37,957 nucleotides of DNA from Armatimonadota bacterium. Lineage in GTDB: Bacteria > Armatimonadota > UBA10988. Location: the NCBI GenBank assembly GCA_016235455.1, contig JACRKZ010000039.1, positions 1 to 37,957 of the forward strand. The letters are read 5' to 3'. The first letter of the stretch is position 1, and every line of letters begins with the position of its first letter. This document shows, one piece after another, positions 1-37,957 of this stretch. The notes beneath the pieces were generated by a model that had not been told where the DNA came from, made no database searches, and was given only the letters and a program-made list of their open reading frames with translations. Both the position numbers and the translations under genes were made by a program.

Positions 1-1
1 C

Positions 2-229
2 AATGTGCACAAGGCGCGGTGCATCGCGCCCGACCTGTTCGACCTGGCTCGCAAACCGCCTGGCAAGCCGACGCGGGCCGAGTGCGGCTGCTGCGCCAGC
101 ATCGATATCGGCGCCTACGAGACCTGCCCGCACGGCTGCGGCGCGAGCTACTGCTACGCCGTGGCCAGCCATGAGCGCGCGCTGGCCAACTGCCGGGCGC
201 ATGAGCCGGGAGCGACCCGCCTGGGTTGA
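2..229 (+). CDS. DUF1848 family protein, C-terminal part (truncated by window edge)
   Basis: C-terminal motif RAECGCCASIDIGAYETCPHGC...YCYA matches the DUF1848 CxCxxSxDIGxYxTCxHGCxYCYA Cys cluster; TGA at 227-229. Confidence 0.85.
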   Translation, partial: NVHKARCIAPDLFDLARKPPGKPTRAECGCCASIDIGAYETCPHGCGASYCYAVASHERALANCRAHEPGATRLG

Positions 230-241
230 GCCACGCGCCGC

Positions 242-1597
242 TCAGGCGTCCAGCGTCTCCTGCTCGTCGGCCTCGGCGGTCTCGAAGTGCGTCCGTCCAT
301 CGACCGCCATGCGCAGCGCACTGACCACCGGCTCGACCTCCGCGCCGTGGTTCACCTCAATGACCCGTCCGCCGACCAGCTCGACGCGGTGGCCTGCACT
401 GGTCTCGGCCACCCCCGCCACGTCGTCCCAGCCGAAGACGGCCTCCTGCCCGGAGGTATCCCGCAGCATCACGCGGCCGCCCAGCACCATCGCGTTGGGT
501 GGATCGTTACGCCTCTCCTGGCGTGCGGCCTCGGCCAATTGGTCAATGACGGCCAGCGCGGCCACGCCGAGGGACACCGCGGTGAGCAGGTAGGCGGTTA
601 GCGTAGCGTAAGCGACGGCACCGGCGACAAGAATCGCGGACAGCCCGACGATGGGTATCCACGGGATGCCGCTCTCGTCACCGGCGTCGAACTGCGCGCC
701 GCCCTGGGCAGGCCGGCTGCCCGGCGTCGCGCGACTGACCCCCCGCAGGGCACCGACCGCCAAGGCCGGCTGACCGGCCGGCGACAACGCCGCCGCGGGC
801 ACCGGCGGCGCCGCGGCGTGGAAGCCAGCACGATGCGCCACCACCGTGCGGAGCGCACCAACCAGCGGCTCAAACGCCGCCGCAGCGGGCAGATGGACGA
901 CCCGACCGCCGCTCAGCCGCACATCGTGCCGCAGTGGGCCAGAGTCGATTCGCTCCACCTGCCCCCAGGCGAACGTGACCGGCAACTGGCCGCGACGCTG
1001 CACCTCCACACCGCTCGGGCCGGCCGCGACACGACACGCCGGCCGCCGCCGTCGGGCTGCCACGTAGGCCGACAGGCGCGCGCAGAGCGCGGCACCAGCC
1101 GCCATCGGCGCCAGTGCCAGCAGCCATGGGTTCCACGGCAGACTGGCGCTCTGGGCGAGGAGCCAGCCAAGCGACACAACGGCGAGGAGGGCGGCCCACG
1201 ACGCCAGGTCGGCGCTGGATGGCGAGTCCTCCACCGGCCCTTCGGCGACGACCGCGACTCGGAACCCGGCCAACCAACGCTCGACATCCGCGGGTTCGAT
1301 GAGAAGGTGCCCGTCGTCCTCGGTTCGCGCGAGCATGGCTTGGTTGATGGCCTGGCCCAGCCCACTCATTCCCGCAACGCCGCGCTCGATCCGCACTTGG
1401 CGCAGACCGGCCTGGACAACCAGCGTGTCGGCGCCGTCCCAGTGCACCGCCGTCACATCGCCCCACGGTATGTGCAGCGGTCGCCCGATCCACCGCTCTA
1501 CCGTGACGCCGTCTTCATCAAGCACTACCGCCCGCCGGTTGCGCAGCCAGCCGTGGCGGTCGGGGAAGCGTTGGGGCTCGCAGTTGGCGCCGCTCAT
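242..1597 (-). CDS. Array paralog 6 (B-type, long, 451 aa): membrane protein with three PH-like modules
   Basis: Starts MSGANCEPQRFPDRHGWLRNRRAVVLDEDG; ATG overlaps the stop of paralog 5 (ATGA, 1594-1597); two hydrophobic hairpins; repeated WxxV beta-rich modules. Confidence 0.85.
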   Translation of the reverse strand: MSGANCEPQRFPDRHGWLRNRRAVVLDEDGVTVERWIGRPLHIPWGDVTAVHWDGADTLVVQAGLRQVRIERGVAGMSGLGQAINQAMLARTEDDGHLLIEPADVERWLAGFRVAVVAEGPVEDSPSSADLASWAALLAVVSLGWLLAQSASLPWNPWLLALAPMAAGAALCARLSAYVAARRRRPACRVAAGPSGVEVQRRGQLPVTFAWGQVERIDSGPLRHDVRLSGGRVVHLPAAAAFEPLVGALRTVVAHRAGFHAAAPPVPAAALSPAGQPALAVGALRGVSRATPGSRPAQGGAQFDAGDESGIPWIPIVGLSAILVAGAVAYATLTAYLLTAVSLGVAALAVIDQLAEAARQERRNDPPNAMVLGGRVMLRDTSGQEAVFGWDDVAGVAETSAGHRVELVGGRVIEVNHGAEVEPVVSALRMAVDGRTHFETAEADEQETLDA

Positions 1598-2499
1598 GCG
1601 TCCAGCGTCTCCTGCTCCGCGTCGGCCGGGCTCAGGCCGCGGTGCGCCTCGGTCCAGCGCTGGCCCGCTGGGGATAGGGCGCTGGCAGGCACCGGCAGGT
1701 GTTCCGCGTCGAACCCCTCGCGCCGGCGTGCCAAGTGACGCAGCGCGTTCAGAACCGGCTCAAACTGCGGGCGGTTCGGCATGGTCAGGTCGCGGCCGTC
1801 GCTCAGGTGGATGCGGCAGCCGTCGGACCACTCCACCAGCCCAATCACTTCGTGCCAGGCGAAGCTGTCGGGCTGGCCGCCGGCCGGATGAATGGTCACC
1901 CTCTCGCTGTCGGCGGTGACGCGGCAGGCGGCGGGGCCGAGCGCGGTCAGGCGCCGCGTCGACAGCCACGTCACCGCGGCGATGAGCTTGGCGGTGAGCA
2001 GCACGACCAGCAACCAGGCGATCCATGCCCAGGTCGATCCGCCGCTCGGCGGCCCGTAGCCCAACGCCAGCCACCACAGCGCCAGGCTGCCCACCAATCC
2101 CAGCCCGAGCGCCCCCGCCAGGGCCACCAGGCCCCCTTCGTGCAGGTCGAGCGCCGGCCGATGAACAGCACTGGTGAACCCTCCCAGCCAGCGCGCCACA
2201 TCGTCGGCCAGGGCGCCGCCAGCGGCGTCCTCCTCGGCCTGCCCGGTGACGCGTTCATGCACCGCGCGCGCCAGTTGGCTGAGCCCCACCACGCCGCGGT
2301 CCAGCGACACGCTGCTGCCCATGGTGATCAACTCGAGCGTGTGCGCGCCATGCCAGCGCGCGCCAGCCAAGTCGCCCCAGGCGATGCTCGTCGGCGGGCC
2401 CAGCCAGCGCTCGACCGTGATGCCGCGCTCATCCAGCACCACCGCCCGCCGGTTGCGCAGCCAGCCCTGTCTGTCCACGAAGCGCTGTTCACCGTGCAT
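1594..2499 (-). CDS. Array paralog 5 (A-type, 301 aa): membrane protein with two PH-like modules
   Basis: Real start MHGEQRFVDRQGWLRNRRAVVLD at 2499 (GAGGA RBS upstream) within ORF 1594..3402; central TM hairpin; ends PVPASALS...RGLSPA...EQETLDA. Confidence 0.85.
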   Translation of the reverse strand: MHGEQRFVDRQGWLRNRRAVVLDERGITVERWLGPPTSIAWGDLAGARWHGAHTLELITMGSSVSLDRGVVGLSQLARAVHERVTGQAEEDAAGGALADDVARWLGGFTSAVHRPALDLHEGGLVALAGALGLGLVGSLALWWLALGYGPPSGGSTWAWIAWLLVVLLTAKLIAAVTWLSTRRLTALGPAACRVTADSERVTIHPAGGQPDSFAWHEVIGLVEWSDGCRIHLSDGRDLTMPNRPQFEPVLNALRHLARRREGFDAEHLPVPASALSPAGQRWTEAHRGLSPADAEQETLDA

Positions 2500-2543
2500 C
2501 CAGGTGTCCTCGCCACGACCGCATCGCCAGGCTCCGCTGGTAT

Positions 2544-3866
2544 TCAGGCATCGTTGAGGCGATCCTGCTCTCCCTCGGCCGCGCGAAGGCGATCCCCGCG
2601 TCCGGAACCGGTCGGCTTGCCGACGGCGGCGCGCAAGGCGGCCACGACTCGCGTGACACCGGCGCCCTCGGGCATCATCACGGTTTGGCCGCTCTGGAGC
2701 TGGATGCGGTAGCACGAACCAACGACCGCCACCGACGCCACGTCGGCCAGCTCGATGGTGCGCCTGGGGCCTCGGCCGTCGCCCAGCACCACCTGCTCGC
2801 CGACGAGGGCAGCCCAGGTTCGCCCCCGCCGACGGCGGCCGCGCTGCGGAGCGCAGCCCTTGAACGCCTCGATGATCACCCGCGGCAAGCGCCACAGCAA
2901 GTACAGGCAGATCCAGGTGCCGGCCAACAACGGCGGTTGGTCTTCGGTGACGCCGTTGAGCCAGACGATCAGCAGCGAAGCACCGGTGATGGCGGCAAGA
3001 GCATAGGGGTTCTCGTCCTCGCCAAGCCCAGTCGGCGGGCTCGGTCTGGCCGCGACTGCCACTGGCGCCGGATCCGCCTCGGACGCCGGTGCCGCCCGGC
3101 TGACACCATGCTCCGCAGCATGCGACGCCGATGGCGGCGCCGATGGCGACAGCGCCGCCAAGGGCACGGGCGGCGGCTGAGCGTGGTACCCGGCGCGATG
3201 CGCAAGGACCATGCGTATCGCGCCGAGCAAGGGCTCCAGCTCCCCTGACGCCGGCAGCGACACGGCTCGGCCATCGCTCAGCGTCACGGTGTGCCGATCT
3301 GGGCCGGACTCGACGTGCACGACCTGCGTCCAGGCGAACTCTTCGGGCAACTGGCCGCGCCGCTGGACCTCGACGCCGCTTGGTCCAACCACCACGCGGC
3401 ATGATGGGCGGCGGCGCCGCGCCGCCATCAGGTCATGGCAGCGCGCATACACGGCGCCGATGACGGGCCACGACGCCAGACCGGTGCCTGACGCCGGCGT
3501 CGGCGCATGACCCTCGGTCACAATCGCCACGTGGAATCCGCCGAGCCAGCGTTCGATGTCTTCGGGTGCGACCGGTATCTGTCCGTCGTCGTCGGCACGC
3601 GCCAGCATGGCCGCATCGATGGCCTGGCCCAGGCCATGCACGCCGTCGACGAAGCGGTCGAGCAGCAGCGTCCGACCGGTCGCCTCGACCTCGATCAGAT
3701 CCGGCCCCAGCCAGGTGGTCGCCAGCACATCACCCCAGGGGAGCCGCGCCGCGCCGCCGATCCACCGCTCGACGGTGAGACCGTCGCCATCCAGCACCAC
3801 CGCCCGCCGGTTGCGCAGCCAGCCGCGGCGGTCGGGGAAGCGTTGGGGCTCGTGTGGCGTGGTCAT
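2544..3866 (-). CDS. Array paralog 4 (B-type, long, 440 aa): membrane protein with three PH-like modules
   Basis: Starts MTTPHEPQRFPDRRGWLRNRRAVVLDGDG; ATGA overlap with paralog 3; closely similar to paralog 6 (GPSGVEVQRRGQLP, AHRAG, PPVPxAALSP). Confidence 0.85.
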   Translation of the reverse strand: MTTPHEPQRFPDRRGWLRNRRAVVLDGDGLTVERWIGGAARLPWGDVLATTWLGPDLIEVEATGRTLLLDRFVDGVHGLGQAIDAAMLARADDDGQIPVAPEDIERWLGGFHVAIVTEGHAPTPASGTGLASWPVIGAVYARCHDLMAARRRRPSCRVVVGPSGVEVQRRGQLPEEFAWTQVVHVESGPDRHTVTLSDGRAVSLPASGELEPLLGAIRMVLAHRAGYHAQPPPVPLAALSPSAPPSASHAAEHGVSRAAPASEADPAPVAVAARPSPPTGLGEDENPYALAAITGASLLIVWLNGVTEDQPPLLAGTWICLYLLWRLPRVIIEAFKGCAPQRGRRRRGRTWAALVGEQVVLGDGRGPRRTIELADVASVAVVGSCYRIQLQSGQTVMMPEGAGVTRVVAALRAAVGKPTGSGRGDRLRAAEGEQDRLNDA

Positions 3867-4780
3867 GCGTCCGCCTTCTCCGACTCGGCCCGGCTCAGGC
3901 CGCGGTCGACATCGTTTGCCCGCGGCTCGTCATTCGCGAGCGACAGCGCGGCGTCCGTCACCGGTCGCTGAAGGCGAATGCGGGGTTGGCGCGCGGCGAG
4001 CACTCGGCGAACGGTGTCAGCCACCGGCCCAAACTCACCGCGCTTGGGCAGGTCAACGTGGGTGCCATTGGCGGTGCGCAGTTCCCAGGACTCGGCGGTC
4101 TCTCTGACCGACTGGATGTCGTCCCAGGCGATGACCTGCTCCTCGTCGTCATGGCGAACCGACAGGTGGCGGCCATCGGCACGGACCGCGCATGTCGTGT
4201 ACTGCGGACCGGTCACCGCGCGGATCAGAGCGCCTGTAACCCGCATCGCGCCCGCCACGGCGCCAAGGTAGGCCACCAGTACCAGCATGAAGAACCCGAA
4301 GTAGCCGCAGTATGGCTCACAGCGCGCCGCGGCGGAGAACACATAGGCGCCGACCACCGCCGCGGCCACCATCACCACCAGCGGGAGGTAGGCTTCCAAG
4401 CGGCCCCGCAACTCGACCATCGGCTGGCTGGCGGAGAGCTCGACGCGCTTGTACTTGAAGCCGCACAGCCACCGCTCGATGGTCGCAATCCGGCTCATCA
4501 GTCGCCTCTTGCCACCTCCGAACTCCGCCATCGCCGTGTCAACGATCTCCGCGAACCGGTCAAGCCCCGCGACGTGCCCGTCAAGGCATAGCTGGCCTCC
4601 GGGCCAGGCCACCCTGAGCCGGTCCGACCGTAGCCAGCTCGCATCGGTCACCTCCGCCCAGGTGATGCTTAGGACGGGGCCTACCCACCGCTCGACCGCA
4701 ATGCCCCGCTCATCGAGCACCACCGCCCGCCGGTTGCGCAGCCAGCCGCGGCGGTCAGGGAAGCGTTGGGCCTCAGTCAT
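3863..4780 (-). CDS. Array paralog 3 (A-type, 305 aa): membrane protein with two PH-like modules
   Basis: Start MTEAQRFPDRRGWLRNRRAVVLDERG at 4780 with strong GGAGGAGG RBS; TM hairpin; ends PVTDAALSLA...RGLSRA...KADA. Confidence 0.85.
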   Translation of the reverse strand: MTEAQRFPDRRGWLRNRRAVVLDERGIAVERWVGPVLSITWAEVTDASWLRSDRLRVAWPGGQLCLDGHVAGLDRFAEIVDTAMAEFGGGKRRLMSRIATIERWLCGFKYKRVELSASQPMVELRGRLEAYLPLVVMVAAAVVGAYVFSAAARCEPYCGYFGFFMLVLVAYLGAVAGAMRVTGALIRAVTGPQYTTCAVRADGRHLSVRHDDEEQVIAWDDIQSVRETAESWELRTANGTHVDLPKRGEFGPVADTVRRVLAARQPRIRLQRPVTDAALSLANDEPRANDVDRGLSRAESEKADA

Positions 4781-4787
4781 GGCTTCT

Positions 4788-5741
4788 TCACCTCCTCCGC
4801 TTTCCACGGCGCCTTCTGGAGTTGGCCGTCGCTTTGCTGATCCCGCGGTCGCCGCCAGGAACGGCTGCCCGGCCGTGTACGGGCGATAGCGCTGTGTCTG
4901 GAACCGGCCGCACCTCGACGTCGCGCTCATCGCGTACGCGCAGCACCAGCCGCAGGACGCGGAAGAACGGGGCGAACTCCGCGTACGGCGGTATCCGCAC
5001 CGGCTCGCCATTGTGCAGGCCAATCTCGACATAGCCCACCCGCCGCACCATGTAGGCGACTTGCGTCCAGCCAAACACGACGCTCGGCACGGCGCCGCAG
5101 CCAACACGTATGGTGTGCGGGTCGACTGACACCAGGCAGGGCCGAGCGAAGCCAACACGCCGAGCCCGCCACCAGCCGTACAGCAGCATCGAACCGAACA
5201 CCGCAAGGGTGGAGCCAGACATGTAGTAGCGGTTGAAGACGTCGCCGCCAGGATCGAATCTGCGAGGCGGAGTATCGCCATGGACTGCGATCCACGCCAG
5301 CGCGGCAAGACCGAATATCGCGACAAACATGCCGCACCCGGTAGCCCACGAAGCGCACCCGGTGTCGGCGCTCTCCGAGACATCATCGCTCGGCGACCCG
5401 CCGACGTACGCCTCGCGGAAGTCGCCGAGCCACCGCTCGATGTCAGCGGGCGCGACGGCTTCGCGACCACCGTCGTGGGCCTTTGGGCGCATCTTCTGTT
5501 GGATGCCCTCGGCCAAGCCGCCCGCACAGTTCCTCAGCCGGAGCGGCCTATCGACGGTCTTGAGCAACAGCACATTCGAACGTTCCCACCGCGCCGCCAG
5601 CACGTTGCCCCACGCGATGCGCGTTGGTGCCCCCAGCCACCACTCGACCGTAAGGCCGTCGTCGTCGAGCACCACCGCCCGCCGGTTGCGCAGCCAGCCG
5701 CCGCGATCGGGGAAGCGTTGGGGCTCGTGCGGGCTGTTCAT
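4788..5741 (-). CDS. Array paralog 2 (B-type start, short, 317 aa): membrane protein with two PH-like modules
   Basis: Start MNSPHEPQRFPDRGGWLRNRRAVVLDDDG at 5741, ATGA overlap with paralog 1; TM hairpin; PVPDTALSP...RGISKA tail. Confidence 0.83.
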   Translation of the reverse strand: MNSPHEPQRFPDRGGWLRNRRAVVLDDDGLTVEWWLGAPTRIAWGNVLAARWERSNVLLLKTVDRPLRLRNCAGGLAEGIQQKMRPKAHDGGREAVAPADIERWLGDFREAYVGGSPSDDVSESADTGCASWATGCGMFVAIFGLAALAWIAVHGDTPPRRFDPGGDVFNRYYMSGSTLAVFGSMLLYGWWRARRVGFARPCLVSVDPHTIRVGCGAVPSVVFGWTQVAYMVRRVGYVEIGLHNGEPVRIPPYAEFAPFFRVLRLVLRVRDERDVEVRPVPDTALSPVHGRAAVPGGDRGISKATANSRRRRGKRRR

Positions 5742-6640
5742 GCGTCCACCTGCTGCTCCTCCGCCTGGCTCAGCCCGCGGTCGACATCGGCGACCGGCTC
5801 GTGCTCGGCCAGTGACAACGCACCGTCCGGCAGGGGCTGGCCGGCGGTGCGGAAGCTCGCCTGGTGGCGGAGCACGGCCCGGATCGTCTCGATGACCGGC
5901 TGGAACTCGCGGCACTTGGGGATCACGATCTGCGCGCCAGGGACTGTCGACACGACGAAGCAACCATCACGCTCGGCGATGGCTGCCACTTCGGACCAGG
6001 CTGCAATCCGCACCCGACCGCGAGTGACTCGGAAGTGCTCCGCATTGGCCGTGATCTCGCAGGCCTCATCGACGGGCGGCCAGAGCCAATGCACGAGGCC
6101 GATGACCGACGCGATCAGGCCGGCCGGCGTGGCCACCATCAGGAGCGACAGACCGGCATAGCCCGGCTCCCCCTTGCCCGGAGGCGTTGTGCCAGTGAGC
6201 ACATACCAGATGCCGCACCCCAAGCCCACGCCAAGGAACAGCAATGTGAAGTCGGCGTACCCCCGGTCAAGCACGCGGTCAGCCGCCGATTGGCGCACAC
6301 CAAGGCGCGCCTTCTTGAACCCGTTCAGCCAGCGGAGCACATCCCCGCCTCCGATCACGGTGCCGCCCCTCGCGCTGTGTCGCGAAGCCAGTTCGGAGTC
6401 GATGCACGCGGCCAGTTCGGTCAGCCGCTCAGTGCCGGCAGCCACGACGAACTCGCCATCGATGGTGGTCACCACCAGCCGCCCGCCGTCCTGCCACGTT
6501 GCCCCGACGATGTCGCCCCACGGCACGCGCTGCGACCGCCCAACCCAGCGCTGGACCGTGATGCCCGCGTCATCCAGCACCACCGCCCGCCGGTTGCGGC
6601 ACCAACCGCGTCTGTCCCGGAACCGCCGCTCGCCGTCCAT
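5738..6640 (-). CDS. Array paralog 1 (A-type, 300 aa): membrane protein with two PH-like modules
   Basis: Start MDGERRFRDRRGWCRNRRAVVLDDAG at 6640 (alternative GTG at 6646); TM hairpin; ends PLPDGALSLA...RGLSQA...QVDA. Confidence 0.83.
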   Translation of the reverse strand: MDGERRFRDRRGWCRNRRAVVLDDAGITVQRWVGRSQRVPWGDIVGATWQDGGRLVVTTIDGEFVVAAGTERLTELAACIDSELASRHSARGGTVIGGGDVLRWLNGFKKARLGVRQSAADRVLDRGYADFTLLFLGVGLGCGIWYVLTGTTPPGKGEPGYAGLSLLMVATPAGLIASVIGLVHWLWPPVDEACEITANAEHFRVTRGRVRIAAWSEVAAIAERDGCFVVSTVPGAQIVIPKCREFQPVIETIRAVLRHQASFRTAGQPLPDGALSLAEHEPVADVDRGLSQAEEQQVDA

Positions 6641-6723
6641 CGTCACCCGCCCTGAAGACACAACGTATCCCACGCGAGCAGGAGTTCTCCCCGCCGTGGG
6701 CAATTCCTACGCGGAGCCTGTCC

Positions 6724-8865
6724 ATGCCCGGTCTGCTATCGTCGTTGCTCACGCTCGCCCTGCTGGCGCCGCCCGACCCGGTCGCGGTCACGCGCTTCGA
6801 GCTGGTCGAACCCATGGCCCGCGCGCTGAGGCCCGCCGGCCTCGTGGCGCAGGTGGCCAACCGCGGTGCCGACACGCTGGACCTGGCCGTGGAGCTGACC
6901 GGCCCGGCCGAGCTGCGCATCGCCAAGCCCAGCACAACGGTCAGGATCGAGGCGCAGGACGAGGCTCGGCTGACGTTTGAGGTGACCGCCGACCAGCCCG
7001 GCACGCGACGGCTGACGCTGACCGTGCGCGCCGCTGGTCAGGTGGTGGCCAAGCGCGACCTCGACGTTCTGTTCCTCGCGCCGGTCGCGCAGCGCAAGCT
7101 GCCGTACATCTCCGCGCCCCAGCCGGTGCGGTCCAAGCTGCTGGTCGGCGCGCACCACTGCCCGCTGTGGGAAGCCGACAAGCCCGAGATGTGGAACCAG
7201 CTCCTGGTGCACCCCGAGCGCACGCCGGCACTGGGCTTCTATGACCAGGCCAACCCCGAGATCTCCGACTGGGAGACCAAGTGGGCCAGCGAGCATGGGG
7301 TCGACTTCTTCATCTACTGCTGGTATCGCACCAAGCAGGGCGGCCCCGTCGAGACGCGCTTCTCCAGCGCCATTGAGCAGGCGTTGCTGCGGTCGAAGTA
7401 CCAAAAGGACATGAAGTTCACCATCATGTGGGAGAACCAGTCCCGCGGCACCTCAGGCGTGGCGGATGAGAAGGACCTGTTCGACAACCTGCTGCCGTAC
7501 TGGATCGACAAGTATTTCAAGACCGAGAGCTACTTGAAGGTGGATGGCAAACCCGTGCTGTTCATCTATCGCCCCGAGTTTCTGGTCCAGGACCTGGGTG
7601 GCGAGGCGCAGGTGAGGGCGGCCTTCGACAAGATGCGCCAAGCCTGCCGGGCCGCGGGCTTCGCGGGCCTGACCCTCCTCGGCGAGTATCGCGGGCTCGA
7701 TGCCAACCACCTGCAGCTCATGAAGCGGCTGGGGCTGGACTACACCTTCGCCTACTGCTGGTACGTGGGCAACAACCCCACCCCGCAACAGGCCATCGAC
7801 GCGCAGATGGGCTACCTGCACAAGACCCAGGAACTGGGCATCCTGCCGCAGGTCGCCACCGTGTCGCAGGCCTGGTCGGGCTGGAGCGACGAGGGCACCA
7901 TCTGGAAGATCCCACCCAAGCAGTTCGGGGAACTGCTTGGGCAGGCCAAGGAGTTCGTCGGCACGCTGCCCAAGGATCAGCTTGGCAGCCAGATGCTGCT
8001 GCTCGACAACTGGAACGAGTGGGGTGAAGGGCACTACATCGCGCCGTACCGCGAGTACGGTTTTGGCTACCTCGATGCCGTGCGCGAGGTCATTGCGGGC
8101 GACACCCGTCCGCACGACGACCTGATCCCGCAGGATATCGGTCTCGGGCCGTATGACAAGGCGTACTGGGCCTGGCGCAACAAGGCCGACGAGCAGCGCA
8201 AACTGGGCAACCGGCGCGTCTTCAAGCCCGGCGCGCCGGCCGACGGGCTGGTCGGCTGGTGGGCGTTCGACGAGGCCGACGGCTCACCCGTCGCGCTGGA
8301 CTACAGCGGCAACCGTCTCGGGGCGAGCATCGAGAAGGCGTCGCGCGCGCCCGGCCGCGACGGCCGAGCGCTGGTCTGCGATGGCGGCTGGGCCGTGGTG
8401 CCGAGCAATGATCTGCTCAACATGGCCAAGGCGGTCAGCATCGAATGCTGGGTGAAGACGGACGTGGCCGGGCAGGGCAACACCTGGATGGTCAATCGCG
8501 TGCTGTCGGGCGGCACCGACACGGGCTACCGGCTGGGCATCCTGGACGGCAAGCCTTGCTTCGAGGTGCCGCAGACCAGCTTCAGCCATCACCTCAGCGC
8601 CGCCGAGCCGCTGCCCACCGGGCGCTGGGTGCATCTGGCCGGCACCTTCGACGGCCGGACCATGCGCATCTATATGGACGGCGTAGAGAAGGGCACCATG
8701 GACCGGCCCGGCCCTATCAAGCCCAGCAAGCTGCATCTGGTGCTCGGCAACTACGAGGTCAGCCACGCCGCCTACTTCCACGGCCTGCTGGACGAAGTGA
8801 AGCTCTGGAGCCGCGCGCTCAGCGCCGACGAGGTCAAGGCCCACGCGGCGGCGGCCGCCAAGTAG
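6724..8865 (+). CDS. Secreted glycoside hydrolase family 99-like (WbsX-like) protein with C-terminal LamG/ConA-like domain
   Basis: Signal peptide; TPALGFYD, GVDFFIYCWY, YLKVDGKPVLFIY, DNWNEWGEGHYIAP motifs; C-terminal GLVGWWAFDE...WVHLAGTFDG...IYMDG...GLLDEVKLWSRALS. Confidence 0.85.
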   Translation: MPGLLSSLLTLALLAPPDPVAVTRFELVEPMARALRPAGLVAQVANRGADTLDLAVELTGPAELRIAKPSTTVRIEAQDEARLTFEVTADQPGTRRLTLTVRAAGQVVAKRDLDVLFLAPVAQRKLPYISAPQPVRSKLLVGAHHCPLWEADKPEMWNQLLVHPERTPALGFYDQANPEISDWETKWASEHGVDFFIYCWYRTKQGGPVETRFSSAIEQALLRSKYQKDMKFTIMWENQSRGTSGVADEKDLFDNLLPYWIDKYFKTESYLKVDGKPVLFIYRPEFLVQDLGGEAQVRAAFDKMRQACRAAGFAGLTLLGEYRGLDANHLQLMKRLGLDYTFAYCWYVGNNPTPQQAIDAQMGYLHKTQELGILPQVATVSQAWSGWSDEGTIWKIPPKQFGELLGQAKEFVGTLPKDQLGSQMLLLDNWNEWGEGHYIAPYREYGFGYLDAVREVIAGDTRPHDDLIPQDIGLGPYDKAYWAWRNKADEQRKLGNRRVFKPGAPADGLVGWWAFDEADGSPVALDYSGNRLGASIEKASRAPGRDGRALVCDGGWAVVPSNDLLNMAKAVSIECWVKTDVAGQGNTWMVNRVLSGGTDTGYRLGILDGKPCFEVPQTSFSHHLSAAEPLPTGRWVHLAGTFDGRTMRIYMDGVEKGTMDRPGPIKPSKLHLVLGNYEVSHAAYFHGLLDEVKLWSRALSADEVKAHAAAAAK

Positions 8866-8866
8866 G

Positions 8867-8955
8867 GGCATCCGCAGATGACACAGATAGACGCAGATGG
8901 TCTGACGTTCAGTCCATCTGCGCTATCTGCGCTATCTGCGCTATCTGCGGATGCC
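8867..8955. repeat. Long imperfect inverted repeat built from 9-bp GCAGAT/ATCTGC units (REP-like element or bidirectional terminator)
   Basis: GGCATCCGCAGAT...GCAGATGG pairs with CCATCTGC(GCTATCTGC)3GGATGCC; fills the gap between two convergent stop codons. Confidence 0.75.
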
Positions 8956-8956
8956 G

Positions 8957-10012
8957 CTACACAGGGACGGCTTCGCCCGACCGTGCCGAGGCGTAGATGG
9001 CGTCGGTGATCTGTTGCATGACCAATGCGCGTTCGAGCGTGGTCTGGCAGGTGCCGCCTTCGCGGATGGCGCGTGCGAAGTCCTCGTGCAGCGCCTGGGT
9101 CACGTCCACGCCGACATCGTCGCCCTCCCACACCACGCGGCTGGTGGTGCCGGCCTGCGCATCCGAGGTGTCCAGCCGCAGCGACTTGCCCTTGCCGCCA
9201 TGGAGCCAGAGCGACAGGGAGCCGTGGCTGCCCAGGATCTGCCAGGCCTCATCAGTGGCCGCCGAGGCAAACTCGGCGCGCTCGAAGCTGATCATCTCGC
9301 CGCCGGCGCAGCGGATCAGGGAGATGTAGTGGTTGTCGGCATCGCTGCACGGGTCGACGCGCGCGGCCAGATGCTCGCCCAGCGGCCAGGTCTGCGCCAG
9401 CACGGTGCGCGGCTCCAAGCCCCAGCCGGCCACGCTCATCACGTAGTCCAGGTCGTAGCAGCCCCAGTTGACCAGGATGCCGCCGCCATTGAGCCCGTGG
9501 CTCACGCGCCAGGGCGGCGGTGGATTGGTCGGCGCGGCGCCAGCGGGCGTGATCGCGCGCGACCGCACCACGCGGATCTGGCCCAGCACGCCGCTGGCCA
9601 CGCACTCCATGGCCGCCTTGACCGACGGGTACATGACGTTGCGCGCCGAGCAGACGCCAGCCACCTTGTCGCCGCGCAAGGCGATCATCTCGCGCACCTG
9701 CCCGGCGTTCATGGCCACGGGCTTCTCGATGAGCACATGCCGACCCAGGCGCAGCGCCTCCAGCACCAGCGGCGTGCGCACGCCCGTGGGCAACGCGAAG
9801 ATCACGGCCTCAAGCCGGTCGTCACACAGCAACTCCTCGCCGCGCGCGTAGGTGGTGCTGATGCCGAGCCGCTGAGCGGCGTTGGTGCGACGTTCCTGGA
9901 TGAGGTCGGCGACAGCCAGACACTCGACCAGCGGCGAGGCCAGCGCCGCGGGCACGTGAGCCCCGCTGCCGATGACGCCACAGCCGATGATACCGATGCG
10001 GATGGGTTCCAT
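8957..10012 (-). CDS. Gfo/Idh/MocA family NAD(P)-dependent oxidoreductase
   Basis: IRIGIIGCGVIG Rossmann motif, GRHVLIEKPVA, GGGILVNWGCYDLD. Confidence 0.92.
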   Translation of the reverse strand: MEPIRIGIIGCGVIGSGAHVPAALASPLVECLAVADLIQERRTNAAQRLGISTTYARGEELLCDDRLEAVIFALPTGVRTPLVLEALRLGRHVLIEKPVAMNAGQVREMIALRGDKVAGVCSARNVMYPSVKAAMECVASGVLGQIRVVRSRAITPAGAAPTNPPPPWRVSHGLNGGGILVNWGCYDLDYVMSVAGWGLEPRTVLAQTWPLGEHLAARVDPCSDADNHYISLIRCAGGEMISFERAEFASAATDEAWQILGSHGSLSLWLHGGKGKSLRLDTSDAQAGTTSRVVWEGDDVGVDVTQALHEDFARAIREGGTCQTTLERALVMQQITDAIYASARSGEAVPV

Positions 10013-10051
10013 GGACCACTCCCGAACCGATCAGTTCGGGTCCGCTCCGCC

Positions 10052-10738
10052 CTAACCTGCCTGGACCATGCCCAGTTTGGCCAGCACCCGCTCGCTGTTC
10101 AGCTCGCGCAGCGCATCGCGCCCCACCCACCGGCCGGCGCCCGGCGGCCCGGCCATCAGGCGTTCGGCCAGCGCACAGGCCTCGCGGTGCAACTCGGCGC
10201 TGCATTTGCCCAGCTCGCGCAGGCACCAGTTGACCGCCTTCTTGACATAGTTGCGCGGGTCCTGGGCCTCGCAGGCCACCGCCTCCAGCAGTGGCCGCAG
10301 CTCATCCTCGGCCGCCTTGAGCCGATGGCACAGCACGGCGCCCAACACGAAACCGGCGCGCTTGACGAACTCCGTCTCGCGCGACGTCCAGTCGAGCGCG
10401 ACGGTCACCGCGTCGGGCAGGCGCCAGAGCAGGTTCTGGCAGCACTGGTCGCACACATCCCAGGAGTCGAACTCGGCCACCCAGGCCTCGGCCAGGTCGC
10501 GGTCGAGGCACTTGGGTTCGGCGATGATGCTGGCCAGAATCCGTGCTTCGTGTTGCCCGCTGGCCCACAGCGCCAAGGCCAGGTCCTGGTCGCGCCCGAT
10601 CTCGCGGCCCAGCGCGCGCAGCCACGTCACGCTGACGCCGGCGGCGTGCTCGACGTTGATGCCGAAGCGCGCCATACCCTCCCGGTTGTGCTCGTTGCCC
10701 GCGGCGGCGATACGGGCCACCACGTCGTCGGCGGTCAC
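10052..10738 (-). CDS. DNA alkylation repair protein (AlkD-like HEAT-repeat family)
   Basis: GTG start overlapping the upstream stop (GTGA); GMARFGI, LALALWASG.HEARILAS, FDSWDVCDQCC, EFVKRAGF, DPRNYVKKAVNWCLRELGK. Confidence 0.88.
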   Translation of the reverse strand: MTADDVVARIAAAGNEHNREGMARFGINVEHAAGVSVTWLRALGREIGRDQDLALALWASGQHEARILASIIAEPKCLDRDLAEAWVAEFDSWDVCDQCCQNLLWRLPDAVTVALDWTSRETEFVKRAGFVLGAVLCHRLKAAEDELRPLLEAVACEAQDPRNYVKKAVNWCLRELGKCSAELHREACALAERLMAGPPGAGRWVGRDALRELNSERVLAKLGMVQAG

Positions 10739-13041
10739 TTGCGGATCTCCACGCTGGCCTCGCCGCCGCCGCTGACCATCACGCGGTAGACCGACAGGTC
10801 GGTCGCGACGCCGGGCGCCACCGTGGGCAACCACGCCCTGGCTGCCCGCAATGGCGCGAGATGCGTCAGGATGGCCTCGTCGCTGATAGCGCCGCGATCC
10901 TCGAGCAGGCCGGCGCCCTTGGCCGACTTGGCGGGGTCGGGGTTGTCGCCCATGTTCTGCAGGTACTCCCAGCCCTTGGGCGCGGCCTCCTTGTTCGACG
11001 TGTTGATGTTGCATTCCAGCAGCCCGCCCTTGGCCGGTGGCGTGGCCTTGTTCAGCCACACCGTGTCGGCGCTGGTGCCCGGCTGGTAGACCCAGAACTG
11101 GCTCGCCAGCGCCATGACACTGGCGCGCGAGCCGTCCCCGCGCAGCTCGAAGCGACAGGTCTCCTGCGTGTCCACCGGCAGCAACAGGCAGGTGGCCAGC
11201 GTGAACAGCCCACTGAAACCGTCCGCGGCGACGGTCGGCTTGGTGGCCGACGTGGCATACGAGAAGCGCGTGGCATCGATGCTCAGCGTGCCGCGGTCGT
11301 TGAGCAGCAGGCCGGTCAGGGCGTCGGCGCTCTTCTCGTGGTAGACGGCGCGCACCACCAGCCTGCCGCCGCCGCGCACGTCGTATTGGCCTTGCGCTGA
11401 GCCGGTGGCGCCGGTGAACACGGAGACCTGGTTGCCGGCACGGTCGGACTGCGGCCCGCCCAGCACCTCCACCCAGCAGCCGCCGTTGCCACTGCCTTGC
11501 AGCGAGCGACACAGCACATCGCTCCGCTCCAGGCCAGAGACCCGTAGTGCGGCAGTCTTGGGGGTTCGCGGCTGGCCCGCGCCGTTGGTGTTGAGCTGGT
11601 CCAGGAAGACCCGCCCGCCGGCCTGGTCGGTGGCGTCCGCCAGCAGGCCACGGGCGTTGGGCGCGTGAATGTAGAAGTCGCGCAGCGTAGCCCGGCTGGG
11701 CCCGGCCAGGTGCAGCGCCAGCCCGTCGGCCGGCCCGGTCCAGTTGAGCCGCGTGCCGGTCTCACCGGCGCTGTCGCCGACCAGCTGCACGTCCAGTCCG
11801 GCCGGGATCTCGATCGTCTTGTCGATGCGGTAGTTGCCCATGGGCAGGTGCACCACCGGCCGTTGGCCCCGAAGCCGCTCCGCCTGCGCGATGGCATCGG
11901 CGATGGCCTGACCATTGGTGCCCGCGGCCACCTCGATCACCGGGCGGCCCCGGTTCGGCGGCGCGGCGGGCAGCACTGGCGGCTTGTCGTCGATGGCCTC
12001 CGGCGCGACGACCTTCTCCGCCACCTGCCGGAACCGGCCGCGCGTCTCGACGGCGTCGGCCGCGGAGTACTGATTGCCGCAGAACACCTGGTCGGCCCAG
12101 GTCATCCTGATGCCGCGGCCGGCGCCGGCCAGGCGTATCTGGTTGTCGACCACCAGGTACGGCCCGGCGTTATCCAGCAGCAGGGCGAACGGTCCGGTGC
12201 AGTCGATGACGCGGTTGCCCGTGATGCTGGTCGGCGAGCCCCAGCTATGGCCGCTGGAGAAGTCGAGGAAGCAACGCGAGCCACGACTGTAGTTGTTGGC
12301 CACAGAGAAGGCCATCAGGTTGACGATGCTGACATCGGCTATCTTGCTGCGCTCGAAGACGTTGCACCAGGCGTGCCAGTTGCCCATCTGGTTGTGGATG
12401 CCGCGCCCGCAGTCGACGAAGCGCGAGTACCACACCCAGATGTCCATCGAGTTCCAGTTGACCATCTGCACACCGATCTCGCACCGCTCGAACGAGCAGC
12501 GCAGCACAGCGTTTTCAGCCTGGCCCGCGCTGTCCGGCGCGCCAAACACAAGGCCCTGCTTCACGTCTCGAAAGCGCAGGTCGCTGGCCTCGTTGTACGT
12601 ACTGAAGGCCGGGCCGTACTGCAGGCCAACACCCGCCTGGCCGCCGCCGTCGAAGCTGATGCGGCTGATCTTCGAGTACCACATGTCCAGCGCGAACATG
12701 GTGCCGCCGGCCGGCCCGTCCCATCGGAGCGTGACCGTGGCGGGGTCGGCGCCGATGATGCCGATGCCCTGGCAGTCGGTGTGCGCCTTGCGCTGGGTCC
12801 TGACGCCCGAGGCCAGCCGATAGTTGCCCGGCGGCAGATAGAGCACACACGACTTCTCGTGGCCGGTCAGCTCGTCGAGCGCCTTCTGCAGCGCCGGCGC
12901 GTCGTCGGCCCGGCCATCACCCACCGCGCCGAAGTCGCGCTTGAGGTCGCGCCAACTGGGGAACGGACCCACGAACTCCTCCTCGGCACCGCGGACGGGC
13001 ACCACCAGACACAGCACCAGCAGCAGCCAGATACAGCGCAT
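10735..13041 (-). CDS. Secreted pectate lyase superfamily (Pectate_lyase_3 / GH55-like) protein with two beta-helix domains
   Basis: Signal peptide MRCIWLLLVLCLVVPVRG after a GGGAGA RBS; DFGAVGDGRADDAPALQKAL...VLYLPPGNYRL and a second copy AIADAIAQA...VVHLPMGNYRIDKTIEIP. Confidence 0.8.
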   Translation of the reverse strand: MRCIWLLLVLCLVVPVRGAEEEFVGPFPSWRDLKRDFGAVGDGRADDAPALQKALDELTGHEKSCVLYLPPGNYRLASGVRTQRKAHTDCQGIGIIGADPATVTLRWDGPAGGTMFALDMWYSKISRISFDGGGQAGVGLQYGPAFSTYNEASDLRFRDVKQGLVFGAPDSAGQAENAVLRCSFERCEIGVQMVNWNSMDIWVWYSRFVDCGRGIHNQMGNWHAWCNVFERSKIADVSIVNLMAFSVANNYSRGSRCFLDFSSGHSWGSPTSITGNRVIDCTGPFALLLDNAGPYLVVDNQIRLAGAGRGIRMTWADQVFCGNQYSAADAVETRGRFRQVAEKVVAPEAIDDKPPVLPAAPPNRGRPVIEVAAGTNGQAIADAIAQAERLRGQRPVVHLPMGNYRIDKTIEIPAGLDVQLVGDSAGETGTRLNWTGPADGLALHLAGPSRATLRDFYIHAPNARGLLADATDQAGGRVFLDQLNTNGAGQPRTPKTAALRVSGLERSDVLCRSLQGSGNGGCWVEVLGGPQSDRAGNQVSVFTGATGSAQGQYDVRGGGRLVVRAVYHEKSADALTGLLLNDRGTLSIDATRFSYATSATKPTVAADGFSGLFTLATCLLLPVDTQETCRFELRGDGSRASVMALASQFWVYQPGTSADTVWLNKATPPAKGGLLECNINTSNKEAAPKGWEYLQNMGDNPDPAKSAKGAGLLEDRGAISDEAILTHLAPLRAARAWLPTVAPGVATDLSVYRVMVSGGGEASVEIRK

Positions 13042-13175
13042 GATCGGTCTCCCGCCGATCAGTTGCGTGCCGTTGGCGCCATTCCTTCGCGGCGAGGACA
13101 AGCGGCAGCGCACGCTACATGAACGGAATCGGCAAGCGCGCTGTGGCATCATGTGGGCGACTGGAGCGAACCGAC

Positions 13176-14705
13176 ATGCAGCCAGCAGGCCACGGACGCG
13201 CGAGCCGCCGCGAGTTCCTGGCGGCCGGCGCCGCCGCCCTTGCCGCAGCGCGAACCAGCGCGCAGCCCACCGAGGCCCAGCCCATGACCCGACCCAACCT
13301 CGTCTTCGTGATGGCCGACCAGTTGCGCCGGGCCTCGTGTGGCTACGCTGGCGACCGCTTGGCGCACACGCCCAACATCGACCGACTGGCGCGCGAGTCC
13401 GTCGATTTCCGCCAGTGCGTGTCGTCCATGCCGGTCTGCTCGGCCTTTCGCGCCAGCCTGTTCACGGGCAAGTACACCACGTCCACCGGCATGGTCATCA
13501 ACGAGTTGCGCATGAACCCGAACCATCGCTGTCTGGGCCACGTGCTGACCGACGGCGGCTACGACACGAGCTACATCGGCAAGTGGCATCTGTGGGCCAA
13601 CCAACTGGGCAACCACGCCGATCCGCGCAACTCGTTCGTGCCGCGCGGGCCGCACCGGCTCGGCTTCGATGGCTACTGGGCGGCCTACAACTTCCGCCAC
13701 GAGTACTACGCTCCGGCCGCCTACTACCACACGGAGTCCCCCGAGAAGATCACCTACCCCGCCAGTGTCTATGAGCCCGATGCCCAGACCGACCTGGCCA
13801 TCGAGCGGCTCCGGGCCCACCGGGCCGCCGACAAGCCGTTTGCCATGGTGCTCAGCTATGGCACGCCGCACGACCCGTGGACCCGGAACAACGTCCCCGC
13901 CGAATGGCTGAAGCGCTTCGCCGACGTCGACTTCCCGCCGGCCGAGACCTATCGCGACGAGCCCGACACGCCGTATGGCGATGCCTGGAGCAACGAGCCG
14001 AAGACCGCGGCCAAGGTGCGCGAGTGGAAGCGCGTCTACTACGCCATGACCGCCAACCTGGACTGGAACCTGGGCCGGCTGGACGCGGCGCTGGGTGAGC
14101 TGGGCCTGCGGGACAACACCATCATGGTCTTCACCAGCGACCACGGCGAGATGTTCGGGGCGCATGGCCGCATGAAGAAGAACATCTTCTACGAGGAAGC
14201 CGCGCGTATCCCGTTCCTACTGCGCTGGCCGGCGCGAGCTGCGTCTCGCGTTGTTGACACCTGCTTCTCGAATGTGGACATGATGCCGACCTTGCTGGGC
14301 CTGGCCGGCCTGCCGGTGCCCGCCGCGGTGGAGGGCATGGACCTGAGCCACGTGGCGCTCGGCCAGCCGGGGCCGGAGCCCGAGGTGGCCTTCCTGCAGA
14401 ACACGGGCGCCTGTGCCAGTTGGGAAGACGGTCACGAGTGGCGAGCGGTGCGTGACCGGCGCTACACCTATGCCATCTACCGCGTCGATCGCTCGGAGCT
14501 GCTGTTTGACAACGTGGCCGACCCCACGCAGAGCCACAACCTGGCGAGCGACCCCGCGCACCAGGCGACGCTGGAGCGGTTGCGCGCGCAACTCGCCGGG
14601 CAGATGGCGCGGGTACAGGACACGTTCCCGGCTAGCTCGTGGTATCGCGAGCACTGGATCTCTGGCGACCGGCTGATCCTGCGGACGGCGACGCTGGCCG
14701 ACTGA
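13176..14705 (+). CDS. Tat-exported formylglycine-dependent sulfatase
   Basis: Twin-arginine signal SRREFLAAGAAALAAA; PNLVFVMADQLR; CSAFRASLFTG (CxxxR); GKWHL; FTSDHGEM; GGAG RBS. Confidence 0.93.
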   Translation: MQPAGHGRASRREFLAAGAAALAAARTSAQPTEAQPMTRPNLVFVMADQLRRASCGYAGDRLAHTPNIDRLARESVDFRQCVSSMPVCSAFRASLFTGKYTTSTGMVINELRMNPNHRCLGHVLTDGGYDTSYIGKWHLWANQLGNHADPRNSFVPRGPHRLGFDGYWAAYNFRHEYYAPAAYYHTESPEKITYPASVYEPDAQTDLAIERLRAHRAADKPFAMVLSYGTPHDPWTRNNVPAEWLKRFADVDFPPAETYRDEPDTPYGDAWSNEPKTAAKVREWKRVYYAMTANLDWNLGRLDAALGELGLRDNTIMVFTSDHGEMFGAHGRMKKNIFYEEAARIPFLLRWPARAASRVVDTCFSNVDMMPTLLGLAGLPVPAAVEGMDLSHVALGQPGPEPEVAFLQNTGACASWEDGHEWRAVRDRRYTYAIYRVDRSELLFDNVADPTQSHNLASDPAHQATLERLRAQLAGQMARVQDTFPASSWYREHWISGDRLILRTATLAD

Positions 14706-14757
14706 GCTGCATGCAGAGCGGCATGGCATCGTTTGCCCGAGCTTGCCGCGCCGGGCC

Positions 14758-14786
14758 TTGACCCCGGCCCCGCCGTGCGCTAGGGT
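14758..14786 (+). promoter_or_regulatory. Putative sigma70 promoter for the URO-D-like gene
   Basis: TTGACC-N17-TAGGGT, 32 nt upstream of ATG 14819. Confidence 0.5.
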
Positions 14787-14818
14787 TCGCCCAGTACGTG
14801 CCGAGGGGAGCGCCGCAC

Positions 14819-16051
14819 ATGGCCCACCGTGACATCGCCGTTCTGCGTGAACTCGCCAAGCAGTGGATGGACTGGGCGCATCGGCCCGAGATGGCCGAGC
14901 GACGGCGCGCCTGGACCGCGCTCAAGGACCTGCGCGCCGAACGGCCCATGGTGCTGTTCGAGACGGGCACGCTGGAGGACTTCCTCGTCGACCAGCCCAT
15001 CGTCTGCGAGGACCCGCTCTACCGCTCGGTTGAATGGGCCATGCGCTGGGACCTGCGCCATGCCGCCGAGCTCGGCGACGACATTGTCATCGAGCCCGTC
15101 TGGCGCACCGGGTGGGATGTGCAAGGCGGCGGCTATGGCGTCGACATCCGCGCCACGCACGCCCAGGATGGCAGCGGGCACAGTCACGGCTACCACTTCA
15201 ACCATCCCATCCGCACACCCGACGACCTGGGGCAGTTGGTCAAGCGCGCCTGGTCGGTCGACCGCGATACCAGCCAGAAGCGCTTCGAGCGGCTGTCCGA
15301 GGCGTTTGGCGATATCCTGCCCGTGGTGCTGCATGGCACGCGCAGTCTGCACGCCGGGCTGACCTCGGACCTGTTCCGCCTGATCGGCAACGAGAACCTG
15401 CTCATGTGGCCGTTCGACCAGCCCGACGCGCTGCATGCGCTGATGGGCTACCTGCGCGACGACCGGCTGGCCTGGTTCGACTTCATGGAGCGCGAGGGGC
15501 TGTTGGGCCTGAACAACGACTACTGCCTCGTGGGCTCGGGCAGCCCCGGCTATGTCAGCGCGTTGCCGGCCGCGGGCTATGCCGGCCAGGCGCGGTTGCG
15601 TGACTTGTGGATCTGGATGGAATCGCAAGAGACCACCATGGTCTCGCCTGACATGTTCGCCGAGTTCTTCCTGCCTGCCATGGCCGCCGTGGCCAAGGCC
15701 TTTGGCCTCGTCTACTACGGCTGCTGCGAACCGGTGCACGACCGTTGGCAGCACATCCACCGCGAGATCCCCCATGTACGCGCCTGCTCCGTCTCGCCCT
15801 GGTGCGACCAGCCGGCCTTCGCCGAGATGATCGGCCAGTCGGTGGTGTTCTCCCGCAAGCCCAAGCCCGCGCCCATGACCGGGCCGACAGCGCACTGGGA
15901 CGAACTCGAGGCCGACCTGGACTCGACGCTCGCCGCGGCCGCTGGCTGCAATCTCGAAATCGTCTTCCGCGACGTGTACCGCATCTCCGGCGACCGGCCC
16001 CGGCTGGCCCGCTGGGTGCAGATGGTGCGCTCGCGCATCGGCGGTCGCTGA
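14819..16051 (+). CDS. Uroporphyrinogen decarboxylase-like (URO-D/MtaA-CmuA superfamily) protein
   Basis: GAGGGGAG RBS; ENLLMWPFDQPDALHALM, SQETTMVSPDMFAEFFLP, YYGCCEPVH, SVSPW, FSRKPKP motifs. Confidence 0.7.
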   Translation: MAHRDIAVLRELAKQWMDWAHRPEMAERRRAWTALKDLRAERPMVLFETGTLEDFLVDQPIVCEDPLYRSVEWAMRWDLRHAAELGDDIVIEPVWRTGWDVQGGGYGVDIRATHAQDGSGHSHGYHFNHPIRTPDDLGQLVKRAWSVDRDTSQKRFERLSEAFGDILPVVLHGTRSLHAGLTSDLFRLIGNENLLMWPFDQPDALHALMGYLRDDRLAWFDFMEREGLLGLNNDYCLVGSGSPGYVSALPAAGYAGQARLRDLWIWMESQETTMVSPDMFAEFFLPAMAAVAKAFGLVYYGCCEPVHDRWQHIHREIPHVRACSVSPWCDQPAFAEMIGQSVVFSRKPKPAPMTGPTAHWDELEADLDSTLAAAAGCNLEIVFRDVYRISGDRPRLARWVQMVRSRIGGR

Positions 16052-16062
16052 AAGGGATGACC

Positions 16063-18618
16063 ATGCGTTACCTGCTGGCCCTCGTCCTGCTGATTCTGCC
16101 CGCGCTCGGCGCCGAGCCCATCTGTCTGGGAGACCTGGAGCCGGCCACAGCCACCATCGGCTGGGGCGCGCTCGGCTTCGACCGCAGCGTGGAAGGCAAG
16201 CCGCTCACGCTCGGCGGGCGGGTCTATGAGCATGGCCTGGGCACGCACGCCCCGAGCACTGTCGAGTACGACCTCGACGGCTGCTACGAGCGCTTCGAGG
16301 CCACCGTCGGCGTCGACGATGAGATGGACTATTTCGGCAAGTCGTCGCTGGTCTTCCGCGTGCTGGTCGACGGCAAGCTGGCCTTCGACAGCGGCCTGAT
16401 GGGCACCACCACCGAGGCCAAGGCCGTGGATGTGCCATTACGCGGCGTCCGGCAACTGCGCCTGGTTGTCTCCGACGGCGGCGACAACATGAACGGCGAC
16501 CACGGCGACTGGGCCGATGCCCGGCTCACGCCCGGCACGTCCGGCAGCGCGACCGCATCGACCAGCTTCGACCTGTCCAGTCAGCGCGTGGGCGATGGGC
16601 GCCTGGCTTTGGTGCTCGGTGGCGATGGCCGCATCGCCGGCGCCACCCTCCGCGGGTCGAGCCTGGGCCTGCGCGGCGGCACAACGCTCAACGGCTGCCG
16701 CGACGTCGCGTCCACCTTGCTGCGGCGCGATGGCGCCGCGCTGGTTGCCCGGCGCACCGTATCAAGCGACAAGGGTGGCCAGACCTGCCAGGTGACCGAA
16801 CGCTTCGAGCCCACGGGCAACAGCCTGCGCTGGACCGTCGAACTGAACAGCCCGGACGCGCCGTGGAGCACGGTCATCGACACCGGCATCGTCTGGCCGG
16901 AGCCCGAGCGAGCGCGCGTCTGGGCCGCCTGGCAGGACCCGACCGGCGCCCATGACGGCCGCTGGCGCGATCCGCTCGAGCCCCAGCCCTTCGCCACGCG
17001 ACGCATGTCCTATGGCCAGCCGCGCATCGAGACCGGCCATGGCGGCTGGGAGCGCGGCACCGTGGCCACGCTGCCGCTGCTCACCGTGCTCGCCCCCGAA
17101 GGCGGCCTTAGCCTGGTGCGCTCGCCGGAGGACCACATCCTCGACGCCGAGCTGGGCGTCAGCCGCGCCGGCTCGCTGTCGTTCCGACACGACAAGCTGC
17201 GCCTGGGCCAAGGCAAGACGGTCCGGCTGACCTTCGACCTGGTCGCCCACGCCGCCGAACCGCGCGCCGCGCTGGCCTGGCTCCGTGGGCGCTACCCACG
17301 CTTTTTCCAGCCGCCGCGACCCGAAGTGCACGACATCGCCGGCTGCGCCGCCTACTCTGGCGACGAACGCCAGGTCGATGCCGACCGACTGCGCCGCATG
17401 GGCTTCCGCGTCAACTGGAAGCTGTCCGACGACTTCCCCTACATGGGCATGTTCATCCCGCCGGTCAAGGACGCGAGCGAGCGCTGGCAGCGCGCCAACG
17501 ACGAACCTCAGCCGCCCGGCAAGCCGCGCGACACCTCGTGCCAGCAACTCAACGACTACGCCAGATGGATGCGCAGCCAAGGCTTTGCCGTACTCAGCTA
17601 CTTCAACGTGACCGAGTTCGGCCGCAAACTGCCCGCCGCTCTGCCCGCCGCCAAGCGCGCCGCGGACGACCCGCTGCTATGGCTGGAGTCGGGCGACTGG
17701 CTGCGCTTCCGGCTGCCGACCGCCGCCTTCGCACCGCCCAAGCTGACCTGTTACGAAGCCTATGTCACCGACTGCGGCGACCCGGCCTACCAACGACACA
17801 TCCTCGAGCAGGCCGAGCGGCACATCCGCTTGCTGCCCGACACCAGCGGCATCTGCATCGACCGCGGCGACTGGCTGAAGTACTACAACCCGAACGCCGA
17901 CGACGGCATCTCGCTCTACGAGGGCCGGCCGGCGCGGGCGTTGGTCGAGTCGTGGAAGTCGCTCATGGCGCAACTGGGGCCGACCATGCACCGCGCCGGC
18001 CGCTTCATCTTCAGCAACCCAATGCACCCGCGGCTGGACCTGGTAGGCCAACTCGATGGCCTTTACACCGAGTTCGGCAACCAGCCCACGGTCATCAACG
18101 GCCTCAGTCTGCTCTGCCTGGACAAGCCACTGCTCTGCTGGACGACCGACGGCGACGCGCTCGACGACGCCTTCTTCCAGCGCCATCTGTACCTGGGTGC
18201 CTGGCCCACGGCGCCGTACCCCAGCAACAACCACTGCATCACGCCCTCGGCCGAACGCGACCGCTGGTACTTCGACTACGGTCCGCTCTTCGATCTGCAG
18301 CGCGGACGGCACTGGGTGCTGGAGCCGGGCTGCGTGAGCGCCGACGCGGCCAAGGCCAACCTGTTCCGGCTGCCCGACGGATGGCTGGCGCCGGTGGTCA
18401 TGGCCAGCGCGCCGACCGTCCGCGTCAAGCTGCGCGGGCCCGGCCTCGGCGTGGCCTGGCGCGCGCACTACCCCGGCCGGGCCGACAGCCTGCCGGTGGA
18501 GGCTGAGGCGGACGGCGATGCAGTGGTGCTGACCGTGTCGACGGTGCGCGGCTGCGCGGTGCTGCGCGGCACAGAGTTGCCGCGGCGAGCGACCCGCGCC
18601 GACGATCTACTTCGGTAG
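16063..18618 (+). CDS. Secreted NPCBM/NEW2 domain protein with putative glycoside hydrolase catalytic domain
   Basis: Signal peptide MRYLLALVLLILPALGA; NPCBM motifs GWG, DRSVEGKPLTLGG, GLGTHAPS, FEATVGVDD, GDHGDWADARL; TIM-barrel-like region (YFNVTEFG, GICIDRGDW). Confidence 0.8.
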   Translation: MRYLLALVLLILPALGAEPICLGDLEPATATIGWGALGFDRSVEGKPLTLGGRVYEHGLGTHAPSTVEYDLDGCYERFEATVGVDDEMDYFGKSSLVFRVLVDGKLAFDSGLMGTTTEAKAVDVPLRGVRQLRLVVSDGGDNMNGDHGDWADARLTPGTSGSATASTSFDLSSQRVGDGRLALVLGGDGRIAGATLRGSSLGLRGGTTLNGCRDVASTLLRRDGAALVARRTVSSDKGGQTCQVTERFEPTGNSLRWTVELNSPDAPWSTVIDTGIVWPEPERARVWAAWQDPTGAHDGRWRDPLEPQPFATRRMSYGQPRIETGHGGWERGTVATLPLLTVLAPEGGLSLVRSPEDHILDAELGVSRAGSLSFRHDKLRLGQGKTVRLTFDLVAHAAEPRAALAWLRGRYPRFFQPPRPEVHDIAGCAAYSGDERQVDADRLRRMGFRVNWKLSDDFPYMGMFIPPVKDASERWQRANDEPQPPGKPRDTSCQQLNDYARWMRSQGFAVLSYFNVTEFGRKLPAALPAAKRAADDPLLWLESGDWLRFRLPTAAFAPPKLTCYEAYVTDCGDPAYQRHILEQAERHIRLLPDTSGICIDRGDWLKYYNPNADDGISLYEGRPARALVESWKSLMAQLGPTMHRAGRFIFSNPMHPRLDLVGQLDGLYTEFGNQPTVINGLSLLCLDKPLLCWTTDGDALDDAFFQRHLYLGAWPTAPYPSNNHCITPSAERDRWYFDYGPLFDLQRGRHWVLEPGCVSADAAKANLFRLPDGWLAPVVMASAPTVRVKLRGPGLGVAWRAHYPGRADSLPVEAEADGDAVVLTVSTVRGCAVLRGTELPRRATRADDLLR

Positions 18619-18638
18619 CATGGTAGACGTCTACCATG
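18619..18638. other. Perfect 20-bp palindrome CATGGTAGACGTCTACCATG
   Basis: Self-complementary; starts immediately after the stop codon at 18618. Confidence 0.7.
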
Positions 18639-18722
18639 GTAGGGGATGAGGCGGACAGGCGCTCGAGGGCGGAACGGCTCTGTCCAGGGACCTTGCGGCC
18701 GGTGCTACTTGGGGTTGTCGCC

Positions 18723-18752
18723 TTGACAGAATGGCCCCAACGGGGCTAATCT
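18723..18752 (+). promoter_or_regulatory. sigma70 promoter of tRNA-Arg
   Basis: TTGACA-N18-TAATCT, 11 nt upstream of the tRNA. Confidence 0.7.
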
Positions 18753-18763
18753 AGGCGACGTAC

Positions 18764-18837
18764 GCGCCCGTAGCTCAGCGGATTAGAGCACCTGACTTCG
18801 GATCAGGGGGTCGGGGGTTCGAGTCCCTCCGGGCGTG
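18764..18837 (+). tRNA. tRNA-Arg (anticodon TCG), CCA not encoded
   Basis: Cloverleaf: GCGCCCG/CGGGCGT acceptor, GCTC/GAGC D-stem, CCTGA-CT TCG GA-TCAGG anticodon arm, GGGGG-TTCGAGT-CCCTC T-arm. Confidence 0.95.
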
Positions 18838-19792
18838 CTTCTTCTTCCTCAGGCGCCTGGGCCGTCGGCTCAGGCACGGATGCCGCACTGCGCCGAGCCG
18901 GCCGCAGCAGACACGCCAGCCACCCGCACAGCGCCAGCGTGACCACGAGGCTGCCGCTCACACCGCTGAACCCGCCGGAGATGATCGGCGGCAGGCTCGC
19001 CGCATAGGCGTGTTCCAGGCTGCTGTCGCTCAGCGCCAGGTCGGCCATGCGTTCCACCGCGGTCCAGCCGGCCAGCAAGCCCAGCGCCCAGCCCAGCGAT
19101 CCGCCGCGCAGCCGCACCAGGGCCAGAGCGCCGCCCGCCAGCAGCAGATTGAACAGGCAGAGCGGGCTGACGTAGGTGCTGGCCAGATGCGGCAGCGCGA
19201 ATACCGCCGCAACGAACACCGCGGCGCGCGCCGTGCCCCAGGCGTGCTCGGCGCGGTACAGGCAGTGACCAAACGGCACGATGCTGCGGCCCATGGCGTA
19301 GCACAGGCCCAGCGCCAGCAGCGCCAGACCCTTGGGTTCCCGCCAGTATTCGCCTTCGGCCGCGAGCCAGAGAAGGTAGCCGCCCCAGGCCGATGGCGTG
19401 CCGGACAGCGCCGCCAACGTCATCCACACGACGTGATAGGCCAGCGTGCCCAGCGCCAAGCCGATGACCAGGTCGCGCACCACCCGCCAGCCGCGCAGGC
19501 CGAGTTCGCCCAGCGGGTCGGCCGTGTTGAGGCGGGCGGCGAGCACCAGTGTTAGCAGTGGCAGCGAGAGGTAGGCCACGCGGAAGACAAGGTCCTCCGC
19601 GCAGTGCGCCTCCACCAGCGCGTGGACGCGCGGCGCTCCGAGGAAGCGCAGTTGGGGCAGCGAATGGCGGTAGCTGGAACGGATCGCGACCTCGACCGCC
19701 GCCAGGATGAGCCCGTAGACGACCACCGAGCGCGCCAGGTACATCTTGGCGCGGGACTGGGCGACATCGAGATCGGTCAGGTCGCGGCGCAT
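18803..19792 (-). CDS. CPBP (CAAX protease/Abi) family-like intramembrane protein with degenerate catalytic motifs
   Basis: Start MRRDLTDL after GGGAGAG RBS; multi-TM; LGLRG, VFALPHL, LRGGSLGWALGL, ISGGFSGVSGS match CPBP layout, but EExxxR and HxxxN are absent. Confidence 0.72.
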   Translation of the reverse strand: MRRDLTDLDVAQSRAKMYLARSVVVYGLILAAVEVAIRSSYRHSLPQLRFLGAPRVHALVEAHCAEDLVFRVAYLSLPLLTLVLAARLNTADPLGELGLRGWRVVRDLVIGLALGTLAYHVVWMTLAALSGTPSAWGGYLLWLAAEGEYWREPKGLALLALGLCYAMGRSIVPFGHCLYRAEHAWGTARAAVFVAAVFALPHLASTYVSPLCLFNLLLAGGALALVRLRGGSLGWALGLLAGWTAVERMADLALSDSSLEHAYAASLPPIISGGFSGVSGSLVVTLALCGWLACLLRPARRSAASVPEPTAQAPEEEEARPEGLEPPTP

Positions 19793-19803
19793 GGGCTCTC
19801 CCA

Positions 19804-19834
19804 AAGCAAACGCGGCCCGGAAGACCGGGCCGCG
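19804..19834 (-). terminator. Rho-independent terminator after tRNA-Ala
   Basis: 10-bp GC stem CGCGGCCCGG/CCGGGCCGCG with 4-nt loop, followed by TTTGCTTT on the minus strand. Confidence 0.75.
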
Positions 19835-19838
19835 CGTA

Positions 19839-19911
19839 TGGAGGTGAGGGGACTCGAACCCCTGGCCTCTTGAGTGCGATTCAAGCGCTCTCCCAGCTGA
19901 GCTACACCCCC
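19839..19911 (-). tRNA. tRNA-Ala (anticodon CGC), CCA not encoded
   Basis: GGGGGTG/CACCTCC acceptor with G3:U70; CTTGA-AT CGC AC-TCAAG anticodon arm; AGGGG-TTCGAGT-CCCCT T-arm; discriminator A. Confidence 0.95.
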
Positions 19912-19924
19912 AGGGCCATGCGAA

Positions 19925-19953
19925 ACAATAGCACTGCGCCGCCGCGTTGTCAA
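19925..19953 (-). promoter_or_regulatory. sigma70 promoter of tRNA-Ala
   Basis: Minus strand TTGACA-N17-TATTGT with TGn extension; the -35 box overlaps the TGA of the upstream gene. Confidence 0.72.
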
Positions 19954-20795
19954 TGCTCTCGCGATCCCGGCTCGACGGCAGTGCTTCCGCCGCCCACGGA
20001 GATGGCCGGCTCATCGAAGACCATGGCGTCATGTTCGCCGAGCAGGCGGTCGAAGCGCGCGCCTTCGTCGAGTTCCTCGTCGAGCAGGGCCTCGGTGGAG
20101 TCCATCTCGTCGAGGCTGGCCGACAGACGCCTCATGCTGCCGGCGAACTCCTGGAGTTGCTCGGTCATCGCGCTCTCGCCGCCGGCACTCATCGAGGCGG
20201 CCATGGCTTCGGAGAAGTCGAGCAGCGCGCCCTCAAATGCGTCGGCGAAGCTCTCGAGCAGTTTGTACTCGCGGTCCACGCGGGCCTGCAGGCTGGCCAG
20301 CCGACCGGGCCGCCGCATGCTCTCGGCGCACATATCGTACATGCGCCGCAACTCGTCGACCCGTTCCACGCGCTGGAAGAAGGCCAGCAGCCCCTCGCGC
20401 ACGAGGCTCAGGTGCGTGCCGAACTCACCGGAGTGACGGAACCAGGCGTTCTGCGCGGACAGGTTGGCGATGGTCGTGTAGACCGACAGTACGGTATCGA
20501 CGTACTCGTCGAGCGACCAGTCGATGCGCGACAGCTTCTCGCAGTGGCCCAGCAACTCCGAGTCGAGGCCGGCCTCGCGCCACTGGCTCTCGAGTCGCTT
20601 CTTCTGCCACAGGCCGCCCAGCGGCACCCAGACAAACATGGCGTTGACGATGGCGATGAGCGCGATGAGCCCGTTGCCCGTGGCGTTGGCCAGACCCATG
20701 AGCAGGAAGGCGAGTCCGCCCACGCCAATCGCCGAGACCATGTCGCTGCGGCGGTCGTTGTAATAGAGACGCAGATCCTCAAGCGTTACGCGCAT
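19950..20795 (-). CDS. Hypothetical membrane protein (two N-terminal TM helices, helical/coiled-coil acidic domain)
   Basis: 281-aa ORF with normal composition, GGAAGG RBS, hydrophobic residues ~20-62; downstream of and codirectional with the metallophosphoesterase. Confidence 0.7.
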   Translation of the reverse strand: MRVTLEDLRLYYNDRRSDMVSAIGVGGLAFLLMGLANATGNGLIALIAIVNAMFVWVPLGGLWQKKRLESQWREAGLDSELLGHCEKLSRIDWSLDEYVDTVLSVYTTIANLSAQNAWFRHSGEFGTHLSLVREGLLAFFQRVERVDELRRMYDMCAESMRRPGRLASLQARVDREYKLLESFADAFEGALLDFSEAMAASMSAGGESAMTEQLQEFAGSMRRLSASLDEMDSTEALLDEELDEGARFDRLLGEHDAMVFDEPAISVGGGSTAVEPGSREH

Positions 20796-20829
20796 GGCCT
20801 TCCAGTCGCGTCGTATTTTAGCACATCGC

Positions 20830-21315
20830 TCACCAGGTTACGATCTCGGCCTCGGCGCAGCCAGCGGCGATGGTCAGCCGGGCCACCGAGTGATTGGGCT
20901 GCGAACGGCGCTGGGTCGGTGAGCCGGGGTTGACGAGCATCACCCGCTCGTGCGTCTGAACACACGGCACATGGCTGTGGCCAAAGACCACCACCTGCGC
21001 ATCGGGGAAATGGCTCAGCGCGCGCGCCGCGGTGGTGCTGCCGCGGCCACGGTGGCCGTGGGTGAGGCCGACCACGACGCCGTCGAACTCCAGTCGCAGC
21101 GCGCAAGGCAGGCGGTCGGCGACCTCATGCGGGTCGCTGTTGCCGGCCACGGCGTGGACCGGCGCGTAGGCGCGCAGCACGTCCAGCACGTCGAAGCTGG
21201 TCAGATCGCCCGCGTGCAGAATGGCGTCGACGCCCTCGAACGCGGTGAATACCTCCTCGGGCAGAGGCAGGCCGCGGCCGTGGCGGTGCGTATCAGATAG
21301 CAGGCCCAGTACCAA
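20830..21315 (-). CDS. Metallophosphoesterase, YfcE/MJ0936 family
   Basis: LSDTH, HAGD, VAGNSD, THGH, FGHSH, NPGSP motifs; TTG start. Confidence 0.92.
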   Translation of the reverse strand: MVLGLLSDTHRHGRGLPLPEEVFTAFEGVDAILHAGDLTSFDVLDVLRAYAPVHAVAGNSDPHEVADRLPCALRLEFDGVVVGLTHGHRGRGSTTAARALSHFPDAQVVVFGHSHVPCVQTHERVMLVNPGSPTQRRSQPNHSVARLTIAAGCAEAEIVTW

Positions 21316-21344
21316 CGTCGGTCTCCGGCCGTATCGTTGCTCCG

Positions 21345-21373
21345 TTCGCCGGTCTTGGCAAGGGCGCTACAAT
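21345..21373 (+). promoter_or_regulatory. Possible sigma70 promoter for the ECF sigma operon
   Basis: TTCGCC-N17-TACAAT in the divergent intergenic region. Confidence 0.35.
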
Positions 21374-21485
21374 GGTCGCGCATAGGAATCAGGCTGGCCG
21401 GCGCGAAAGACTTCGTTGGAACAGGCAGGGTAAACAGGTCCATGCATAGCGGGGTAGACTGGGACAGAGACGGACGAGGTGACGG

Positions 21486-22058
21486 GTGACGAGTGACGAC
21501 GCAGCACTGGTGCGGCGCGCTCAAGCCGGTGACCGCGTGGCCTTCTCGGAACTGGTGAGGCTGTACCAGCGGCCGGTCTTCGGCTTCGTCTACCGCCTCA
21601 TCCAGGACGAGGGTGCCGCCGCCGACGTCACCCAGGATGTCTTCGTCCGGGCCTGGAACTACCTGCATCGCTTCGATGCCGAGCGGCCGTTCCGGCCCTG
21701 GCTGTACCGCATCGCGGCCAACCGGGCCTCCAGCCGGCGCGAGAAGGATCGCGCCCACGGCACGGTGGGCCTGGACGATGTGGAGCTGGATCCGCCCGCG
21801 CCCGACGACGTGGAGTCGGACCTGGAGCGCAAGGAGCTTGCGGTGCGCGTGCGCACCGCGATCAGCGAGTTGTCGCCCCAGCAGCGCGAGGCCATGGTGC
21901 TGGTGGAGCTCGAGGGCCAGAGCGCCATCGAGGCCGCGGAAGTCATGGGCTGTTCGGCCGCCACGGTCAGGCAGCACATCTTCCGCGGCAAGAAACGTTT
22001 GAGGCAGCTCCTCGCGGCCTATGTGACCGGTCGCGAGCCGAATGCGGAGGAAGTCTGA
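21486..22058 (+). CDS. ECF RNA polymerase sigma factor (sigma-70 family)
   Basis: GDRVAFSELVRLYQ, AADVTQDVFVRAW, FRPWLYRIAAN, LSPQQREAMVL, EAAEVMGCSAATVRQHIFRGK. Confidence 0.93.
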   Translation: MTSDDAALVRRAQAGDRVAFSELVRLYQRPVFGFVYRLIQDEGAAADVTQDVFVRAWNYLHRFDAERPFRPWLYRIAANRASSRREKDRAHGTVGLDDVELDPPAPDDVESDLERKELAVRVRTAISELSPQQREAMVLVELEGQSAIEAAEVMGCSAATVRQHIFRGKKRLRQLLAAYVTGREPNAEEV

Positions 22059-22990
22059 TGCGCTGCGGCGCCGTACACAACATGATGGTGGAGTTCGCCG
22101 CGGACGGCGTTGATCCGGTCCGCGAGGCGGACTTCCGCGCCCACCTCGCCGCGTGCGCCCCGTGCCGCGCGGAGTGGGCCGAGATCGAGGAGGCCAACGC
22201 GCTGTTGGCGTCCTATGATCTACCGATGCCGGACGACGCCTTCTTCCAGCGCATGACCCACGCCGTCATGGCCGCCACCGAATCTCAGCCCGTGCGCCGC
22301 CCGGCCTTCCGGCTGCGCTGGGCTGGCGCCAGCGCGCTGGCCTGTCTGGTCCTCGCCGTCGGCTTCTGGCGCCAGACGGGCGGGCCGCAGCCGGACCTTG
22401 TCACGCCGGCGTCGCCGGTCGCCACCGGCCTGGCCCAGCCCGAGTTGGCTGCCGCGCCGGCCGCCGCGCCCGCCAAGGTGGCAGTCGCGCCGGCTATGCC
22501 AGCTTCTGCCGTGGCGCCCGTCACGACCTCCGCGCCGGCCTCGGTCGCGGTCGCGCGGGCCGCGCGCGCCCCGCGTGTCCACCGGACGCCGGTGGAGGCG
22601 CCGGTCCGTGTCGCCGCGGCGCCGATGCCCGACGCCCCCGTGGTCGCCCTCAAGCCCGCGGCACCACCGGCCGGACCACTGACGACCAGCGTGGCCGACG
22701 CGTCGCTGAGCTTGCCATCGCGGGTAGCTCCGGGTCTGGGCGGACGCAGCGCAGTGATGGCCGCTCTGGCCGCGGCCGCCAACGATACCGAGGAAACCGC
22801 CGCCGGCTCGATGTCGTCGGAGACGTTGGTGTTGGCGATGGCGCCCGAGGTCGAGGACCTGGGTTCGAGCACCCTGGTGGTGCAACCGAGCGAGGTGCCA
22901 GCCGCCGAGCGCAAGCGGTCCGTTCGTCCCGCGGTGTCGGTGGTTGGTGCTGCCCTGGCCCAACCTGCGTGCGAGCTTAACCAGCCATGA
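22058..22990 (+). CDS. Zinc-binding (zf-HC2) transmembrane anti-sigma factor
   Basis: HLAACAPC (HxxxCxxC), one TM helix, Pro/Ala-rich extracytoplasmic tail; TGATG overlap with the sigma gene. Confidence 0.85.
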   Translation: MRCGAVHNMMVEFAADGVDPVREADFRAHLAACAPCRAEWAEIEEANALLASYDLPMPDDAFFQRMTHAVMAATESQPVRRPAFRLRWAGASALACLVLAVGFWRQTGGPQPDLVTPASPVATGLAQPELAAAPAAAPAKVAVAPAMPASAVAPVTTSAPASVAVARAARAPRVHRTPVEAPVRVAAAPMPDAPVVALKPAAPPAGPLTTSVADASLSLPSRVAPGLGGRSAVMAALAAAANDTEETAAGSMSSETLVLAMAPEVEDLGSSTLVVQPSEVPAAERKRSVRPAVSVVGAALAQPACELNQP

Positions 22991-24759
22991 TAAGTCTGCT
23001 TCTAGCCCTGCTGATGGCCGCGGGACCCGACCCTAACACGGTGCGGGTCGAGGCCGCACTGTTCCTGCCGCGAGCCGGCGTGACGCTGGCCGCCGACCCC
23101 ATCGTGGTCTACGACGCCAGTGGCGTGGTGCTCATGCCCATGCTGCGCGCCAACCAGCTTGCCGCGCTCTTCGACGGGACCAATGGCCGGTTCGTGACCA
23201 GCGCCGCCACCTCATTGGCGGCCGGCGCTACGGCCGTCATGCTGCCCATGTCGGCGTCGGAACTGATGCCCTCGGCCAACGCCGCGCAGCGCCAGATGCC
23301 CAACGCCGGGCCGGACCTGAGCGGGCTGCGCGTCGATGTCTCCTCGGCCCAAGCCCTACCCCGCGGCGCCCGGCTGGGCCTGATTCTCGGCCTGACCCAA
23401 GCTGCCACGGCCCAGGAGGCGGCGCTCGGCCAGCAGCAGCGGGTGACCGAGGACATGGTCTTTCGCCGCCGTCAGGTGCGCACCGAGTTGACCCTGACCT
23501 ACGACCAGCCGTTCGCCGTGCTGCTCGATTCCGGCCAAGGCCTGGCCCGCGCCAACCAGACCATGCGCCAGCAGATCGGTAACCAGCAGATCGAGGCGCG
23601 CGGCGCCCTGGTGGGCGTGGTGCTGCACCTCGTCCCCGCCGGCGCGCCGCTCCTGTTTGACGGCCTGGTGCCGCCGGTAGCGCCGCCGGGTCATGTGCGG
23701 GTCTCCACTCCCGACCGACCATCGAGCAACCTGATCTACCGTGATGGCATGCGCGTCACCGATGCGCTGGCCGCGACCGGCCTGCAGTACCCCGGCAACG
23801 CGGCACTTAGCATCACGCGACTCCAGCCCAACGGACTGCTGGACCGCTACGACGCGCAGTCGCTGCCGCTCACGGGTACCGAGCTGGACCTGCCGCTGCG
23901 CGAACGCGACAGCTTGACGCTGGCCCTGCCGGCCACCAAGTCCGCGCCCTCCGTGGCCACCGTGCCGCGCTCGCTGGGCGGCGGTGCCGGCGGTGCCGGC
24001 GGTGCGGGTGTTGCCGTGATGCCTGGTCCGGCCTCCATGGCCGGCGCGGCTGGCGGCTTGCCCGGCCCGGTGCTGCCCCCCGGCGCACCGGCGACCGCGC
24101 CGACCACGCAGGCGCTGCGCGCCGAAGTCATGCGGTCCATGTCCGTCGACGAGTTGCGCCAGTTGGCGCCCGCGGCGGCACAGGCCAGTCGCGCCGTGGT
24201 CTCGCTGCGCGGTCTGGCGCCAGGCGATCCCCCGAACCAGGTGTTGCTGGCCGGCACGCTCGTCTCGGCTGATGGGCTGTGTATCGCCGCGCCGGCCCAG
24301 ACCATCTTGCCGCTGGCCCAACTGCGCGCGCAACTGCCAGACGGACGCGAGGTCCGGGCCACGGTGGTCAACACCGACCTGAACACAGGGCTGGTGCTGC
24401 TGCGTCTGACCGATGGTGACCGGGCTCTGCACGGCCTCGGCTACCTGAAGCTCAACGCGATGATGCCCGCCATGGGCACCCCGCTGCTGGTCGCCGGCAA
24501 CCCGCTGGGCCTGATGGGCTCGGTCAACCTGACGGTGGTCGCGGGTCCGCGGCGCAGACTGGCCGAGGCACCCGGCGCCGAGTTGCAGCTCGACGCGCCA
24601 CTGGCCACGGGCATCAGTGGCGGACCGATCGTCGACCTGACCGGCCGAGTGGTGGCCATTGCTTACGGTACGCTGCGCGAGGGAGACGCCGGGCCGGGCA
24701 TCGGTCTGGCGGTACCCGCGGAGTATGCGGTGCGGCTGATGGGCTCGACCAAGCACTGA
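22987..24759 (+). CDS. Exported multidomain protein with SLBB-like domain and C-terminal trypsin-like (S1C) domain
   Basis: Signal peptide; YRDGMRVTDALAATG...DLPLRERDSL (SLBB-like); LPDGREVRATVV, AGNPLGLMGSV, LQLDAPLATGISGGPIVDLTGRVVAI; ATGA overlap with the anti-sigma. Confidence 0.75.
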   Translation: MISLLLALLMAAGPDPNTVRVEAALFLPRAGVTLAADPIVVYDASGVVLMPMLRANQLAALFDGTNGRFVTSAATSLAAGATAVMLPMSASELMPSANAAQRQMPNAGPDLSGLRVDVSSAQALPRGARLGLILGLTQAATAQEAALGQQQRVTEDMVFRRRQVRTELTLTYDQPFAVLLDSGQGLARANQTMRQQIGNQQIEARGALVGVVLHLVPAGAPLLFDGLVPPVAPPGHVRVSTPDRPSSNLIYRDGMRVTDALAATGLQYPGNAALSITRLQPNGLLDRYDAQSLPLTGTELDLPLRERDSLTLALPATKSAPSVATVPRSLGGGAGGAGGAGVAVMPGPASMAGAAGGLPGPVLPPGAPATAPTTQALRAEVMRSMSVDELRQLAPAAAQASRAVVSLRGLAPGDPPNQVLLAGTLVSADGLCIAAPAQTILPLAQLRAQLPDGREVRATVVNTDLNTGLVLLRLTDGDRALHGLGYLKLNAMMPAMGTPLLVAGNPLGLMGSVNLTVVAGPRRRLAEAPGAELQLDAPLATGISGGPIVDLTGRVVAIAYGTLREGDAGPGIGLAVPAEYAVRLMGSTKH

Positions 24760-24817
24760 GCCACCGGGTACACCAGCCGTGGTCACTTCCCCCGTCCCAG
24801 GTCGCGTCCCCCGCCGC

Positions 24818-24846
24818 TTGACGCTGCCCGATGCGGCGGCTATAGT
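24818..24846 (+). promoter_or_regulatory. sigma70 promoter of the rsfS operon
   Basis: TTGACG-N17-TATAGT, upstream of a GGAGG RBS and TTG start. Confidence 0.7.
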
Positions 24847-24872
24847 GGCCAAAGCCGAACTGGAGGGCCGCT

Positions 24873-25259
24873 TTGAGTGAATCCGTGTCTACTGTCCACG
24901 CCGTGGCGTTGGCCCAAGCGGCGTTGGCCGGTAGGGCCGAGGACCTCGTACTCCTTGACGTCAGCAAGTTGACGGTGCTGGCGGACCAGTTCCTCATCTT
25001 CACAGGCAACTCCGATCGCCATGTCCGCGCGCTGGCCGAGCGCATTGAGGTCGACGGTCGCGAGCGCGGCCGCAAGCCCATGTGCCGCGAAGGCGAGCGC
25101 CAGGGCCGCTGGGTGCTGCTGGACTATGGCGATGTCGTCGTCCACATCTTCGACCCGCAGACCCGTGAGTTCTACAACATCGTGCAGCTCTGGGCCGATG
25201 CACCGCGTATCGACGTGCCGCCGCCACCGCTCGTGATCGACACTCCCGACTCCGAATGA
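24873..25259 (+). CDS. rsfS: Ribosome silencing factor (Iojap/RsfS)
   Basis: AEDLVLLDVSKLTVLADQFLIFTGNSDRHVRALA, WVLLDYGDVVVHIF..REFYNIVQLWADAP. Confidence 0.95.
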   Translation: MSESVSTVHAVALAQAALAGRAEDLVLLDVSKLTVLADQFLIFTGNSDRHVRALAERIEVDGRERGRKPMCREGERQGRWVLLDYGDVVVHIFDPQTREFYNIVQLWADAPRIDVPPPPLVIDTPDSE

Positions 25260-25272
25260 GGCGAGCGGCTCG

Positions 25273-27099
25273 ATGACACCTACGCTCTCGGTTGGTGGCG
25301 CCGCCCTTCTGGCTGCCGTGGCCGCCTGGCAGTTGGGCCGTGTGTTGCTGTGCGCCGCCGGTGACCAACGCGACTCCCAGTTCTTGACCATCAGCGGCGC
25401 CGTGGCCTTTGGTCTGGCGGTGACGTTGGGCTTGCTGGCCGTGCCGAGCGTCGACAGCGCCGCGTCAAGCGCGGCGCTTGGCGCTTCTCCCGGCGCAGCC
25501 TGGCTGGTGTTGGCCGGTGCGTTGGTCTTGCTCGCCGGGCTATGGCGCGACCTTGGCCGCGGCGTGCGTGGACAGAGCATGGCGGCGTTGGTGCTGGCCG
25601 CGCTCATCGCCGTGACCGTCGGCGGCGTGTCGGTCGAGCAGGTGAAGTTGCCGTTCGGCGGATTCGTCGATCTCGGGCTGGCCGGCCAGGTGCTCACCGT
25701 GGCCTGGATCGTGGCCGCCGCCGTGGTGGTTCGCCTGTTGGATCCCCTGCCGGGCTTGACCGCCGGGTTCGGCCTGCTGTCGGCCGGCACGTTCTTCGTG
25801 GTGGTCGTGGCCAAGGGCCATGAGCCGCTGGCGCGCGTCGCCGGGATCAGCCCGTCGCTGTCCGCGGTGCTGCTGGGCGCCTGCCTCGGCGTGGTGTTGG
25901 CCGGCGGACGCACGGGCCTCAGCCTGGGTCGTGCCGGCAGCGGGCTGCTGGGCTTCCTGCTGGCCGTGCTCACCGTGGTCGGCACGCTCAAGCATACCGC
26001 CTTCCTACTGGTGGCCCTGCCGGTGCTGTCGCTGGCCGTACCGATGCTCAACGTCTTCTACATGCGGCGGCAGTGGCAGCGCGCCGGCGGCGCCGACCCG
26101 GCCAGCCTGGACCGCGCGCGCACCCTGGGCGACATGCTCGGCCGCCGCGGTTTCGGTCACACGCGGGCCGTCGAGCTGCTGCTGGGCCTGCAGGCCTACT
26201 GCTGCCTGACCGCGCTGGCGCTGGTCGGGCTGGTCACCGTGCCGGTGGTCGTCAAGCTCCTCCTGCTGGCCATGGTGCTGCCGGCGGCGTTCGTCGCGTT
26301 CTTCCTGCTGTCGCGCATCGCGGCACGCGTGGCCGCGGTCGATGCCGGCAAGGTGCGCATCCTCGACGTGCCCATCGACGCGCTGACCTACCAGAGCGCC
26401 GAGCAGCGCATGGACGAGCTGATCCGCTCGGGCGGCGCACATCACGTCTTCACCGCTGACGCCAGTGGCATCATGCGGGCCCAGGAAGAGCCGGAGCTGG
26501 CCGAGATCATCCGCACCTGCGACCTGGTCACTGCCGATGGCGCAGGCGTGCTGTGGGCCGCGCGCATCTTCGATTTCCCGCTGCCCGAGAGGGTCAGCGG
26601 CGTCGACCTGGTGCGCCGGCTGAGCGGCCTGGCCGCGCGCCAGGGCTATCGCGTATTCCTGCTCGGCGCGGCGCCGGGCGTGGCCGAGGCCGCCGCCGAC
26701 GTGCTGCGCGCCGAGAACCCGGGATTGGATATCTGCGGCGTCCGCGACGGCTACTTCAAGGACGAGGCGGAGATCGCCGAAGTGTTGCGCGCCGCGCGGC
26801 CGCACATCCTGTTCGTCGCGCTCGGCATCCCCAAGCAGGAGCAGTTCATCCGCCGTTGGTACAAGGAGCTTGGCTTGCCGCTCTGCCTGGGCATTGGTGG
26901 CAGCTTCGACGTGATCAGCGGCAAGCTGGAGCGGGCTCCCGAGTGGATGCAGCGCGCCGGCTTGGAATGGCTGTTCCGCGTGCTCCAGGAGCCCAAGCGC
27001 TGGCGGCGCCTGGCGGCGCTGCCCAAGTTCGTCGGTGCCATCGCCGTATCCACGTGGCGTGACTGGCGACGGCAGACAAAGGTGCCCAGACCATCATGA
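25273..27099 (+). CDS. Fusion: degenerate MraY/WecA(TagO)-like membrane domain + WecB/TagA/CpsF glycosyltransferase
   Basis: N-terminal multi-TM region with LDPLPGLTAG and LGRAGSGLLGFLLA; C-terminal DLVTADGAGV, ERVSGVDL, VALGIPKQE, GIGGSFDV, RAPEWMQRAGLEWLFRVLQEPKRWRR. Confidence 0.88.
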   Translation: MTPTLSVGGAALLAAVAAWQLGRVLLCAAGDQRDSQFLTISGAVAFGLAVTLGLLAVPSVDSAASSAALGASPGAAWLVLAGALVLLAGLWRDLGRGVRGQSMAALVLAALIAVTVGGVSVEQVKLPFGGFVDLGLAGQVLTVAWIVAAAVVVRLLDPLPGLTAGFGLLSAGTFFVVVVAKGHEPLARVAGISPSLSAVLLGACLGVVLAGGRTGLSLGRAGSGLLGFLLAVLTVVGTLKHTAFLLVALPVLSLAVPMLNVFYMRRQWQRAGGADPASLDRARTLGDMLGRRGFGHTRAVELLLGLQAYCCLTALALVGLVTVPVVVKLLLLAMVLPAAFVAFFLLSRIAARVAAVDAGKVRILDVPIDALTYQSAEQRMDELIRSGGAHHVFTADASGIMRAQEEPELAEIIRTCDLVTADGAGVLWAARIFDFPLPERVSGVDLVRRLSGLAARQGYRVFLLGAAPGVAEAAADVLRAENPGLDICGVRDGYFKDEAEIAEVLRAARPHILFVALGIPKQEQFIRRWYKELGLPLCLGIGGSFDVISGKLERAPEWMQRAGLEWLFRVLQEPKRWRRLAALPKFVGAIAVSTWRDWRRQTKVPRPS

Positions 27100-28622
27100 G
27101 CCGTCTCCTCCGCCTGCATCCCGACGACCATGTGGCCGTGGCCCGTGAGGATCTGGCCGCCGGCAGCGAGTGCGACGGCGTGTCGGCGCGCGCCGACATC
27201 CCGCGTGGCCACAAGATCGCCCTGACCACCGTCGCCGAGGGCCAGCCGGTACGCAAGTACGGCCAGGTGATCGGCTTCGCCAGCGCGGCCATCGAGCCGG
27301 GCGACTGGGTGCACACGCACAACCTGGGTTTCGGGGCGGGCGAACTGGGTCTCGACTACGCCGCCGGCGCCGACCTGCGGCCGTTCGAGGTGCTGCCACC
27401 CGAGCAGCGCGCGAGCTTTCTGGGCTACCGCCGCAGCGACGGCCGGGTGGGCACGCGCAACTACCTGGCCGTGGTCAGTACCGTCAACTGCTCGGCCGCC
27501 GTCTGCACCGCCGTGGCCCGCGCCTTCGAAGGCTGCGAAGCAGGCCTGGACGACTTCGACGGAGTCATCCCCCTGACCACCAAGGGCGGCTGCGCGGTCA
27601 AGCCCGGCTATGAACTGGAGCTGTTCCAGCGCACGCTGGCCGGCTTTGCCAACCACCCCAACGTCGGCGCCTACGTGGTCGTCGGGCTGGGTTGCGAAGG
27701 CAACCGCATGGCCGACTTCCTGCATACAGGCGGGCTCATCCGGCTCGAGGCGGCGCCCGAGAGGCGGCCGCCGACCTTCTTCATGCAGGAGTTGGGCGGC
27801 ACGCAGCGCACCATCGAGGCGGCCAGCCGGGCTGTCGCCGAACTCATTCCGAGGGTGGCCAACGCGCGCCGCACTCCAGAGAGCGCCGAACACCTGCGGG
27901 TGGGTCTGCAGTGCGGCGGCAGCGATGCTCTGTCCGGCATCACGGCCAACCCCGCCGTGGGCGCCATGGCCGACCTGCTGGTGCGGCACGGTGGCACGCC
28001 GGTGCTGGGTGAGACGCCGGAGATCTACGGCGCGGAGCACCTGCTTATCCGCCGCGCGACCAGCCAGGCCGTGGCCGACCGGCTGCTGGCGCGCATTGCC
28101 TGGTGGAAGGACTACACCGCGCGCAACGGGTTCTCCATCGACAACAATCCCGCGCCAGGCAACAAGGACGGCGGGCTGACCACCATCTTCGAGAAGAGTA
28201 TGGGCGCCGTGGCCAAGGCGGGCACCTCGCCGCTGGTCGACGTGCTGGAGTATGCCCAGCCCGTCACGCAGCACGGTCTGGTGCACATGGACACGCCGGG
28301 CTATGACCCGGTCAGCGCCACGGGCCAGGTGGCCGGCGGCTGCCAGCTGGTGGTCTTCACCACGGGCCGCGGAAGCTGCTTCGGCTTCAAGCCAGCGCCG
28401 TCGCTCAAGGTGGCCACGAACACGCCCATGTACGAGCTGATGAAGCCCGACATGGACCTCAATGCCGGCACCATCATGGATGGCACCGCGACGGTGGAGA
28501 GCGTGGGTGCGGAGCTGTTCGACCGGCTGCTGCGTCTGGCCAGCGGCGAGCGCAGCGTGAGTGAGGCCATGGGCCTGGGTCTCGAAGAATTCAACCCCTG
28601 GATCATTGGCTGCACGATGTAG
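27096..28622 (+). CDS. uxaA: Altronate/galactarate dehydratase (UxaA/GarD family)
   Basis: SAF domain (DDHVAVA, IPRGHKIA, KYGQVIG, WVHTHN); GYRRSDGRVGTRNY; GLGCE; QCGGSDALSGITANP; FTTGRGS. Confidence 0.88.
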   Translation: MSRLLRLHPDDHVAVAREDLAAGSECDGVSARADIPRGHKIALTTVAEGQPVRKYGQVIGFASAAIEPGDWVHTHNLGFGAGELGLDYAAGADLRPFEVLPPEQRASFLGYRRSDGRVGTRNYLAVVSTVNCSAAVCTAVARAFEGCEAGLDDFDGVIPLTTKGGCAVKPGYELELFQRTLAGFANHPNVGAYVVVGLGCEGNRMADFLHTGGLIRLEAAPERRPPTFFMQELGGTQRTIEAASRAVAELIPRVANARRTPESAEHLRVGLQCGGSDALSGITANPAVGAMADLLVRHGGTPVLGETPEIYGAEHLLIRRATSQAVADRLLARIAWWKDYTARNGFSIDNNPAPGNKDGGLTTIFEKSMGAVAKAGTSPLVDVLEYAQPVTQHGLVHMDTPGYDPVSATGQVAGGCQLVVFTTGRGSCFGFKPAPSLKVATNTPMYELMKPDMDLNAGTIMDGTATVESVGAELFDRLLRLASGERSVSEAMGLGLEEFNPWIIGCTM

Positions 28623-28630
28623 GACGGACC

Positions 28631-29275
28631 ATGCCGCCAGCCCAAGCGCTGATCTTCGATATGGACGGGCTGCTGCTCGACACCGAGCGGCTGTATGTCA
28701 TGGCCACGCAGGCGGTCATCGCGCCCTGGGGCCACGTGGTGACGCCCGAGGTCTATGGCGACTGGATCGGCCGTGACGTCAGCGCCGACGAGTTTGCCGC
28801 CACCTACCCCACCGACCTGAGCGCCGACGAGTTCGTCGAGCAGATGCGGGCCCACTTCCACCGCCTGTGCGAGACCGATCTGTCACTCATGCCCGGCGCG
28901 CTGGAGTTCCTCGACGGCGCCGCGGCCGGTTACCCCAAGGCCGTGGCTTCGTCGACCAAGCGCGAGACGATTGACAAGCATTTGCAGCAACTGGGGCTCA
29001 TCGACCGCTTTCCGGTGCGCGTCAGTGGCCGCGATGTGCCGCGCGGCAAGCCGGCGCCGGACGTGTTCCTGGTGGCCGCCGCGGGTCTGGGTGTGGAGCC
29101 GGCGGCCTGCGTGGTGTTCGAGGATTCGATGCACGGCTGCATCGGCGCGCGGGCGGCGGGCATGAGGGTGGTGGCCGTGCCGTCGATTTACACCGCGCAT
29201 CTCGACTTCTCGGCCGCTGATCGCGTTGTGACGCGACTGGACGAAGTCGGTACGGGTTGGCTCACTTCCGGCTGA
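28631..29275 (+). CDS. HAD family phosphatase (beta-PGM/CbbY-like)
   Basis: FDMDGLLLDTE, AVASST, RGKPAPDVFL, VFEDSMHG. Confidence 0.92.
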   Translation: MPPAQALIFDMDGLLLDTERLYVMATQAVIAPWGHVVTPEVYGDWIGRDVSADEFAATYPTDLSADEFVEQMRAHFHRLCETDLSLMPGALEFLDGAAAGYPKAVASSTKRETIDKHLQQLGLIDRFPVRVSGRDVPRGKPAPDVFLVAAAGLGVEPAACVVFEDSMHGCIGARAAGMRVVAVPSIYTAHLDFSAADRVVTRLDEVGTGWLTSG

Positions 29276-29285
29276 ATGGTACACT
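29257..29285 (+). promoter_or_regulatory. Putative sigma70 promoter of the giant adhesin gene
   Basis: TTGGCT-N17-TACACT with TGn extension; GGAGGGG RBS before ATG 29329. Confidence 0.5.
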
Positions 29286-29328
29286 CTGGCGCAACCTGGT
29301 GTGCGTTCGTTGACGGAGGGGGATCGCC

Positions 29329-32300
29329 ATGTGCACCCAATCGGCCATATGGGGCTCGGTGACGCGCTGCTTTGCGCCGTTGCTGCTGATCGCGGCGGTC
29401 GCCGCTCCGCAGGCTGCATTCGCGGCCGATGTCTATTCGCAGCGGATCATCGCCGACGGCCCTGCCTGCTACTATCGGCTGGATGAGCTGGCCAACGGCA
29501 CGCTCAGCGATGAGATGGGCAACGCATCGGCCACGGCGACCGGCGCGACCATGGGCGTGGGCGGCGCGCTGGTCGGCCTGTCGTCCACCGCCATGCACCT
29601 GACGTCGTCTGTCTCAAGCGCCGTCGCCGGCAACGCCGCCCAGGTCTTCGCGCCTGGCGAAGGATCCCTGTCGGTTGAGCTATGGGCCCGGCCCACCACC
29701 GAGGGCTACCTGCTGGAATGGCCTCGCAAATACGTGTCGCAGTTTGTATCCACCTGCGGCTTCTATCTCAAGCTCACCGCCGGCACCCTCGAGGGCGCAG
29801 TCGGCCCCTCGGGCAGGTCCGGTGGCTGGTCGGATGCCCAGAGCGCCTTGGCCGCCGACGGAGCCTGGCATCACCTGATTCTGGTAGTCAACCACGGCAA
29901 CGCGCTGCTCGAGCTCTACATTGACGGCGCGCTGGCGGCCGCCGGCGCACTCGCCTCGGGCACCGACATGAACTACGACACACGGTCTCCGAGCCTCTAC
30001 TTCGGGTCAACGACACCTGCCTGGCAGGCCGATGCCGACCTGGACGAGGTGGCCATCTACAAGAAGGCGCTGACGGCGACCCAGGTGATGGAGCACTACC
30101 TGGCCGGTAGCCGCGCCTTGACCGTGCGCACCACCGCGGACTCCGGCCCGGGCTCGCTGCGGTCGGCCATCCTTGCCGCCAATCGGCTGCCTGGCGCGCA
30201 GACCATCGATTTCGCCATCCCCGGCAACTTCGCCCACGACATTGCCCCGACCTCGGCTCTGCCAGCCATCACCAAGCAGGTGACGATCGATGGCTCGACG
30301 CAGCCAGGCTATGCCGGCTCACCCGTGATCGGGCTGGTAGCCTCGGCGCCGAGCGCGCCGGCGCTAGCGGTACAAGCGGGTAGCGGCTCCGTGGCCAAAG
30401 CACTGGCGATCGGTCAGGCGGCCACAGGGGTGGCCACGTCGGCCACCTCCAGCCGCACCACCGTCGCCGCCTGCTGGCTGGGGTTCGACTGCGCGGGCTC
30501 CGTGCGAGGCCTGGGCGTCGGGGTGGACCTCAAGTCACGCCACGACAATGTAGGTGTGACTGGCCCGCGCGGCGGCAACCGCATCGGCAACTGCTCGGTG
30601 GCCGGCGTGCATATCGACGGCGACAGCGGCGCCGGCGACACCACGGTCGAGGGCAACGTAATCGGGCTGGCCATGGACGGCTCGTCACCAGCCAGCGTGC
30701 AGACCGGGGTGTGGCTGGTGAGGAGCACCGGCAACACCGTCCACGGCAACACGCTTGTGGGTCCAACCGCCATCAGCCTTGCCGGGCCGCTGGACGGGCC
30801 CAACGTGATCAGCGCCAACCAGATCGGTCTCAGTGTGGCCGGCACCGCGATCGCCGGCATCGGCACCGGCGAGGGCATCCTCATGGACTCCGTCAGCGGC
30901 GCGACAATCGGTGGTCTGGCCGCCGCCGATGGCAACACCATCGCCAACTGCGCTGCCGCGGCCATCCATCTGATCGCGAGTACCGGCAACACGATCGACT
31001 GCAACCGCATCGGCACCGACCCCACCGGCACCGTCCCCATCGGCACGTCGTTGGGCATCCTGCTGGCCTCTGGCTCGTCGCTGAACCAGATCGGGAGAGT
31101 GGAAGCAGAGCGACCCAATCTGATCGCCTTCACCCGGATGCTTGGCATCGTGATCGTCGATCCGCTGTGCCTGGGCAACGCAATGGTGAACAACAGCCTC
31201 ACGGCCAACAGCGGCGAGGCCATCGATCTGATGCCGTTGGGCCCCAACGCCAACGACGCCGGCGATGTCGACAGCGGTCCGAACCACGGCCAGAACTACC
31301 CGGTTCTGACCAGCGCCGGCGTCTCGGGCGGCAGCCTGACTGTCACCGGCACGTTGGACAGTGCCACCAACTGCGCGGCCTACCCGTGCCGCGTGCTCAT
31401 CTACAGCGTGCCCACGACACCGTCACCCAGCAGCCACGGCGGGACCGAGACGCTGCTCGGCCAGATCACTGTCACCGGCCCGGGCGCCTTCAGCGGCACC
31501 GTGCCTGCCACGCTGGCCGGCGGACGCAGCATCTGCGCGGCGGCCATCGACAGCGAGAACAACCAGAGTGAACTCGGCACCAACCTGGCGGTGGCGGGGC
31601 CGGCCACTCATGCGGCCTTCGTCAGCCAGCCCAGTGACACCGTGGCCGGCGCGACCATGGCGCCGGTCAGCGTCGAACTGCTCGACGCGGACGGCCGTCG
31701 CGCCGCGGGCGAGAGCCGCAACGTCACCCTCGCCCTGACGCCGACCGGCGGTCCGCCGCTGGGCGGCACGCTCACCGTCGCCGCGAGCCACGGCCTGGCC
31801 ACGTTCAGCACGCTTGCCATGTCCACCGCCGGCACCAGCTACCGCCTCGGTGCCACAGCCCCAGGCCTTACTGGCGCCACGTCTGGCGCCTTCACCATCA
31901 CCCCGGCCGCGCTGGACCCGACCGGCACGCTGATCGTCAGCGACAAGGCCAGCGCGCAGGCCGACGACTTCGAGCTGGTCACGCTGACGCTGACCGCGCG
32001 CGACCGCAACGGCAACGCCATAGCTGGCGTACCCGCGGCCAACATGGCTGTGGGCGGCTCGCCCAGTGCGGGTCTGACCATCACGCAGCCGGGCTCGGCC
32101 ACGGACACCAACGGCCGGACCACGGCCACGGCGCGTTGCGCCAATGTCGGCACCGTGACCTTCACGCCGTCGATCAACGCCACGGTCAGCGGTCACACCA
32201 CGCCGGTGCGCTTCCTGGCCGGCGCGCCGGTGCCGCTGTACTGCGACCTGCAGGCCAGCCGCACCTCGGGCACGGCGGACGGCGCCGACCGCATCACCTT

Positions 32301-35300
32301 CACCCTGACCATCCGTGACCTGCAGCGCCGCGTGGTGGCCGATGTGCCCGCGGCGCAACTGCAGCTGCAGGCCAACCCCGCGGCTGGCGTGAGCATCACC
32401 CAGCCCAGCGCCGCGACCAACGCCGGCGGGCAGACCACGGCCTCGGCAGTCTGCACCAAGGCCGGCACGGTCACCTACACGCTGTTGGTCGGCGGCACTG
32501 AGGCTGGCGGACCGCAGACAGTGACGTACTCGCCGGGTCCGCCGGCCGCCGCGACCAGCGCCCTGACCGCGGACAAGACCACGGCGGCGGCCAGCGGCAG
32601 CGAACTGGTCAACTTCGCCGTGACGCTGCGCGATGCCCAGGGCAACCTGTGCCCCGGCGTGCCCGGCAGCCGCGTGCTCCTCGCCGCCAGCCCGGCGACG
32701 GGCATCAACCTCGTTCAGCCGTCGGACGTCACCGGCGCCGGCGGGGCGACGGGCGCCTTCTGCACCGCCGTCCGCGCTGGCCGCGCGACCTTCACGGCCA
32801 CGCTGGACGGTAGCGCGCTTCCCGGTAGCGTCGCTGTGGACTTCGTGCCCGGCCCGCCGCACATGGGGGTCTCCACGGTCAATCCCGACCAGCCCACGCA
32901 CCGCGCCAACGGCCATGACGCAGCGATCATCACCGTCACGCTGCAGGACGTGCAGGGCAATCCGGTGTCGGGCGTACCGGCCAGCGACATCGTGATCTCG
33001 TCCGACCGCGGTAGCGCGGTGACCATCACCCAGCCCACGGGCATCACCAACTCCGCCGGCCAGGTCACCGCTTCGGCCACCACCACCGGCGCGGGGCTCG
33101 TGGTGTTCGGCGCCACGTCACCTTCAAGCCCGGTGTGGTGGACGCCGATCGCTCGACGATCGAGGTCAATCGGGCCAGCCTGGCCGCCGATGGTGCCGAC
33201 GCCGCGCAGATCACCGTCACCGCCCGGGACGCCAACGACAACCCGCTCTCGGCGCTTTCGTCGTCGAACGTGGTGTTGTCGGTGACGCCCTCGGCCGGCA
33301 CCCGGCTCACGCAACCGTCCATGGCCACGGACACGGCTGGCCAGACGACGGGCAGCCTGACCTGCTCACGCGTGGGCACGGTGACGGTCAGTGCCCAGGT
33401 CAACGGCACCACACTCAGCCAGACGCTGCGCGTGGGCTTCGTGCCGGGCATCATCGACGCCGACACCTCGGGCGTGCAAGCCGATGCGGCGCAAGTCGCC
33501 GCCGACGGCGGCAGTCCCGTGACGCTGAACATCACGCTGCACGACCGCGATGGCAATCCCATCGCCGGCGTTGCCGCCAGCCGCCTGCGGATCGTGGGCA
33601 CACCAAGCGCCGGCTTGGGCCTGGGGCAGCCCGCAACCGCTACCGACGCCGCCGGCCAGACCACCGCCACGGCGGTCTGCACTCGACTCGGCCAGGTGAC
33701 GTTCACCGCGACCATCGACGGCGGGACCATGGGCACCAGCGATGTCGTGGACTTCGTCGCCGGCCCGCCGGAGGCCGTGCGGTCAACGCTGAGCTCAGAC
33801 CGCGCCGTCGCCGCCTCGGATGGCCGCGAGGGCGCGGTGCTCTCGATCACGGTGCGGGACGCGCAGGGCCACCCGGTCGCCGGCGTGGCCGCCAATCGCG
33901 CCCTCTTCCAGGCAGCGCCGAGCAGCGGTGTGACCATCACGCCGTCGGGTGCTCCCTCCAATGCCAGCGGGCAACTGATCGCCACCGCCACCAGCAGCGT
34001 TACGCAGACCGTGACCTTCAGCGCCTCCTTCGATGGCGCCGCTGTGACCGGTCAGCCGCAGGTGAACTACAGCCCGCACCAACCCGACCTGGACCACTCG
34101 CTGCTGGCCGCGACGGCCACCAGCGCCGTGGCCAATGGTGTTGACCGCATTACCTTCACGCTGACCGTGCGCGACAACCAGGACCGGCCGGTGACGGGCG
34201 TTGCCGCTAACCGCTTGCGGCTAACCGCCGCGCCGGCCACGGGCCTGACGCTGACCCAACCGTCGATGGCGACCGATGCCAACGGTCAGACCACAGCCAG
34301 CCTGGTGGGCACGGTCACCGGCAGCTTCGCCTGCGGCATGACGCTCGACGGCGTGGCCGCCGGCGCTGAGGTCACGGTCGAGTTGCGCCCCGGGCCAGTC
34401 AGTGCCCGGAGTTGCCTGCTGACCGCCGACAAGGCCGTTGCCGCCTCGAGCGGCAGCGACGCGGTGACCCTCACGGCCACGCTGCGCGACGCGCTGGGCA
34501 ACGCCGTGCCGGGCGTCCTGCCTGGGCGGCTCGGCCTCACCCTGGCGCCGTCGGCCGGCACCACGCTGGTTGGCCCGAGCGGGGTCACCGACGCCGCCGG
34601 TCGCACCACCTGGACGCTGACCAGCACGGCCAACGCCACGGTCACCTGCGCGCTGACGGTCGATGGCGCCGACGCCGGCGCGTCGGTGCAGATCGCCTTC
34701 AGCACGGCGCCGCCGGGCGTCGACCGCGCACGTTGCACGCTCGCCGCGGACCGCGCGTCCGCCACGGCCGACGGTGCCGATGCGGTGACGTTCACTGCAA
34801 CCATCATCGACGCGGCCGGCCAGCCCATGGCCGGGGTGTCCGCTGACCGGCTCGCCCTGACGCCCGACGTGGCCGCCGGCCTGACGGTCAGTGCGTTTGG
34901 CGCCACCGACGCCCAGGGCAAGGCGACCGCCGCGGCCACCGGCGCCACCGCGGGCTCGCGCACCTTCGCGCTGCGGGTCGATGGTCAGTTGGCCGGACAG
35001 ACGGTGTCTGTCGCCTTCACCGTCGGCGCGGCCGATGCCACGCGCTCCACGCTCGGGGCCAGCAGCACCTCGGCCATCGCCAATGGCAGCGCCGCGATCG
35101 TTCTCACGTTGACGCTGCGCGATGCGCACGGCAACACCGTCGCGGGCGTCCCGGCGTCTCAGATCGCCCTGACCAGCGCCGGCGGCGCCGGCTCGGGCCT
35201 CGTGCTCGCTGGGCCCGCCGCGGCCAGCGACGCCTCCGGCCGCATGACCATGACCGCCAAGGCCAGCGTGGCGCAAGCCGTGCAGTTGGTCGTGACGTAC

Positions 35301-36938
35301 GGCGGGCTGAGCTGGGCCGTGGACGTCACATTCGTCGCGCCCACACCGGCCCCCGGGCGCTCGACGGTGAGCATCTCGCCGTCGAGCGTCGCCGCCGACG
35401 GCACGGACACCGCCGTCCTCACCGTGCAACTGGTCGACGCCGACGGCCACCCGCTGCCGGGCTCGCTCCCCGCCGACCGCTCCGTGACCAGCAGCGTGCT
35501 GGCCATCACCGTCACCGACGCCGGGTCGGTCTCGGACAGCCAGGGCCGGTTCACCATGCGCGTGACCACCCGCGAGACGGGCACCACGCAACTGACCGTG
35601 ACGGCCAACGGCGTGCGCCTGGCACCGGTCACGCTGACCGCCGAAGGCTTCTATGACCTGACGCTGTCCGCGGGCCTGCACTTGCTTGGCCTGCCCGTCA
35701 CCCCGCCGCCCGCGGCCTACCAGGCCCTGCTGGCGACCAGCGGCGTCGAGGCGGCGACTTTCGACGCGACCACGCAGCGATACGTCACCGCGGGCGGCAG
35801 CTACGCGCCGGGCCAGGGGCTGTGGGTTGCCAACTCGGCTGCGATCAGCCGCCGCGTGCTCGGCACGCCAATGCCCAACACGCCGCAGCGCCTGGTCCTA
35901 AGGCGCGGCTGGAACGCGGTGGCCAATCCGTTCACGCAAGCGCTGGACTGGGACCTGACCAGGCTCAGCGTGGAGTCAGGCGGCGTGTCGCTGGGCCATC
36001 TCGAGGATACCGCGTTGTGGGCGCGCGTCGCGCCGTACGGCTGGGTGTTCGACCAGGCCACGGGCTACCGGCTGCTGGCCGACACGTCGCTGGCGGCGTT
36101 CGCCTCGGCCCAGGGCAGCCTGCCCGTGGGCGCCGGGTTCTGGTTCTACGCCGCGCAAGACGGCCTGACGCTGGTCCTGCCCGCGCCTGCCGCGGCGCGC
36201 GCCGGTCGGGCGCCGTCAGCGCCCAAGGCGGGCGACTGGTCGCTGGCCCTGCGCGCGGTCCAAGGCGACCAGCACGGCACTGCCCTGGTCGGCGTCAGCG
36301 GCAGCCTGGCCGGTGGCCTGACGCTCGCCAAGCCACCGGCGGCACGCGGTCAGGCGGGCCCGGCGCTCAGCCTGCTGGCCGCCGACGGCACCCGCCTGGC
36401 GGGCGACTTGCGCGGCACCGGCCAAACCACCACCTGGACGCTCGACCTGACCGCCGGCGCGACCGACGAGGTCGTGCTCAACTGGCCGGGCCTGGGCCGC
36501 GAACTGCCGCGCGGGCTGGTGCTGGAGTTGCGGGACGGCGTGAGCGACGGCCTGACGCTGCTCAACACCAAGGCCGCCTGGCGCTGGCAACCGCACGCCG
36601 CGGGCGAAACGCGCCGGCTGACGCTGACCGCTCGGCAGGGCCATGTGGCCCGTGCCACGGTCACCGGCCTCGACCTGACCGCCACCCGCGGCGGCTCGGC
36701 GGCCATCCGCCTGACGCTCAGCGCGCCGGCCGAAGTGACGGTGCAGGTGCGCGGCCTGGGCGGGCGGCTGGTCAGAACGCTGACCCAGACGTGCGAGGCG
36801 GGCACCACGCTGCTGACCTGGGACGGCACCGACCAGTCCGGCCGACCCGTGCCGGCCGGCAGCTACCGGCTGGAGGCGCAGGCGGCCAGCGCCGTTGGTG
36901 CGTTGGCCAAGACGGTGAGGACGGTGACGCTGGGGTGA
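29329..36938 (+). pseudogene. Giant secreted adhesin-like protein (LamG + beta-helix + 12 Big_1/invasin Ig-like repeats + FlgD-Ig tail), split by a frameshift at ~33117
   Basis: ORFs 29329..33285 and 33135..36938 carry one continuous repeat series; signal peptide; WHHLILV/DEVAIYKKAL LamG; TTADSGPGSLRSAILAAN beta-helix; repeated ADG.D...TLTLRDA.GN; C-terminal GGRLVRTL...WDGTDQSGRPVPAGSY. Confidence 0.8.
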
Positions 36939-36978
36939 CGGGTGGGCGGAGGGGTGGTCCTACCCGGCTCACCCGTCA
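36936..36978. terminator. Hairpin between convergent genes
   Basis: TGACGGGTGGGC pairs with GCTCACCCGTCA; no clear U tract. Confidence 0.45.
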
Positions 36979-37025
36979 TCGCTCGGCCAGCGGCTTGCTG
37001 CACCAGCGATGGCTACGTCCGCAGG

Positions 37026-37957
37026 CTACCAGTCCATGCTCACCACCTGAAGCCCGGCCGGCAGATCAGGATATAGCCACCGGCCCGGTTGGCCGCCTTG
37101 CCCACGACGGTACACGCCGAAGGAGGACGCGTCACTGGCCCACGCGGGCCTGCGCTGGGCGCGGAACACCGCGATGCATCTGCTGTCTGGTGACCAATCG
37201 GCGCAGACCAGGTCGCCCGACGTAGCGATCCCGCCGAGGATCTCAGTGGCTTCGCCCGCAGCTATGGGCACCAGGAACGGATCGCTGCCAGCCCCGCTCG
37301 GCCCGACTCTCGTCGAGCCTGGGTTGGGCGTCATCCAGACCAACACCCTCGAACCATCGGGCGCCCAGTCGACCAGACGAGCCTGCTCACGGGCAGACCA
37401 TTCGACTTCGGATGTGGGCTGACGGAACCGAACCTGGCGCAGCTCTCCCGTTGTGCTGTGCCAGAGGAGAACCTGCCTCTGGCCGGTCTTCTTCAGAAAT
37501 GCGTCGAACGCTATCCAACCACCACCAGGCTGCCATCTGGGGTTGTAACAGCAGCACCCGTCCAACACCGGGGCAGAGACGTCACGGTATTCGATTGTGC
37601 CGACCTTGGCAATCCGCAGGAGCGAGTCCACGGAGCCCAGGCCCGGCGCGCTGTTCAGCACCTCATATGCGCACCGGTCGCCATTTGTCTCGAAGGAGAA
37701 TCGGCCGGCCTGTTCATATGCTGTGCGAGAGTACAAACTGCGGCCGCCGAGAGTGCCCAGGAACCTTGCGAATATGCAAGCGCCGTTTGGATCCCAGACA
37801 CCATCGAACCGCCCGACTAGTGCACTGATCGGTACAAACCGGAAACTCGATGGAAGAGGCGCGCCCAGGTCGGCCAATTCGCGTTCTGCCAAGGACACGA
37901 ACCATGCCCACCCAGACGCGCCTCCAGCTTGTTCTCCAACCTGAGCAGATCGCCTTC
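37026..37957 (-). CDS. TolB-like/PD40 beta-propeller protein, 5'-truncated by window edge
   Basis: Frame open to the window end; repeated NPRWQPGGGWIAF, DWAPDGSRVLV, DWSPDSRCIAV blades; ends VSMDW. Confidence 0.65.
   Translation of the reverse strand, partial: RRSAQVGEQAGGASGWAWFVSLAERELADLGAPLPSSFRFVPISALVGRFDGVWDPNGACIFARFLGTLGGRSLYSRTAYEQAGRFSFETNGDRCAYEVLNSAPGLGSVDSLLRIAKVGTIEYRDVSAPVLDGCCCYNPRWQPGGGWIAFDAFLKKTGQRQVLLWHSTTGELRQVRFRQPTSEVEWSAREQARLVDWAPDGSRVLVWMTPNPGSTRVGPSGAGSDPFLVPIAAGEATEILGGIATSGDLVCADWSPDSRCIAVFRAQRRPAWASDASSFGVYRRGQGGQPGRWLYPDLPAGLQVVSMDW

Follow-up and report, generated by a model that had tools for sequence, protein, structure and literature searches.

The stretch of DNA analysed here (the window; 37,957 nt from an Armatimonadota bacterium) carries at positions 242 to 6640 six consecutive genes on the minus strand, which we number g1 to g6 by increasing coordinate and which are read from g6 to g1. 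ORF calls, Pfam matches and AF2 models gave the following layout. The first gene of the operon, g6 (5738..6640), encodes a short (A-type) protein of 300 aa made of a first PH module (PH1), a RWLxxF linker, a TM hairpin, a second PH module (PH2) and a serine tail with the terminus VDA. The product of g5 (4788..5741; 317 aa) falls in the B clade yet has two PH modules only, and its tail terminates in a basic RRRRGKRRR stretch. The next gene, g4 (3863..4780; 305 aa), is again of the short A type and lies 7 nt past g5, and g3 (2544..3866; 440 aa) is of the long (B) type, with PH1, PH2, tail, a hairpin and PH3 in this order; its first hairpin is lost, as the sequence-only reading had proposed for the fourth paralog, which is g3 when counted from 6640. 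The short (A) gene g2 (1594..2499; 301 aa) follows 44 nt past g3, and the last gene of the operon, g1 (242..1597), encodes a long (B) protein of 451 aa. In the AF2 model of g1, PH1 (residues 9–91), a hairpin (128–183), PH2 (187–256) and a disordered serine tail (275–320) are followed in the C-terminal part by a helix or hairpin (318–363) and PH3 (369–450). The third hairpin and PH module present in g1 and g3 had escaped the sequence-only reading, as had the three overlaps described next, which form three short-long couples.

Three of the five junctions within the array are 4-nt ATGA stop/start overlaps, g6/g5 at 5738..5741, g4/g3 at 3863–3866 and g2/g1 at 1594–1597, the coordinates of which indicate translational coupling; the other two are the gaps of 7 and 44 nt. 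All six genes start with ATG, GGAG-rich stretches occur within the tail codons of the preceding gene (25 nt inspected before each start), and the six share a coding GC pattern, GC3 (0.80–0.89) exceeding both GC1 and GC2. Short and long PH membrane proteins are encoded in the same orientation by overlapping couples, g4 with g3 (305/440 aa) and g2 with g1 (301/451 aa); g6 and g5 (300/317 aa) are also ATGA-coupled, but g5 lacks the third module. The junction between the tail of the A gene and the head of the B gene is conserved in DNA (70.9% across 470 nt, 76.8% across 207 nt). An 83-nt spacer (6641..6723) separates g6 from a divergent WbsX/LamG gene (6724–8865) and is the sole place for an operon promoter; no sigma-70-like promoter was found in our scan. 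At the other end, about 12 nt lie between g1 and a convergent DUF1848 gene. The terminator scan returned one terminator-like site, on the wrong strand, a yield below shuffle expectation.

That the six proteins are paralogs, as previously suggested, is evident from BLASTP, in which all 15 gene pairs match with E-values of 1.4e-22 to 4e-99 (identity 27.6–42.9%), a likeness therefore far beyond chance. The patchy conservation that had been noticed between the anchors can now be given in numbers: mean pairwise identity among the six paralogs is 0.81 in the N-terminal motif, 0.51 in the linker and 0.41 in the tail, and then 0.36 in PH1, 0.29 in PH2 and 0.17 in the hairpin. The motifs described earlier for the N-terminus, module 1, linker and tail are all present, with small deviations: IAVERW in g4 and TVEWW in g5 for the N-terminal motif, WGN in g5 for module 1, PVT in g4 and HGVS in g3 for the tail. 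In the linker, the invariant core reads RWLxxF. At the codon level, the 5' motif is homogenised across paralogs, a feature not noticed before.

Pfam bPH_6 (PF10756), for which the gathering cut-off is 22 bits, matches g6 (32.6 bits) and g1 (29.7 bits) above the cut-off and g2 (20.5 bits) and the second module of g4 (20.2 bits) just under it; g3 and g5 have no bPH_6 match at E ≤ 1 in the Pfam scan. Among 26 family members, 18 match bPH_6 at E ≤ 0.01. The bPH_2 model (PF03703), to which YdbS/YdbT belong, matches none of the six proteins at E ≤ 1 and does not appear among the family matches of the 26 members; no NCBIfam model scores above its cut-off for the array proteins, and against PDB sequences the best E-value of a profile search was only 0.075. 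By profile matching, the domain is assigned to bPH_6, yet no family model spans the whole architecture, so that the earlier statement that the array belongs to no named family holds for the full-length proteins and fails for the domain. The PH-like modules and TM hairpins first proposed from sequence are reproduced in the AF2 models, with PH1, a helical hairpin and PH2 in g6 (pLDDT 73), and an additional hairpin and PH3 in g1 (pLDDT 80.9, PH modules above 90). Each module of both models consists of strands followed by a helix, as in the PH-like fold, in which a C-terminal helix caps a seven-stranded sandwich. Of the 50 entries listed by the VIA structural search, most are PH, PTB or FERM-F3 domains (Z 7.2–9.1); Foldseek gave no match at E ≤ 1e-3, its best ones being tandem-PH and FERM chains. 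The nearest ESM Atlas clusters (0.90) are unnamed, with one 'YqeB-like bacterial PH' among them (bPH_10 on 15% of members), and we regard them as leads only.

In all six proteins, a soluble PH module of some 90 residues comes first, and the only parts predicted to face outward are hairpin loops of 3–16 residues, so that all large domains are predicted to be cytoplasmic. Of the 75 residues that precede the hairpins, 6 are lysine or arginine, compared with 2 of the 47 loop residues and 12 of the 75 that follow, and the loss of the whole hairpin in g3 leaves both flanks on the same side of the membrane. The arginine-rich N-terminal strand-loop-strand RFxDRxGWxRNRR corresponds to the β1-β2 loop of the first PH module. 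A PilZ-like reading of its RxxxR was dropped, as the Pfam scan gave no PilZ match.

The architecture is rare: at E ≤ 1e-3, it is found in 185 of 1.84 billion representatives. Besides the array, the same genome has two further full-length copies and about 43 ORFs that share the tail and belong to a wider superfamily; a related-loci search of the genome contigs (alignment A1; P0011) gave no match. The metagenome relatives are likewise found in overlapping tandem arrays, and in four metagenome contigs an ATGA overlap occurs at seven of the eight printed junctions between family genes, so that tandem expansion is a property of the family in this genome and in metagenome relatives alike, as the sequence-only reading had anticipated. 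The additional copies, the superfamily and the metagenome arrays themselves were not part of that reading. No cargo gene or other conserved partner adjoins any array examined. In the phylogenetic tree, g5, g3 and g1 form one clade with the 444-aa P0008 (support 94/93), within which g1 and g3 cluster (99/95). The short (A) genes fall in a polytomy and not in a clade, and a single ancestral couple is therefore not established.

These data lead us to propose, tentatively and at somewhat less than an even chance, that the six genes are one operon of three short-long couples (g6-g5, g4-g3 and g2-g1) encoding a co-translated, hetero-oligomeric inner-membrane assembly built of diverged paralogs of a rare family. 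The helical hairpins would anchor each protein with only short loops outside, an arrangement that would place all the PH modules and the serine tail on the cytoplasmic side. The basic β1-β2 loop of PH1 may then lie against the anionic inner leaflet or bind an anionic ligand, the ATGA overlaps would have the subunits produced in fixed ratios, and the PH modules might join edge-to-edge into a hetero-oligomer beneath the membrane. From fold and gene order, we infer a possible role of the assembly in membrane transport or envelope homeostasis. On the other hand, tandem paralogs can share a transcript without building a complex, which counts against the assembly.

To our knowledge, hairpin-tethered bacterial PH domains are widespread and their function is almost wholly unexplained. 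The proteins closest by profile, those with bPH_6, have, like the array, a PH module tethered to a hairpin of two helices, and the model recognises the module at E ≤ 1 in four of the six array proteins; here, in contrast, a soluble PH module comes first, each chain has two or three modules, and the RWL linker is invariant, the double-serine tail conserved and the genes arranged in ATGA-coupled tandem arrays. PF10756 is mentioned in none of the papers searched, and no bPH_6 function is on record. The edge-to-edge association is modelled on soluble PHb domains (PF08000), which have a PH-like fold as here and assemble into C5 and C12 rings via beta-sheet extension (PMC2817789); oligomerisation through an open beta-sheet edge may by analogy apply to the array modules, although PHb proteins are soluble and single-module, unlike those of the array. 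As for gene order, YdbS/YdbT (B. subtilis) and DdE/DdF (enterocin DD14 locus), which belong to bPH_2 and COG3402/COG3428, are couples of PH membrane proteins, one short and one long, whose genes adjoin at one locus in the same orientation (PMC8657885), the long protein having three PH modules with hairpins and the PH modules being predicted to be intracellular (PMC8657885; PMC2817789), all of which resembles the array. However, YdbS/YdbT-type proteins start with a hairpin and each of their PH modules is preceded by one, whereas the array proteins start with a PH module; the short protein of the array has two PH modules and not one; and the array has three couples in a row, with no PF03703 and no nearby bacteriocin or ABC genes.

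Functional data were found only for YdbS/YdbT-like couples, in leaderless-bacteriocin export. The locus defines a rare architecture with testable features, namely obligatory tandem coupled paralogs, an arginine-rich β1-β2 loop and an invariant double-serine tail that recurs within one genome in about 40 proteins. If the hetero-oligomeric assembly takes the form of rings, it would offer a tractable model of how PH modules organise bacterial membrane complexes; if not, the array would be one more ordinary, lineage-specific expansion of paralogs, in which this genome is already rich. A bolder extension, which we consider speculative and probably wrong, is that the 43 or so tail-bearing paralogs, among which the six-gene operon is the best-conserved array, are subunits of combinatorial PH rings or lattices on the cytoplasmic membrane face of a PVC-type bacterium, with the ALS...RGLS tail as a common docking or phosphorylation motif linking all of them to one partner; such a PH-domain membrane-organising system would have no described bacterial counterpart.

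The same tail is central to an alternative that we regard as unlikely, in which the proteins are phospho-regulated or ligand-sensing membrane scaffolds, their PH modules binding a lipid or nucleotide and their tail serines, with an arginine at −3, serving as kinase or docking sites throughout the superfamily. In 26 family sequences, S276 and S291 (g6 numbering) are invariant and R288 nearly so, and the double-serine tail ALS...RGLS lies within a segment that is disordered in the AF2 models. The double motif terminates 40 ORFs of the genome, whereas reversed controls gave 7 and shuffled controls 14, and the basic β1-β2 loop of PH1 also agrees with a scaffold. Against it, no kinase, phosphatase, FHA or output domain is found beside any array examined, and no ligand-binding family was matched in Pfam or NCBIfam; that the tail serines may be kinase sites is suggested by consensus motifs only.

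The sequence-only reading had favoured a polymorphic immunity or receptor repertoire, in which each paralog would neutralise a different membrane-acting toxin or bacteriocin and the variable hairpin would be the specificity element. The conserved ends of the tandem arrays and their very variable middle (hairpin versus N-terminal motif) fit such a repertoire, as do lineage-specific expansions such as a nine-row metagenome clade (support 100/100) and two Peptidase_C39-like ORFs that lie near family members on contig C3, at a single distant locus. YdbST is said to make B. subtilis resistant to a Bacillus antimicrobial, which also speaks for immunity; TM segments, on the other hand, are free to vary in most membrane proteins, which weakens the argument from the hairpin. 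Like the esaG-type immunity arrays of S. aureus, with which the locus had been compared, the array has several diverged paralogs in a row, but here there is no adjoining toxin or secretion system, the products are membrane proteins with predicted cytoplasmic domains and no homology to a known immunity family, and their genes are translationally coupled, the ATGA overlaps implying joint synthesis rather than independent modules. In agreement with the earlier remark that the window holds no cognate toxin, its 38 kb contain no toxin, LXG/Rhs/CDI, T6SS/T7SS or bacteriocin gene, and neither this array nor any other examined in the genome and its relatives has a toxin, secretion-system, ABC-transporter or small-peptide gene as a neighbour. 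The paralogs are also old: they are deeply diverged, with end branches of about one change per site, and certain of them cluster with proteins of other organisms. For the pair g1 and g3, dN/dS is 0.22–0.69 and exceeds 1 in none of the regions, with dS near saturation. Near-identical genes (0–16 differences per piece) recur on contigs from public runs of two studies, with no trusted copy-number joints. Taken against these observations, an immunity or receptor repertoire appears distinctly improbable. Read joints skipping 132–3294 nt were rejected as copy-number variants, their sides of 20–30 letters lying at the repeated N-terminal motif. Contig C59 holds a variant of the g1 end that is 94.6% identical.

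It is also quite improbable that the array is dedicated to exporting a leaderless peptide or to self-protection against one, like DdE/DdF, LnqC/D or aureocin Orf7/8. The short-long layout agrees with DdE/DdF-type systems, EntDD14 export needing both DdE and DdF (PMC8657885), and the PH modules are likewise tethered through TM hairpins. However, the intergenic spaces leave no place for a peptide gene: the spacers measure 7, 44 and 83 nt, and g1 lies about 12 nt from the DUF1848 gene; bPH_2 is not matched, and no ABC transporter domain occurs in the 16 window ORFs scanned.

Finally, multi-copy membrane proteins without known function are common in defence islands, but anti-phage or abortive-infection membrane effectors are barely credible here: none of the six proteins matches PADLOC-DB 2.0 at E ≤ 1, tblastn with g6 found nothing in phage or plasmid collections, and the array neighbours include no integrase or defence genes and are instead glycan-degrading enzymes. 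The remainder of the window codes for glycan enzymes, a sulfatase and adhesin-like Big_1 proteins.

The six minus-strand genes at 242-6640, designated g6 to g1, encode proteins of 300 (g6, 5738-6640), 317 (g5, 4788-5741), 305 (g4, 3863-4780), 440 (g3, 2544-3866), 301 (g2, 1594-2499), and 451 residues (g1, 242-1597), each starting with an ATG few codons 5' of the common N-terminal motif. Their composition is that of coding DNA, although GC3 (0.80-0.89) is a little lower than in seven neighbouring genes (0.87-0.91). BLASTP gave matches for 15 of 15 pairs, at 27.6-42.9% identity and E-values from 1.4e-22 to 4e-99, and all motifs listed as shared in the sequence-only reading were found in the six proteins, with minor departures. 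The wide divergence that it described between conserved anchors was likewise borne out, and is strongly patchy: mean pairwise identity falls from 0.81 in the N motif to 0.51 in the RWLxxF linker, 0.41 in the tail, 0.36 and 0.29 in the first and second PH-like modules (PH1 and PH2), and 0.17 in the transmembrane (TM) hairpin.

The genes are arranged in pairs. The g6/g5, g4/g3, and g2/g1 junctions are 4-base ATGA overlaps, whereas 7 and 44 nt separate the genes at the two remaining ones; the array can therefore be read as three couples, a structure well supported by gene order. In each couple, a protein of about 300 residues precedes a second one, which in two couples (g3 and g1) is a long form with three modules. 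The recurrent C-terminal DA of g6, g4, and g2 arises because GAC GCA TGA contains the ATG of the next gene, and GGAG-rich runs lie within the tail codons preceding the overlapping starts. The array is complete: a divergent WbsX/LamG gene starts 83 nt from g6, and on the other side a convergent DUF1848 gene ends at a distance of about 12 nt from the stop codon of g1. The g2/g1 junction sequence (1587-1627, tail end and start region) is repeated at the end of g1 (235-272; 90% over 41 nt), so that the array closes on a relic junction that no further gene follows. In a tree of 40 rows, restricted to eight proteins of this genome and members of 240-460 residues among the relatives P0008-P0041, the second proteins g5, g3, and g1 formed a clade with the 444-residue metagenome protein P0008 (support 94/93), within which g1 and g3 grouped together (99/95), while the short proteins did not form a clade but an unresolved polytomy. 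DNA similarity also spans the junction between short-gene tail and long-gene head (70.9% over 470 nt, 76.8% over 207 nt). These comparisons support only in part that the three couples all descend from a single ancestral one.

At the protein level, the Pfam family bPH_6 (PF10756; cut-off 22 bits) was recognized in g6 (32.6 bits) and g1 (29.7 bits), slightly under the cut-off in g2 (20.5 bits) and in the second module of g4 (20.2 bits), and not at E ≤ 1 in g3 and g5; no NCBIfam model scored above its cut-offs in any of the six. For g6, the AlphaFold2 model (8-row alignment, pLDDT 73) begins with seven strands and a helix (residues 5-86), continues with a short helix where the invariant RWL lies (98-105), a pair of long helices (120-149 and 161-186), and a second module rich in strands with a helix (194-261), and ends in a disordered tail. 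The g1 model (26-row alignment, pLDDT 80.9) has the same parts, followed by another helical segment (318-363) and by PH3, a third PH-like module (369-450), with pLDDT mostly above 90 in all three PH modules. When the g6 model was compared with 48,161 PDB chains by a structure search other than Foldseek, the 50 matches listed were mostly of PH, PTB, FERM-F3, and GRAM type (Z 7.2-9.1, 72-95 residues aligned); since Z-scores of 7-8 are common in this search, the weight rests on the consistent fold class. The proposed layout of bacterial PH modules around a TM hairpin is supported by the bPH_6 matches of g6 and g1 and by the PH-class structures. Foldseek returned no match at E ≤ 1e-3 for the g6 and g1 models, its best rows, all above that value, being tandem-PH chaperones and FERM domains. 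Comparison of the PH1 and PH2 profiles (43.9% probability, E 2.4e-4, 72 columns in register) gives a weak sign that the two modules may be duplicates of each other.

Hydropathy shows two TM segments in each of g1, g2, g4, and g6, and g1 has another pair; g5 has one clear segment, and g3, from which a whole hairpin is missing, has the distal segment only. All PH modules and tails are predicted to be cytoplasmic, because g3 lost a hairpin as a whole, because the hairpin loops are short (3-16 residues), and because lysine and arginine make up 2 of the 47 loop residues, against 6 of 75 and 12 of 75 in the stretches that precede and follow the hairpins, respectively.

The conservation of the N motif is also visible in codons. 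Over the first 35 or so codons (1490-1597, 2390-2499, 3760-3866, 4675-4780, 5635-5741, and 6535-6640), identical residues used the same codon in 254 of 346 pairwise comparisons, versus 503 of 1049 elsewhere (0.73 vs 0.48), an excess given without a probability because the pairwise comparisons are not independent. Identity in the N motif reaches 0.81 within the six proteins versus 0.53 across 26 family members, while other regions differ little, and dS between g1 and g3 is 0.63 in PH1 versus 0.98-1.84 in other regions. Metagenome arrays behave similarly, neighbouring genes having their own common version of the motif, MTPQRF[VL]DH.GW.RNRRAVRV. This homogenisation suggests gene conversion or a common constraint at the DNA or RNA level at gene starts. 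Between g1 and g3, dN/dS ranges from 0.22 (PH2) to 0.69 (PH3), with 0.50 overall, dS being near saturation.

When 1.84 billion representative proteins were searched with a profile built from eight paralogs, 185 matched at E ≤ 1e-3, of which 68 reached 1e-10 and 22 reached 1e-30; the top seven were proteins of this genome, and the others retained the same plan and motifs. In an alignment of 26 sequences, R6, L105, S276, and S291 are invariant and G12, R18, G34, W41, W104, W215, and R288 nearly so. Ten clusters checked were all singletons, mostly from ENA assemblies, one being named "hypothetical protein." The four JGI metagenome contigs retrieved carry two to four family genes each, in tandem on one strand, with an ATGA overlap at seven of eight printed junctions between family genes. 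Among 40 relatives, all five other genomes of the taxonomic family gave matches, mostly to the C-terminal module, and three from other parts of the order or phylum gave marginal ones only (about 3-5e-4); among 401 genomes sampled from the phylum, with five candidates scored per genome, E ≤ 1e-8 was reached in five genomes, all from the same taxonomic family. The adjacent WbsX/LamG gene (6724-8865, 713 residues) has orthologs in all five family relatives (48-73% identity), upstream of which no family member was found in G004 (11.8 kb), G001 (3.2 kb), or G005 (4.1 kb); the G002 contig stops 1.3 kb upstream.

Within the genome, tblastn and profile searches revealed two further full-length copies on contig C166, with a pectate-lyase-like gene between them, and many shorter proteins consisting of linker, hairpin, PH module, and tail. 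Three rounds of profile search yielded 75 module matches in 43 ORFs, largely in tandem arrays (six on C167, five on C98, three each on C3 and C114, plus several pairs; loci L039-L047 at C167:20351-26390, C98:1-4627, C114:29838-32969, C3:35840-39956, C132, C135, C52, and C90). Their common feature is the tail, with two copies of [AG/RG][LI]S, a pattern found near the C-terminus of 40 ORFs, versus 7 when the sequences were reversed and 14 when they were shuffled.

In architecture and couple layout, the array most closely resembles YdbS/YdbT-type membrane proteins, but it does not belong to the bPH_2/YdbST family, as its proteins lack a PF03703 match and have the PH module first. YdbST is annotated as mediating antimicrobial resistance in Bacillus subtilis. 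According to PMC8657885, this annotation lacks experimental support; the same paper describes short-long YdbS/YdbT-like couples in one locus and one orientation in several Gram-positive bacteria, and reports that enterocin DD14 export needs both members of one such couple, DdE and DdF. In PMC2817789, soluble PHb domains build C5 and C12 rings via beta-sheet extension, and hairpin-linked proteins with intracellular PHb domains are suggested by the authors to be transporters or pores. Because of these couples, the export role of DdE/DdF, and the PHb rings, the reading that we tentatively favour, with somewhat less than even chances, is a hetero-oligomeric assembly in the inner membrane whose subunits are co-translated. 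Our literature search on bPH_6 and bacterial PH domains found no description of this architecture and no reported bPH_6 function.

Gene neighbourhoods bear on the rival explanations. Around the main array, nine other loci of this genome, and five loci from relatives or metagenomes, neighbours are heterogeneous (glycoside hydrolases, sulfatases, oxidoreductases, and an MFS transporter among them), and among them no gene for a toxin, secretion system, ABC transporter, kinase, or phosphatase recurs. A scaffold regulated by phosphorylation or a ligand, for which the two invariant tail serines speak but not the lack of a recurrent kinase or phosphatase, is an unlikely but leading rival. The polymorphic immunity or receptor repertoire first proposed is slightly less probable still: the divergence between anchors is real, but the defining context is missing, neither toxin nor secretion-system genes recurring at the main array and the 14 other loci. 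Export of leaderless peptides, for which DdE/DdF is the precedent, is doubtful, no ABC-transporter gene recurring at these loci. Phage defence is highly improbable, PADLOC giving no match for the six proteins and tblastn of g6 none in plasmid and phage collections. Two adjacent Peptidase_C39-like ORFs lie beside distant members on contig C3 (L042:3404-4865), the sole bacteriocin-type hint among the examined loci.

Parts of the stretch, which is the entire contig C120 (37,957 bases) of a 6.5-Mb genome in 185 contigs with about 70% G+C, occur in eight public DNA runs from two studies. In three runs of one study, contigs together cover the array from end to end, each piece with 0-16 differences, and break at the conserved N motifs; one run of the second holds short pieces of g1, g2, g3, g5, and g6. 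Joints skipping parts of the array in run contigs were not trusted, their sides being only 20-30 letters. Positions 1-466 match the end of contig C59 (47656-48121) at 94.6% identity, with differences evenly spread (12 in 1-241, 13 in 242-466) and seven synonymous and five nonsynonymous codon differences in the g1 tail; the C59 end probably represents a strain variant that was co-assembled, at a contig break. At the other end, the 141 nt at 37817-37957 recur without a mismatch in the interior or at the end of contig C138 (17577-17717), which is probably the neighbour of this contig in the assembly graph. The plus strand at 29329-36938 holds two very large ORFs (1318 and 1267 residues) with repeated Big_1/Invasin_D3 domains, one also with LamG, which look like adhesins. 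The genome contains 99 matches to DUF1559 (PF07596), versus none in 14 control genomes, and is rich in sulfatase and glycoside-hydrolase genes; we take the abundance of DUF1559 and sulfatases to be a gene content like that of PVC/Planctomycetota.

Follow-up and report, generated by a model that had tools for sequence, protein, structure and literature searches.

Six tandem genes for predicted membrane PH proteins in an Armatimonadota bacterium: an array of paralogs with probably recombined junctions

Organization of the six genes and the protein family

The window, which is the whole stretch of 37,957 nt analysed here (contig JACRKZ010000039.1 of assembly GCA_016235455.1, Armatimonadota bacterium, UBA10988), carries six intact genes, g1 to g6, all on the minus strand at 242..6640 and joined by three overlaps and two gaps. 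An earlier note on this DNA had placed these genes and junctions correctly, and had divided the genes into three pairs, each composed of an upstream A gene (g1, g3, g5) and a downstream B gene (g2, g4, g6). The product of g1 (6640-5738; 300 aa; C-terminal end EEQQVDA) consists of a first PH domain (PH1), a WLG helix, a membrane hairpin, a second PH domain (PH2) and an ALS..RGLS tail, and the same build is found in the products of g2 (5741-4788; 317 aa), of which the last nine codons (RRRRGKRRR) appear to be out of frame, and g3 (4780-3863; 305 aa; C-terminal end ESEKADA). The 5' end of g1 is of the g1/g5 type, while in g3 a B-type 5' DNA is joined to a body closest to g1, and in g5 (2499-1594; 301 aa; C-terminal end EQETLDA) a g1-type 5' end is joined to a body closest to g6/g4.

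Two genes are of the long type. The g4 gene (3866-2544; 440 aa; C-terminal end EQDRLNDA) has an in-frame deletion of the first membrane hairpin and carries an extra hairpin and a third PH domain (PH3) beyond the tail. Its sister g6 (1597-242; 451 aa), of which a full-length relative (P0007) was found in another assembly, encodes three PH domains and two hairpins. All six of the six amino-acid differences between g6 and a variant allele fall in the first hairpin (1100..1192, minus strand; residues 136-166). The 3' end of g6 (235..265, minus strand) is a copy of the g5/g6 junction, identical at 30/31 nt, that extends 7 nt beyond the stop and reads CTG where the junction has its overlapping ATG. 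A presumed seventh copy on contig C59, matching window positions 1-466 at 94.6%, proved to belong to a variant strain in which this locus continues.

The start peptides quoted for A (MDGERRF, MTEAQRF, MHGEQRF) and for B (MNSPHEP, MTTPHEP, MSGANCEP) are correct, and the six genes are indeed not equivalent. The starts of the A genes, however, do not form one class, because the 5' DNA of g3 agrees at 26-28/33 nt with that of g2/g4/g6 and at 18/33 with that of g1/g5; the DA-stop end is not an A trait, the ends of g4 and g6 being identical in kind; and B is not a long class, since g2 is only of A size.

All six proteins share the order PH, membrane hairpin, PH and RGLS tail, with variants in the long types, and PH1 is a homologue of PH2 (HH probability 98%). 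The bPH_6 profile (PF10756; cut-off 22 bits) matched g1 at 32.6 bits (E 8e-8) and g6 at 29.7, and g3 (20.2) and g5 (20.5) lie just under the cut-off; g2 and g4 gave no match to this profile, and g2, searched by itself, gave no Pfam match. Among the 99 aligned family members, 60 matched bPH_6 at E<=0.01 and none matched bPH_2. A feature search gave a lead of 0.90 to a bPH_10 cluster, the sequence search of solved structures gave nothing below E 0.17, NCBIfam gave two weak matches far under cut-off and PADLOC none. The family is present in all seven searched genomes of its class. On the basis of sequence, the six paralogs are predicted to be inner-membrane proteins of a lineage-specific family, with two PH-like domains on the cytoplasmic side around a two-helix hairpin. 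A literature search, mostly outside subscription journals and without supplements, turned up no publication that deals with the family, its tail or the array.

Within the scanned neighbourhoods (65 of 120 candidate neighbouring frames, including one window gene), assorted metabolic genes were observed, with neither a recurring neighbour family nor a bacteriocin gene. Word-based locus searches gave 0/599 and 0/600 candidates in genome and metagenome collections, respectively, the 26-nt block pattern had no match in metagenomes, and the word-based protein search returned four matches, all of them the window's own proteins. An alignment of 35 sequences proved too divergent for use in scanning loci.

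Junctions and the conserved start tract

The stop/start overlaps of g1/g2 (5746-5738), g3/g4 (3871-3863) and g5/g6 (1602-1594) are formed by the same 9-mer, GACGCATGA, which occurs exactly three times on the minus strand of the window, each time at these overlaps. Genome-wide, the 9-mer was found in four of the 360 coding-like ATGA overlaps; as three of these four lie in the array, the common 9-mer is not due to chance. The proposal that the three overlap junctions derive from one coupled junction was right. Their alternating placement is one of the 10 arrangements of three overlaps over five junctions, and by itself is weak evidence.

The two remaining junctions had been described as gaps with their own ribosome-binding sites. 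This holds for the 44-nt g4/g5 spacer (2500..2543, minus strand), which has its own weak Shine-Dalgarno sequence, but not for the 7-nt gap (4781-4787) at the g2/g3 junction (4777..4818, minus strand), where the Shine-Dalgarno sequence lies in the g2 end: AGGAGGTGA, at 4796-4788, is composed of the final two codons of g2 plus the stop, and is the strongest among the six genes (-17.7 kcal/mol). The last nine codons of g2 contain four AGA/AGG, a number found in 0/2050 long genes, and an adjacent frame with normal codons runs to a TGA that overlaps the ATG of g3. The g2/g3 gap is therefore probably a relic of a -4 ATGA overlap that was lost by a small frameshift; codon statistics are the sole basis for this frameshift, and the Shine-Dalgarno sequence itself gives AGG codons. 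By the coupling-distance rule taken from PMC10666635, the 7-nt gap stays within coupling distance and the 44-nt spacer is the sole junction beyond it. As a probable former overlap still in coupling distance, the g2/g3 junction makes the chain read as 4+2 (g1-g4, g5-g6). A relic of LDA in another frame at the g5 start was considered and put down to chance, and the promoter/terminator scan gave no promoter-like and one terminator-like site, at or below the level of shuffled sequences.

That each pair was duplicated as such and forms a specific 1:1 heterodimer, as had been suggested in the earlier note, would accord with three near-identical coupled junctions and with the 4.5-fold enrichment of complex subunits among E. 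coli short overlaps (PMC10666635). Among gene pairs that lie close together in E. coli, however, 69.6% are not known to give a complex (PMC10666635), and g2/g3 is a probable fourth overlap. The relatives, too, have singletons and runs of overlaps: the nearest paralogs occur singly, arrays of two to six family genes are found in this genome and its relatives, and in 10 arrays of relatives an in-frame start codon, taken as a candidate (ATG in only 5/11 at -4), stands at -4 or -1 in 12 of the 25 junctions, consecutively in four arrays.

Close behind every start codon lies a 5' block, identical over 17-41 nt, located on the minus strand at 6576..6598 in g1, where it encodes RNRRAVVL, and at 5668..5690 (g2), 4716..4738 (g3), 3787..3823 (g4), 2429..2465 (g5) and 1521..1543 (g6). 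The g4 and g5 blocks are identical over 37 nt; 17 nt are common to all six, and g6 shares at most 27 nt pairwise. The longest exact matches are 17-41 nt in the 5' part versus 10-20 nt in the remainder of the genes, and at 85-87% the block measures about 90 nt. In the block, identical residues used the same codon in 172 of 214 pairwise cases (0.80; expected 0.51); outside it the fraction was 0.40-0.57 (expected 0.44-0.56), and even between the bodies of g4 and g6 synonymous sites are saturated (same codon 58/125). An identical block at every start, together with saturated synonymous sites elsewhere, indicates recombination on a tract of tail, junction and start. The tract at g3/g4 (3720..3960, minus strand; 241 nt) is 78% identical to that at g1/g2 (5595-5832), and tail/start tracts are likewise the conserved parts in other arrays of the family, for example in C98 (241 nt at 90%). 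Against recombination stands the length of the exact core, which falls short of the figure of about 70 bp that PMC2568036 quotes for B. subtilis.

The position of the block directly after each start codon and the hairpin drawable in several copies could instead point to its maintenance by selection on mRNA structure or initiation. This explanation is very improbable: folding was no better than that of shuffled sequences (z -1.22 to +2.11 for the six copies) and the predicted structures differ between copies, so that the RNA hairpin was rejected; of two unlinked paralogs, c166a and c166b, which matched the block codons at 38/69 and 16/64, respectively, the former carries nearly the same peptide with codon agreement at chance level.

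Since the overlap and the B-type start belong to one DNA piece, their co-occurrence represents one inherited trait and not two independent signs of pairing. Over the five available units, the 5' end of gene n+1 was correlated weakly with the last 45 nt of gene n (rho 0.49; 23/120 permutations as high) and negatively with that gene's body (rho -0.51; 108/120 permutations as high); the correlation of own 5' end with own body was not significant (rho 0.21). None of the Mantel tests, which have little power, was significant.

In one X6 contig, which comes from another study, positions 2429 and 3788 are joined by way of the 37-nt block, with the g4 block running into the g5 body. This joint, seen on one contig in one of four runs, is a possible assembly artefact; it has a depth of 5.8 with patchy cover and spans a repeat where the contigs of other runs break. 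About 54 letters of the contig are unplaced, and X6 also contains the 3' part of g4.

Relationships among the gene bodies

A grouping of A with A and B with B, which had been proposed as the phylogenetic check, was found in part: six of the seven six-gene alignments gave the A|B split in their consensus tree, at a bootstrap support of only 35-80. For a set of 34 proteins, trees were built with FastTree and, together with 10 outgroups, as a 16-protein tree that omits 18 of the 34 rows; in the latter, B formed a clade (76/60) and A did not, yet an A clade was not rejected (p-AU 0.265). Both results are in favour of the three heterodimer pairs. The best-supported sisters contradict each other, since g1+g3 would unite pair 1 with pair 2 and g4+g6 would unite pair 2 with pair 3, and the trees of A and B are incongruent; the g1+g3 grouping was absent from the 16-protein tree. 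On the full core, all three pair-congruent trees were rejected (p-AU 0.018, 0.025 and 0.001); on three trimmed alignments the values were 0.004-0.012 (rejected), 0.040-0.054 (borderline) and 0.077-0.116 (not rejected). These observations speak against the coupled pair as the unit of duplication. In addition, g4 and g6 are 59% identical, the presumed partners g3 and g5 30%; the start of g3 and the body of g5 fall on the wrong side of the A/B division; no column strictly dividing A from B was found in the gene body, and the split g1-3|g4-6 scores equally to A|B (16 versus 14 columns; 0.35 versus 0.31). Three A-B pairs making 1:1 heterodimers are thus mostly unsupported, and we regard them as improbable.

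The weak and consistent A|B signal could also be historical, left by one or two old two-gene duplications and blurred by later conversion, with no functional pairing. In agreement with such a history, g1 and g5 share a common 5' type (six diagnostic sites), each ahead of the same junction, and the tree (pair 1, pair 2), pair 3 was not rejected on the trimmed alignments (p 0.08-0.12). This origin is nevertheless doubtful, as every pair tree was rejected on the full core, and we infer that one offset-by-two crossover cannot yield g1+g3 as well as g4+g6 as sisters.

Proposed model and comparison with known systems

A single chain of interchangeable paralogs is a better reading of the six genes than three complexes of two dedicated proteins each. 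It is fairly probable, judging from the sequence comparisons, that the locus is a tandem array of bPH_6-related paralogs formed by single or offset duplication, with recombined junction tracts, whose products may be interchangeable subunits rather than fixed dimers. The array would have grown as single genes were duplicated or through offset duplication. A tract of about 240 nt, which runs from the upstream tail across the ATGA overlap and 45 codons into the following gene and has an identical core of 17-41 nt, would be copied again and again by recombination or gene conversion, leaving the gene bodies free to diverge. Ancestrally, the genes probably formed a chain of -4 overlaps, of which that at g2/g3 would have been lost later with coupling kept. 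The likeness to three pairs would come from junctions that recombination has copied and shuffled. The products may serve as interchangeable subunits of PH-mediated membrane oligomers, either homo- or mixed, in which the variable hairpin would set specificity.

A further-reaching possibility, which we consider unlikely, is that the array is an active generator of diversity, in which crossovers at the 5' block swap gene bodies and alter copy number across strains with coupling kept; the products would form mixed PH-ring membrane complexes with variable outer hairpins under diversifying selection (for instance as sensors of peptide, toxin or phage), and the RGLS tail would dock on a common partner throughout one whole class of Armatimonadota. 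If the mixed-oligomer or the diversification reading is true, the array offers a handle on the role of membrane-anchored bacterial PH proteins. Recombination that copies a junction can create the look of dedicated gene pairs, which is a trap when heterodimers are deduced from common overlaps.

The YdbS/YdbT proteins, to which the pairs had been compared, form the bPH_2 family. The analogy fails both on family, in view of the bPH_2 and bPH_6 counts above, and on architecture. As described in PMC8657885, YdbS is about 150 aa with two helices and one PH domain, and YdbT about 490 aa with six helices and three PH domains. The YdbS/YdbT and DdE/DdF pairs resemble the array in that neighbouring genes of one orientation encode membrane proteins carrying bacterial PH domains, and YdbT resembles g4 and g6 in its three PH domains. 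Unlike YdbS, the A proteins reach 300-305 aa and carry two PH domains; unlike YdbT, g2 has two PH domains and one hairpin, g4 three PH domains and one hairpin, and g6 three PH domains and four helices. In place of the conserved two-gene linkage, singletons and arrays are found here.

With bPH_6 the array family shares the PF10756 profile and homologous PH1/PH2, but differs in that its hairpins are flanked by two or three PH domains and that a WLG helix and the ALS..RGLS tail are present. PHb domains form rings, and membrane pores or transporters were hypothesised for membrane-anchored members by Xu et al. (2010, PMC2817789).

The closest parallel in organization is the lpl cluster of S. aureus, tandem paralogs with a 132-nt central conserved block per ORF (Tsuru and Kobayashi 2008; PMC2568036). 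The lpl proteins are lipoproteins, whereas those of the array are predicted integral-membrane PH proteins; the lpl block is central, that of the array near the 5' end and exact over 17-41 nt; the conserved unit is the whole 3' region in lpl and just tail, junction and start here; and strain-level rearrangement is hinted here by the single X6 contig. The lpl-type congruence between the 3' region of gene n and the 5' region of gene n+1 was not detected among the five units. In both clusters, tandem paralogs for envelope proteins have in every ORF a block conserved at the nucleotide level, the 5' part of an ORF differs in history from its 3' part (here in g3 and g5), and junction-spanning DNA is inherited as one unit. 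The array would add an example of concerted evolution at gene junctions from beyond Staphylococcus, in an uncharacterised membrane PH family.

The six-gene array and its family

The six intact genes on the minus strand (6640-242; g1 6640-5738, g2 5741-4788, g3 4780-3863, g4 3866-2544, g5 2499-1594, g6 1597-242) form a tandem array, probably shaped by recombination, belonging to an uncharacterised family of membrane PH proteins. A WbsX/LamG glycosidase-like gene (6724-8865), whose catalytic region is WbsX-like and whose C-terminal domain is LamG, diverges from the array, and a convergent DUF1848 gene on the other flank runs on into contig C59. The end of C59 (G000:C59:47656-48121), which carries this DUF1848 gene, is 94.6% identical to window 1-466; it was considered as a seventh paralog and rejected in favor of a variant strain's version of this locus.

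All six proteins align over a common build, PH1, WLG helix, two-helix hairpin, PH2, and ALS..RGLS tail, with pairwise identities of 29-41%, except for g4/g6 (59%). PH1 is homologous to PH2 (probability 98%). The bPH_6 cut-off was passed by g1 and g6, and among 99 aligned relatives 60 matched bPH_6 and none bPH_2. Basic residues past the hairpin suggest a cytoplasmic location for both PH domains. Beyond this build, g4 and g6 have a second hairpin and PH3, and this long type is old, because P0007 (444 aa, from another assembly) is a full-length relative with the same three-PH build and DA end. In g4 (about 3430-3465), the whole first hairpin is gone by in-frame deletion with the flanking PH domains and the second hairpin kept, a loss that would leave its topology unchanged. 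The hairpin is the least conserved region across the family. In a variant allele of g6 (P0152), 6 of 451 residues differ, all within the first hairpin (residues 136-166; window 1100-1192), and nine of the 13 listed base differences of its contig fall within 82 nt; an imported tract or selection may account for them.

The family was present in all seven genomes of the class examined, with 178 representatives at E<=0.001, and the source genome contains 43 open frames, many in arrays. For RecA of this genome, the top named match is a MAG of Fimbriimonadaceae (77%), followed by matches at 60-67%, which makes Armatimonadota the probable phylum. A tail profile gave 39 C-terminal matches at >=15 bits vs none in reversed controls. 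A literature search, supplements not included, found no paper on the family or the tail. Short members starting at the WLG helix, without PH1 (L054, G003:C438; L059, G002:C4), indicate that helix, hairpin, PH2, and tail make a stand-alone module. At L066 (G000:C7:11500-18500), four or more proteins without a Pfam or PH match are encoded in tandem and carry the same ALS..RGLS tail, and one member, probably frameshifted, is split across two frames at L062 (G000:C167:25352-26390).

Junctions and probable recombination

The earlier note described three pairs of an A gene (g1, g3, g5) with a B gene (g2, g4, g6); its three GACGCATGA stop/start overlaps, gaps of 7 and 44 nt, and start peptides were all correct on checking. 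Since this 9-mer occurs in just four of 360 coding-like ATGA overlaps genome-wide, three of them in the array, the three junctions are of common descent. The alternating overlap/gap order alone is one of 10 possible arrangements. Both gaps had been taken as breaks between coupled pairs, and just one is. The Shine-Dalgarno sequence of g3 is formed by the last codons and stop of g2, and the g2/g3 spacing of +7 nt is within the -8 to +10 range taken by Huber et al. as predictive of termination-reinitiation (PMC10666635). AGA/AGG, 2% of Arg codons genome-wide, make up four of the final nine g2 codons, a number seen at the end of 0 of 2050 long genes, and the neighboring frame, QKAPWKAEEVKKP, has ordinary codons and ends at a TGA overlapping the g3 ATG. 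We read this gap as a former -4 overlap that a small frameshift probably destroyed. The present sequence is real, since the g2/g3 junction is crossed without a gap by contigs of two runs. Taken together, the coupled runs would be g1-g4 and g5-g6. The 12 loci examined in relatives comprised two single genes and 10 arrays with 25 junctions, of which 11 have an in-frame start at -4 and one at -1 (candidate starts; ATG in five of the 11); on such starts, four of the 10 arrays have consecutive overlaps.

Within each gene, a 5' block encodes RNRRAVVL, with 17-41 nt of exact identity in every gene pair. Its synonymous identity is 0.80 vs 0.51 expected, and elsewhere, even between g4 and g6, is at chance level. 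Given that codon matches of unlinked paralogs to the block are at chance or lower, and that RNA folding of the block detected no significant structure, local recombination or conversion would be the simplest cause. The tail, overlap, and start tract (207-241 nt) is 77-78% identical among the three overlapped junctions, tracts of like kind occur in other family arrays, and the 3' end of g6 is a copy of the g5/g6 junction (30/31 nt). At L063 on contig C98 (562-801/1598-1838 and 2585-2722/3813-3950), junction tracts of 89-90% identity are arranged X,X,Y,Y, and the gene bodies are divergent. With its shared block and junction tract, the array resembles the S. aureus lpl cluster as described in PMC2568036, but failed the strict lpl test, since the 5' end of the next gene does not track the upstream body; it tracks the last 45 nt of the upstream gene weakly. 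The copied unit is thus more probably the junction itself, and recombination or conversion would copy tail, overlap, and start together between genes. Contigs of runs X1 and X2 end at blocks. One contig of run X6 from another study (depth 5.8, about 54 letters unplaced) joins the g4 block to the g5 body. A deletion would be expected to give this joint, but it is no less likely to come from an assembly path through the repeat.

Gene pairs and the A and B classes

Duplication of a coupled A-B pair, as previously proposed, predicts congruent A and B trees. The trees were incongruent: g1+g3 are sisters, linking pairs 1 and 2 (support 96-98 in five of seven alignments), and g4+g6 are sisters, linking pairs 2 and 3 (82-99, also in five of seven). 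Tests on the full core rejected all three pair-congruent trees (p-AU 0.018, 0.025, 0.001), and on three trimmed alignments one was rejected, one borderline (0.040-0.054), and one not rejected (0.077-0.116). Because g1+g3 was not recovered in a tree with 10 outgroups, the evidence against pair duplication is good, not decisive.

The expected grouping of A with A and B with B held in most six-gene trees (five of six partitions, bootstrap 35-60; bootstrap 80 in a seventh alignment), though trees lacking the split were not rejected (p-AU 0.11-0.54). With 10 outgroups, g4+g6 was the sole firm group (97/91), B reached 76/60, and A made no clade, yet an A clade was not rejected (p 0.265); FastTree on 34 proteins recovered neither class. 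Strict separation of A from B was seen at none of the columns in the body, where a g1-3 vs g4-6 split scores slightly above A vs B. The 5' DNA of g3 is B-type (26-28/33 nt to g2/g4/g6, 18/33 to g1/g5), and the g5 body is 41% and 36% identical to g6 and g4 vs 31% and 30% to g1 and g3. The DA-stop end is not A-specific, being present also in g4, g6, two uncoupled C90 genes, and 11 of 145 representatives. A and B are thus weakly distinguished as classes.

Possible assembly and comparison with known systems

The nearest paralogs in the genome, c166a, c166b, and c100, each stand alone. Three other proteins, from outside this genome and putatively from a single contig, all start with MTPQRF and end with EPEDAP, which suggests a candidate one-type chain. 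Closely spaced genes are likelier to encode partners in a complex, but for 69.6% of such pairs in E. coli none is known (PMC10666635). Dimers specific to cognate A-B partners, as predicted earlier, appear improbable. The earlier observation was largely right, and the pair-and-heterodimer inference is mostly unsupported. Our best guess is that the six proteins are interchangeable, serving as putative subunits of oligomers, either homo- or mixed, and share a tail signal. Rings of C5 and C12 symmetry are known for bacterial PH domains, and oligomers acting as pores or transporters were proposed for those anchored in the membrane (PMC2817789). Leaderless bacteriocins are exported by YdbS/YdbT-like pairs (PMC8657885); the array had been likened to YdbS-YdbT, but is different from the pairs described there in size, domain count, and family.
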